A stretch of 64,000 nt of DNA from Octopus vulgaris (Eukaryota), in assembly GCA_951406725.2 (NCBI GenBank), contig OX597828.1:59396001-59460000 (forward strand). Direction: 5' to 3'. Under the pieces are notes generated by a model. It was given only the letters and a program-made list of their open reading frames with translations, ran no database searches and had not been told where the DNA came from. Below are positions 1-64,000 of the stretch, in pieces (positions within the stretch are counted from its first letter, which is position 1; each line of letters begins with the position of its first letter). Made by a program: the position numbers and the translations under genes.

Positions 1-269
1 TTTTACGAGAGTAAGATCTTCAGTCTAACTCTACCAATATTCCCATCCATATCTTTTAACGTCAAGGTGAGTGTAACCTCCACCAAACACGATGCACGCT
101 ACAACCTATCAATTATCCAACTCTAATGAGACATTAGCTGTCGTCACTCTCATTATCTGTCATTCTTAATAACTGTGAGTGAAAACTAATTCCTCAGTTC
201 TACAGGAACAACGAAAGGCTTGAAGAGCAATTGCTCTTCGACAGAGCCGAATTGTCGGATTCTAGTGAT

Positions 270-560
270 GAAATCTATATCTCTGTTACTCGTGTTTCGT
301 TCCATCTGAAGGCAATCTACTGAGGGCTTATCTGATAATTGTCTTTGACGAATAAAATTCAAATAGCGGAATAATATAACATTAAACATTAAGTGCTTCA
401 ATATATGGAAGAAATTTTATGCCTCTATCAATTTAAATCCTGTGCATTCTTGATGTGGAGGATTATTTAATGGTTGAGAATTTTATGTATAATTTCATAT
501 CAAGTTTTGTAGTAGAATATCTACCAGTAATTTTCAAAAGAATGTTCGAATCTTTTGATT
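270..560 (-). mobile_element. Possible degenerate Penelope-like 3' end
   Basis: A weak endonuclease C-terminus-like reading followed by a decayed hammerhead-like cagataagccc...cgaaacacgagta. Confidence 0.3.
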
Positions 561-959
561 CTCTGTGAGTGTTAATACATGTAACATATCGTTTTACTTA
601 TCATAAATAGTATATATATATATACATATATGCTGAGTTAAAATGTAAGTGTTAAATTTTCTTTTCTCTGGTCGTTTGCCCGGTTTCTGTTGGTCTGATT
701 TGATTTTCAGTGATTTTGGAGGCTTGTTTTAAGTGTTTTAACTGTTATTTTTCGCTATCTGGTACTTAGTGTACCCTCTATTATGATTATTTATTAATTA
801 TAAAATTATACTTATTTACCATATAACAACATTATTGCTTGTTGGCCACTAATATTACTGCTGTTGTTGTTATTATTATTATTATTATTAAATTCTTTAT
901 ATATTTACTGCTAATGATAATAATAATATGTATATGAATATTCAATCCAATATTTATAC

Positions 960-1011
<52 letters not shown>

Positions 1012-1319
1012 AAGAAGAATTAGGTATGATAACATTCACGTCTTCACAAAACTTTAAAAAGTTTTATGCAAAGTTTTGTTAAACAAAAAGAAGTGAAACT
1101 GCAAGCATTGTATATGCCAAGCAGAAAAATTTATATTTTTATTGCATTAAAGTGCCAATAACACAAAGTATTTTCGTACAACAAAAAATATTCCCCGAGG
1201 CTAGAAAAGATATTCGAATATTGTCTTGGTCATTTCTTTTTTATGTAAGTAAATAGGGGAAGTAAACTCGTTTATAAAGAAAGTTTATAAGGATTTTTCA
1301 GGCAAAACTAAAAACGATA

Positions 1320-1368
1320 CACAACCTTGTTAGTAGATTTGGTAGACGGAAACTGAAATAAGCCCGTC

Positions 1369-1427
<59 letters not shown>

Positions 1428-1690
1428 TGTATGTATGTATGTATGTATGTATGTATGTGTGTGTGTGTGTGTGCATGTGTGTGTGTACGTATTGATGTTT
1501 GTAACCCACGTACGCTTGACAACCGGCGTTGGTGTGTATACATCCCTGTAACTTAGCGGTACGGCAAATGACAAATCGAATAAGTAAGAGGCTTGAAAAG
1601 TAAGTTCTGGGCTCGATGCGTTCGACTAAAAGTTTCCAAGGTTGTGCCCCAGCGTGACCGTAGTGCAAATGACTGAACATGTAAAAGATA
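1320..1690 (+). mobile_element. SINE family C, 5'-truncated, with internal microsatellite
   Basis: Matches 29151-29590: gatttggtagacggaaactgaa..gcccgtc, then (TA)n/(TATG)n, ccgtaacttagcggt and the tail aatgactgaa. Confidence 0.8.
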
Positions 1691-3287
1691 AAAAAATAAA
1701 AGAAGAGACACTTGGAAGTTTCACCAGCACAGCCTGCAACATTTCTCTTGGCGTTGCTGTAGGATTCAAACGTGTCAGGTCTATGTCATGAATCCTATTA
1801 AGTTTGATCATCAAGTGTCTAAGAATCATCGGAATAACAGTTAATCACAGTATTAGTTGAGATGGAATAAGTTACCGAGATGATATTTTCGGAGAACTGC
1901 TTATGATGTGGGTGATATCTTCAGTTTGGACTCCACAAAGTCTCTATCGGTTGTTACTTTTTACGGCTTTGCCCGCATCTGTGTGCATGTCATTATTCAG
2001 TTTATTTCATGAATTCTTGTCAATGGACCGGTTTCTAACCTAGACCCAATATACCGGTTTCTCACCTAGATCCAAGATACCTTTGGCTATGAATCTCTAA
2101 CAGTGGATGATAAAAAATGCGGCAATATTTTGTTATTCTATATGACAAGTGATTCCACATAATAGTCATGACAAATATCCTCGTACTTCATTATGCATTT
2201 TAAAATAGCATTTACACTTTGTCCAAGTTACAGAAACGCTGAGTATCACATCACCCACCCTTGCCGACATGGGCATACGAAACAACAACCGCAGGATATC
2301 TTAACAATATCTTAACATTGGACTCGGTACCACTATTATCTGCAAATCCTCAGTCTAAATTGACATAATATACTCGTATCCTCGATTCAGCTTTATCTAT
2401 AACAATACCCACTAAGGTAAACGTATGGCTTTAGTCACTTCAGTAAAGGCAAATTCTAATTCTTCACGAAAATTTGGCACAAGTCAAAATACCTATATTT
2501 CTTAAATCTCAGATATGTTGTCATTTACTCGGATTACATTAATAAGATTTAAGTAGATTTCCTGTGAGATGATCATGGATATGAATATGGAAATAAAGAA
2601 AAATATTAATAGGCTTCTATAGAGGTGGGTGATTATTTCTTTTATTCACTCATGTAAGTTAAAATTCAATTTTATACGGAAGTGACAGAAGCTATGTAAT
2701 AAAGATTCTTCTTCGTGATTGCTACTTGAACAAGAGATACTTGTGTAACAGAAAAATAAAATCATATCTGGTGCAGGTAAAAATCAGTGATAATAATGAA
2801 ACAAGAAAGATTGACAAGAAAAAAGGTTCGCTATATATATTCTGAAAATGAAAATTTTCTGCTTTTGCGAATATTCATTATAAAATATTTACTTCTTCTT
2901 TCCTAGAACATTTGTTTCCTGAGAATACGAAGAAAAATATATGCTGCACCAGAATATTGACGAATGTCTGCTAATGTGAACAGAATGGCACCAGTGTGCT
3001 ATTTCAAAATATATAATTATTAGTACTTGGAAATTGAGTAGACATTATTCTGCTTTTAAGAGTTTTTTTTAAAACAAGAATAGAAAAACAGAGTGATTGC
3101 AACTAATTTAGGCGTCAAAGCAATGAGCAATGAAATCTAGAATTATTTATGTTAGTAAAAAACGAAAATATATTTCTGCTCATAAATACACTGTTTATAC
3201 ATACATACAACCACACAGACACACACACATATTATATATATATATATATATATATATGTATACATATACACACATATATATATACGT

Positions 3288-3318
<31 letters not shown>

Positions 3319-3339
3319 CATATACACACATATTTATAC

Positions 3340-3386
<47 letters not shown>

Positions 3387-3439
3387 CACAGTAGTACGTA
3401 GTCCAGCTTAGGAAAAGCAGATTCGATTCAGATGTAATG

Positions 3440-3925
3440 TATGTATATGCGTATGTCATTATTCGGTTTATTTCAAGAATTCTTGTCAATAGACACAGAA
3501 CCAGTTTCTAACCTAGATCCAGGATTCCTTCATTGGAATTTCAACATCAACAACAGGGTATGTATGTATGTATGTATGTATGTATGTATGTATGTATGTA
3601 TGTATGTATGTATGTATGTATGTAGAGGCAAATTTCTATGTTTTGTGTATGTATTCCCATGCATATAGTTACATATCTAGACATGCTCATATATATTTGA
3701 ATGATAACTTTCTGGAAATTTTTACAGATTTTTACAATTTCAGTGATGGATTGGATCTGTAGTCGTCGAATTAGCCCTCTCCTTTCTGATTTTGAGAAGC
3801 CCAATTTCTTATGATTGGTATTTAGGCAGTGTGTTACATATCCCAGGGTCCCAATAATTACATGTATACACCTTAACTTGTAATTTGGATAGAGCAACTG
3901 CAGATTTCTCAATAGTTCAGATCTT
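3440..3925 (-). mobile_element. Dong/R4-clade LINE 3' end fragment with 3'UTR
   Basis: The translation ELLRNLQLLYPNYKLRCIHVIIGTLG...IVKICK resembles the C-terminus after a restriction-like endonuclease. The same subfamily occurs at 26540-26875, and the 3'UTR motif is repeated at ~1990-2100. Confidence 0.7.
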
Positions 3926-5152
3926 ACTCCTATAAAAAAACGAGCAAACAGACATGAACCGACCCCCTTCCCAGCCCCACCACATGAAAAGAGTTCTATT
4001 GTAATATTCTGTAGGTCGAGATGGACAGGATGGACAAGGATATGAAGGTGTGCGATGTTGATGACTGCTTTCATAACGTAAGTGGCATAGATATTAGTAA
4101 AGAGCATCTTAAAGAACTAAGTGAAAGTATGGGCCGATCCTTGATGAGCAGTCGACAGAAATCGACTGTGCAGTCGATCAAAAACTGTAAGTTTATAAGA
4201 TTACAATTAAAAAGAAAACAAAAGAAAAAGAGAACTTTAATGAATATAATTGTTTGTAATAAGGTTCAATGAGGTCGCTCGGAGTGTGCTGCTCGAGCGA
4301 CAGTCATTTCATTCTTTCATTTAATTACTTTTCATCGTTTTTTTATTATTTTTCCCCTCTTTTATGTTTGTCTTTGTGCTGTACCCTCTATGTAAGGCCT
4401 TTATGGCCAGAATAAAATCAATTCATAATTTGGACGCATCAGGTATGACTAGGCAGGACCGCCTGCAAACTTCCGTAATCACTTCAGACCGGCCAGCGTG
4501 ACAGCTCACGAGACCATTATCTGAAACCAGGTGGTCAAGGGGATGATAAGCAACTTTGATACGTTACTAAAACTATGTATATATAACGCTTAAATGTCGA
4601 CTGTATTGTAATAATTATGGGTGTTCCTTTCAAAATATCGAGTGGTATGACTTGTTTGGTCAGTAAATGTTGTCACTTTTGTCACATCATTCAGGTTAAA
4701 TTTATTCTTATTAGTGTAGTGCATTTTGTTTTATTAACAGTGGTCACCCGGTTTCCGGAACTATCAGCCATGCACAAGTTTGATTTTTACAGTTGTTCAC
4801 TACGGTTGACTTACTTATAAATCAATGAGTCCACTTTAGCAGTTGCTTTAGAGTTATACTTCAGTTGTTCGAATTCTAATCCATTTCCTTCTGATGATTT
4901 TTGTTGCTGTGAATATAATCGATTTGCTTCCATTTTTGCGATCGTAATCAATAAAAGCACGTAACAGGACTTGTGACTTGGATAGGTAGCGATCAAAATG
5001 ATTTAACTACTTTGTTAAACTGTTACTTGTTGTTCAATAGATTTCTATGATATTTTATCTTGGAGTGTGCCATCGTTATATGTCAGACTCGTGATAATTT
5101 TCGTACATGGCAATTTTCTTATTGTATTACTATCTAGTTAATCCATTGTGAA

Positions 5153-5482
5153 GGCGCATGGCTCAGTGGTTAGAGCGTCGAGATTACGACAGTGAGGTTG
5201 TAAGTTCGAATCTCGGATCGGGCTGCGTGGTGTGTTCTTGAGCAAGACACTTTATTTCACGTTGTTCCAGTTCACTCAGCTGTAGAAATGAGTTGCGACG
5301 CCACAGGTGCCAATCTGTATCGGCCTTTGCCTTTCCCTTGGATGACATCGGTGGCGTGGAGAGGGGAGGTTGGTATTCATAGGCGACTCCTGTCTTCCAC
5401 AAACAACCTTGCCCAGACTTGTGCCTCGGAGGGTAACTTTCTTGGTGCAATCCCACGGTCATTCGTGACCGAAGAGGATCTC
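5153..5482 (+). mobile_element. tRNA-derived SINE family A
   Basis: A box TGGCTCAGTGG and B box GTTCGAATC; colinear with the copy at 36192-36533. Confidence 0.85.
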
Positions 5483-5660
5483 CGCACAATCCATTTCTAT
5501 ATGCTCCACTCCTATACCACAGCCATATATTATGACTGGTGTTGAAAATGTGTTAAAGCTATAGATGATTCACTACTGATGTTAATTTTAAAATGTTTCT
5601 AACCTCACTATATGTTTTTTATTTATTTGCTTTATTTGTACAGCTGGGCCCTATGGCGTG

Positions 5661-5880
5661 TACTAGGGGGTGCTGAAACGTCCCTGGCTTAGGGTTAAAG
5701 AGAATACAGGAGGATCAGTTAATTATGATTTTATTCAACATATTCCCTTTTCAGATATACACATTGCAGCAGCCCGTCAGGTTTTTTTAAGCCCTGTAAA
5801 AGAACTCGGAAGGTTGGGCCCCCAACCAGGCCTTTCGTTATACCCATAATGCCAGGAACTATTTAGCCCTCCCCCTTGTA
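5661..5880 (-). mobile_element. Mariner-derived MITE
   Basis: TA-flanked imperfect TIRs (tactagggggtgctgaaa...ccaggaactatttagccctcccccttgta); it is an inverted copy of 50510-50728. Confidence 0.75.
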
Positions 5881-5944
5881 TGTATGTATGTATGTATGTA
5901 TGTATGTATGTATGTATGTGTGTGTGTGTGTATATATGTATATA

Positions 5945-7140
5945 CAGGAGTTTGACAAAATAGTGGGAACACCTTAAAATTTCAAGCAAATTTATTTTAA
6001 TATGAGGATAGGACCGCCTTTGGCAGTAATTACAGCTTCAATTCTACGAGGTATGGACTCGTTCAAAGTTTGAATTGTTTCCAACAGAATTGTTGTTCAT
6101 TCTTCAGTTAAAACAGTCTCCAGGTCTTGTAGTGATGACGGTGGAGGATATTGACACCTTACTTGTTTTCTAAAATGCACCATAACTATTCAATAATATT
6201 GAGGTCTGAGGACTGTGGTGGCCAGATAAGATGTTCAACTTCACTAGAATGTTCCTCGTGGCATTCAGTAACAACATTAGTTGTGTGAATTGGTGCATTA
6301 TCTTCCTGAAAGATTTCGTTTCCCACTGGAAACAGTTCTGCAAACATAGGATAAATTTGATCAGATAAAATGCTCATATATTCTTGACCATTAATTCTGC
6401 CATGAAGGAAAACCTCTGAGCCGGCAGATTTCCAAGACATAGCCCTCCCACCAGATCATCACAGATCCTCCTCCATGTTTAACAGTTGGAAGAAGGCAGT
6501 CTGTGTCAAATGCTTCTTTTAGCTGTCCTCATATGTATACTCGGCCGGTGGTCGGAAATAAGGTAAAGGATGACTCGTACAGGAAAATAACATTCTTCCA
6601 CTGCTCTAGGAACCAATTCTGTAAGTTTTTACTGCACTCTAAATGCTTTGCAACGTTTGCTTTTGAAAGTAGTAGTTTTCTGATTGCAGGCCTCCAGTGA
6701 TATCCGGCTTTGTGCAGGTCCCGGCAAACAGTTTTTGTGGAAACTGGGTTCACTAGGTTGTCATTAAGATCTGCAGTAATTTCGAGAGCTGTACTTTTGT
6801 CATCCTTTCTAACAACTCGTGTAAGAGTTCGACGGTCTCTATCTGAAAGTTATGATTTTCTTCTGGAGTTTTGTTTCAACGAGGAGGTTTTTCCCTTTTT
6901 CTCAAAGGCTGTCATTACTTTCAAGATAGTACTTCGTGATACACCAAACGTTTCGGGTGTTTTTATTATGCTAGCGCCTGCCATAAGAGCACCAACAATT
7001 TGACCTCTTTGAAAGTCCGATAGGTCTGTCATTTTAATGGATTTTAATTACCTCTTTCTGATATCTGAAAAGAAACTGCACTTTTAGCAAAACATATTAA
7101 GCAACACTGAAAATAATAAAAATAAACATTTTGACGATTG
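5945..7140 (-). mobile_element. Tc1-family DNA transposon fossil (frameshifted DD34E transposase)
   Basis: MTDLSDFQRGQIVGA..FGVSRST (paired-like HTH), WKNVIF.YES, FQEDNAPIH and WPPQSSDLNIIE. TA|CAG terminus at 5943-5947; the other TIR was not found. Confidence 0.9.
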
Positions 7141-7301
7141 ACTCAGCAATTTTTTTTGAAAATTCTAAAATAATGTTTCAACATTTATTTCTAGCAATAT
7201 ACGTGCTTCGGCACGCTCAGTCACAATTACGGTAAAATTCCCTATATATATATATATATATATATATTCCGAATTTGTGAAAATGTGTATAGAATAATAT
7301 G

Positions 7302-7608
7302 TCAGCTGAATAAAGTTAAAACATGGTCTGGTTTTCACGTTTTTTATTATTGAATTTTAAAAGAATATTTTACAGTGTTGAAGTGTGTTAAACATTAAAA
7401 AAATATTTTGTAATTTTCATAAAGTTCAATGAGCGCCTTCATACATTCGTAGTAATCATCAATTTTCGAAATGTATTTAACTGACAGTTTAGTTCTTGAC
7501 AACTGTAGTAAAATGACTGGCTTCTTCTTTTTATATACCTTTTAGAAGGCGCAAACAAGCTGAATTTTTGGAATACAGTTTTGACCAATCAGCATGCAAA
7601 TTAAACGT
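7302..7608 (+). repeat. Left arm of a ~300-bp inverted repeat (partner 10499-10801)
   Basis: tcagctgaataaagtt..catggtctgg...gaccaatcagcatgc is a diverged reverse complement of 10499-10801. Confidence 0.85.
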
Positions 7609-7819
7609 CACGGTTTGCCGGGGGCACCGATGATATTATTTTATTTTAACCAATTAGCTTGCGATTTACATGAAATGGATTTATGAGTGAGCAAACTTTG
7701 TTGGTTTCGATCATTTTCATTTCGATCGGTGGTAGTCTTCTCTAATTAGCTTATATTGATACGTTAAAGATATTTTTTAATCTACATAATTAACCGGCTG
7801 TTATATTATTGTTGTTATT

Positions 7820-7943
7820 TCCGTTCACATCACATTTGAACATTTAGATAAATCGTTTTTCTTTTATCTTTCTTCCAACTTCACTTCTGTCATGTTTGTG
7901 AAAAGGAAAAAAATATAAACATTTTCTGACCACATGTTTCTAT
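7820..7943 (-). mobile_element. Penelope-like GIY-YIG C-terminal remnant (continuation of 10167-10500)
   Basis: The minus strand reads IETCGQKMF..FPFHK..RKIKEKRFI and joins in frame to LSEH across the LINE. Confidence 0.65.
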
Positions 7944-10166
7944 TGTCACCTATACATGTTCTAAACACGCTCCCACGAAATCTACTAACACAAACAGAAA
8001 CCGGCTCCCTAAAAAGAAAAAAAAATCACTCATCAGGCGCATCAAAAGACTCAACAAAAAAATCAACCAATTAAAATATTTCCACACACAACATCCACAT
8101 TCAACAACAATGAAAAGACTAGAGCTGGAAAAACTTCATCTGCAGACCGACATGAAAACCTCAATTGAAAATCAAAGAGCTGTGGAGGAACAGTGGGTAA
8201 TCAAAAACATCAAACAGAACCCAAAAGTGTTCTATTCTTATGCAAATAAGCATAGAACCACTGTCTCACCCACTGGGCCATTGATTGATGATAACGGCAT
8301 TCCCCAACACGATGCTGAAGAAATGGCAGAAATACTGCAGAAACAATACTGCTCTGTCTTTAGTGTTCCCACTGATATTGACGTAAGAGAAACGAACGAA
8401 GTTGACTCCCAACGCAAAATCTCAGACATAACCTTCACTGCCACTGACATCGTAGCAGCAATAAATGTGGTAAAATATTACTCTGCTGTAGGCCCTGATA
8501 GATTCCCCGCTAGTCTCCTGAAGGAATGTAGACACCAACTTGCAGTCCCTCTGACCAACCTCTAGAGAAATTCGTTAGACGCAGGTTATATACCGAAACA
8601 GTTTCTATCCCAGTCGGTCATCCCGGTTTTCAAACAGGGAAACAGATCCCTCGCAGTCAACTATCGCCCAATCTCACTCACCTCCCACATCATTAAAGTG
8701 TTTGAAAGAGTGTTAAGATCAAGGATAGCTGACTTCCTGGAGACCCACAAACTCCTAAATGCAAATCAGCATGGCTTTCGCTGTGACAGGGACTGTCTAA
8801 CACAGCTCTTACACCACATTGAAGATGTACTCAAAGCCTTGGGAACAGGTTCAAACTCTGACGTCATATATCTTGACTTCAGTAAAGCGTTCGACAGGGT
8901 AGACCATAATATCCTACTCTCAAAATTGGCAAATGTTGGAATCCGTGGAAAAGTTCTACACTGGATTAAGTATTTCCTGGCGAATAGAACACAACATGTT
9001 GTAGTTGATGGAGTCCACTCAAGCCCAGCAAAAGTCACCAGCGGTGTTCCCCAGGGGACTGTTTTGGGTCCGCTACTCTTCATAATTTACATAAACGACC
9101 ATTTCAGTGTTGTACATTACTGCAAAGTGAAAATATTTGCTGATGACACTAAGCTCCAGCAAATCGTCAATGAAGAAGCAGACCGAACTCAACTCCAGTC
9201 TGATCTATATGCTGTGAGTCAATGGGCATACAGAAACAAAATGCAGCTGAATGAGGGAAAATTTGAGCTGATACATTTTGGGAGAAATTCCTCACTAAAA
9301 CAACCATACTCTCTTCCTTCAGGGGAACCGCTCACAGCCTCTAACAATATCAGAAACCTGGGTGTAATTGTTGATGACGATCTCAGTTGGAGTGCACACA
9401 TCAACAAGAAGGTCGATATAGCTCGTAGGATGAGTTCCTGGATCTTAAGAACTTTCCGGTCCAGAGAACAAGGTGTCATCATACCACTTTTCTCCTCCTT
9501 TGTATGGCCACACCTTGAATACTGCTGCCCACTGTGGTCTTCCCATACAAGACAAAACATCTCCAGAATTGAGTCACCCCAGAGGGCACTCACTAAACGA
9601 ATTGATGGCATGGCTGCTCTCGATTATTGGGATCGCCTTAAAGCCTTGAAACTTTACTCCCTCCAGCGTTGCCGTGAGCGGTACATCATTTGTACGATGT
9701 AGAAAATATACCGCCAACTTTGCCCAAACGACCTTAACATTAGCTTCAAGGTTCATCCAAGACTGGGACCACGGGCCATACGTCCCCTGCCCAATTCAAG
9801 ATCACAACATACATGTACACTGCAACATAATTTCTTTTCCTCAACAGGCCCTGCCCTATTTAACATTGTCCCGAGGGAGATCAAAGAGGAAAAGGATCCC
9901 ATCAACTTTAAACGGAGTCTGGATAGATTCCTTCAAAGAATACCAGATAAGCCACCCATAATTGGATACAACTCACCCAACAAGAACTCACTACTTGAAC
10001 AAAACTTGATACAACTCAACCAACAAGAACTCACTACTTGAACAAAATTTGACTTAAATAAAACTTGACTTAAACAGGATTCGAATAATCCTATCAGGTG
10101 GTTCTATTAAGTTAGACATGGCCTGGACCAATCTTTGGTCCAAACATATCTAAGTTTATCTAAGTT
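7944..10166 (+). mobile_element. 5'-truncated CR1/L2-group LINE (RT pseudogene) with tandem-repeat tail
   Basis: NPKVFYSY, YRPISLTSH, QHGFR, YLDFSKAFDRVDH, GVPQGTVLGPLLF, FADD and PHLEYCCPLW, with in-frame stops. 3' hairpin ggaccaa-tct-ttggtcc and an (ATCTAAGTTT)2 tail. Confidence 0.93.
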
Positions 10167-10500
10167 TATATGTTCGCTCAATGAAATTGGGCGATCATTA
10201 GTGTTTTGGGTTTGTTGTCTGTGGACTCGTGAGCGTTCCGATAATGCCCTCCTTGTCTCACCAATTCCGATAATGCATTCCCTATTCTTCGCGATTAGGG
10301 TATTTAATGCAGTAGATCTAATTTCTGCTTTTGCAGTTAATATCTGTATTTGCGAAAATCTGTCCATTTTTCGTTCTCATAGATCTACCCGTATGTATAC
10401 ATTGACTCGTTCCACATCTGTTATCATTACACTTGGACACTGTAAATGTTTTATCCTGTTTGTTCGTGTTGAATTTTGATTTTGTTAATAGTTTCTTTAC
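10167..10500 (-). mobile_element. Penelope-like element linker and GIY-YIG endonuclease remnant
   Basis: NVKKLLTKSKF, KCNDNRCGT, INCKSRN and IGETRRALSER.RVHRQQ..LSEHI match the CCHH/GIY-YIG pattern of Penelope-clade elements. Confidence 0.8.
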
Positions 10501-10797
10501 GTTGAGCTGCATGCTGATTCGTCAAAACCGTATTCCAAAACTTCAGGTTGTTGGAGCCTTCTAAACGGTATAAAAAGGAAGTCAGTCATTGTACAACAGT
10601 TGTCAAGAGCTCAACTGTTAGTTAAACAGATTTCTAAAACCGAAGATTACTACGAACGTATGAAAGCGCAATTTGAATTTTATGAACACTACAAAATGTT
10701 TTTTTAAAATATTTAACACACTTCAGCATTGTAAATAATTCTTTTAAAATACAATGATAAAAAAACGAAAGCCAGACCATGTTGTAACTTTATTCAA

Positions 10798-10801
<4 letters not shown>
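10499..10801 (-). repeat. Right arm of the ~300-bp inverted repeat (partner 7302-7608)
   Basis: Reverse-complement match to 7302-7608; abuts (TA)n. Confidence 0.85.
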
Positions 10802-10871
<70 letters not shown>

Positions 10872-12509
10872 AATATTTATAAAAGGAAACAATAAGGAAA
10901 CAATAAATATATCTACCATAATGCATACATAAGTACATATATTTATCTTCGTATATACATGAATGTCTAAATACACACACATATAGATATAAGCAAACAT
11001 ACAGCCGCACACACATAATCTCAAGTCTTAGCATCAAAAGTAAACAACATAAATCCGAGGGATTTCGGTTCCGTTGATTGTACCATCATCGTTCTCGAAT
11101 ATCATTTTTATATTTACAGCAAATTTATGGCATTCAACTCTTTCTCGACGTGATTCTAATTATGAATGAATTTATTTCATCATAATTTACCACGGCCTTA
11201 AATGACAGTCTGATACACAAATTCTAAACTAATTAATTAATTAATTATGAATCATATAGTTGACAGGAAGAAGAAAATCTCCATTCTTGTCGTTCTCAAT
11301 AGTTAATTACACTACTTAATGGAATTACCTACCTACTCATTTTACATAAAGAGATTTATCTACTTAACCTTTGTATGCTGTTTCTGTAGGATAATAACAT
11401 CGTTTACTCGAATAAATACCTAATAGATTAATAATTAGTTAAAAGTGGCTATTATGTCACAAAAATAATTAATTTTCGATATTTAGGAGTGTATCTTATA
11501 AACGGAATTAAAAATGGAATAATTAGGTTTTGATTACATTAAATATCTGTTAAAATGCATCATAGTCTGTGTTCTGACTCATTGCATTTGGAATTCTACC
11601 AAGTCTAACTTTATCTTTCGATAAAATACAACCAATCTAAGTGAGTGGACTCGCGAGACTGTAAGACCGTCTGACCGGGGGCCTTGCGGTATTTGTTTCG
11701 GCTCTTTTGCGTTCTGAGCACGAATTCTGCTATGGCATACTTGGTTGGTAGACTTAACAAGACACCAAGTTTCACAGTATCACCCGGCACTTTGGTTGAT
11801 TTTAAAGGAATTTCGTATTTTGCAAGCACTGGGGACAGATATCCAGTTTCAGGATATCTTTCTCCTTCTCTCTCATGGCCATTCTCAGAGGCTCCTCACG
11901 AACACTTCTTCCTTCCTGACGAAAAAGATAAAGAAAAGTGTCGACGTATATCTAAAACTTTTTGAAAGAACTTAATTAACATTCACTTGTGATAGTCTGA
12001 AAGATGACCCTCACTAGATATGTCGATCTTAATGAAAAGCCAACTGATTTACACAAAATTACTTGTTCTCTGCGATTATATGTGAGATTTTGTTAAACTT
12101 ATAATCGATTCTATTCCTACGTCAGAATTACAAATCACTTTTGCAGCTGATTTCTCTTTATGTTGATGTCTCTCACAGAGTGAGGACTGAGCATGTGGGG
12201 ATAATGTGTAGTGCATATCTGCGTTTCTTTCGCGGTGAGGAGGCGTGGTTACCGTTTGTTTGACTGATTTTTCCATTGCTCATCTCTTTGACAAAGCTGC
12301 AATTTTGGGTCAAACGTAGATCGAATCAAGGCACACGGAACCTAGAGTGTGCTGTCAAACGCTTACAGCCCCCAGTCAGTCAGGCAATGCAGTCGATGAA
12401 AGTTCTGCTTTGGTGTTCTGTAGTGAGTTAGTGCCGGACAAGTGCGATGTCGTACTTAATTTGTCAAATTCTCTTACAGATATATTTTTATCAGTGGGAA
12501 CACTTACAT

Positions 12510-13666
12510 CTATTACTCTACAAGTATTTTCTCCCCCCGTCTTTAATAATTATGTCTATTAACCTGGATTGTTTTATCTGTCCTAACTGGAAAATCCCAG
12601 ACGATGGCGACATTTTTGGCTTCAACGACTGGCTCAGGATGATGTTCATACTAAGGTGTTCCAATTTTGCAGTATTTACATATTTTCCAATTTAAATACT
12701 GTCCTACCCTAAGATGGCAATTTTTGTATTCGCTTCGTGTCAGCACAGAACATTCCGAGACAAGATGGTCTATTGTTTCGTCAAATATGTCGCAGAATCT
12801 GCATTTAGGGTCAGAACCGTTTTGTAAAACTTTAGCCTGGTAGTTTCTGGCAGGCAAGCTTTGATTTTGTGTCACCAATATGAAACTTTCAGTCTCTGTT
12901 TCCAGTCCTGCACTTCTCAGCCACTGATGGATTGTTGCTTGGCCTACATCAGCATTTTGACATCGAAGAATATACTGTCCTCCATTTGTTTCTGCCAGTT
13001 ATTTTTTACAGTCTGCTTGATTCGTTTTGATTGCTTGGTAGTAGTGGTTTCAGATTCTCCGTCTAATTCATGGTTAATGCCAAGTTCCCTTGCGAATTTA
13101 TGAGTTTCTTTGACAATAGAATTCAACAATTTGTTGCTTTTATCTTCGCACATAAGTCGCAGTATCCAGTCCACTATACTAGATAAGTACCTGTTCATTC
13201 TTATAGTGAATGTCTCATAGCACAGTTCTTATTGCATCATTCCTGTTCCCCCTTGCTTCTAGGTAAGTACTGACGGTCAGCGTCTATTTTTGGGTTGTGC
13301 ATGTTCTTAGATGTCAATAAGTTTTTAATCTTGTCCAGGCGTTCAAGCCTCGGATTCCAGTTATTGATGTTAAAAGCGTATTGGACCACTGGAAGTGCCA
13401 GGGCTCTTGATGCGATTTTTCAATATTCAGTACAAGTCTTATTCTCCTATAGTACCCCTTTCTTATTTTCCCCTTCATAGTTGCGTGACGTATAACATTT
13501 CCTTCGTTTATTCCCTGGCATTTATAACTTATTTGTGGGGCGTCGATATCTGATTTAAACGAAGCCATTTGTCTGAGCTTACATTAGCACACTTATCGAG
13601 GCCAAAATCCATCCCTGTGTCATTACTAATCACTTTAACAGTTGTTAGTAGCCCTACTAGTTCTTG

Positions 13667-13668
<2 letters not shown>
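12510..13668 (-). mobile_element. Degenerate Dong/R4-clade LINE fragment
   Basis: GMDFGLDKCA, YYRRIRLVL, RNYQAKVLQNGSDPKCRFC..ETIDHLVSEC (CCHC knuckle); paralogous to 60674-62130. Confidence 0.85.

Positions 13669-13746
<78 letters not shown>
13669..13746. repeat. (TTA)n microsatellite at the 3' end of a Dong/R4 copy
   Basis: Direct reading. Confidence 0.95.
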
Positions 13747-13749
13747 CCA

Positions 13750-14995
13750 TATACACACAACAGATTAGAAAAAAATCCTAACATCAGGCTACAACAAGTA
13801 ACCTTAGATGTAGAGAACTCTCCTAAGTATCCTAGCTGTCCCTAATAACATTGTTTTCTGCAGCTGCACTAAACAGGGTTTTATGCCTATTTCATCTATC
13901 CATCTGTTCAAATCTTTAGGGGTAGTTCTCAATGCATCTATAAGTACTGGAATACATTTTACCTGCACTTCCCACAGTCTCTGTAATTCAATAGCTAGGT
14001 TCTGGTACTTTGCTATTTTTTCATCATTTGGGATTGTAAAGTCAATTACCTGGAACTTTCTATTCTCTTTATCTACTACTACTAAACCAGGCTTTCTAAC
14101 TTGTATTACTCTGTCTGTCTGAATGTTAAAGTTCCACAACAGCTTATATTTCTTACTTTCCACGTACTTTACTAGGTTCAAGTTCCCACCATTTATCAGT
14201 ATGTACGAATCCCAGCTTTCTACATAACTCCCAATGAATTACGTTTCCTAGGATGTCATGTCTTTTCTTGTATTCTTTCTCTGCCAGCATGCTACATTCA
14301 CTTTCTATATGAGTAACGCTTTCCTCTTGATTTTAATAGTCTCCATTGAGAATTTACTTGGTTTTTATCTATCTTGGTTTTTATCCAATTAATCCTTATT
14401 GCTTGGTCTTGTGCAGCTACTAACAAACTTTCTGTCTCCCTTTTCAGCCTTCCGTTCCGCTACCATAACCATACCTCACTTCTACTATTCCCTGCAACTG
14501 TCTTTGGGAATCTACCATGCAACGCCTTCTCCTGCCAGTCAGGTAATTTCTGTTCTTTTTTCTGATTTTTAACTTCGGCTTTGGGCTTTTAACTTCCCTA
14601 TGCTGTGACTCTAGCAGCTTTTAATAAACTTTCTTCACTATTACCTACATAGAAGTATATATCTACTCTATCTAACTCCATACAGTCTTGTACAGATATT
14701 AACCTGCATCTGCCTTCCTTTCTAGGTAAGTATAATCTTGCTACTCCTGCTCTTGGGTGGAGTCTGCCATTCATATTGAATTCCTTCTTAGTTCTCCTGC
14801 CTAGCTCTGTTAATTGAGTTTTTGTCCAACCTACAAAAGCTGCTGAGTATCTAAGCAATGATACTGCCGAAGTATTTATAGCCTTCCTTAAATTCGAACC
14901 ATATACCTTTGAATTGGTTAGTTTCCTCACCCTTCTGATGTACTCAATTTTCGTTTCCATTTCTATAGTTAGTACTTTGTCAGATTCTAATACTG
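13750..14995 (-). mobile_element. Dong/R4-clade LINE 3' half (second subfamily)
   Basis: AINTSAVSLLRYSA, HPRAGVARLYLPRKEG, LLWNFNIQTD..RKP.LVVVDK, KYQNLAIEL, IPVLIDAL and LLGTARILR. Confidence 0.88.
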
Positions 14996-15185
14996 TTCCG
15001 GTTTTTACCACAAGCAAAACTCTCTGACATATTGACTCGGTGTTTTCTTTCAAACCTTAAATACAAAAGAGCTGAAGCCACACATTTCTGCTCTCCCATA
15101 TCTGATGAGTGCTTAGGCATTCTGTCTTTCCGGGGAAGATTTATTTACGAAACCATCAGTAACTTTTAACTGTATAAATCTATAA

Positions 15186-15250
<65 letters not shown>

Positions 15251-15302
15251 CATACATACATACATACATGTGTATATATATATATATGTGTATATATATA
15301 TG

Positions 15303-15333
<31 letters not shown>

Positions 15334-16221
15334 GTATGTATGAATGTATATATGTGTGTATGCGTGTGTATACATATATGTATATTTATTGTGTGTGTAT
15401 ACTCTGACAGATAACTGTGCTTGTAAATAATATGAAAATTACATCTATAAATGGCAGACAGTGACCCCGCCCTTGCTACTAAACTTAATTTACCTACACT
15501 CACTTCACTATACATACACCTACATATATTGTTATCAATATTAACTAACTAACCGATATCTCAGATTTCTTACCGGAGATGGATTGGACCTACACAATAA
15601 TATGGAAGAATAGTTCCAATGCTAAGGATTATTGTTTGCATTCAGTGACGCGAGACGATGAAATGCAAACATCCAGTTGACAATGCAGTTCTATAATGCT
15701 TTTATCTGGCAAACAGAATGTCATTTTCCTTGGCATTTCGATATGATCAATTTCTATATATAATGTTATATTTCTTTACTTCACCATTGAAATTCTCTTG
15801 CAACTTCCCTGTAGGATATGCTGACTTCTATCATTGACCATTTATGTCGAAATGGTCAATACATCATTATTTGACGTGTTATAATTTTCCGGCAATCCTA
15901 TTTTTATCAATCCTGAATGAGAATATGTGATTGAAAACAAAATAGTTTGAAATCTCGCTTAACCTACAACAATATATAATAATTTGTTTCTGCGATATCA
16001 GCCTGCGGATCTTGCATTTGATTTTGCCTCTCTGAAGCAAGAGATATTTGTGTAATCCGGTAGTTATATTCAGCTTCCTGGATGTTTTTCGGATTACTCT
16101 TTGAATATTTACTTATTATTTAGCTCCCGATTTGTTTTTGTACAATGTTACTTATCTTTTACGTTATTTTAGCTACACGATTTGAGGTATTTGTGAAATA
16201 CTATTTACTCGCTTTTTACTG

Positions 16222-16433
16222 TTTTACTTGTTTCAGAAATTTGACTGTGGTCATGCTGGAGCACCACCTTTAGTCAAGCAAATCAACCCCAGGACCTATT
16301 CTTTGTAAGCCCAGTACTTATTCTATCGGTCTCTTTTGCCGAACCGCTAAGTTACGGGGACGTAAACACACCAGCATCGGTTGTCAAACGATGTTGGGGG
16401 GACAAACACAGACACACAAACATATACACACTC

Positions 16434-16504
<71 letters not shown>

Positions 16505-16669
16505 TACAACAGGCTTCTTTCAGTTTCCATCAACCAAATCCACTCACAAGGCTTTGGTCGGCCCGAGGCTATAGTAGAACACACTTGCCCAAGGTGCTAC
16601 TCAGTGTGAATGAACCCGGAACCATGTGGTTGGTAGGCAAGCTACATACCACACAGCCACTCCTACGCC
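16222..16669 (-). mobile_element. SINE family C, full length, with internal (TA)n
   Basis: Head ggcgtaggagtggctgtgtgg, B-box-like GGTTCA and tail ccagcatgaccacagtcaaa..gaaacaagtaaaa; colinear with 29151-29590. Confidence 0.87.
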
Positions 16670-16670
16670 T

Positions 16671-19600
16671 ATTTTTTTTATCTAGTTTCAGCTCACAAGC
16701 TGTGGCCATGCTGGGGCACCGCCATTTGGTGTTGCTACATGATTTTACTTCACGAATGCTTTTTAGCAACTGCCATTTGGTGCATGAGAGAGTTCGATGC
16801 AGCTGCCCTCATCTGCACCTCCTGCCGTGAAGTTGATTCATCTGGGACACCTGACAAGAAGAGATCCAGTTTTATTTTAAAGACATCTGCATCTACCCCA
16901 TGCAGGTCTCTCAGGTTCTTCGGGAGGATATTGAAGAGCTGTGGGCCTCGGAAGCCCAGGCTATCACAGTATCTTGTCCTACATCTTGATGGCAAATTTG
17001 GAGTCCTTGGCACTATGCAGTGGCGCCCAGTTCTGGCATTTGTGTAACTCTCGATGCCAAAGTTTGGGACAAGTCCTTCTAGGATCTTCCAGATGTATAT
17101 TATGGCATATCTTTCTCGCCTACGCTCTAAGGAATAGAGTCTCAATCTCTTGAGTCTTTCCCAATAGCTTATATGCTGCACAGAGGCTATCTTCTTCGTG
17201 TAGCTTCGTTGGATCGCTTCAAGTTCTGTGATTAACTTGACACTGGATGGTGACCATAGCTGAGAGCAATAGTCAAAATGGCTTAGGACAAGTGTCCTCC
17301 AGAGGACCATCATGGTTTCCTGGTCTCTTATTCTAAAGGTTCTAAGAATCCATCCGGTCAGCCGCCTACATTTCATTGCCAATTTTGCAACATGCACATG
17401 AAAGTTTGCGTCATCACTCATGTAAATACCCAAGTCTCGCACTGATTGTGCCTCTGGGATTGTAATCCCTCCAGGTCCAGTGTATTCATTGGGTATTGCA
17501 TTTAGTTTTGCATGCTGATAGCATAAAGCTTGAAACTTTTCAGCATTGAACTGCATGCTATTCTTTTCAGCCCACTTGTATATTTTGTCCAGCTCACATT
17601 GCAGGTGCTTAGTGTCTTCAGGTTTCTGTATTGCCTTTGAAACTTTTGTATCATCTGCATAACTTGTGATCGTGGCTCTCTGCGTGGCTGAGGGCATTGT
17701 CTGAGAGGGCCATTATGAACAGTAGTGGTCCCAAAACACTGCCTTGCGGAACACCGCTCACTATTTGCGTGTTAATAGAAGTGGCTAGTACCACCTGACT
17801 TCTATCCTTCAGAAAGTCATGAAGCCATTCTCCCAATTTTCCAACTATGCCAAGATCACGCAGTTTGTGACATATCATTCCATGATCGACTTTATCACTT
17901 CCACATTTGAGTGGTTGAGCAGCCGTTTCAGCACCCAGTCATAGTGTTGTAGGAGCTGAGTTAAGCAGCTTCTTCCTGGTCGGAAACTATGTTGGGTGTC
18001 AGGCAGCAAGACATTTTCTTCAAGGAAGGTGATTAGTTTCCTTCTGACTATTCGTTTCATGACCTTGCTGATGTGTGAGGTCAGAGAGATAGGTCTGTAG
18101 TTCTTGGTCTCCGCTCTGCTACCTCCTTTATGAATAGGGCATATTTTACCTTCCTTCAGTTTTCTTGGAAGTTTGCCAGTTGCAAGGAAGCTCTGAAAGA
18201 GGAACTGCAGTGGTCTTGCTAGGACTCTCTTACATACTTTTAGAAGGATTGCTGAGAATCCATCGGAGACAGTAGCTGAGTTTGTTTTCATTTCATCAAT
18301 AGCCTTTATTACATCGTCTTCCTTTATATTGATGTAATCAATAATCGCTGCCTCTGATTTTATATCTGCAGTGGTAAAGAAGTCAGTTGGATTGCTGACT
18401 TGAAAATGCCCTAGGGGTGGAGTGAAAATACTCTTGAATTGCTCATTTAGTATTTCACATACCCTCATTGGGTTTCCTGTGGGTGTGCTATCCTTTTCAA
18501 GGAGTGGCCCTATCCTACAGTTCACCGTAGCTGTTTCTTTGGCATACCTGTAGATAGCTCTGGGGTTAGATTTTATGTTGTCTATAGCCCAGGCTTCTTT
18601 GTCTGCTCTTTCTTTTTCATGGGAGAGTTGCAGACATTTTTCAATTTCCAATAGTTTTATTTTCAGGCGGGACTTTTCACTGCTTTCAATTTGTTTGTTT
18701 AAGCGATTTCAAACTTTTGTACGCCGTCTCATTAGAATTTTCCTCTCTCTGGAGATTTTGCTCTTGTGTACAGTGGCCTTTCTCTCTGGGACACATTTGT
18801 AGCATATGGCTTGCATTACAGACATGAATTGTTGAAGTTTCATGTCGATGTCTGGCGAGAAGAGACATTCAGGTCAGTTTTTTTTTAGGATCTCTTTCTC
18901 AATTTGTTTCCAGTTTGCCTTATGGAAGTTCAAGCAGGAAAGCTTCTGAGAGTTTCTTGTAGGCTGCATATCCATGCTTTCTTTTGGCCCGTACATGGTC
19001 AGCTCTACCATGTTGTGATCCGAGAGTAGTGTCGGTGTCACTTTCACATTATGGATGAGATCCATATTATTTGTGAAGCAGAGATCCAGTATGTTACCTG
19101 CCCTGGTTGGTTGGAGTATTACTTGCTCCATGTACAGAGTGTTGATGAGGTTCAGGAGAGACCTCGCCTGTCCTCGTTCACATCGTGTCATTCCTGGAAG
19201 AAAGGCCCTCGGGCCATCTGACATTGGGTAGATTGAAGTCTCCCATAAGAAGTACACTTATGTGTTGTTCTAATGTGACTAGAACTTCTTCTATTTTTAT
19301 AAGGCAGTCTTCAAACTTGCCTACATGACTTGGGGCATCTGGAGGGCGATATGTAGTACATATAACTACACCAAATTGCTTTATATGTACAATTAGTGTG
19401 TCACACACCGAATTTGAGTATAACAAAAGGACCTGGGGTGTGAGGTCCTCACGGATGTACATAGCAACTCCTCTATGACTCCTTTATTTTCTGTCGGTAC
19501 ATCATACTGTGGTATGTGTATTTCCGCATCTGCTATGTCCGGTTTCAGGTGTGTTTCCGTAAGTGCTATGCATAAGGCTTGATTGCATGAAACAAAGTCT

Positions 19601-20595
19601 CTCAAGAACGGGATTTTTGTCCTGTTACTGAGTGTTAGCAGTCCTCTGATGTTCCGTAGGAGCATCTAGGTGATGTGTATGCTGTTGCCGGTGGTGTCCA
19701 CCTTGAGTCTATTTGCTGTGGCGGTTTTGTGTATTGTGGATAGTCCCATCTGCGAGATTGAGTTTGATGGAGCCAGGTTAGCTGCTGTACAATCTTTTGT
19801 GCCATGCACAAAAACGATTCTTGTTCAGCAGCCGCCTTTCAATAACATGTTGGCGGTTTGTAGCACGCACCACATCTGCGTACCTCCGTTTTGGGGCAGG
19901 TGGGGCGTGGTCCATTCTTTTTCCTTTTGGTAGTTGGTTTCTGCCCTGTTTCATGTTTATGTGGCGGGGTCTTTGGTGTACCAAAGGGTAGTCTGCACCT
20001 TCCTCTCCATGCCAGCAGACACCTTTCAGGTAGAATTTACACATTCGTGTGCGCTGTCTGTTTCTATCCTTTTTGGTACATGGATAGTCAGGTTTGCTTC
20101 TATCCTTGGCTGTTTCATCTTTTGGTTTTGTTTGAGTTTTAGTTTTTCCTTCTTTGGCTGTTTCATCTTTTGTGTTTCTTTTAGTTTTTCCTCCTTTTAC
20201 TTCCTTTTTGGCTCTTTCATCTCCATGGTTTTGGCTTTTGGTGCTGGTAGGAGCACTTGCACTTTGGTTTACTTCCCGGACAGGTTTCTCACTTGAATTA
20301 TCTTCTTTGATGTTGTCCTGGGTGTCTACCAAGTGGGGGTGACATCTTTCATCAGCACCCGTGCCTCCATCCTTGCCATCTTTACTTTGTTCGTTGTCAA
20401 AGATGGCATCAAGCGTGCCGATGTGAGATCTTATGAGTGCATAGGAGCGTATAAACTCCTGCTTCTTTCGCTCTATCTGCGCTATTGTCCTTGTATATCC
20501 ACTGCTCTTCAGCGCAGCTGTAATTATGTTGTTCGGCGCATTGCAAGGCTCTTAGGAACAACGCCAATTCGTTACTCCTCCAGGTTCTGGACATT
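16671..20595 (-). mobile_element. Near-full-length CR1/L2-group LINE: CCCH zinc-finger ORF1 plus APE-RT ORF2, frameshifted
   Basis: ORF1 CKFYLKGVCWHG...H; APE motifs NIRGL, LTETHL, YRPP, GDFN, LDLCFTN and SDHN; RT motifs YRPISLTSH, GVPQGSVLGPLLF and YADD; 3' stem-loop and A-tail. The 5' boundary is approximate. Confidence 0.92.
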
Positions 20596-20649
20596 TTTGG
20601 ATATTTTATTTATTTATCTATCTAATTATATTTAAAATTTAATAGTGCG

Positions 20650-21110
20650 ATAGAGGGTAGAGAAGAAATAGAGAAAGAAAGTATCTATGTATTTAGAGAG
20701 ATTGAGAGCTGAGAGAAGATAAGAAGAGAGTAGGAGAGAGTGAGAGGAGAAAGTTCGCGTCTATATATTTAGAAAAATTGAGAGGCTGAGAGAGAAAAGA
20801 TGGTGTGACAGAGAGAAGTGGAGAAGTGACGGAAAGAGGCGTGAGGGAGAGAAGTGAAGAGACAGAGAGAGAAAAAATGAAAGAGAGGAGGTTATGCAAA
20901 AGATTGAGCGACTGAGAGAAGATAAGAAGAGAGTGAGAGAGAGTCTATATATTTAAGAAGATTGAGAGGCTAAGAGAAGAAAGATGGTGTGATAGAGAAA
21001 GAGATGAAAGAGAGGAAGTGATGCAAAAGATTGAGCGGCTGAAAGAAGAAAGATGGTGTGATAGAGAGAAGTGAAGAAACAGAGGGAGAAAGAAAAGAAT
21101 GAGAGGATGT
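20650..21110. repeat. Purine-rich (GA) low-complexity region with internal duplications
   Basis: Recurrent gattgagaggctgagagaagaaagatggtgtgatagaga units. Confidence 0.7.
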
Positions 21111-21263
21111 CACGAAGCTGAAACAGAAGTTGAAAGATTATTAACAGAATGTAAATTATAAATATATACCTATCAGTAGCTACAAACGTATTCTAAACTA
21201 AACTAATTGCGACTATACTCCTAATGTTAGCGTCTATTTATTTAGGGAGATTGAGGGGCTGAG

Positions 21264-21307
<44 letters not shown>

Positions 21308-21419
21308 GCAACAAATAAATATATGCCTATCTAAAATTGAATAATTTTAAAGAGATGTAACGGAGCTGAAACAGAAAGTGAATGTAAACAGAATGTAAAC
21401 AGAGAATAGGTCCTTAAAT

Positions 21420-21649
21420 TGAATTACGGGAAAATAAACAAATGACAAGCGGTACTTATCTTATAAGAGGTAGAAGTCCCAAAGTCTATACGAAGAGGTT
21501 TTCTTTCAAAAAGAAAAAGATAAACGGTTCTTTTTGCTTGTTGAAGTCGATTGGGAATAAACTTAAGAGATGTCACCACGTGCTTTTTTCGACGGAAAAT
21601 CTGGCGTGCGTAATTAACTTTAGTGTATTATATTTGGCTTGAGGCGAAA
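21420..21649 (+). repeat. ~230-bp repeat, inverted partner at 33263-33498
   Basis: tgaattacgg..cttataagaggtagaagt..ctggcgtgcgtaattaactttagtgtatta is the reverse complement of 33263-33498. Confidence 0.85.
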
Positions 21650-22269
21650 TATATTATGGTTTTTAACTAATATATCCTAGTAGACCGCTATGAGATAGCA
21701 AGTTTTCCGTTTGTTATCAATTCTTGCCGATTATTTCGTCGATTTATGCAAACCTTTTTGTTTTTTTTTATCACAGAGCAAAGCAACACGTCTTTACCAT
21801 ACGAAAACCGGAAGTATATATGGTTATTTCTTTTCCAATTAAACTTACCAAATTTATAGATATGTTCCGTTTTATAATTTTGCGGATAGCGGATTAAACT
21901 AGTTGACATTACGTGTTCTTTATTGGTTTGCTGTTCGCAAATTGGGAAGAAACAATTTTCTCTTTAAAATGGCACACTGATACAGCATTGTCTCATATGA
22001 TGATTTATTAGTTATATTACTTATTATGGTTTGCTAATTAAATCCTAATACATTGGAAGGTGGTCTTCAGTGACGAGTTTCTATATGAATATTGATGTGC
22101 ATGGATCCACAGACCGAATTTTATCACAGAGAAATAAAAATAAAATTAAAAAAATGTTTTGTTGTGCTTGCAAAGAAATAATACTACGTGTATTTATGAT
22201 ATTGAATATACGGGTGCATATTGCATATATGTATATGTATGCTTATTGTATGTTTCTATATGTGTGTGA

Positions 22270-22670
22270 GGAGGATAGTCGATTATATCGACCCCAGTGC
22301 TCCACTAGTACTTATTTCATCGATCACCAAAGGATGAAAGGCAAAGTCAGCCTCGGTGGAATGTTAAATTCAAACTTAAAGACGGATGAAATATCCCTAA
22401 GTATTTTGTTCGGCGCGGTAACGATCCTGCTACCTCGCCGCGCAAAAATAAATAAAAAATTCTATCTAATATAGGCACAAGGTCCGAAATTTTGGGGAAA
22501 GAGTAGACATCGATTACATCATACCCAGTGCACAACTGTTACTTAATTTATCTACACTTCGCTCCAAAAGAATGGAAAGTAAAGTCAACTTCGGTAGGAT
22601 TTGAACTCAGAACGTATGGAATCAGAAGAAAGAAATGCTACTAAGCATTTTGTCGCATGCCGCTAACAAC
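22270..22670 (-). mobile_element. Two adjacent degenerate SINE family B copies
   Basis: Both carry ggatgaaaggcaaagtc..cctcgg..gaatttgaactcagaacgt-like cores (22270-22440 and 22465-22670). Confidence 0.75.
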
Positions 22671-22737
22671 TCTTACAGAGTACTGTCTTAACAAACAAAC
22701 AATACACAGACACACATATACATGGATATACATATAC

Positions 22738-22798
<61 letters not shown>

Positions 22799-24220
22799 CT
22801 GATTGGGAATAAGCCACGAATGCCTTTCTGATGAATTTCAAGACAACAGTAATGGAACTAATCCAATGAATCGAATCACAGACTAACGCTTTTGTGCCAT
22901 CTCAAGTGAAGTCTTATGAGATCGAGTCGGAATAAAAGAAACAATTTGTATTTAGATTGAAATACTTCAGAATACAGTGATTCTGTCGTTTCATGGATTA
23001 CTTATGTATTTTCAATTTGTGGATGACAAATAGCTATTGGTGTTGCAATATACGATATGTATATTAAGGACTACATTATACACACAAAGAATAAGTTGAT
23101 CATATTCCAGATTAATTTTCACTGTTAAGCGCAAATCTGTTATATGATAATATATTTGTCAAGAAACCTTTGTAGGTTATATAATGAATGAAATTTGGAG
23201 TTTGACCTAAAAGTGTGAAAGTTGATAAGGCAAATAATTAGCATGCAACGATGAAAAGATTTTTTATTAGATATACACGAACACTAATCAATTTCCTCAA
23301 AGGCTTAAGCTAATGACTACTGAAAGAAAATAATATAATTACTATAAGTCTTCACAACGTCTCCGTCTCAAATTTAATGACACAGTTTTGAAGAAAGGCA
23401 TGGAAATTAAAAAGTATGGAACAGGAAGCGTTAGTACAATGATTTGTAGAGAAGATAAGGTCAATGTAATATTATTGAAATAAATAAATAAATAAATGAA
23501 AGCTTTAGAATGAAGCAATTATTTTGAGAAATTTCACAAAAGTTCAGTGTGTGATTTCTGTATTTAAATGAAACTAGTCATAAGTAAACATGTATACATG
23601 CATTAAAGTATAGGCATAAGTTTTTGTTTACATATAGATCAATTCATATGTATTTGTGGGTCCAAGAAGAGAAAAGAAGAATGAAATAGATTAAATAGCA
23701 AACATGCGATGAGGACAAAGAAAAATAATAATAATAGAAATATGTAAAGTGAGAGCATAAAATGATTGATCCAGTTGGTTTCTTCATTAACTAGAATGTT
23801 TTTTCCATGATATTTGGTCGGATTTTAATGAATGAGACGCAAGAGCAGCCAAATTGTGTGTAACAAGTTTTCACGAAACAGTTATTCAAATTTCATAAAC
23901 ATGTCTCTATTTTACTTTGGAAATTAACGGTTTGAAAATTATGCATCATATGTGTGCGTGAGTCAAATGTCGCTATGAAAATCTGTCTTCCAAATACATC
24001 TCCTTGCTTCATTGTTTTGGAATTTAATTATATTTTGTTCAGATTTTAGATATATGATTTATTTGTTCAGGCTATTAATACATACACAGATATACATATT
24101 TCTACATATTAACAGTCAAAGCCAAACATGTCAAGTTTGGTTTATAAACATTTTCTTTAAGAATAAGAAGGGAAATATACATTGGAACATTATCTAAAGT
24201 ATAATCTGTTGCAGAAAAAT

Positions 24221-25342
24221 TCACACGTAAGTTGTGCATGTCTCATTTCCGGTTCTTCCATTTCCTGCTACGGAAGTATATCCTACATGTTTAGATTTTA
24301 CTGCCGGACAAAGCTTTCTAGGGACATAAGAGATGAAAGCTCTCCTGAACTGAGGCCCCGTTAAACAGTAAACAAAAAAATAGCATGCATAATGTGAGAA
24401 GCATAGTTCCTCAGTAAATCTTCGAATTGCTAAGAAGGTGAAATATCTGTTCCAAACCGGGTCGGATCGGATTTCTTGATCTGTCATGTTAAAATTTCCT
24501 AAATGGATGTTACTTTCAACAACAAACACAAGAGTTACTGGAAGAGTAGTGAAGATCAAGTAAAAAGAAATGGACAACAAAGTTATAGTCGAAGCAGCGT
24601 TGCTGTTTGATGTCGTTGTCTGGTAAGGGATTTGAATCGGATTAGACTTTGTAATCTTCCTAATTTCGCGAATTACTTGTATATTAAAAAGGAGCACAAA
24701 AATCGGCACAATACCAAATATAGTTAACTCACTTAACCAATTCCAAATAATTGTGAAACTGTAGTTTTCGATCTGACCTTCTCGGTATGTGCAAATTTGA
24801 AACTTTTCATCGTAGTACCAAATGTAGATCTGAATTGAAGCAAGCGACGTACACGTCACGATGAGTCCACAGACAACATATATAGCTCTGTTAACAGTAC
24901 AATATTTTTCTTTTTGGAATGGCTTACACACCGCAATCCATCGTTCCACTGTAAAAGCAAGAACAATAAGTGGTGCCATATACTGTGGGATCATGTAGAT
25001 GAAGTTGTACAATTCACATATTCCAGTGTAAGCAACGGTTGAAATACCCCAAGCTATTTGTAGTTCATTTATAAAATGTAGCCACAGGAACATAAAGTCG
25101 GTTATTGACAAAGCAGCCAAATAGATTGCCGAAGAGTTATTGCGTCTGATACGTGGCTGCATCCATAGAAAGGCTGAAATTGGGTTTGTAAAAAGTCCAA
25201 TGATATACCAAACTATTGTAACGTAGCGGTCAACATAGAGCGCTACGGGACAGAATTCTTTAAAAATGCCAACAGGCCATGAATAGCGATGGTAAACACT
25301 GTTGTTTAAGTAGGAATACTCTGTCGTCTGGTTGTCTTCCAT
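24221..25342 (-). CDS. Class A (rhodopsin-family) 7TM GPCR, peptide-receptor-like (FMRFamide/sex-peptide/GPR139-142-like group); single coding exon, ~373 aa
   Basis: Uninterrupted ORF starting MEDNQTT at ATG 25342. A pyrimidine-rich acceptor (cattttctacttccAG) ends at 25357. Seven hydrophobic segments, with TM1 GLFTN, TM2 YLAALSITD, TM3 C..FTVERWIAVCKPF, an ECL2 Cys, TM6 LP and TM7 FFVY. N-glycosylation sequons NQT and NNS in the N-terminus. The longer 431-aa ORF call is read-through of a (TG)n microsatellite. Confidence 0.93.
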   Translation of the reverse strand: MEDNQTTEYSYLNNSVYHRYSWPVGIFKEFCPVALYVDRYVTIVWYIIGLFTNPISAFLWMQPRIRRNNSSAIYLAALSITDFMFLWLHFINELQIAWGISTVAYTGICELYNFIYMIPQYMAPLIVLAFTVERWIAVCKPFQKEKYCTVNRAIYVVCGLIVTCTSLASIQIYIWYYDEKFQICTYREGQIENYSFTIIWNWLSELTIFGIVPIFVLLFNIQVIREIRKITKSNPIQIPYQTTTSNSNAASTITLLSISFYLIFTTLPVTLVFVVESNIHLGNFNMTDQEIRSDPVWNRYFTFLAIRRFTEELCFSHYACYFFVYCLTGPQFRRAFISYVPRKLCPAVKSKHVGYTSVAGNGRTGNETCTTYV

Positions 25343-25356
25343 ATTGCAGCTAACGT

Positions 25357-25380
25357 CTGGAAGTAGAAAATGAAGTATGT
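25357..25380 (-). promoter_or_regulatory. 3' splice acceptor 14 nt upstream of the GPCR ATG (implies an upstream 5'UTR exon)
   Basis: The minus strand reads acttcattttctacttccAG|acgttagctgcaatATG. Confidence 0.65.
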
Positions 25381-25409
25381 TAAAAACATTCGTTATGTAT
25401 TCGGGATAT

Positions 25410-25479
<70 letters not shown>

Positions 25480-25541
25480 ACACACACACACATACACACA
25501 CACACACAAACATCACCCCCTAATATATATATATATATGCT

Positions 25542-25581
<40 letters not shown>

Positions 25582-25593
25582 TATACATATGTA

Positions 25594-25665
<72 letters not shown>

Positions 25666-25937
25666 ACACACACACACACACACACACACAAATATACCTA
25701 CCTACGTGCATTTACAAAAAATGTATTTGCAATAGGTCAAATTTAATAGAAGACTAACGATTACACTTGTAAGAAGAAAAGACGTTTCGTTTACAATCAA
25801 CCACAGTAGTCCACACAAAAAAGAGATCGCATATTCTTGTATAAAGCAATTGTCTACGGAATGTTTCAGTACGTTTATTAACAACGAATTACTGTTTCCA
25901 AATGTATAACGATTACTAGATAACATCTATATTATGC

Positions 25938-26165
25938 AGCGAGCTGGCAGAATCGTTAGCACGCCGGACGAAATGCTTAGCGGTATTTCGTTTGCCGTTA
26001 CGTTCTGAGTTCAAATTCCGCCGAGGTCGACTTTGCTTTTCATCCTTTCGGGGTCGATAGATTAAGGACCAGTTACGCACTGGGGTCGATATAATTGACT
26101 TAATCCCCTTCTCTGTCTTTGTTTGTCCCCTCTGTGTTTAGCCCCTTGTGGACAATAAAAAATTA
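25938..26165 (+). mobile_element. tRNA-derived SINE family B
   Basis: gcgagctggcagaatcgttagc head, B box GAGTTCAAATT and tail gccccttgtgg; multiple copies in the window. Confidence 0.87.
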
Positions 26166-26499
26166 AATATTATACCTTTCAATGTTAATTTATGTTCTCA
26201 ATGGTTAATTGCAAAGTATCCCTTAAGCTACAAACTGTATTAGTAACTTGTTATGCTAGATAATTGCATAAATTAACAATTCATATGTGAGATGTTGAAC
26301 GAAATCTGTTTGAAACAAGAAACTGTAAATGTATAATAGAGCAGAAAGATCTCTGCATCTTAATTGTGGGTAAAGAAAGATGTATTTGAAATGGTCAAAA
26401 GTTTGCTCTGAAAGGCGCATTTGCTCGAGTTCCATCAGTGGTCCAGTAACTGGCTTTAATATATATGTATGCATACGTTCTTTTCTAGCTTTTATTATA

Positions 26500-27760
26500 T
26501 AAGATATATCTGTAAGAAAGAAGCTTGCTTCTAACAATGTTATGAAGTTTCATCGCTGGAATGTAGGTAAAAGAAACAACAAAACAATGTCATAGTTTGA
26601 ACTTGAGAACATTCTTGCTTGTTTTTAGTCTTCCGCTTACAAATTGTATTTATAATGTGTGTGTTAGCTTGTTGATTTCTTAGACATTTACTAAAAAATT
26701 CAAGTGCACCAATTACTATCGGTATAAATGTAAATTTAAAATCTGTATATAAAAACAGAAGGTTTCGAAGCAGTTGTCCGTATTTATCCACTTTCTCTTT
26801 GATTTTCGAGGAGATTTTCATATAACAAGGATTACTATCCTTAATGACGGTGTATACATTTCTTGTCTGTTCCAACTATATCCGGCTTGTTATGTCGACT
26901 TTATTGTTGAACAGGAAAATCTGTCGAACAGGAAAAAAGTCGAATGTTGAGTGAATATTCCTTGCGTTGACGCATATGTATGTATTAGGCTGCATTTCAT
27001 GCTAATATTAGTGTCATCTTCAATTCTTTTTTTTTTTTTGTATGCTGTGCGTTTCAAATTTAAGTCTTTGAAGTATGTTAGTCCATCTGATCTTGGATTG
27101 TATGGGAGTTTGTCAGGAAGAGTACTTCCTGAGCAGCTCACTGCTGACACGTAAGATGTTCTCTTCGTTTTTCGGCAACAGGCTTCTGTATGATTTTTGC
27201 TTTGATGCTTAGCAGGTACTATCTGAGAGAGGCTACACGACACTGGAAGCCTGTCTGCACTGCTCTCAAGCCTCTGCCTCCTCCATCTCTTCTTAGATAA
27301 GTTCCTACCTTTATCACTGTTTCTGTAGAGGTTTCCAGGGGATGTCAGAATATTGCGGGTTTCAATGTCTATGAATTGGATATCGTCTATTGACCAGTCA
27401 AGTGTTTCAGATATTGGTATCACGACTGATACTAGGAATTTATTGTGGATCACTCTTTTGTAAGAGAATATATTTTTCTAAGTTTGTGCAATATTCTTAT
27501 GCCACTCAACTTTTGTTCGCTGCACTTTCGTATATGTTTCCATCAATTTCTAGGTATTTACAGCATTTTATGTGTAGAAAAGGGGAGAAAGAGAGATCAT
27601 TGATGCATATCTTCTGGGTTTGAGGGGCAGATTTTCCAGTTCAACAATAAAATACGAACATTTCGTTTGGCCAAATTCCACTTTTGTGTCAGCTTAAGAT
27701 ATTAACTCCAGCCCCACCTTTTTTTTTGGCGTTGTAAATATTTTAACACAGATCTGATGA
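26500..27760 (-). mobile_element. Highly degenerate Dong/R4-clade LINE
   Basis: KVDKYGQLLRNL.FLY.DFKFTFIPIVIGAL; upstream LDWS..IDIETRNILT and gtggaatttggccaaacgaaatg (like FGLDKC). Confidence 0.65.
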
Positions 27761-28219
27761 TCCTTAAAAGAAATCATAGGTTACACTGGTAATACTAGCA
27801 GTTTCAGCCCCTAGCGCATATCTATTGGGGTTTTGTAAAAGAAATGATAATGGTTTTAACTTTAAAAAATATACAAAATCAGAGAAAGATTATTTTCTTG
27901 TAATATTCTGTTTGAAATATTTATAAGACCGGAGTCGATCATTCCGATCTCTACTGTAAGTGTGAGGAATATTGTCCAGGCCTTTGCGTGCCTTTCAATG
28001 GCAGTGACTAAGTTGGCAGCTACTTTTAAAAAGTGCAGAAACTTCGGCAAATTTAGTGTGGAATACAATCGAATACTTTCCTATAACCAAAGCCAGGCAG
28101 TCAAAAGGTTCCTGTGGTGTGTTCTTATTTCGAACAGCATAGAATTGTTTCTGAAAAACTGTTCACCACACCCCTACGCTCTCTTCTTTCTACTGCACAA
28201 GCCGGCTCATCATATATGT

Positions 28220-28268
28220 CAATGTGCCTTATATGCCCATGCGCCTTATAAGCCCAAAAATACGATTG
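28220..28268. mobile_element. Probable pogo/Tigger-type TIR remnant
   Basis: gtgccttata..gcgccttataagcccaaaaatacg resembles the GCGCCTTATAGTCCGAAAAATACGGTA-type terminus. Confidence 0.35.
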
Positions 28269-28439
28269 CATCTGATGATTCCATGTGCTCTGTAATAAAA
28301 TTTTTAAAGATATTTAATATAACAGCTATTGGCTTAATACAACAGCTATTGTGTAATGACATTGTTTTCGGAGAAATAACCGGTTTCGCATTTTTTCAAA
28401 TCTCTCAAATTCCTTTACCGATACATACATACATACATA

Positions 28440-28487
<48 letters not shown>

Positions 28488-29062
28488 ACACACACAGAGG
28501 CACACACACACACACAGACTCACACACACACACAGGCACACACACACAAATACACACACACACGCATACACATATATGTATGTGTGTATATATTTTAAAA
28601 GTCGATGCGAAACTTACTTCTTCCAGTTTTACTAAGTACCTGAATTCTTTATCAGAACGTCGATAACCTTTTTGGAAGAAGTTTCTCTCTAGTGTGCACC
28701 AGCGCTTTCGATTATCTTTTCAAACACACGTGTTCTTGGATAGTGTATGAAAGAGGAAGTTGTTATTTCCGTAGTAGAGGTAGTATTAACTATTTCCAGT
28801 TTAATTTCGGACTTAGGATTTTATAAAGTATTTTTCCTTTGTCTTTCATAGTTGGACATTTTTATCCAATACTTTGTAAGAAAGGAATGTGTAAATATCC
28901 TTTTATCATTGCTTATCATTTGAAGTGCCGATTATTTTCGGTTTACCTTCGGATTTAGAATTCTTATAGAGTACTTTCTTTTGCCTTTCGTAGTTGATCA
29001 TTTTCATCTTTTATTTTGTGAAATAGGAATGTTTTATACACACACACACACACACACACACA

Positions 29063-29150
<88 letters not shown>

Positions 29151-29321
29151 GGCGTAGGAGTGGCTGTGTGGTAAGTAGCTTGCTTACCAACCAGATGGTT
29201 CCGAGTTCAGTCCCACTGCGTGGCATCTTGGGCAAGTGTCATCTACTATAGCCTCGAGCCGACCAAAGCCTTGTGAGTGGATTTGGTAGACGGAAACTGA
29301 AAGAAGCCCGTCGTATATAGG

Positions 29322-29352
<31 letters not shown>

Positions 29353-29356
29353 GTAC

Positions 29357-29394
<38 letters not shown>

Positions 29395-29590
29395 GTGTGT
29401 GTATATGTTTGTGCGTCTCTGTTCGTTCTCCCAGCATCGTGTGTTTACGTCCCCGTAACATAGCGGTTCGGCAACAAAGTCCGATAGAATAAGTACTAGG
29501 CTTACAATGAATAAGTCCTGGGGTCGATTTGTTCGACTAAAGGCGATGCTCCAGCATGGCTACAGTCAAATGACAGAAACAAGTAAAAGA
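29151..29590 (+). mobile_element. SINE family C, full length
   Basis: Head ggcgtaggagtggctgtgtggtaag, GAGTTCAGTCC box, internal (TA)n and LINE-like tail; flanked by (TA)n. Confidence 0.88.
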
Positions 29591-29640
<50 letters not shown>

Positions 29641-29758
29641 GAAAAATGAATGGAAATGGCTTTTCTGTTAATTTTTCCACTTAAATAATTAGATGTAAAC
29701 TTATCAAATTACTGAAGTGGAAGAATTATCAGAAAAGCCATTTCTATTAATTCTTTCC
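29641..29758. repeat. ~120-bp foldback (mini-MITE-like)
   Basis: aatggaaatggcttttctgttaatttttccactt pairs with aagtggaagaattatcagaaaagccatttctatt. Confidence 0.7.
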
Positions 29759-29999
29759 AATATATAATACTGTACCAAGAATTTTTATTTCTTATTCTAC
29801 TACATGTTTTTGTGTGTGTGTGTGTGTGTGTATGTGTGTGTGTTTGTGTGCGTGTGTCACACACATGTAGATTTTTGATAATCAGTTATCCACATGTTCT
29901 ATCAATACATTATTTTAACAGTTGAGTTCAGTTTATCCCTACTTGTAACTAACATGCATACGCAAAACTCTGGGAACCAATCCAGTGAAATATTATCTG

Positions 30000-30094
30000 G
30001 TTTATAATAAATATTATAAATTGTTATTAATTGTTATAAATTGTTATAAATTGTTATAAATTGTTTATAATAAATATTATAAATTGTTATTAAT
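30000..30094. repeat. AT-rich 10-bp minisatellite (TTGTTATAAA)n
   Basis: Direct reading. Confidence 0.75.
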
Positions 30095-30130
30095 CCGTCA
30101 ACCTCTTTTCTCCCTCACCCCTATCTCTCT

Positions 30131-30193
<63 letters not shown>

Positions 30194-30322
30194 TATAAAA
30201 ATGCGCATGTGATGCTATATATAAACATCGTTAAACGCGACTATGCCAGGATACCCACATCGTTAGAAATAAGAGCTAAAAGTTGTAACGTCGTAGGAAA
30301 GGCACATGTGTGTGTATGTATG

Positions 30323-30360
<38 letters not shown>

Positions 30361-30465
30361 ATCCAAACAAGAAAACACAGAAAAAAAGAGAAAAAAACAC
30401 AGCAACGCAGGACGTGGAACAATTAAAGTATTATTGACGCTCAGGAAAGAAGGGAAGGAAGGAAG

Positions 30466-30500
30466 GTTTAACGTTTCGAGCGGAGCTCTTCGTCGGAAAC
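30466..30500 (-). ncRNA. Minimal type I hammerhead-like motif (variant core CCGACGA plus extra A)
   Basis: GUUU-CCGACGA-A-GAGC-UCC-GCUC-GAA-ACGU-U-AAAC: stems I and II pair and stem III is the palindrome ACGU. Confidence 0.55.
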
Positions 30501-30588
30501 AAGGGAGAAGGAAAGATCCCAAGGAGGGAAGACAGAGGCGAAAATATTTGAGCTGGTGGTGCTCAAGAGATCACATATATATATAAAT

Positions 30589-30629
<41 letters not shown>

Positions 30630-30638
30630 CAGACACAC

Positions 30639-30695
<57 letters not shown>

Positions 30696-30752
30696 AATAA
30701 ATATATATATATGCTTAAAGGGGCTGCAATCGCCCAAAACACCGCTCCGAGA

Positions 30753-30815
30753 ATGCCTTAGACTGAACGTTCAGTTTCGGCTATCTCCTATATCTGTAGC
30801 CTTCTCAATAAGCAC
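30753..30815 (-). ncRNA. Type I hammerhead ribozyme motif with U3:A8 core
   Basis: GUGCUUA-UUGAGAA-GGCUA-(13 nt)-UAGCC-GAA-ACUGAACGUUCAGU-C-UAAGGCAU; all three stems pair and the triplet is GUC. Confidence 0.75.
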
Positions 30816-32239
30816 CGTTTGTTCCGGGCTTTATCCCCTGTCAGCATATATGTATTTGTCATAAAATATTATGGATGATTTAGCGGATCGCTAATGTGGA
30901 TACAATAATTAATATAAATAGCTAATCGCAATGTGATACTCTAATGGAAAAACATAAACATCGCTAAATGCAACTAAATGTGTCAAGACACTTACATTGC
31001 TAGAAATAAGACCTAAAACGCTCTAATGCTTTAGGAAAAGCACATAAATGTATACATGTATGCTTACTAGGGCAGCAATCATGCAAAACTCCGAACTGCT
31101 TCTTATTTAAGATGTTTATTGCAGAAATGGTAAAGATGTACACACAAAAGTTCAGGGAGTGTTCAACACACTCGGATCCACAGCCCTTTGCAGCTGCACA
31201 CAATTACAGCAACCAGAATCCTTAGAACCGGTGGAAATATCTGGCAGTATATGAATTATCGAACACCTAACAGTTGAGAGGGCTCAGAGAGTTTTCCTCA
31301 AAATAGGTGTCTCAACTCACCACTAAAGACACATAAACATGGATTTTCAGCGAAGACGATTTCAGATTTAAAAGCAAGGGATTATGTGGAAGCATTGCAT
31401 TGAAAACCTTTAATGTTCTTGAAATAAGAAACAGGATGACCGTACGTAATATTCTTTTCCAAGGATTTCCTCTCATGTCTATGAGCATTAAAAATGAAAT
31501 ATTTTTGTTCAAATGACGTATACGTGTTCAAATATTTGTTTTACATTAAATGAAATATAGTTATAGAAAGAAAATACAAAGAATAAAAACTTACTGATAC
31601 AAAGTTTAAAATTGTAAGAGCCTAGCGAGACCCAAAAATAGTCTCCTCCTTGGTGTCTCAGAATAATGACTACTCTATTATTTTTGCCACCCTCTACGTA
31701 TTTACAGACAGCGCAACACATTATTTTTTTCGATTACAATATATTGTGTGATCTACTCCCATTTTTATTTTTGTCTCGTGAGGTAAATTATTACCATGTA
31801 ACAAACAAACACTAAATAATCAATAATCTCAGTTCAACAGACATAAAATATTTACTCTTTTTTCCTTCGTTGGCTGTTTACGTATCCACTTTACGCTGGA
31901 TATCAAAAATAGGTTATATTTTTTCTGTCTTCCATGAAGTCATTGATGTAAAAGCTGTCTGTCGGCTGAGTCGATAAAACAAAAAGAAAATATCCGATAT
32001 ACAAGTTAACCGTCGATATATATAGATATAGAATTTAGTATCAAATATATACCTTTTGTTTCTTATGAAACAACACCAAATTACAAGCATCAAGACAGAA
32101 TATATATTCTGATAAACAATATACAAACTAATAAAGACAGAGAATATACAGTAGATCAAATATATACCGAGTATAACCACTATGCTATCATATATATATA
32201 TATATTATGCATATGTGTATATACATATATTTATGTATA

Positions 32240-32279
<40 letters not shown>

Positions 32280-32321
32280 CATACATACATACACACATAC
32301 ATACATACATACATACATACA

Positions 32322-32355
<34 letters not shown>

Positions 32356-32361
32356 CATACA

Positions 32362-32405
<44 letters not shown>

Positions 32406-32456
32406 TCGGGGTTAATACAGTAAGTAATACTCAATACATAAGAGTAAAATAATTTA

Positions 32457-32556
32457 TTATATAGAAGGAACAGATAGTACTGTTTCATTCAAGAGAAATC
32501 TTCAGGAAGATTTCTCTGAATGAAACATACTAGTCCTGTAAAGCTCCTTCTATATA
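32457..32556. repeat. ~100-bp palindrome between (TA)n tracts
   Basis: tgtttcattca-agagaaatcttc/gaagatttctc-tgaatgaaaca, with outer arms tatagaagga/tccttctata. Confidence 0.75.
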
Positions 32557-32558
32557 AT

Positions 32559-32606
<48 letters not shown>

Positions 32607-33201
32607 AGAACATACTAATCCGAAATAAATATGGCCACGAAAGTGAACTCTCAGGAAATATTTTTCTCCCCTTCTCTCTCTTTCTCTTACTCTCATTCTC
32701 ACACACTCTTCAAGTAAAAAGAAACAAAGTGATGAAAATAAGATTGAGACAGTTAAAGAAAGAGAGAAAGAATTAAGATAAAACATTGAAGAGAGTCAGA
32801 GAGGGATAAGTGATATAAAATCTCTTCTGATCACAATATACATACAAATCCAGTAACACAGTTATGAAGTAATTTTATCTGAATGTATTGTTCTAGGAAG
32901 TGGATTTTCATTCTTATTCCTGATTTTTATTAATTATTTTACCAGTTTTCGTTTTCGTTGCTGTTGATTTGTTGATAATTTTCTCTGAAATACTTTAGGT
33001 TCTTTTGATGCAGATATATCTTTGCTTCCAGGATTGCTTATCGACCTTTCTGTCTGTATCTCTCCTAAATTGCATGTATATCTGGAAGTTTTATACTCAC
33101 ACATATGCACACAGACGCTCGCACATACATACATACATACATACATACATACATACATACATACATACATACATACATACATACATACATACATACATAC
33201 A

Positions 33202-33259
<58 letters not shown>

Positions 33260-33262
33260 ATC

Positions 33263-33498
33263 TTTCACTTCAAGCCAAATTAATACACTAAAGTTAATTA
33301 CGCACGCCAGATTTCCCGTCGAAAAAAGTACGTGGTGACATCTTTTAAGTTTATTTCCAATCGACTCTGACAAACAAAAAGAACCGTTTTTCTTTTCTTT
33401 TTTGAAAGAAAACCTCTTCGTATAGGGAGAAGATTTTGGAACTTCTACCTCTTATAAGATTAGTACCGCTTTTCATTTATTTATTTTACCGTAATTCA
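33263..33498 (-). repeat. ~235-bp repeat, inverted partner of 21420-21649
   Basis: Reverse-complement match. Confidence 0.85.
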
Positions 33499-34103
33499 TG
33501 TGCCCCATCCTGCTGAAAATAAAATTGCACATCTTCAAAGTTGAATGCTTATCATGATAGATTATCGCAGCAAGTTCAAGTGAATGGGACCTATCAGAGG
33601 TACCATCAAACCAGAATGTTTCACTTAATCCTTTTGAAGGTAAGCTTTTGATGATTACCATACTGTAATATGCAGACTTTCAGGGCGTTAGTAGATGCAA
33701 AGCTGGTGTTTAATAGAGCCATTTTATTTTAATGAAGCTTCATCTCTCCAAATAATCTGTGATGGAAAATATGTATCCTCTGTATATCCTGCCAAACTCC
33801 GTTCTTTGGTTTGGCTCCTCTTTATTCAGAGAATATTCTTGGAATGTAACGTGTACAAAGACAGCGCTTTAAACTATGATGGCCACTTCAATTTGAAACT
33901 GCTATTTCACGACCCACGTAAAAGATTTTTGTACTTTAGAAAATACATTTATAGGAAGGTGAGTCCTGTTCGTAGATTTCTTTGTAACCCCCCCCCCCCC
34001 CTTAAATTTTTGTCTTTGCAGTTCGATTGCGTTTTCAATCTGCTATCAGCAGTTCTATAAACATTTTTATTGTTCAAAAGCTTAGTCTAGTATACATCAT
34101 TGC

Positions 34104-34152
<49 letters not shown>

Positions 34153-34154
<2 letters not shown>

Positions 34155-34378
34155 CTTTACTACCCACAAGGGGCTAAACACAGAGGGGACAAACAAGGAC
34201 AGACAAAGGGATTAAGTCGATTACATCGACCCCAGTGCGAAACTGGTACTTTATTTATCGACCCCGAAAGGATGAAAGGCAAAGTCGACCTCGGAGGAAT
34301 TTGAACTCAGAACGTAACGACAGGCGAAATACCGCTAAATATTGCGCCCGGCGCGCTAACGCTCCTGCCAACTCGCCT
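34153..34378 (-). mobile_element. SINE family B
   Basis: Reverse complement of the 25938-26165 family. Confidence 0.88.
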
Positions 34379-34393
34379 TATATATATATATAT

Positions 34394-34498
34394 GCGAGTT
34401 GGCAGGAGCGTTAGCGCGCCGGGCGAAATATTTAGCGGTATTTCGCCTGTCGTTACGTTCTGAGTTCAAATTCCTCCGAGGTCGACTTTGCCTTTCAT
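34394..34498 (+). mobile_element. Inverted partial copy of the adjacent SINE B head
   Basis: Near-perfect reverse complement of 34273-34377. Confidence 0.88.
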
Positions 34499-34643
34499 AT
34501 GTGTGTGTGTATGTATATACATATATACATATACATACAAACATATATATACATATATATATATACACACACATATATATATATATATACACACATATAT
34601 ATATATATACATATGTACATACATATATATATACACACACACA

Positions 34644-34684
<41 letters not shown>

Positions 34685-34893
34685 TACATATATACATATA
34701 TATATACATATATATATACAAAGATACATACATATATATATACATATATACACATATATACATATATATATATATAGATAGGTAGATAAATATATAGATG
34801 TGTGTTTATTTGTGTACGTGTGTGAATGTATTTGTTAATGCAATTGAAACAATTGTTGGATGTTTTAGGAGTGATCGTGCATAGTACTGATCT

Positions 34894-34946
<53 letters not shown>

Positions 34947-34949
34947 AGT

Positions 34950-35272
34950 GAAGCCATGTTGCTTAGCGGATGGGGTATTCGGTCTCACGATCGCAAGATC
35001 CTGAGTTCAATTCTCGGTATCGCCTGGTATCATTGAGCAAAACACTCTATTTCACGTTGATGCAGGTCACTCAGCTGGCAAAAATGAGTAGTATTTGTAT
35101 TTCAAAAGGCCAGCTTTGTCACACTCTTTGACTCGCTGAATCTCCTTGAGAACTACGTTAACTGTACACGTGTCTATGGATCGCTCAGGTACATCTACGT
35201 AAACTTCACGAGCCGGCTGATCCATTGATCGGATCAACTGGAACCCTTGTCGTCGTACCGATAGAGTGCCAG
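34950..35272 (+). mobile_element. tRNA-derived SINE family D
   Basis: GAGTTCAATT box, cactcagctggcaaaaatgag and ggaaccct.gtcgtcgta tail; inverted relative to 38408-38725. Confidence 0.8.
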
Positions 35273-35344
<72 letters not shown>

Positions 35345-35350
35345 TGCCAG

Positions 35351-35395
<45 letters not shown>

Positions 35396-36191
35396 ACAAA
35401 TATATATATTTAAGACAAACCTCTGCTGAAGATTTATGGATGTTGTGTAAGTAAAATTGCATATTCCATTAATAATGAAACAATTGTTCAGGGTTAATCT
35501 ATTTTTTCGTTGTGTTTCACTTACCTTACGTTAAATGTAGTGGTATATCTTCTTGGAAACAACCTTTAGTGGCTATACCATTAGCGGAGCTATTTTTAGC
35601 ACTAGAGTGAACCACATAGTGGTCACTCTCTAATATTTACGTATAAATTTGTATTTTTCCCTTGGTTTTTATGTGCTAAGCCACTTGGTGTTAAATTTAT
35701 GGTATTATTAAATTAATATCAAATTTTTCACCCTCATTTATAATACAATATATATTTATAATACAAGATGCGACAAGAACGCAAGGCATCAGACAACTAG
35801 GTGATACAAAAGGGACAACAAAACATCCAGATAAAAGATACGAAAAAAACAAAGGTTCATTCGAAGCTTTTTATCTCCAGTTAAGAACCGGATCATCCTC
35901 GCAATTTCGGCTGATTACTCTTGAGATTGCTCCAATCTGGCCAGCCCCAAGGAAAGACTAAGCTAAGAGCATTAGATTCCTTGGGCTATTCCGGACGAGA
36001 AATATAACTGAAACTAACAAGTTTATTTTGGCTGCAGCTATGGTTACTGAAGACAGAGATGGATACAAGACAAGAGAACAAACAGAACGTAACGAACCAT
36101 ACTGGCGTAGACGAGTTTGTGACGAAGTTAAAAAGACATTTAGAATGAAGTTGAAAGATTGAGTAGAGAGGAATTGCAGAACGAAAGCATA

Positions 36192-36533
36192 AGCGCATGG
36201 CTCAGTGGTTAGAGCGTCGAGCTTACGATCGTGAAGTTGTGAGCTCGAATCCCGGACCGGGCTGCGTGTTGTGTTCTTGAGCAAGGCACTTTATTTCACG
36301 TTGCTCCAGTTCACTCAGCTGTAGAAATGAGTTGCGACGTCACTGGTGCCAAGCTGTATCGACCTTTGTCTTTCCCTTGAATAAAACACTGGTGGCGTGG
36401 AGAGGGGAGGCCGGTATGCATGGGCGACTGCTGGTCTTCCATAAACAACCTTGCCCGGACTTGTGTCTAGGAGGGTAACTTTCTAGGTGCAATCCCATGG
36501 TCATTCATGACCGAAGGGGGTCTTTACCCTTTA
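36192..36533 (+). mobile_element. SINE family A
   Basis: Colinear with 5153-5482. Confidence 0.87.
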
Positions 36534-36539
36534 ATTCTA

Positions 36540-37137
36540 GAGAGAAGATATAGAATAAGAGATGAAGGCTATGATGTGATATTGGAAGAATTGAAACTAA
36601 GAGTAGTAACAATCAAAGCAAAACTGGAAAATTATCAAAATAGAACAAAACAATTCAGGTAAAACATATTGTTTGAAGCAAATCAGGAAACAAAAATTAT
36701 TTCAGAAACTAGATGGGCAAATACACGTAACAATGAAACCAGATGCAGAGGAAAGCAAGGCATTCTGGAAAGGGATCGGAGACCAACCTGAAGAGCATTA
36801 GCGCATAATGATGAACCGAGTGGCTGCATAGAATCTAAGATACGTTAAGAAATATAGAAGGCCACGAAGGCATATGAAAATAGTACAGAAATAATATTAA
36901 AAAAAAAACAGTTAATAAAATTCTCACATTTGAAGAGTCCAGGACCGGATGGGGTCCAAAGTTATAGGATGAAAAAGCTGAGAAGGTCCATGAGAGGATA
37001 GCGAAACAGCCTGATGAGTGCTTGCAGGAAGGAAGAGTATCCAGCTGGATAACAAAGGGAAAGACATTGTTATGTGCCAAAGATTCTGAAAAGGGAAATG
37101 TTGCATCCAACTTTCAACCAATCACGTGTCTTCCGTG
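36540..37137 (+). mobile_element. Dong/R4-clade LINE internal fragment (region N-terminal to RT)
   Basis: Reads like LF..NQ..F, PDAEESKAFWKGI, KSPGPDGVQ, WITKGKTLLCAKD.EKGNVASNF.PITCL; it ends at the mariner insertion. Confidence 0.75.
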
Positions 37138-37152
37138 ATATATATATATATA

Positions 37153-38378
37153 TTGGGTTGGCAATTAAATTCCCGCCGTTTTTTAAAATATAAATTTTTT
37201 AAAGGTTTCATAAAAAAATATCAACTAATTAATCAATAATGTATTCACCCTTGTTGTTTACAACTTCTTCCCAACGTTCAACAAGATTTTCAAGACCTCG
37301 TTGGTAGAAATCAATCGATTTCGACTCGAAAAATTGTTTCGACCAAGCTCTCAATTCTGCATCAGTATTGAACGAAACTCCGCGCATAGCATTTGAAATA
37401 AATCGATAAAGAGGGAAATCCGTTGGTGCCAAATCAGGAGAATACGACGGGTGTGGCAGCACTTCCCAGCCATACGTTTGAATGACCAAGGAAGGCATTC
37501 AAACGCATGGCTGGGAAGTGCAGCAGAAAACTCCATGCTGCCGATTTGGTCTTTTCTCTTGAATAGCCGTGTTGAGTCGTTCCATCTGTTGAAAATAGAG
37601 TTCCGGGTTGACCGTTTAGTTCCGTTCAAGCAATTCTTAATGGATAATCCCTTTCCAGTCCCACCATACGCACAACATCGTTTTACGCGGATGAAGATCT
37701 TGCTTCAGGTGCGGTGTCGCTTGTTTACCGGGGCTGAGCCATTCCTTACACTGCTTCATATTGATGTACAGGCACCAGTTTTCGTCGCCAGCAAGCAAAC
37801 CAGCGGAGACTGTGGCTCGTTGATTTTCATTGCTGTCACTTAAAGCGTGCGGAACCCATGCATACTTCTGAATATTTTCCATCGAGTGAAGTTGCTTCTC
37901 TATATCAGTGTGGGAGCATTCCATTTTCTCTGCCAGTTCCCTTGTCGTTTGAAGATAATTTTCGTGCAAAAGTTGGTTTAATCGCTCTTCATCGAACTCA
38001 ACTGGACGGCCAGAACGAGGTGCGTCTTTGAAGTCAAAATTTCCATGTTTGAACTTGGCATACCAATCACGAGCGATTCTTTCACCTATGACACCCTCTC
38101 CATACACAGCACAAATATCGTGAGCAGCTTTTGCGGCCTTAGAACCTTGATTAAAAGCAAAAAGAAGGAGATGTCGAAAATCCTCGTTTTTCTTAACTTG
38201 ACATTCCATTTTAATGATCTGAAAATAAACAAAAATTAACTAAAATTAACTAGAAAAGAGAAACAAAACAAAATAGATTCCAAAATGATTCAAAAATAGA
38301 AATCTCGAAAAAAAAAATTCTAAAATTAAAAAATTCCAAATTAAAAAAAAAACGGCCTTAACTTAGTTGCCAACCCAA
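37153..38378 (-). mobile_element. Full-length mariner (D,D34D) transposon fossil
   Basis: TIRs ttgggttggcaa(t/c)taa at both ends, with TA on the left and TG on the right. Motifs W..KF..GNFD.KDAPRSGRP, WVPHAL, GDENW, MLCVWWD and HPSYSPDLAPTDF; frameshifts and an internal deletion. Confidence 0.93.
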
Positions 38379-38407
38379 TGTATATATATACATATATATA
38401 TCTTAAA

Positions 38408-38725
38408 AGACTCCGCCGGTTACGACGACGAGGGTCCCAGCTGATACGATCAACGGAACAGCTTGCTCGTGAAATTAACGTGCAAATGGCTGAGCATTCC
38501 ACAGACACGTGTACCCTTAACGTAGTTCTCGGGGAAAATCAGCGTGACACAGAGAGTGACAAGGCTGACCCTTTGAAAATACAAGTACAACTCATTTTTG
38601 CCAGCTGAGTGGACTGGAGCAACGTGAAATAAAGTGTCTTGCTCAGGGACACAACGCGTCGCCGGGAATCGAACTCACAACCTTACGATCATGAGCCGAA
38701 TGCCCTAACCACTAAGCCACGCGCC
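38408..38725 (-). mobile_element. SINE family D
   Basis: Head ggcgcgtggcttagtggttaggg (A box) and GAGTTCGATTC (B box). Confidence 0.87.
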
Positions 38726-39538
38726 CTCACCACATATATATATATATATATATATAACTGGACAACAGTCTTCTCCCAAATCCCTATTGTTCACATTGTG
38801 ATGTCTCCATTAGATCATGTCCTGGTTTAACGAATCATGCTCATCTGGATATTACTTTTGTTGGCCAGAGGACTGGCATGAAGAGTCACCAGGTGATGGT
38901 GAATGAAGTGTAAACATTAATGATTAGGAGATCTATCAGTGTGACTGCGTTGGTGTTTGTCAATTTGGTTGGACGATCAGTGGCCTCTCACCGCATACTC
39001 ATACCTCGTCTTCGCATTTGGATATGCTGAGTACGCAACGTATTTAACTTCTGTTGACATACAAGAGACAAATATGTATTGAGTAACTGATACAAAAAAC
39101 TAATAGCCATTGAATATATCAAAGAACTTCAGTTGCCATTTAGTTGACTTCTAATTCCATATATTATTAACTTAGATAGGTAACATAAAGCTTAGAAAAG
39201 CCATAACATATGCAACTGTTAGGTTGTGAAGTTTACAGTAAGAGTCAAAACATCTCTGCCAATACGTTCATAATTTGGATCGAAAAACTTCGCGTTCAAA
39301 GTGTCTTGCACTTACATATGGTAGCGGCAGGTTAACTGTTACTTCACTAAATAGACAAGTACATAATGCTATTCAAAATACATTTATCATGAATATATAC
39401 TGGTTAACAATTAAGGTCTGTCGAAGTCCGTTGAGCTTTTTAGGGTACGTCTTGACCCCCTCTCTCCTACTCTCTCCTTTGAAATTTTCTTCATGCTCAA
39501 CATCTAGTCACTGCAGGCCCGCTCTGTCTCCTTCTCTT

Positions 39539-39621
<83 letters not shown>

Positions 39622-40769
39622 GCTGTGTCACATGAAGATCTGCTGTGTCTATGGTGAGGGTGTCCAGAGGCTGTTCTCTTCTACTTGCGAAAACCTGGAC
39701 AACTACAATAATTATCAAAATCATATTGCATACTAGCAGGTCTTCCAATAACAGCATTTCATACTTTCGTAGAACTCAATGTTATGAAGAATACCTTTCT
39801 TTCGCTCTACCTATTTTGCGTGCATGTGTGCATGAAAAGGCGCTGGCTATGTACGTTTTCTGTCATGATCAGTTTTCCAACCAGATCTTTTGATACGTAT
39901 TTATAATCTTCTCTAAGCACTTCGTGTGTATTACGTCTTCTTTCTTGATTTAAACTACTTCTTCAATTAGTGTTCAATTACATAGAAAAATAGAGAAATC
40001 TTACTGAAACTGTATTTTGTCAATTTTAAAACTTTTATCCAATTAGAAGACGCTATTTAAAAAGTAATTTATAGTCAACTACATCATTTTGACTTCAAAT
40101 TTTTGTAGACAAAACCGTTTTGGCATTTTGTGCTTCTGCACAAAAATGTGTTAGATTAACTTTAATTATGTGATTATTTCGAAAGAATTGAAAGGAAAAA
40201 AGATAATATGAATTGACGCGGAGAGATAGAAATATTAGATAAAAATTGATGTTTTAGACACCCGAATGTTCTCATACATACACACATACCTACACACACG
40301 CACACTCACACAAGTAAATTATTTCCAAGCGGTTGATAATACTTGCCCAAATTGTTTTATATGTGGAGAGGATATTAGAACATGTTCATGTAAAAAAAAA
40401 CCTTCAGTTAAATATTTTACAAATGATCGGAATAATAAAATCTTTAATGCTTTTGAGTCTGAGTAAGAGACTGAATCTGTTGCTCTCAGAATCGAAGCGT
40501 TAAAAAAATGATACCTACTAGGCGGGATTTTAAATCGAAATTATTAATGTTTTTAACTTTGGAGTATATTCTTGTTAAGACCATGCACCCATACGCTGAC
40601 AGATCCTCATCAATGATTGGAGGTAGTGGTCGTGGATGAATGTAATACGGTGAATGATCCCTGAATCCTGCTTACAGAGCATGAGATATATTGATAGATA
40701 GATAGATAGACAAAGAGAGAGTGATAGAAAGAGGGGAGAGAGAGAAAGAGAGAAAGTGAGAGGTGGGGT

Positions 40770-40915
40770 TAGTATTTCAATGATTCTTTATTTCACCGAC
40801 TACACGAAGAGGAAATCCCAAGTTGACCTACCCAGAATTTTAATTCAGAAAGTGAAGCACAGGATCGAATACTGCAAGGGATTTGTCCAACATTGTAACA
40901 ATTTCTTGCAGCCGA
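40770..40915 (-). mobile_element. Old degenerate SINE family B
   Basis: ttctttatttcaccgac..aagttgacc..agaattttaattcagaa resembles the family B core. Confidence 0.5.
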
Positions 40916-41049
40916 GCGCACGTCCTAATATTATAACAAAATAATATTTATTGCATTTTTTCATTGACCATTAACTGTGAATGACTATCCCTAGGTGTTT
41001 TCATAGGACAGAAACATAGACAGTCAAATAGTTAGGAAGGGATATACAT

Positions 41050-41096
<47 letters not shown>

Positions 41097-42663
41097 GAGG
41101 AATAGAGAGAGAAAGAGAGAGTGCGCGCACTTGTGTTTTTGGGGTGGGTGTGCTGTACGTATCAGTTACTTTAGTATTTGAATCCAATTGGTTAAATATG
41201 AAGTTCAATATATTGCTGTCAATATCGTGAATAAAAGAAACATTAATGATCAAATATCCCTCGGGAGATTATCATTTACATTTTTTTTTTACTGGTAAAA
41301 AAACTGGTAAAAAGGAAATTGTTAAAAGAAAACTTTAAAAGAAACGGTGCAAACAATATTTCAGAAAAGATCTACCTCTGGTTTCGTTTTCATATTGTTT
41401 AACAAATCATTTTTTGGCAAACGTTCATTGAACTTTTATATCGTTACTTATTTCCCCAGAATACGTCTTCGGGCTTTGTTTAAGATCTTTCAAACAAATA
41501 TACTTGTTTCTTGATGTTACAGCGTTTTTCTTATCCTGTTTTTTTTTTTTTATAACTTTGCTTGTTTAGTTACTTTTTATGGATTCCTTTAGTTCATTTA
41601 TCTTTTTTTTCTTTCGCTGTTTTCGATTTTTACATTTTCTTATTACGTTCCTGTTAGTAAAGCTATATCAAAACTGTTAGTCCAAAAATAAACGTTTTTT
41701 CTTCTGAGAATTAACAAATTTAGTATTATTTAAAAATAGTAGATTTTTCGGTAGACCGAAAACTATTTCCTTCGATTTTATATATTATTGATTTCTTTTC
41801 AAGTAATATAGCGTTCATTAAAGTTATAGAAAATGAAAAACATACTCTTGTTGGTAAAAATGCATCAATTACCACCATGTTAAAAAAACAACGAAAATAT
41901 ATTATCGGAGGTTAGATGTTCATCATACATGACCTTATAACATTCCTCAATATAATGATGTGCACAAAACGACGCGCATTATGCATGCTGTTACAAGAAG
42001 GATCAAATTACTTATGCTGTACCAACCACGCAAGCATATAATTGCTTGCAAACGTACATTTGGAACGCAAACTCTACAAGTATCAGTAACATATGCTTCA
42101 TCTAAACGACGTACACTGAACAGATTCAGAATAAGAGATAGATAAGTATCTATATCTTTCTGAATGTCATTTCTACTTACAACATTAAAGTTAGCTTGGG
42201 AATATGTGGCCTGCGTTCTACAGTTCATATCTGACATGCTTTAGGAATTGATCAAGAGGAGAAGTTTTATCTCACCTGAATTAAAATTCAAGGGTATTTT
42301 CAATAATATATTTAATCAATTGTCTTTATTATTTTATACACATAGCAATTTCAAATACTGCTCATATGCTGGTATATAATTTACACGGCTACATCTGTAT
42401 ATATAATTATGCATTACATTTTCATTTATCAAGAAACATAACTCTGCTTGTCACACTACATGCACACATCAATTCATATATACATCACTGCACACACACA
42501 CACACACACACACACAAACATGATTACACAGACATACAGACACACACATAAACACAACACACACACACACATAAATATATAAATGCATATAGATATATAT
42601 GCATGTATATATGTACATATATATATCTATCTATCTATCTATTTATCTATCTATTATCTCTGT

Positions 42664-43340
<677 letters not shown>

Positions 43341-43444
43341 CACATATTTACATGTTGTTATTTATAGCGCTTTGTGTGCGGTGAAATATTCCCAAATAAG
43401 ATTTAGTTCACGTACTCCTGGAAGTTTATTTAATCTTATGACGT

Positions 43445-43498
<54 letters not shown>

Positions 43499-45242
43499 CA
43501 TACATATATATGTATATATATATATACATATATATATATACATGTATGTGTGTATATAAATGCATGTATGTACATGCACAGGTGTATATGCATAGATTCA
43601 CACAATCGCATAAACACTTACATTCACTTATTTGACATGACCTTATCAACAATAATCAATGACGCCATTTTATGTTTGGGTTCGTTTCATTTCCTTGATC
43701 TTCTATGTTTTCTATTCAACAGGCAACAATAAATCGCTTATAGATGAATAATTAAATCGTGAAATTGCTAAATCTACGACTGTTTGGTTGTGTGTTTGTT
43801 TGGTCGTATTCTTCTGAGTGCAATAATTTCCTGCGTCATGCCGTTCTACTTAAGCGACCTGTCAGTCTTGACATTATTATTTGTGACGAGTCTAATGAAA
43901 ATCAGGAGAAAATAGCTACAATTATGAACATTTACACAAATCTTCTTATATACATACATGCATACACACACATATGATCACACACATACACATACACTAT
44001 TTGTATGTATGTATTTGTGTGTCTATTCACATATGCAACTACACGATAGGACTACGTGAAAATAAATGCATGTGTTTACATATACAAGATGCGATAAGAA
44101 ACAAACATTCTATATATATTCACGCATACAAACACACACATGTATACACACACACGTACACATGGACCGGTTACTTCCCTTGTCAGTGTATATACTTTGC
44201 GCGCTTTTTACAGCGTTAAGACTTTTAACTCTTATTTCTTGATATACAGGTGCATCAGCACCCTCTATCACAATTAGTCACAATTAGCACAATTTCTTTC
44301 TGACTTTAGTGGTGTCTATAATATTTAGTTGTAGAAAATGTACTGAAATACCACTCAGGTTTACAGTTACGAATTTCTTGTGAACGCATGTCTGACAGTT
44401 GAAGTTATTACTGACTGACGCATTTCTATCAATATGTAACGGAAATTAATGGAGTGTTGATTGAACGAAGCATCGCCCTACTTCCTCCTGTTCCTGAAAT
44501 GTATACAAACTAGTTCTTTTATGATAATAATGATAAAAATAAACAGGTTTACAGACACAGGGTTACTGCTTCCTCTATAATGACAATACAGGATCATAGA
44601 ATTATTAAAATGTCATATGCTTAGCTAATTGAAAATTTATTATTAATACCACGGAAATATTGGTAAGGTGTATCTTCCAGATGATTGCAAATAAGAATGT
44701 GGCAGTCAATAATATAGGAGTTAATTATAGAAATATGCTAAAATATAAGCTGTAATTATTGTACAGTAAAAACATAGACGTTTTCAGAATAACGTACAAC
44801 TATTTAACTGTAGGATGTTATACATACATACACACAGACTTACAAACATACATAGAAACACACACACACACACACACATATATGTATAAAATTAACAGAA
44901 TGAGATAAAAAAAATCATCCAAGGCGGCGAAAGATTTCAGAACATTTATAAAGAGGTCTTACAGCTGTTTCCGGGATATTTTATATATCTCTTCATCGGA
45001 GACGATGCGAGAACATGGTTATGCAATAGTTTTTCTAGAGAAGATATGAAATAGATAGTGAGGTGGAGGAATGGAAGCAGGCGTGAGATAAGCAGGGATA
45101 TTGTATCTGCAGTTCTATTATTTAAGTAGAATGGTATACATATAAGTTTCCTGTGCCTTGTGTGTAAGTTCCAATAATATTTAAAATTGGTCATTCCAAG
45201 CATAGACTTTGTACACGGTGTTATTGGATCGAAATATGAAAA

Positions 45243-45640
45243 TCTTTATATATAAAAGTGAGGTTGTGTGCTGTCCGTCTCCTACGATTTAGATTCCTAA
45301 CTACTCCCACATTTTGCGGTGCAGTTTAACCAAAACCGGGTATCTTATAGTCGTGATTCATATCGAGCCCTTCTGGGTATTAGCGCGCGTCTACGATGAG
45401 CCTACGATTTAAAAAAAAAAATTACCATCAATTTTTCCCATTTTTAATGCATTTTTAGCATATATAAGGGAAGTAACTCTCTAAAATTTATTATTAAATC
45501 TCAGAACGTAAAAAGCTACAGTAACACCCTCCTCCTTTGTGGTTAGCCATATTGAGATGGCTATTATACTTTACATCTCTAAAAATGCTTATATAGTTAT
45601 TTCCCTTACAAATCCGAGCAACGCCGGGCGATACTCCTAG
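45243..45640 (+). mobile_element. Non-autonomous Helitron
   Basis: A|TCtttatatataaaa 5' end, subterminal hairpin ccgagcaacgccgg and CTAG|T 3' end; no TSD. Confidence 0.82.
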
Positions 45641-46599
45641 TTATATATAAAATGTAAAAGTCATTATAGTCGTAGTCCCTGATAATTGCTGGAGCATGAT
45701 ATGAATTCAATCGGATAACTAACGCGAATCGTTCCAAAAGGTAATTTAACATCCAACATCTGTGGCCATTTCGGAAGCTCATTGCTGTTACGACTTTGTT
45801 CATCCTGACAAGGGGGGGGGTCATTGCCTAAGCCTAAGATGCGTATAGAGTGCATGGAGGCAACGGCAATGAATTTCCGAAAAGTTTTAGAAGTTTTAGT
45901 AAGAGTCTTCCACCCGGTTTTCGAAACCGCAACTCCAAATCACCATACAATAACACCATACAAACACCAGTTGCCGACATCACCTATCTCTAGACAAACA
46001 CCAGTTGCTGACGTCATCTAACTGTAGACCAATGAATTATTACCTCCGATCAAAACCGAACTTCAGCAAATACAACAAAATGACCCTTTAAGCGAATCGA
46101 CCAACCGGAACGACTGATGACTGTTCCCCATATGGAAGCCAATCAGGCAGAACGACAAGCTTGACCACCGAAGAAACAAGTTGTCACCAGTTGTACTTTA
46201 ACGAATGAAAACAATCAGATCCGCTCGCGGAAAAAATTATAAACATACCGGATTCCAAAACACACCGTTACAAGCGAAAGTTTCTCCACACGACGGAGAT
46301 AGAATCAGAGAAACTGTAAACCAAATCTCTTTTTTTTTTTTTTACTATGCTCATTTCTCACTTGTTTTTCTCCCTCTTAACTCAGTACGACCTGAAACTT
46401 TAATGATATTATTTCTTGTCGATCACTACTAACACTAATGAACATTATACATTTAAACAAGTTGATGCACAGTTTTTATATTATTGACTGTTATGAAGAA
46501 TTAAACTCGTCAAGATTGAAACTTTTAAATATGCTTTTCTAATTCATAATTCTAAATTTTTACCATTGTTAAACAAAAAATATTGTTGAAACTAGTTGG

Positions 46600-46657
<58 letters not shown>

Positions 46658-46658
46658 T

Positions 46659-46822
46659 ACGACAGGCTTCTTTCAGTTTCCGTCTACCAAATCCACCCAC
46701 AAGGCTTTGGTCGGCCCGAGGCTATAGCAGAAGACACTTGCCCAAGATGCCACGCAGTGGGACTGAACCCGGAACCGTGTGGTCGGTTAGCAAGCTACTT
46801 ACCACACAGCCTCTCCTGCGCT
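46659..46822 (-). mobile_element. SINE family C 5' half
   Basis: Reverse complement of 29151-29314. Confidence 0.85.
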
Positions 46823-46830
46823 TATATATA

Positions 46831-47176
<346 letters not shown>

Positions 47177-47459
47177 CAACAATTGAGGGTAAAATTAATT
47201 AATTATTAATCAATTTCACCAAGTGTTCAGTATGCAAAGGGACCATTTAAGGCGAATTCAAATTATTACATTATATAAAAGGGCTTAGTAAAATAAATTA
47301 CTTTGCCGCATACTGAACTCATTAGAAATAGCAGCTAAAAAACTTTTTTAAAAACCATTTCTAATACTTAAAGAAAATCTCTCTCATATGGTGTTTGGTC
47401 AACTCAACTCACGAAAGTTTGGGGGTAAGGACATCAAAAAATCAAATGCAAAGGTTATT

Positions 47460-47511
47460 TGAGAACGTACGTTTCAAGATTAGTCAATACGACACTTCTA
47501 TCATCAGCTCA
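47460..47511 (-). ncRNA. Type I hammerhead motif, copy 1
   Basis: UGAG-CUGAUGA-UAGAAGUGUC-GUAUU-GACUAAUCUU-GAA-ACGUACGU-U-CUCA. Confidence 0.7.
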
Positions 47512-48019
47512 GAAACTCCTTGGTTTGGATTTGAAAACACTGAAAGTAAGAACATACCCTTTCGGCTTCTCATCGCTTTCGAAGATCTGCTCGTAACTAA
47601 CAGTGCCAACAAACTCAAATATGCAAGCGAAGAATTTCTGTTCTCCCCTTTCCACCAGCGTGGGTTAAAATCATCAAACACTATGCTTATTTCGGTAAAA
47701 TCCGAAGCATTAATTAGAGGGAGATTAATTATAATTTCAACAATTGAGGGTAAAATTAATTAATTATTAATCAATTTCACCAAGTGTTCAGTATGCAAAG
47801 GGACCATTTAAGGCGAATTCAAATTATTACATTATATAAAAGGGCTTAGTAAAATAAATTACTTTGCCGCATACTGAACTCATTAGAAATAGCAGCTAAA
47901 AAACTTTTTTAAAGCTATTTCTAATACTTAAAGAAAATCTCTCTCATATAGTGTTTGCTTAACTCAACTCACAAAAGTTTGGGGGTAAGGACATCAAAAA
48001 ATCAAATGCAAAGGTTATT

Positions 48020-48071
48020 TGAGAACGTACGTTTCAAGATTAGTCAATACGACACTTCTATCATCAGCTCA
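48020..48071 (-). ncRNA. Type I hammerhead motif, copy 2
   Basis: Identical to copy 1, 560 bp away. Confidence 0.7.
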
Positions 48072-48309
48072 GAAACTCCTTGGTTTGGATTTGAAAACAC
48101 TGAAAGTAAGAACATACCCTTTCGGCTTCTCATCGCTTTCGAAGATCTGATTTTAACCCACGCTGGTGGAAAGGGGAGAACAGAAATTCTTCGCTTGCAT
48201 ATTTGAGTTTGTTGGCACTGTTAGTTACGAGCAGATCTTCGAAAGCGATGAGAAGCCGAAAGGGTATGTTCTTACTTTCAGTGTTTTCAAATCCAAACCA
48301 AGGAGTTTC

Positions 48310-48361
48310 TGAGCTGATGATAGAAGTGTCGTATTGACTAATCTTGAAACGTACGTTCTCA
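48310..48361 (+). ncRNA. Type I hammerhead motif, copy 3 (inverted)
   Basis: tgagCTGATGAtagaagtgtcgtattgactaatcttGAAAcgtacgTTctca. Confidence 0.7.
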
Positions 48362-48551
48362 AATAACCTTTGCATTTGATTTTTTGATGTCCTTACCCCC
48401 AAACTTTTGTGAGTTGAGTTAAGCAAACACTATATGAGAGAGATTTTCTTTAAGTATTAGAAATAGCTTTAAAAAAGTTTTTTAGCTGCTATTTCTAATG
48501 AGTTCAGTATGCGGCAAAGTAATTTATTTTACTAAGCCCTTTTATATAATG

Positions 48552-48596
<45 letters not shown>

Positions 48597-50509
48597 CAAA
48601 GACATGTTATTGAGGGCAGAAATAAAGATTGCATATTGTTTATTTGAATTTTGATGTGGGAATTCTGAAATGTAACTGTCAAATAGGTCTTAAGATTTCA
48701 TGATATGAAAGGATTTCATAATAGAATCCACCAGAGGTTTGAAATCACAAGTATTAACAAAAGAAATTTGCAAGAGGTTTTGTGAAACTCATTTAAAAGA
48801 GTGTTTGTAGCTGTTTACATGTCATGTGACCAACACTTACTCTTTTCACATAAATCCTCTTGAGATTATCTGAATAGTTCACGGAATTTAGTGCGTGATA
48901 TTGAATGAGAATCCTTAACGTAACACATCATACCAAACAATGGTGTTTACAATGAAGTAAATGTAATCAAGTTTGGTTCGAGGTTTTCAATTTGGTTTCA
49001 CTCCCAATTCAAACTATTTCACTTCCATCCAATATCCATTTTCTAATAAATGAATCAAATACGTAAAACTAGAAGTGTCTTTAATTATGCTGGAGTGAAT
49101 GAATGCAGATTAGCTATATGTCCAAGTAAGATACACGCTGAAGTATTTCTAACGTGTCTGACTGCATCCAAAAGAAAACCATTCTGTGAATTTGAAAAAT
49201 CTTCACTAACCGCTATACTAGAACACCTAACTGTCCCCACTGCTCTTTGGTCCCACTACAATGTCTTATCGTTTCAAATAACTACATCTATATCTCCTTT
49301 AGTCAGACAATCTGTCACATGTTTCTTTCTTCCTCATATCTTTTCTTCTGTGACTCACTTCCGAAATCTGAATTAAACACTTCATCCAGTGATCCCTTCC
49401 CTTTACAAGTGCAGATGTCATGAAATAGACTAAATAGATTTCCAGCTGAAAAATAAAACATCATCCATGTTATGATTACTAAGAAACAATATTCTTTCTT
49501 ACTCTTTCTCTTGTTCTTTCTCTTTGTCTCTCTGTCGAACACGTTTTTGTTTAACGAATATACCATACCTTTCACTGTATACACTCCGCCGAAAGACCGC
49601 TCAGATGAAGCAGATATCGCAGTCGTAGCGGAGATAACTCATATTCAAGCATATATTGATATGCTTGTGATTCACAGATCTGCTACGCAGTGTATATATT
49701 GATGGCATTACAATAAAACAGGATGTCCCATTTTAGAATTAACCAACAAATATACCTTCAGTGAAGATGGTGCTACTGTAGAAAATAGTCGAAAATGGAA
49801 GAGGGCTTGAGTTATTTCAAACAAAGCTATGTTTCCTCATTTTGATAGTAAATAGGTTCGAATTTGTAAGTAATATTCATAAAGCTATCGAACCAGTTCG
49901 TGCGCATTGTCATTTCTTCTCCTCTTCCAAGTTTTTACTACTGATCTCCATCGGGTGCTGAAAATATTGCGTGGTCCATTCGAGATAAACGAATTTCGGG
50001 ATGGTCTACATACAAGAGATTGAATTCTTTATCTCATGAGTCCCTGTTTCTCCCCACTCCCATCCTCAGCAAAATATTCATTTTCAATATTTCGATAACA
50101 ATCCAGTCCTTCACACTTTGTACGAGTCCATACCTCGTAGAATTCAAGCTATACTCACTGCCAAAGGCGGTTTCTACCTCTTATTAAAATAAATTTGTTT
50201 GAAATTTAAAGGTGATTCCATTATTTTGTCCACTCCCTGTAGTTATGCCTTTGAGACACAACAAATTCTTTCACCATCCTACTAGTGATTATTTTTCTTC
50301 TGAGATTTAGAGCTAAGTTTATAGCTTGGTTATTGGGGATGTGTGCAGTTTTGGAATTCTTTAGCTACATACACCCTCAATTAATGACATGCATTGCTGT
50401 ATAATTTCGAAATGATTATTATGATGTAATTTATATCATAAGACATACACGTGTATGTGTGAGCATCAAGAACTTGTAGTCTTGAAAAACCTTTAGACTG
50501 AAAATAACA

Positions 50510-50728
50510 TACGAGGCGGGTGCTGAAACATTTCTGGCTTTAAGGGTATCGCGAAAGGCCTGGCTGGAGGACAAACCTTCTGAGTTCTTTCACATGTCTT
50601 ACAAAAACTGAAGGACCGCTGCAATAAGTGTGTGAATCTGAGAGGGGAATATGTTGAATAAAATTATAATTAATTGAACCTCCTCTATTTTCTTTTACTC
50701 AAAGTCCAGAACTTTACAGCACCTTATG
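50510..50728 (+). mobile_element. Mariner-derived MITE
   Basis: tacgagg..gtgctgaaa TIR; retains the transposase C-terminus KDRCNKCVNLRGEYVE*. Confidence 0.78.
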
Positions 50729-52814
50729 TGTGAGCATGTATTTTATTTTAATTATTCAGAACGTTCTATGACGGAACTTTCTATCGTGACACATAAGATA
50801 AGAAATATATTTCTCTTAACAAATTTTACCCTCGCCGTAAGCTCGTTCTTCCGTATATATGACTCAATAATGTTTGCATATCACGTGCTGTATATTCGTT
50901 ACCTACTTTTCACTCAAGAATGCCATATATACATCTTTCAGCAGTCTGGAAACATTTTCCGGTGGAATATCTGAAACAGAAAGGAAAAATTTGATATATT
51001 CCTCAATAAACTGAAATAAATTTATATATTGAGAATGCTTATACATCCGTGGTAATTCGTATTTCATTACATTAGAAACAAAATTACACATTGTTGCATT
51101 TTAGTAATCGGTTTTGTGTTATTTCCCGCAGTAGGATCAAAATTAAATGTAACATTTAACTGTAATACAGATAAAAGATTAAAGTCAATACAGATAAATG
51201 TTTAAGAAGAAGACGTCATTTTAACCATTTTGCTTCGTTGATAGTTATATTCAAAATCAGTACAATAGCAATAATGTTTTACCTCCAGTAAGGTCTACCA
51301 GACAGCAAAGAAAATATGAAATGGCTAAGATTCTACAAATCAGTCATGTTTGATGTATCATAAAATAATGTTGATTGACTGATGTAAATTAAGTATTACA
51401 TATGCAATAGGAATAAATGCATACCTATGACAATTGTGTACAAATATTTAAATTGATTGTTAAATTCATTTATAAAGCAAATAGTTTTCAAACCTTCTAC
51501 ACACAAATACATTATATCAGTATACTAAAATTTAATGCGTAATTTAATTTCAAATTTTGGACTTTATATACTTAAATGTGTCGCACACATTCAGACAATA
51601 ATACAGATAGGCACACATGCGCATCTATGTAGGTATACAAAGAAAATGACATAACAAGTAATCGATTCAGAGAATTACCTGGCACTCTTGTACGTTCTTC
51701 TATCTTGCTCTTAGTCTATGTTTTTTTTATACAGAAACATTTATTATTACGTTATACTTTTACAAATGTGAACATGAATGCCATGGACAATAATCCTAAT
51801 AATTCAATGAAAACATATGTATGTATGTGTGTGGGTTCATACATTAGGCTTTTCATTTTCTATTCTGTATTTTTCGCAAGGAAGGGATATCTTACTAAGC
51901 ATGTTAAATAAACACTTTCTCCTCAATTCAAAATATATTTTTAAAAATATTTACATTAATTTGTCTCTGAATCTTAATACAATTTAGCATTTATTATCTA
52001 TTATCATAGATTAATTCAGAAATTTCTGCTCGTCTTCAGTGCAATATCTTTACGAAAACCAAGCATATAAATATTTCTGAAAGACTTTACGAAAGTAGAT
52101 AAATATATTTGAATAGATTGATAAATATATGTATTTTTTTGTGGCACTGAAATCATATGTATAGAATTAGAAAGATTTAAAGAATATTTGTTATACTATT
52201 GGTGAAAATAAAGTTGAAAAGCTGTTGCTTCATTTGAAGTGAGATAGATAGTTAAATATTGCCTGTGGAGTTATAAGTTACTTCTAAGAAGTTTATCATT
52301 ATTTACAATTTTTAGATTGTTTTCAAATTTTAAATTATTTTTGTATCTACGAGTCATAGAAAAAAAGAAGATATACTTTGAAAACCTTTCTGGCATTCTT
52401 ATCTAAATTCTTTCAAATATTTTTATTTATCTAATGTCTAATGCACATCACAACGAAGATGAAGGGAAATTTATGAATACTTATAAAACGCTAGAAGTTG
52501 GATAAAAGCTAAATTCAGAAAAAATATGTAAAATCATAACTTACAGAAATTGAATACATCTTTTTAGTAAAGACTACTTCACGACGAAAGACAGGAACCA
52601 TGTACACAGAATTTTCAAAATTTATTTCCTTCACAAAGAATATAGAAGAACCAAAGAAAAATATATTTATATAGCGTAAGATAATCCAGTAGTAAAATTT
52701 TGCCTTGCATGTCAATAGAAATGAGTGAAAATTCTTTAAAGACAGTAATTCCATAGACACGTGCGACAGCTTTATTGACGATCCCGCACACACAAAAATA
52801 CGCTTAATATTCAT

Positions 52815-53017
52815 TTCAAATTTTGGCACAAGGCCAACAATTTGGGGTGGTGGTAAGTCGATTGCAGCGACTCCAGCTCTCAACTGGGACTTATTTTATC
52901 GACCCCGAAAGGATGAAAGGCAAAATCGACCTTGGTGGAATTTGAACTCAGAATGTGAAGACGGTTGAAATACCGCAAGCATTTCGACCGGCGTGCTAAC
53001 AATTCTGCAAGCTCGCT
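52815..53017 (-). mobile_element. SINE family B (ggccttgtgcc tail type)
   Basis: cgaccccgaaaggatgaaaggcaaa..gaatttgaactcagaa core. Confidence 0.82.
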
Positions 53018-54212
53018 TCCGTAACGTCTTGTCAGACACTCAAACCATTCTGCTAATCCTACCACCCTAATGATAAACATAATAGATTGACCACCCTTCC
53101 GCAAAACATGGCTAGAACAAAAATATTCTTCTCCATCATAAATAAAAGATTTGAGAATACTTGCTAGAGAAAATATTATGCACATTCCTAAACCAATCTC
53201 AAGAAATCTATAGAGAAAACCTAACTTACTCTTTAATTTGATATCAGCCAAGAACTTTATCAACTCTATAACCTTTATTGAGTTTTAGAAATACGTTTAC
53301 AAATTTGCATTAATTACAACTATCCTTGAATGAAAAATTCAAATTTTATTTTATTTTTATCTACAAATCAAGAATAAAGGAAAATAAGGAAATTCATTAA
53401 TCTTTTCATACATTCTTATCTACTCAATTCAAATCTTTCAACTATTTTTAATTGCTTAGTCTTCTGAAAATATATCGCATCAAAGTTGAAGCAAAATTTC
53501 TGAAGTAATCTGTCTGTGATTATAGAGACGGCAATACTAAATTAAGCAAAAAAATTAAATAACATATTAAATTAATTAAAATTTATGTTTTGCTACTTAT
53601 TTTATGAGAGGAAGGCGAGAATGTCGTTTACAACACTTCAGGTAAAGCTTTTCTCCCCTCTTGAGATCCAATGAAAAATGAAACCCTACAGCATAAAGAA
53701 ATTGTAACCAAACTAAGAAGTATAACGTCACATTCCGGTATGATGACTGTATTCAATATAAATCAAGGGTAAACAATACTAAGAAAAAGAGATTCGATAT
53801 AGAGAGACACATGGCCGGCGTTCAAGCGCACAGTTATGACCAAGATTAACATATTTCACTGTATTCTGGACACCATCATACATTTAGATATTCAGATACA
53901 CACACACGTACGTGCGCGCACACTCACCCACATGAATCGGCACAACTGGAGTGAAACAAAACTATTCCTGTAAATACAAAGCCATATTGCATTTAAGGAT
54001 AAATATATTATGATAAAAAAAATATCAATTCTGATATGGTAAATATTGCTAAAGCATTTTCAAACAGCATGTTTTAGTTTTCCACATTTTCGTTAGCATT
54101 GAACGTTTTTGTTAAGCTTGACATTTTTTGTTAAACTTGAATACATTTACACAAGTTTTCCAAGACATACTTATTCTGTTTTATAAAAGGAAACACGTTC
54201 ATATATTCCCCC

Positions 54213-54864
54213 GGATCTTTACCCTTTGACCGACAGATTTAAAAAATAAATTTTGTAACTAAACACTTTCAAACTTCGGACACTGGTAGAATGTGTCATA
54301 TAAAATATCTTTTACTCTTATTTTTGAAAAAAACTTATATTTACGAAGTTATTTTACGTTAAATTTGTCTTATATCGGTAATTTCAACCAATCAATGACG
54401 TGTATTCAGCTGAATAAAATTACTGCTGTAGTTTGTCAACAAGAACTATCGGCGGTGTATATTTCGTTTGTCATTGTTATTTATGACAACCCTAACCCTA
54501 AAACCCTAACCCTAACCCTAATACTAACCCTAAAACCCAACCCTAACACCCTACCCTAAAACCCTAACCCTAACCCTAAAATCTTAAACCAGTACAAAAT
54601 AACAGTGACGAATGAAAAATACACCACCGATAGTTTTTGTTGACACACAACGGCAGTAATTTCATTCAGCTGAATACACGTCATTGATTGGTTGAAATTA
54701 CCGAAATAGGAAAACTTTAACGTGAAATAACTTCGTAAATATAAGTTTTTCTCAAACATACTAATAATAAAAGATGTTTTATATGACACCAGCGTCCGAA
54801 GTTTGAAAGTGTTTAGTTACAAAAAATTATTTTTTTAAATCTGTCGGTCCAAAGGTAAAAAACC
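54213..54864. mobile_element. Foldback/MITE with ~265-bp TIRs, GG..CC termini and 8-bp TSD (Merlin/MULE-like)
   Basis: Arms ~54213-54481 and ~54598-54864 are reverse complements; ATTCCCCC occurs at 54205-54212 and 54865-54872. Confidence 0.85.
54488..54580. repeat. Interstitial telomeric-type repeat (CCCTAA)n, degenerate
   Basis: aaccctaaccctaaaaccctaaccctaacccta... Confidence 0.9.
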
Positions 54865-55507
54865 ATTCCCCCAACTTTGAGTAATAAAAATACTAATGAT
54901 ACTGATATTAGATGAGTAGTGTCGGGTACAGACAAAGTAGCAGTGGATGCAGAAAATAGTAATAGGGACTCAACATTTCGACTGAGGAAAAAAAAGGAAG
55001 ACAAGGATAGCACCAGTGATAGACCTAAGATAGAAAAATAATTAACACTAGCCTAGATACTGCAATACAAACAACAAAAATCTTAAGAAAGCCGCTGTCT
55101 AAAACTAGATATCAAAATATGTAAAAGGTGAACATAGAGTACTAGAAGAAAGTTTACTGTATACTGAAAGAACCAGTGCTAATATTTCAAAATCATTTCT
55201 ATCTACAAAACTAAAGAAATAACAACTTTCCATAATGATATATCTATTATCTGGTTACCAATCGTGCATATAGCTGGAATCCCAATATATGTGCAGGTTT
55301 TGATTGTTTTTCTCACCCGTATATTCTGGAAAAAAGATGTGAGTAAATATGGGTAAAACAGCATAAATAATAGTCAGATCAAACATGTTATTAATAAACG
55401 GAGAAGAATCTCTGCAGACTCAGAAGGAATTATAGGAATAGATAACATATTCCAGCTATATTAGAAAAGTAAAATTTCAGGTTTGTATTCTTAGACAACA
55501 AAGTAAG

Positions 55508-55686
55508 GTAGAAAGTTGGCAGAATCAGTACGTCGGACAAAATGCTTAGCGACATTTCGTCCGTCTTTACGTTCTGAGTTCAAATTCCACCGAGGTCGAC
55601 TTTACCTTTCACCCTTTCGGGGTCGATAAACGACGTAATCGACTTAACCCCTTCTCGGAAATTGCTGGCCTTGTGCCAACATTTAA
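55508..55686 (+). mobile_element. SINE family B
   Basis: ttggcagaatc..gttctgagttcaaattccaccgaggtcgac..ggccttgtgcc. Confidence 0.8.
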
Positions 55687-56952
55687 AATGATCATTAGAA
55701 AACAAAGTGTTTTCTATTTAAGGTGAAAGAATATTTTAAAACCTGAAAACTAATGAGCAAATTCAATGCAAGGATGGCTCCCCAGCTTTTTTTAAAAAAA
55801 AATTACAGGTTATAATTGTCGATTTTGCTTAAATTGCTATTATGTGATATTTTAAACTTAAGTTTGTAACATCAAATTTCTAACTTGTAGGCAATTAGTC
55901 TTTTCATTAAAATTGAATATAAATAGCTTCATGATTATTTTAATTTAAACTTTTAAGTAAAAATCAAATATCTAAAAGGGCATTTATTCTTAGTTTTTAA
56001 ATTCAGCAATACAATTTTTAAGTATTTTTCTCTTGTCCCCTGCTTCTCCAGGCTTAATTACTCACTTTTTCTGATTCATTACTTAAGAATATTCTAGCAT
56101 TTTTTTATTCTAGCCCTCATTTTTTTCCAGGAAACGATTCTATTATTATGATTAACTATATTTACTTTCATTTTTTAAGCAAATACAAAGAAGTTTTAAT
56201 ATCAAAAATATTAAACTCAGTTTTAAAAAATGTTCAATAAATATAAAACCAAAAATGCACACACGCTATTTGACGACCGGTTTCAGAAGTTTCAGCTTCA
56301 TTTTCCTCAGCTTTTGTTCGGCAGCAGCTAGAGACATATGTTTTATGGCAGATGCTAGTTTAATAACCAATGGTTACACTTTAAAAAATAATGAATGCGT
56401 TTATAAAACCACTACGTGTATAAATATATTATAAATACAGAAATTCAAGGTTCTTTTGCAAATGGAAAATTATAAAATAAAATATCAATTTTTCATAGTA
56501 TTTTTCATAGTATTTTTTAGATTTGTCTCTGAAAAGCATATCTATTAAAGCATAAAAGCATATTCTATAAAAAGCGTATTAAATAAAGAATAAAAGTGAA
56601 ATATCACAAATAGCACAAGAATATAATGGAAGCCAGCAAACAGTTAGAAAGTAATGTAAGCATTTCCTTCGATTTCTCCATCTAGGGATATCAAGGCCGA
56701 CGTAGCACCACGTGAAAAACAAGAAAAGTAGAGAAAATTAAAAAAGATCTCTCAGTCTTTAATAAAGTCAATAACAAAACCACAAAAATAAAAACAAAGA
56801 AATATTCCATTAGCAAGAATAACTGTCACGCTGACGCAAACAGAATTGCAGTTTTTAAGTACAAAATTTATCTCCACTCAGAAAAAAAAAGATTAGTTGA
56901 AATAATAATTTACACTAATGTAAACATCCTCCTCCTCCTAATAACAATAATG

Positions 56953-57021
<69 letters not shown>

Positions 57022-57024
<3 letters not shown>

Positions 57025-57394
57025 GACAATGTGTCTCTAAAAGAAATAGAGAAACTTTCAAAATACAAAGACCTGGAAATAGAGGTAACCAGAATGTGGA
57101 ATCTAAAAACAGAAACAATTCCTATCATAATAGGTACATTAGGCATGATAAAAAATATTCAGACAAATACATAACAAAAATAATGATAATATTCAGACAC
57201 AAAAACACCAGGACTTACAAACACATATAACATACAGAAAATTGCACTACTATGCACTGCACACATCCTACGCAGAACACTTTCCATACAATAACCATCA
57301 GAGCATCACAACAAATCCCAGCACATACCCAATGCACACAGAGCTGCGCTCGGTAGTGAAGTGAAAGCACGCTATAAAAATAAAACTACTGAAT

Positions 57395-57395
<1 letters not shown>
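57022..57395 (+). mobile_element. 5'-truncated Dong/R4 LINE 3' end inside (TAA)n
   Basis: DNVSLKEIEKLSKYKDLEIEVTRMWNLKTETIPIIIGTLG..IQKIALL.TAHILRRTL; (AAT)n on both sides. Confidence 0.9.
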
Positions 57396-57462
<67 letters not shown>

Positions 57463-57994
57463 TAATAGCACTCAAAGAACGCCAACCTCCGCCAATGTTT
57501 CTTTACTTTGGCACTACGGCCACAATACAGAGGGGACACTACAAAGATAGACACAACACCACAATGGGGACAAAAAACATAAAATGAATGAACATGAGAT
57601 GTTATATAAAAAAATGAAATGGCTGCATGGGACCCACTCACATGCAGTATCGCTTGAACGTTTATATAAACTATTTACAATTGTCCTATTAACCTATTGT
57701 TTTTTCATAATCTCGTTTTTTCCTCTTTTATAAAATGAAACAATTTTACTTTTTTCCTTTTTTCTTCAATAAAACAATTTTACTTACTTTTTCCTTTTTG
57801 ATATCTCATGAAAGTTTCTAAATCTTTTAGCTCCACTACTGGTGGCAATTCATCGAACTCCACATTGACTTACCGTCTGGATGAAAATTTTGTGAGTTGT
57901 TGTTATATTGCTTTTTGAACGTTTTCGTTGACACTTTGTTATACTGTCTTGCGGCAATTGCAAAATTTATTGTTTTATGATAACGATAATAGTA

Positions 57995-58131
57995 ATCCTT
58001 TCTACTAAAGGTACAAGAGCTGGAATTTGTGAGGAGAGGAGTAGTCGATTACATCGACCCCAATGTTTCATTGGTACTTAATTTATCGACATCGAAAGGA
58101 TAAAAGGCAAAGTAAACCCCAGCAGAATTTG
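57995..58131 (-). mobile_element. SINE family B 3' part
   Basis: gtcgattacatcgacccca..ggtactta.tttatcgac..gaaggat.aaaggcaaagt. Confidence 0.7.
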
Positions 58132-58156
58132 GAATAATGATAATAATAATAATAAT

Positions 58157-58218
<62 letters not shown>

Positions 58219-58219
<1 letters not shown>

Positions 58220-61200
58220 GAGTGAGCCTTTTATAAGTTTAAAAGAGGAAGGGAAAAGAAGGAAGGAAAAAGGGGAAGAAGGAGATAGAGAGAAAGAGAG
58301 AGGAAAAAAGGGAAGAGAAGGGGAAAAAATGTTCGGAGATAAAACTATCAACAAAAAAATACAGACGAATACAGATCTGCTAGCCTTAAGAAGCTGCGCT
58401 ACGATCAATGCTTACGTGTAGAGAACCCTAAACTGACAGATCCATCTCCTAATATAAGAATGGAAGCTCGTCATGCTTCATGTCAACAAATCAAACAATA
58501 AACCGCATTGGTCGTCGCGCGGATTGCAAAAGACCACGTTCCCGAAAATTGAACCAAATTCTGATTGAAAAATCAGCTACTGGATCAAATTTTCCCAACA
58601 CACAGGAGCTGGACGTACCCCACAACCGGAATATTCCAACAGATGGCCATCCATGCTCATCACCAAATAATCAAAAGAAAAAGAAGGAAAAATGGTCTAG
58701 GGAAGATAATAAAGAAGTTCTTGAGGCCTTCTACCATGCCATATATTTCCCCACATATAAATCTAACACTGTACAAACATACTTAAACTGGAGACAGAAA
58801 CACCCTGAAGTAAGACCCTACATAGACAGTAACAAACTTGCCAACGTCAGAAGAAATATTATAAAAAAAATTACTGACTGAAGTAGAGATTGATCAAGTT
58901 AGACAAGCAATATCGGATAAAAGGAACGAAGCTGCAGTTAGAGAAGATAATACAGAGGAAATAATTATAGACCAGCCCAGGGCTGATAAAAACGAAGTAA
59001 GGATTGAAAGAGTTAGTATAAGTGATAGGCAAAGTAAAATACTCCCTGAACCAATCATAAGCACTAAGACAGATGAACATCAAATAGATAAAGGAAGTCA
59101 CACAAATATTGACCCAACAGAACTACATGAGCTAAAAAATCAAATCATGATTGAATGGCTGAAAATTAAAAGAAACCAGCACGGATGAATTTGATACACT
59201 CCCTAAAATCCGCAACTCTAACCAAAACATGAAAATAATTGGTAAAATCCGGCTTGCACTTAAGGATATAATTTCAGCTAATGATGTTGATATCACAAAT
59301 CTCAACCACCTATACTATGCATCCGCGAAAATCTCAACGATCCTATGTGGTGTAAACATTAGAAAACGGCAACATTCCCACAAAAAGCCTTCTTGGTAAG
59401 AGCGTCTGCAAAAACAAATTAAACTATTTAGATCTGACATTGAATATTTGAAAAACCTTAAGGTTCACAAGACTACCAAACCTACAAAAACCCCGAAATT
59501 GCTGAAAAAATACAATATGAAAACTATACTTGATATTGATGCCACCATAGAAACCATCAAACAAAAGGTATCTGCCAAAGCTGCCCGCATAGCGAGGTAT
59601 GAAAAGCGTGTTAGATTTTTCAAGGACAACAACATGTTCAAAAATAACCCCAAGAATTTTTACAGGAAGATAGGAAAAACAGCGTTTACTGCAAGGTCTG
59701 TACCATCAAAAGAAGAAGTGCAGGGATTTTGGAATAAAATTTGGGAAGAAGAAAAAACACAGAAGGAGAAGGCCCCGTGGATTGACAGAATATCTACAGA
59801 ACTGGACCCCTTAGAAGAGCAAAAGTGGGAGGGTGTCAAGGTAGAAGATATAAGATCTGCTCTCAGGAGGTCAAGCAAAGGGAAGTATCCAGTAAAGGAT
59901 AAAATTCCTAACTTCTGGCTGAATGCCTTCCCAGAGAGCCATGAACTGCTAACAGAACTGTACAATGATGTTTTGCAACACCCTAGTAGGATGCCTCCTT
60001 GGCTAGTTAATGGGTTAACATTCCTGCTTCCAAAAAGTGAAGAAACAAATGAACCAAAAAACTATAGACCCATAACCTGCTTAACAACTATGTACAAAAC
60101 GCTAGCATCTGTCATGACGGAATATACCTATAGTTTTTTAACAGACAGCAGCATATTCCCTAATGAACAGAAAGGATGTAAACGTGGATCCTACGGCTGT
60201 AAAGATCAACTACTCATCAATAAAATGATCTTAGAATATTGTCACAAACGACACAAAAACTTATCAATAGCCTGGATAGACTATAAAAAGGCTTTTGATA
60301 GCCTACCACATAGCTGGATTAGGAAATGCCTGGAAATGTATAAGATAGCACCTACTCTGCGAAACTTTTTGGCTGTAAGTATGAGATCATGGAGAACCAC
60401 ACTAACTCTGAACAGTGACAATGAATCCCTAAATGCTGGTGATGTAAAAATTTCGTGTGGCATTTTCCAGGGTGACTCACTGTCACCAATCCTCTTTTGT
60501 TTATCCTTAATACCTCTCTCAAAGCTGCTTAATGACGCGCAGTACGGGTATAAAATGTTTGATAAAAATATAAATCATCTCATTTACATGGATGATTTAA
60601 AGCTTTTGCAAAAAATGACCAACAACTCAAGGGCTTACTAGCGATAGTCAAACAATTCAGTGACGACATCAGAATGCAATTCGGCCTCGATAAATGTGCA
60701 AAAGCTACCTTTATCAAAGGAAAAATGACAGAAACATATAATGTTAACCTTGACCAGCAGAATGTTATAAAAGAACTAGACCCAGCGGAGAGCTACAAGT
60801 ACCTAGGGGTAATTGAAGGGAACGGAATAAGGTATTCGGAGATGAAGGAAAGGATCAGGAGAGAATGCTATCGAAGAGTGAGAGCAATACTCAAGACAGA
60901 GCTGAATGCAAGAAACAGGATTGAAGCGATCAGTGCATTAGCCATACCAGTAGTGACTTACAGTTTCAATATCGTTAACTGGTCAATTACTGAAATATGT
61001 CAACTCGACAGAAAAATAAGAAAACTGTTGACAATGCATAGAATGCACCACCCTAAGGCAGATACAGACCGACTTTATCTGCCAAGGAAAGAGGGAGGCA
61101 ACTGGCAATAACAATGAAGATTGCTACAATTGGCCTAGACACCTACCTGAAAAAGTCTGAGGACTGGATGTTAAAACTTATCTCAAAACATGAAAACAAG

Positions 61201-62317
61201 AAAGCATCATACTCAGTAACAAAACAGGCGAAGGAATATCTAAGTGAATTCCGAATACAACACATTTCGGAATTAGAGATAGACATACAAGAAACAAGCA
61301 CAGAAAAAGCTAGGCGCATGAAAACCCGTGCCAAAACTGCGGCCTTAGATATTCTCAATAATAAATGGCAAGAAAGACCTCTCTATGGCAAATACCCAAA
61401 GAGAGCGAATAATGCAGATATTGACAAAGCCCTGACCCATCAATGGCTAATGGCCTCTGGCTTAAAATCTGAAACAGAAGGGTTTATCATAGCAGCTCAA
61501 GATCAATGCCTACCAACAAGAAACTACCAGGCCAACATATTAAAGAACGGCAGTAGCCCAACATGTCGTGTATGCCGACAACAAAATGAAACCATTGATC
61601 ATGTTGTCTCCAAATACAGTCTTCTAGCGCCTACAGAGTACCTCAACAGGCATGATAGAGCTGCACAATATATTCACTGGGTAATTTGCAAAAACCTGGA
61701 TTTGCCCCATGAAAAATACCGGTGGGAACACAATCCACCTCCAGTGCTTGAAAATGACCACATCTCACTCCTCTGGAACTTCACCATTCAAACTGACAGA
61801 AAAATAGATGCAAATAGGCCAGACATCATATTGAAAGACTTCAGACAAAGAACATGCCTCCTCATTGATATGACTGTCCCAATCGATATAAACGTATCTG
61901 TCAAGACCTACCAAAAACTGAGCAAATATAAAGATCTTGAAATAGAAATCAGTAAAATGTGGAACCTGAAGACTAAAACAATACCTGTTGTCATAGGTGC
62001 CCTGGGAATGATAGCGAAAGGGGCTGATTGCTACCTAACTCAGATACCAGGAAACCCCAAAATGGCAGAAATTCAAAAGATAGTGCTCATGGGAACTGCT
62101 CATATCCTACGCAAAATACTCTCTATGTAATCCCAAGGTTTAAAACAATTTTTTTTAAATTTATGTATTAGACATTCACTAGTACAACACAAAAAAAACC
62201 CAAATATATGGCACACTAGGCATAACAGCAACGTGAACTTCCAACCTGTTGTCTCTTGAGGTCTCTGTGTGAGACTTGGAGCCAACTTGTACAGACATAA
62301 AGCAAAAGTCAAACATA

Positions 62318-62318
<1 letters not shown>
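58219..62318 (+). mobile_element. Near-full-length Dong/R4-clade non-LTR retrotransposon (RT plus restriction-like endonuclease), inactivated
   Basis: YRPITCL, EQKGC, AWIDYKKAFDS, GIFQGDSLSP, YMDDLK, FGLDKCA, CRVC..ETIDHVV, RHD, NRPDII, LLIDM and KLSKY; frameshifts and stops; (TAA)n on both flanks. Confidence 0.95.
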
Positions 62319-62388
<70 letters not shown>

Positions 62389-62406
62389 TTAGTAGTAGTT
62401 GTAATG

Positions 62407-62966
62407 ACTTCTAGGGTCTCATCTTCATTTCGAAGTGTTGCAAACAATATTGATGTGCGTATTTGTTAAGATATTCTGGCTAATGATTTGGTTGATATTG
62501 AGCGCAGACAGAGAAAAAGTCAATACGTATGGAGACCTGAGAATTTAGATCGTAAAGATGTGGTTGTTACGAGAGTCGAACATAAAGCTTATCCTTATTG
62601 TCATCGGAGCATTGGACCCAATGCCACCCAATCTGAAGAAAAAAAAAATTTGAAAACCTTAGAAATAACCTACAATCTAGATGTATTGCAGAAGTCGGCA
62701 TTATTTGGAACTGCACGAATGAGGAGAAATGGCGAACAACTATTGAAGTTCAACATTTTATTCTTTTGCAACCTCTATTGTTGCTTTGTTTGGATTCATT
62801 TCAATATTGGTCCTTACATTTACGTTGTCAATTGTCAAAATGTGCCAACAACCTTACTCCACTTCTAGGTTCTCATCTCCATTTCGAAGTGTTGCAACCA
62901 ATATTGACGTACGACGTATTAGTTAAGATGTTCTGGTTAACGACTTGGTTGATATTGAGCGCAGAT
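62407..62966 (+). repeat. ~104-bp diverged direct repeats (62407-62510, 62861-62966) around a Dong/R4 3' remnant
   Basis: acttctagg.tctcatct.catttcgaagtgttgcaa...ttggttgatattgagcgcaga occurs twice; LDVLQKSALFGTAR lies between them. Confidence 0.75.
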
Positions 62967-64000
62967 ACTGCTGTTTTGCGTTCTGTTTTGAACTTATGTA
63001 ATAAAATCACTCAAATTTGCTTTTTCCTCGTCTTTAATTCGATAGCTTAAAATAAGCAAGAACAAATAGTAAAATCATTAGCATAAATCAATATACTATA
63101 TCAAAATTTGCGCTTCAAAACGGCATGAACGTTGTATTTAAAAGATAAGCAACAACGCCAAAAACAAACGCAAACAATTATCTTTGTATTAGCCCCATAG
63201 TAATAATAATTACATTAGAACCAGTAGGAATGCTTGGAGTTGAAAATTATTAATTTAGAAAAGAAAGAATGCTGTAAGGCATTAAGAAATTGATTCTCTA
63301 GATGTAATTTTGAAAAAATGCCAAAGGAACAGTCATTGAGAGGAAATTGAGAAATAATTCCTAATCAATATTAGGATATAAAAATTATTCTAAAATGACG
63401 TCAGAGAAGTTGGAGAATAAATGTATTTATGATTATCAGCAAAGCTAGGTTCCTAATGCGTAGAACAGGGGACATGAAGTTGTGACTTTTATACCTTTTC
63501 CAGAAAATATTCTTCAATAATATAAACCAAGATGAATGCAATGGCGAGTAAAGACACTGCAACGTCAAGTAGAAATCTTGCATAAAAGGTTTACTTAAAA
63601 AGTGATTAGATTTCAGTGATAAGTGACTTAATAGCTAATCCTTGTGGTTTATGTTACTGAGCGTCTAGGAAGTAAACATGAAGCCAAAATGCTTTAATCG
63701 TTGTGGAAGGGTAAAATGGAGTTTAATACAAAGAGTAAGAAACAAAATAAATAAAGTGAGAATTGTCTAATAGACGTGCAATTGTATATCAACACACAAG
63801 AGACTCTACCCAGAATTTCTCATCAACTCTGATAATGGATGAGCACTACGTAATTGCAAAGATGGATATGAAAATATTAAGATAAATATTCTAAAAACAA
63901 AATGAAAATAAATTTCAATGCCAAACTATAAGTTCTTTATAGTAAGGCAAACAAATAGAAGCGATATATTTGCGAAAAAAATCTGGAAACGTGTAACCGG

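Follow-up and report, generated by a model that had tools for sequence, protein, structure and literature searches.

Does a hammerhead ribozyme with an exchanged core pair, lying sense to and upstream of a receptor gene, reflect selection for catalysis, and does it act on that gene? The question is raised by a motif on the minus strand of a stretch of 64,000 nucleotides of the Octopus vulgaris genome (contig OX597828.1; hereafter the window), described in the initial annotation as a structurally complete type I hammerhead with a compensatory U3:A8 core. Its parts are as follows.

30815-30753, minus strand: type I hammerhead motif, read directly from the sequence.
30813..30820, minus strand: decayed 5′ strand of an extended stem I, with C>G at 30813 and G>A at 30818 and 30820.
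30809-30812 with 30760-30757, minus strand: proximal stem I, 4 bp, from constrained folding and sequence.
30808-30802, minus strand: core U3-U4-G5-A6-G7-A8-A9, from sequence.
30801-30797 / 30783-30779, minus strand: stem II, 5 bp, with G10.1-C11.1 as closing pair, from constrained folding.
30784..30796, minus strand: loop II, 13 nt, with a private 7-nt insertion at about 30795-30789.
30778-30776, minus strand: GAA, from sequence.
30775-30762, minus strand: helix III, a 14-nt palindrome that is a family feature and is unchanged in the window copy.
30761, minus strand: C17; cleavage is predicted from sequence between 30761 and 30760.

Sequence and constrained folding located the motif and all the pairs that had been named for it on the minus strand. 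With helices of 4, 5 and 5-7 pairs and helix I open, it is of type I, and its core agrees with the type I core by way of a Watson-Crick swap at 3:8, giving U3:A8. The description as structurally complete holds for the core, stem II, stem III and the four proximal pairs of stem I, but the distal part of stem I is lost and loop II is enlarged. Similarly, the four proximal pairs of the proposed 4+3-bp bulged stem I are sound, whereas the "3 bp" are a new register created by two private changes. When both strands of the window were scanned with relaxed type I criteria, without a shuffle control, three matches came back: this motif, a minimal hammerhead at 30496-30470 on the same strand, which the annotation missed, and, at +63240, a weak match rich in A/T.

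Searches with Rfam over 28000-34000 gave 103 matches at E<=10, with no hammerhead family among them, and at gathering scores the hammerhead models had no match at six loci that included intact copies of the family described below. As Rfam misses intact copies too, it is uninformative for this motif. Folding energies do not discriminate either: the three-stem fold of the window copy lies 3.2-8.4 kcal/mol above the ensemble (shuffle z-score of -0.8), which falls in the range of the same gap in nine intact family copies (2.2 to 10.6 kcal/mol, median 5.3). That the motif is not a chance hairpin follows from its membership in a repeat family with covarying hammerhead stems.

By sequence comparison, the motif is one copy of a dispersed, non-coding repeat of about 346 bp that carries a type I hammerhead. 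A search of the genome with the 146 bases surrounding the motif scored 40 of 81 candidate places, all of them at E<=2.1e-10, and the best places other than the motif itself were 73-87% identical. When the genome was searched for a pattern with stem II and GAAAC as anchors and no constraint on the core, there were 299 matches, 100 of them listed, versus 4 in a reversed control. In the window, the repeat and its immediate neighbors are arranged as follows.

30708..31094, minus strand: full unit of about 346 bp plus a terminal overlap of about 45 bp, with 75% identity over 397 columns to family copy L002.
30200..30323, minus strand: partial fragment of the hammerhead repeat unit, 73% identical to the first unit and continuing the tandem insertion.
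30355..30565, minus strand: a different repeat of about 200 bp, far more abundant, between the two parts of the first repeat.
30500-30466, minus strand: minimal hammerhead of the ~200-bp repeat, with a C4 core, an extra A after A9 and an AACGUU helix III.
30572..30712, no strand assigned: (TA)n/(CA)n microsatellite between the two elements, from sequence.

The ~200-bp repeat was likely inserted after the first repeat, because it and the microsatellite separate the two parts of the latter. Its minimal hammerhead has 5,585 exact matches in the genome, and most copies among the matches listed carry C4 for U4. Farther away, the window contains broken LINE-type frames (RVT_1 at 8566-9699 and 59400-60638) and a mariner transposase fragment (HTH_48, Transposase_1); the LINE and mariner remnants span 7930-9702 and 58453-62130 on the plus strand and 16750-20551, 13804-15056 and 37637-38239 on the minus strand.

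The unit itself (31094-30749) is 346 bp long, with a GC content of 36% and a longest open frame of 38 codons, and thus has the size and composition of retrozymes (150-450 bp, GC below 45%, no coding frame). Head-to-tail copies spaced 280-387 bp apart occurred at 10 of 115 distinct places, a count that excludes L135, a 112-bp array; two of the head-to-tail loci, L033 (290 bp) and L034 (331 bp), have two ribozymes each. The window locus has a single ribozyme of the family. L135 (G000:C25:4012444-4013708) consists of about 12 tandem units that contain nothing of the family but its hammerhead part, and many of these units have C4. An opposite-strand match was present at 21 of the 115 places, some of these being fold-backs at the palindrome, and a (TA)>=6 run lay within 400 bp at 84 of the 115, versus 37% of random window positions. 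The copies sampled are all old, and most are monomers; the longest true tandem has two ribozymes.

This anatomy, set beside published descriptions (PMC7229834, PMC4209133), suggests that the family is likely of the non-LTR retrozyme type. The type I hammerhead, the low-GC non-coding unit of about 300-350 bp, and the occurrence of monomers and head-to-tail dimers are all shared with metazoan non-LTR retrozymes (PMC7229834), whose repeats in mussels are about 350-390 bp (Cervera and de la Pena 2020, PMC7229834); as in the mollusc hosts of those elements, the genome also contains autonomous Penelope elements. Compared with those retrozymes, the octopus copies are old, mostly monomeric and known from sequence alone, with a long helix III (6-7 bp), and the window copy has a private U3:A8 core. 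In the giant squid, 235 type I hammerheads have been noted (PMC6962438). The Penelope-associated origin proposed for the motif is thus upheld in substance, as it descends from a true type I hammerhead in a Penelope/retrozyme-type repeat. We found no published description of the family in the octopus and cephalopod hammerhead and retrozyme literature; supplements, Repbase and Dfam were outside that scope and may list it.

We asked whether the U3:A8 pair is a trait of this family. Sampling of 163 loci gave 189 profile hits over the core, 125 of them unique and 120 after one array was collapsed; leaving out two copies without an anchor, four with a 6- or 9-nt core and the window copy left 113 parsed copies. 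The core is canonical in the family, CUGANGA being intact in 74 of the 113. An extra U between A9 and G10.1 marks a subfamily (37/113, among them L016, L039, L044 and L105), an extra A follows A9 in 8/113, and subfamilies are set apart by compensatory changes in the stems. At 3:8, the states were CG in 95 copies, UG in 6, CA in 5, GG in 3, AG in 2, CU in 1 and UA in 1. The one UA copy among them, L136, is broken elsewhere, by U4G and G10.1A.

With a stricter parse (102 copies), a change on both sides of the 3:8 pair was observed once, against 0.45 expected by shuffling (p=0.39), and Fisher tests gave p=0.35 (n=102) and p=0.28 (n=98, after removal of four copies recruited by a U3:A8-weighted search); with 5-7 single changes per side, the power of these tests is low. 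In contrast, both-side changes exceeded the shuffles at pairs I.2, I.3, II.4 and III.6 (p<=0.003), although the shuffles ignore relatedness, so that this excess reflects differences between subfamilies. Genome-wide, the exact U3:A8 pattern matched once, at the window copy. Among 26 exact matches with a free core, the window copy was the only one with U3:A8 and the only one with a long loop, and when the 86 matches to a pattern weighted toward U3:A8 were inspected by eye, single changes were frequent and both changes were noticed only in L136.

These counts divide the earlier argument that covariation implies catalytic selection of the motif or of its source element. Covariation at I.2, I.3, II.4 and III.6 supports the view that the family's source element was selected for the hammerhead fold, with C3:G8 as its pair. 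The 3:8 pair shows no covariation in the family, the very outcome that had been named beforehand as speaking against the reading, and the family data give no support for calling the change compensatory, as CG is present in 95/113 copies and U3:A8 is private. That U3:A8 is a natural variant is correct (PMC4209133, PMC3088659): such hammerheads are natural and active in vitro (PMC3088659), so the variant is not new. The U3:A8 of the window copy is most likely private decay rather than a product of selection, as the family comparison suggests.

What a selected U3:A8 family looks like can be seen in the same genome. U3-A8 marks about 1,300 hammerheads of the Cercyon Penelope elements of Schistosoma (Cervera and de la Pena 2014, PMC4209133). 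The window motif resembles these in its U3:A8 core, palindromic helix III and Penelope-type setting (PMC4209133), but there the pair marks a family, whereas the window copy is one in a C3:G8 family, in which U3:A8 is not a family-wide trait. The true counterpart of Cercyon in the octopus genome is a separate Penelope family, whose U3:A8 minimal hammerhead has 1,347 matches; among 100 listed matches, 98 are U3:A8, one is C3:A8 and one U3:G8. This hammerhead lies downstream of the endonuclease in 20 of 30 GIY-YIG loci (L176-L205). Several of the GIY-YIG Penelope elements have intact RT-EN frames of 781 codons, with an upstream frame of 330-360 codons, and at L209:6066 and L210:5883 (G000 C16) the U3:A8 hammerhead is about 0.9-1 kb downstream of the RT-EN frame. 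The Penelope family is young and autonomous and is not the family of the window motif. We found no description of it or of the ~200-bp repeat in the cephalopod hammerhead literature, supplements and repeat libraries being outside that scope.

Comparison of the window copy with its relatives showed how far it has drifted. At 26 of 309 columns it departs from the majority state among its 20 nearest copies, and its post-insertion change amounts to about 8-11%. Inside the ribozyme, the changes are C>G at 30813, A>C at 30755, A>G at 30785 and C3>U. The four changes in stem I (at 30813, 30818 and 30820 and, on the opposite strand, at 30755) all break pairs and are uncompensated, and about 8-14 nt are deleted just upstream of the decayed 5′ strand. 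Distal stem I consequently has A-C mismatches at two pairs that the family keeps (d1 in 86/108 copies, d3 in 81/109). Loop II has 6 nt in 108 of 115 parsed copies versus 13 nt in the window copy. The window copy thus lacks the extended helix I and loop II of a tertiary contact that the family layout suggests.

Stems II and III and the four proximal pairs of stem I are unchanged, and the rest of the core together with all three proximal stems is intact in only 11 of 119 other copies. Conservation of the ribozyme region nevertheless does not exceed that of the remainder of the unit (4/57 versus 31/277 changed columns, p=0.48); the insertion, both distal G>A changes and positions 7-8 are left out of the 4/57. 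Under independent decay, the expected number of complete U3:A8 copies is 0.09 for 299 copies and 0.4 for 1,400 copies, the latter number being a rough reading of contig depth ratios, which are not copy numbers. Given a slip route to the core (below), other pairs that would rescue it and the thousands of hammerheads in other families, a chance U3:A8 is uncommon but not remote.

A contig from a presumed RNA run, X1 (270 nt, 30720-30989, depth 2.8), has three differences from the window, and counts of change types among the rows listed imply that it keeps U3 and A8. Shared with this second sample, U3:A8 is not an assembly error. A tree of 94 copies and the window copy pairs the latter with L025 (U3:G8) with a support of 98; as the tree rests on a query-anchored alignment with a backbone support of 32-46, the window copy cannot be assigned to a subfamily. 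The extra-A core is found in 4 of the 10 nearest copies, and L088 has lost one base at the same place.

The privacy of U3:A8, the four uncompensated changes in stem I and the 7-nt insertion in loop II together argue for decay. Very probably, then, the motif is an old copy of a C3:G8 hammerhead repeat in which U3:A8 arose by chance after insertion and not by selection. Tandem copies of such a repeat would be transcribed, the hammerhead would cut the transcripts to monomers, and a Penelope reverse transcriptase and endonuclease acting in trans would copy the monomers back into (TA)n sites. The shortest route to the present core would start from the family's 8-nt CUGANGAA variant and consist of C3>U and the loss of a single base. 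Such a loss would slide A9 into position 8, so that "A8" would be the old A9, with no substitution there. C3>U plus two substitutions at positions 7 and 8 would fit as well, and the tree does not choose between these routes. The broken distal stem I and the enlarged loop II would have cost the ribozyme its loop-helix tertiary contact.

Contact between loop II and helix I is needed for efficient cleavage in vivo (PMC4209133). Because the family's version of both contact partners is lost, residual cleavage is predicted to be slow or absent in cells and to have no role for the host. Detectable cutting by the window copy at 10 mM Mg2+ is, by our estimate, somewhat short of an even bet.

A different origin of the unit would leave the copy a decayed relic all the same: it could be the pseudo-LTR of an autonomous Penelope element instead of a stand-alone retrozyme. 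We regard this as unlikely, although it has several points in its favor. The family loci L206, L207 and L208 adjoin Penelope RT/EN fragments of like orientation; Penelope insertions typically have inverted or partial-tandem layouts and target microsatellites (PMC8557442); and a 2026 preprint derives retrozymes from pLTRs (10.64898/2026.07.22.740005). At L206 and L208, however, a (TA)n run lies between the unit and a fragment that starts mid-ORF, and no unit follows the endonuclease end; the three Penelope-adjacent fragments look, from their sequence layout, like separate insertions into (TA)n runs. The 30 GIY-YIG loci gave one weak match to the unit, at 14.5 bits, and 20 of them have a different hammerhead. 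Neither the adjacent Penelope fragments nor the 30 GIY-YIG loci yielded an autonomous partner element for the family.

Less probable still is an origin of U3:A8 in the source RNA, with a rare master or replicating retrozyme variant, selected for cleavage, leaving a single copy. Natural tolerance of the pair (PMC4209133, PMC3088659), its fixation in another retroelement family of the same genome and a chance expectation below 1 for a complete U3:A8 copy are consistent with such a source, and since the possible sister L025 also has U3, that base could predate the window insertion. No sibling with U3:A8 and an intact core, however, was seen among the 113 parsed copies, the 26 free-core matches or the 86 weighted-pattern matches. 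Four pair-breaking changes in stem I are also not expected from a selected source, though they may be later decay, and it is the C3:G8 family, rather than the U3:A8 Penelope family, that the flanks match.

Downstream of the motif, on the same strand, lies the receptor gene.

24221..25356, minus strand: rhodopsin-family GPCR, a single coding exon of 373 aa (Pfam 7tm_1, E 9e-14).

The reading frame of the GPCR begins with an ATG at 25342, and an AG before 25356 is a plausible acceptor. The closest solved relative of the GPCR is the TRH receptor (E 2e-8), followed by GPR183 and neurotensin receptors, all of them weak matches. The annotation was right that the GPCR is real (7tm_1) and that the motif is sense to and 5.4 kb upstream of its acceptor. 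It is very improbable, in our assessment, that the motif was co-opted, i.e., that a second change following C3>U re-established the pair and that the GPCR pre-mRNA is now cleaved by the ribozyme within a 5′UTR intron, which would tune its level. In this scenario, to which we give equally little credence in its fuller form, a retrozyme copy was rescued in place by a selected A8, and a slow intronic ribozyme trims the pre-mRNA of a neuropeptide-type GPCR.

The motif's sense orientation, its position 5.4 kb upstream of the plausible GPCR acceptor next to the ATG, and the intact proximal stems would suit such a role. Conserved intronic hammerheads are known in amniotes, in C10orf118 and RECK (PMC3088659), and these too are lone, sense to their gene and, as the window copy may be, intronic; unlike it, they are conserved across species and cleave robustly (PMC3088659), whereas the window copy shows uncompensated decay. 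The ribozyme has no excess conservation within the unit, and its tertiary scaffold is eroded. Another, unrelated hammerhead lies 265 nt from the motif, and chance alone would place a sense-strand hammerhead within 5.4 kb of about 0.7% of genes, a figure based on exact matches of three hammerhead families alone.

Evidence from sequencing runs consists of the assembled contigs of four runs, two presumed to be RNA and two DNA, which carry no read ends, strand or level. Low-depth contigs of two presumed RNA runs over parts of 30720-32106 are compatible with transcription of the region as co-option would require, but the X1 contig, which may be DNA, crosses 30761 uncut at depth 2.8. In run X7, the long orthologous contig begins at 30834 and does not reach the motif, and the run contigs showed neither a transcription start nor a splice joint to the GPCR exon over the stretch that they cover. 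Contigs of X2, presumably RNA from another organism, cover 31254-32106 at about 5% divergence; a joint in X2 that goes back 853 bases without splice-type ends may be a duplication or an assembly effect. Nothing that we found links the motif to control of the GPCR gene. If co-option were true, it would be a rare instance of a host receptor gene under the control of a transposon ribozyme, and a case of compensatory evolution in a single exapted repeat.

Two further possibilities were rejected: chimerism with the U3:A8 Penelope family, with which the core letters alone are common, and a heterodimer with the second hammerhead 265 nt away, as the helix I strands are not complementary.

As it stands, the motif is an ordinary relic of a retrozyme-like repeat. 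A compensatory-looking pair in one copy of a repeat does not amount to covariation until the family has been counted. In the octopus genome, three hammerhead repeat families came to light: an old canonical one with at least 299 matches, a minimal one with 5,585 and the U3:A8 Penelope family with 1,347. The last of these, with its fixed pair, is the better test bed for U3:A8 in vivo.
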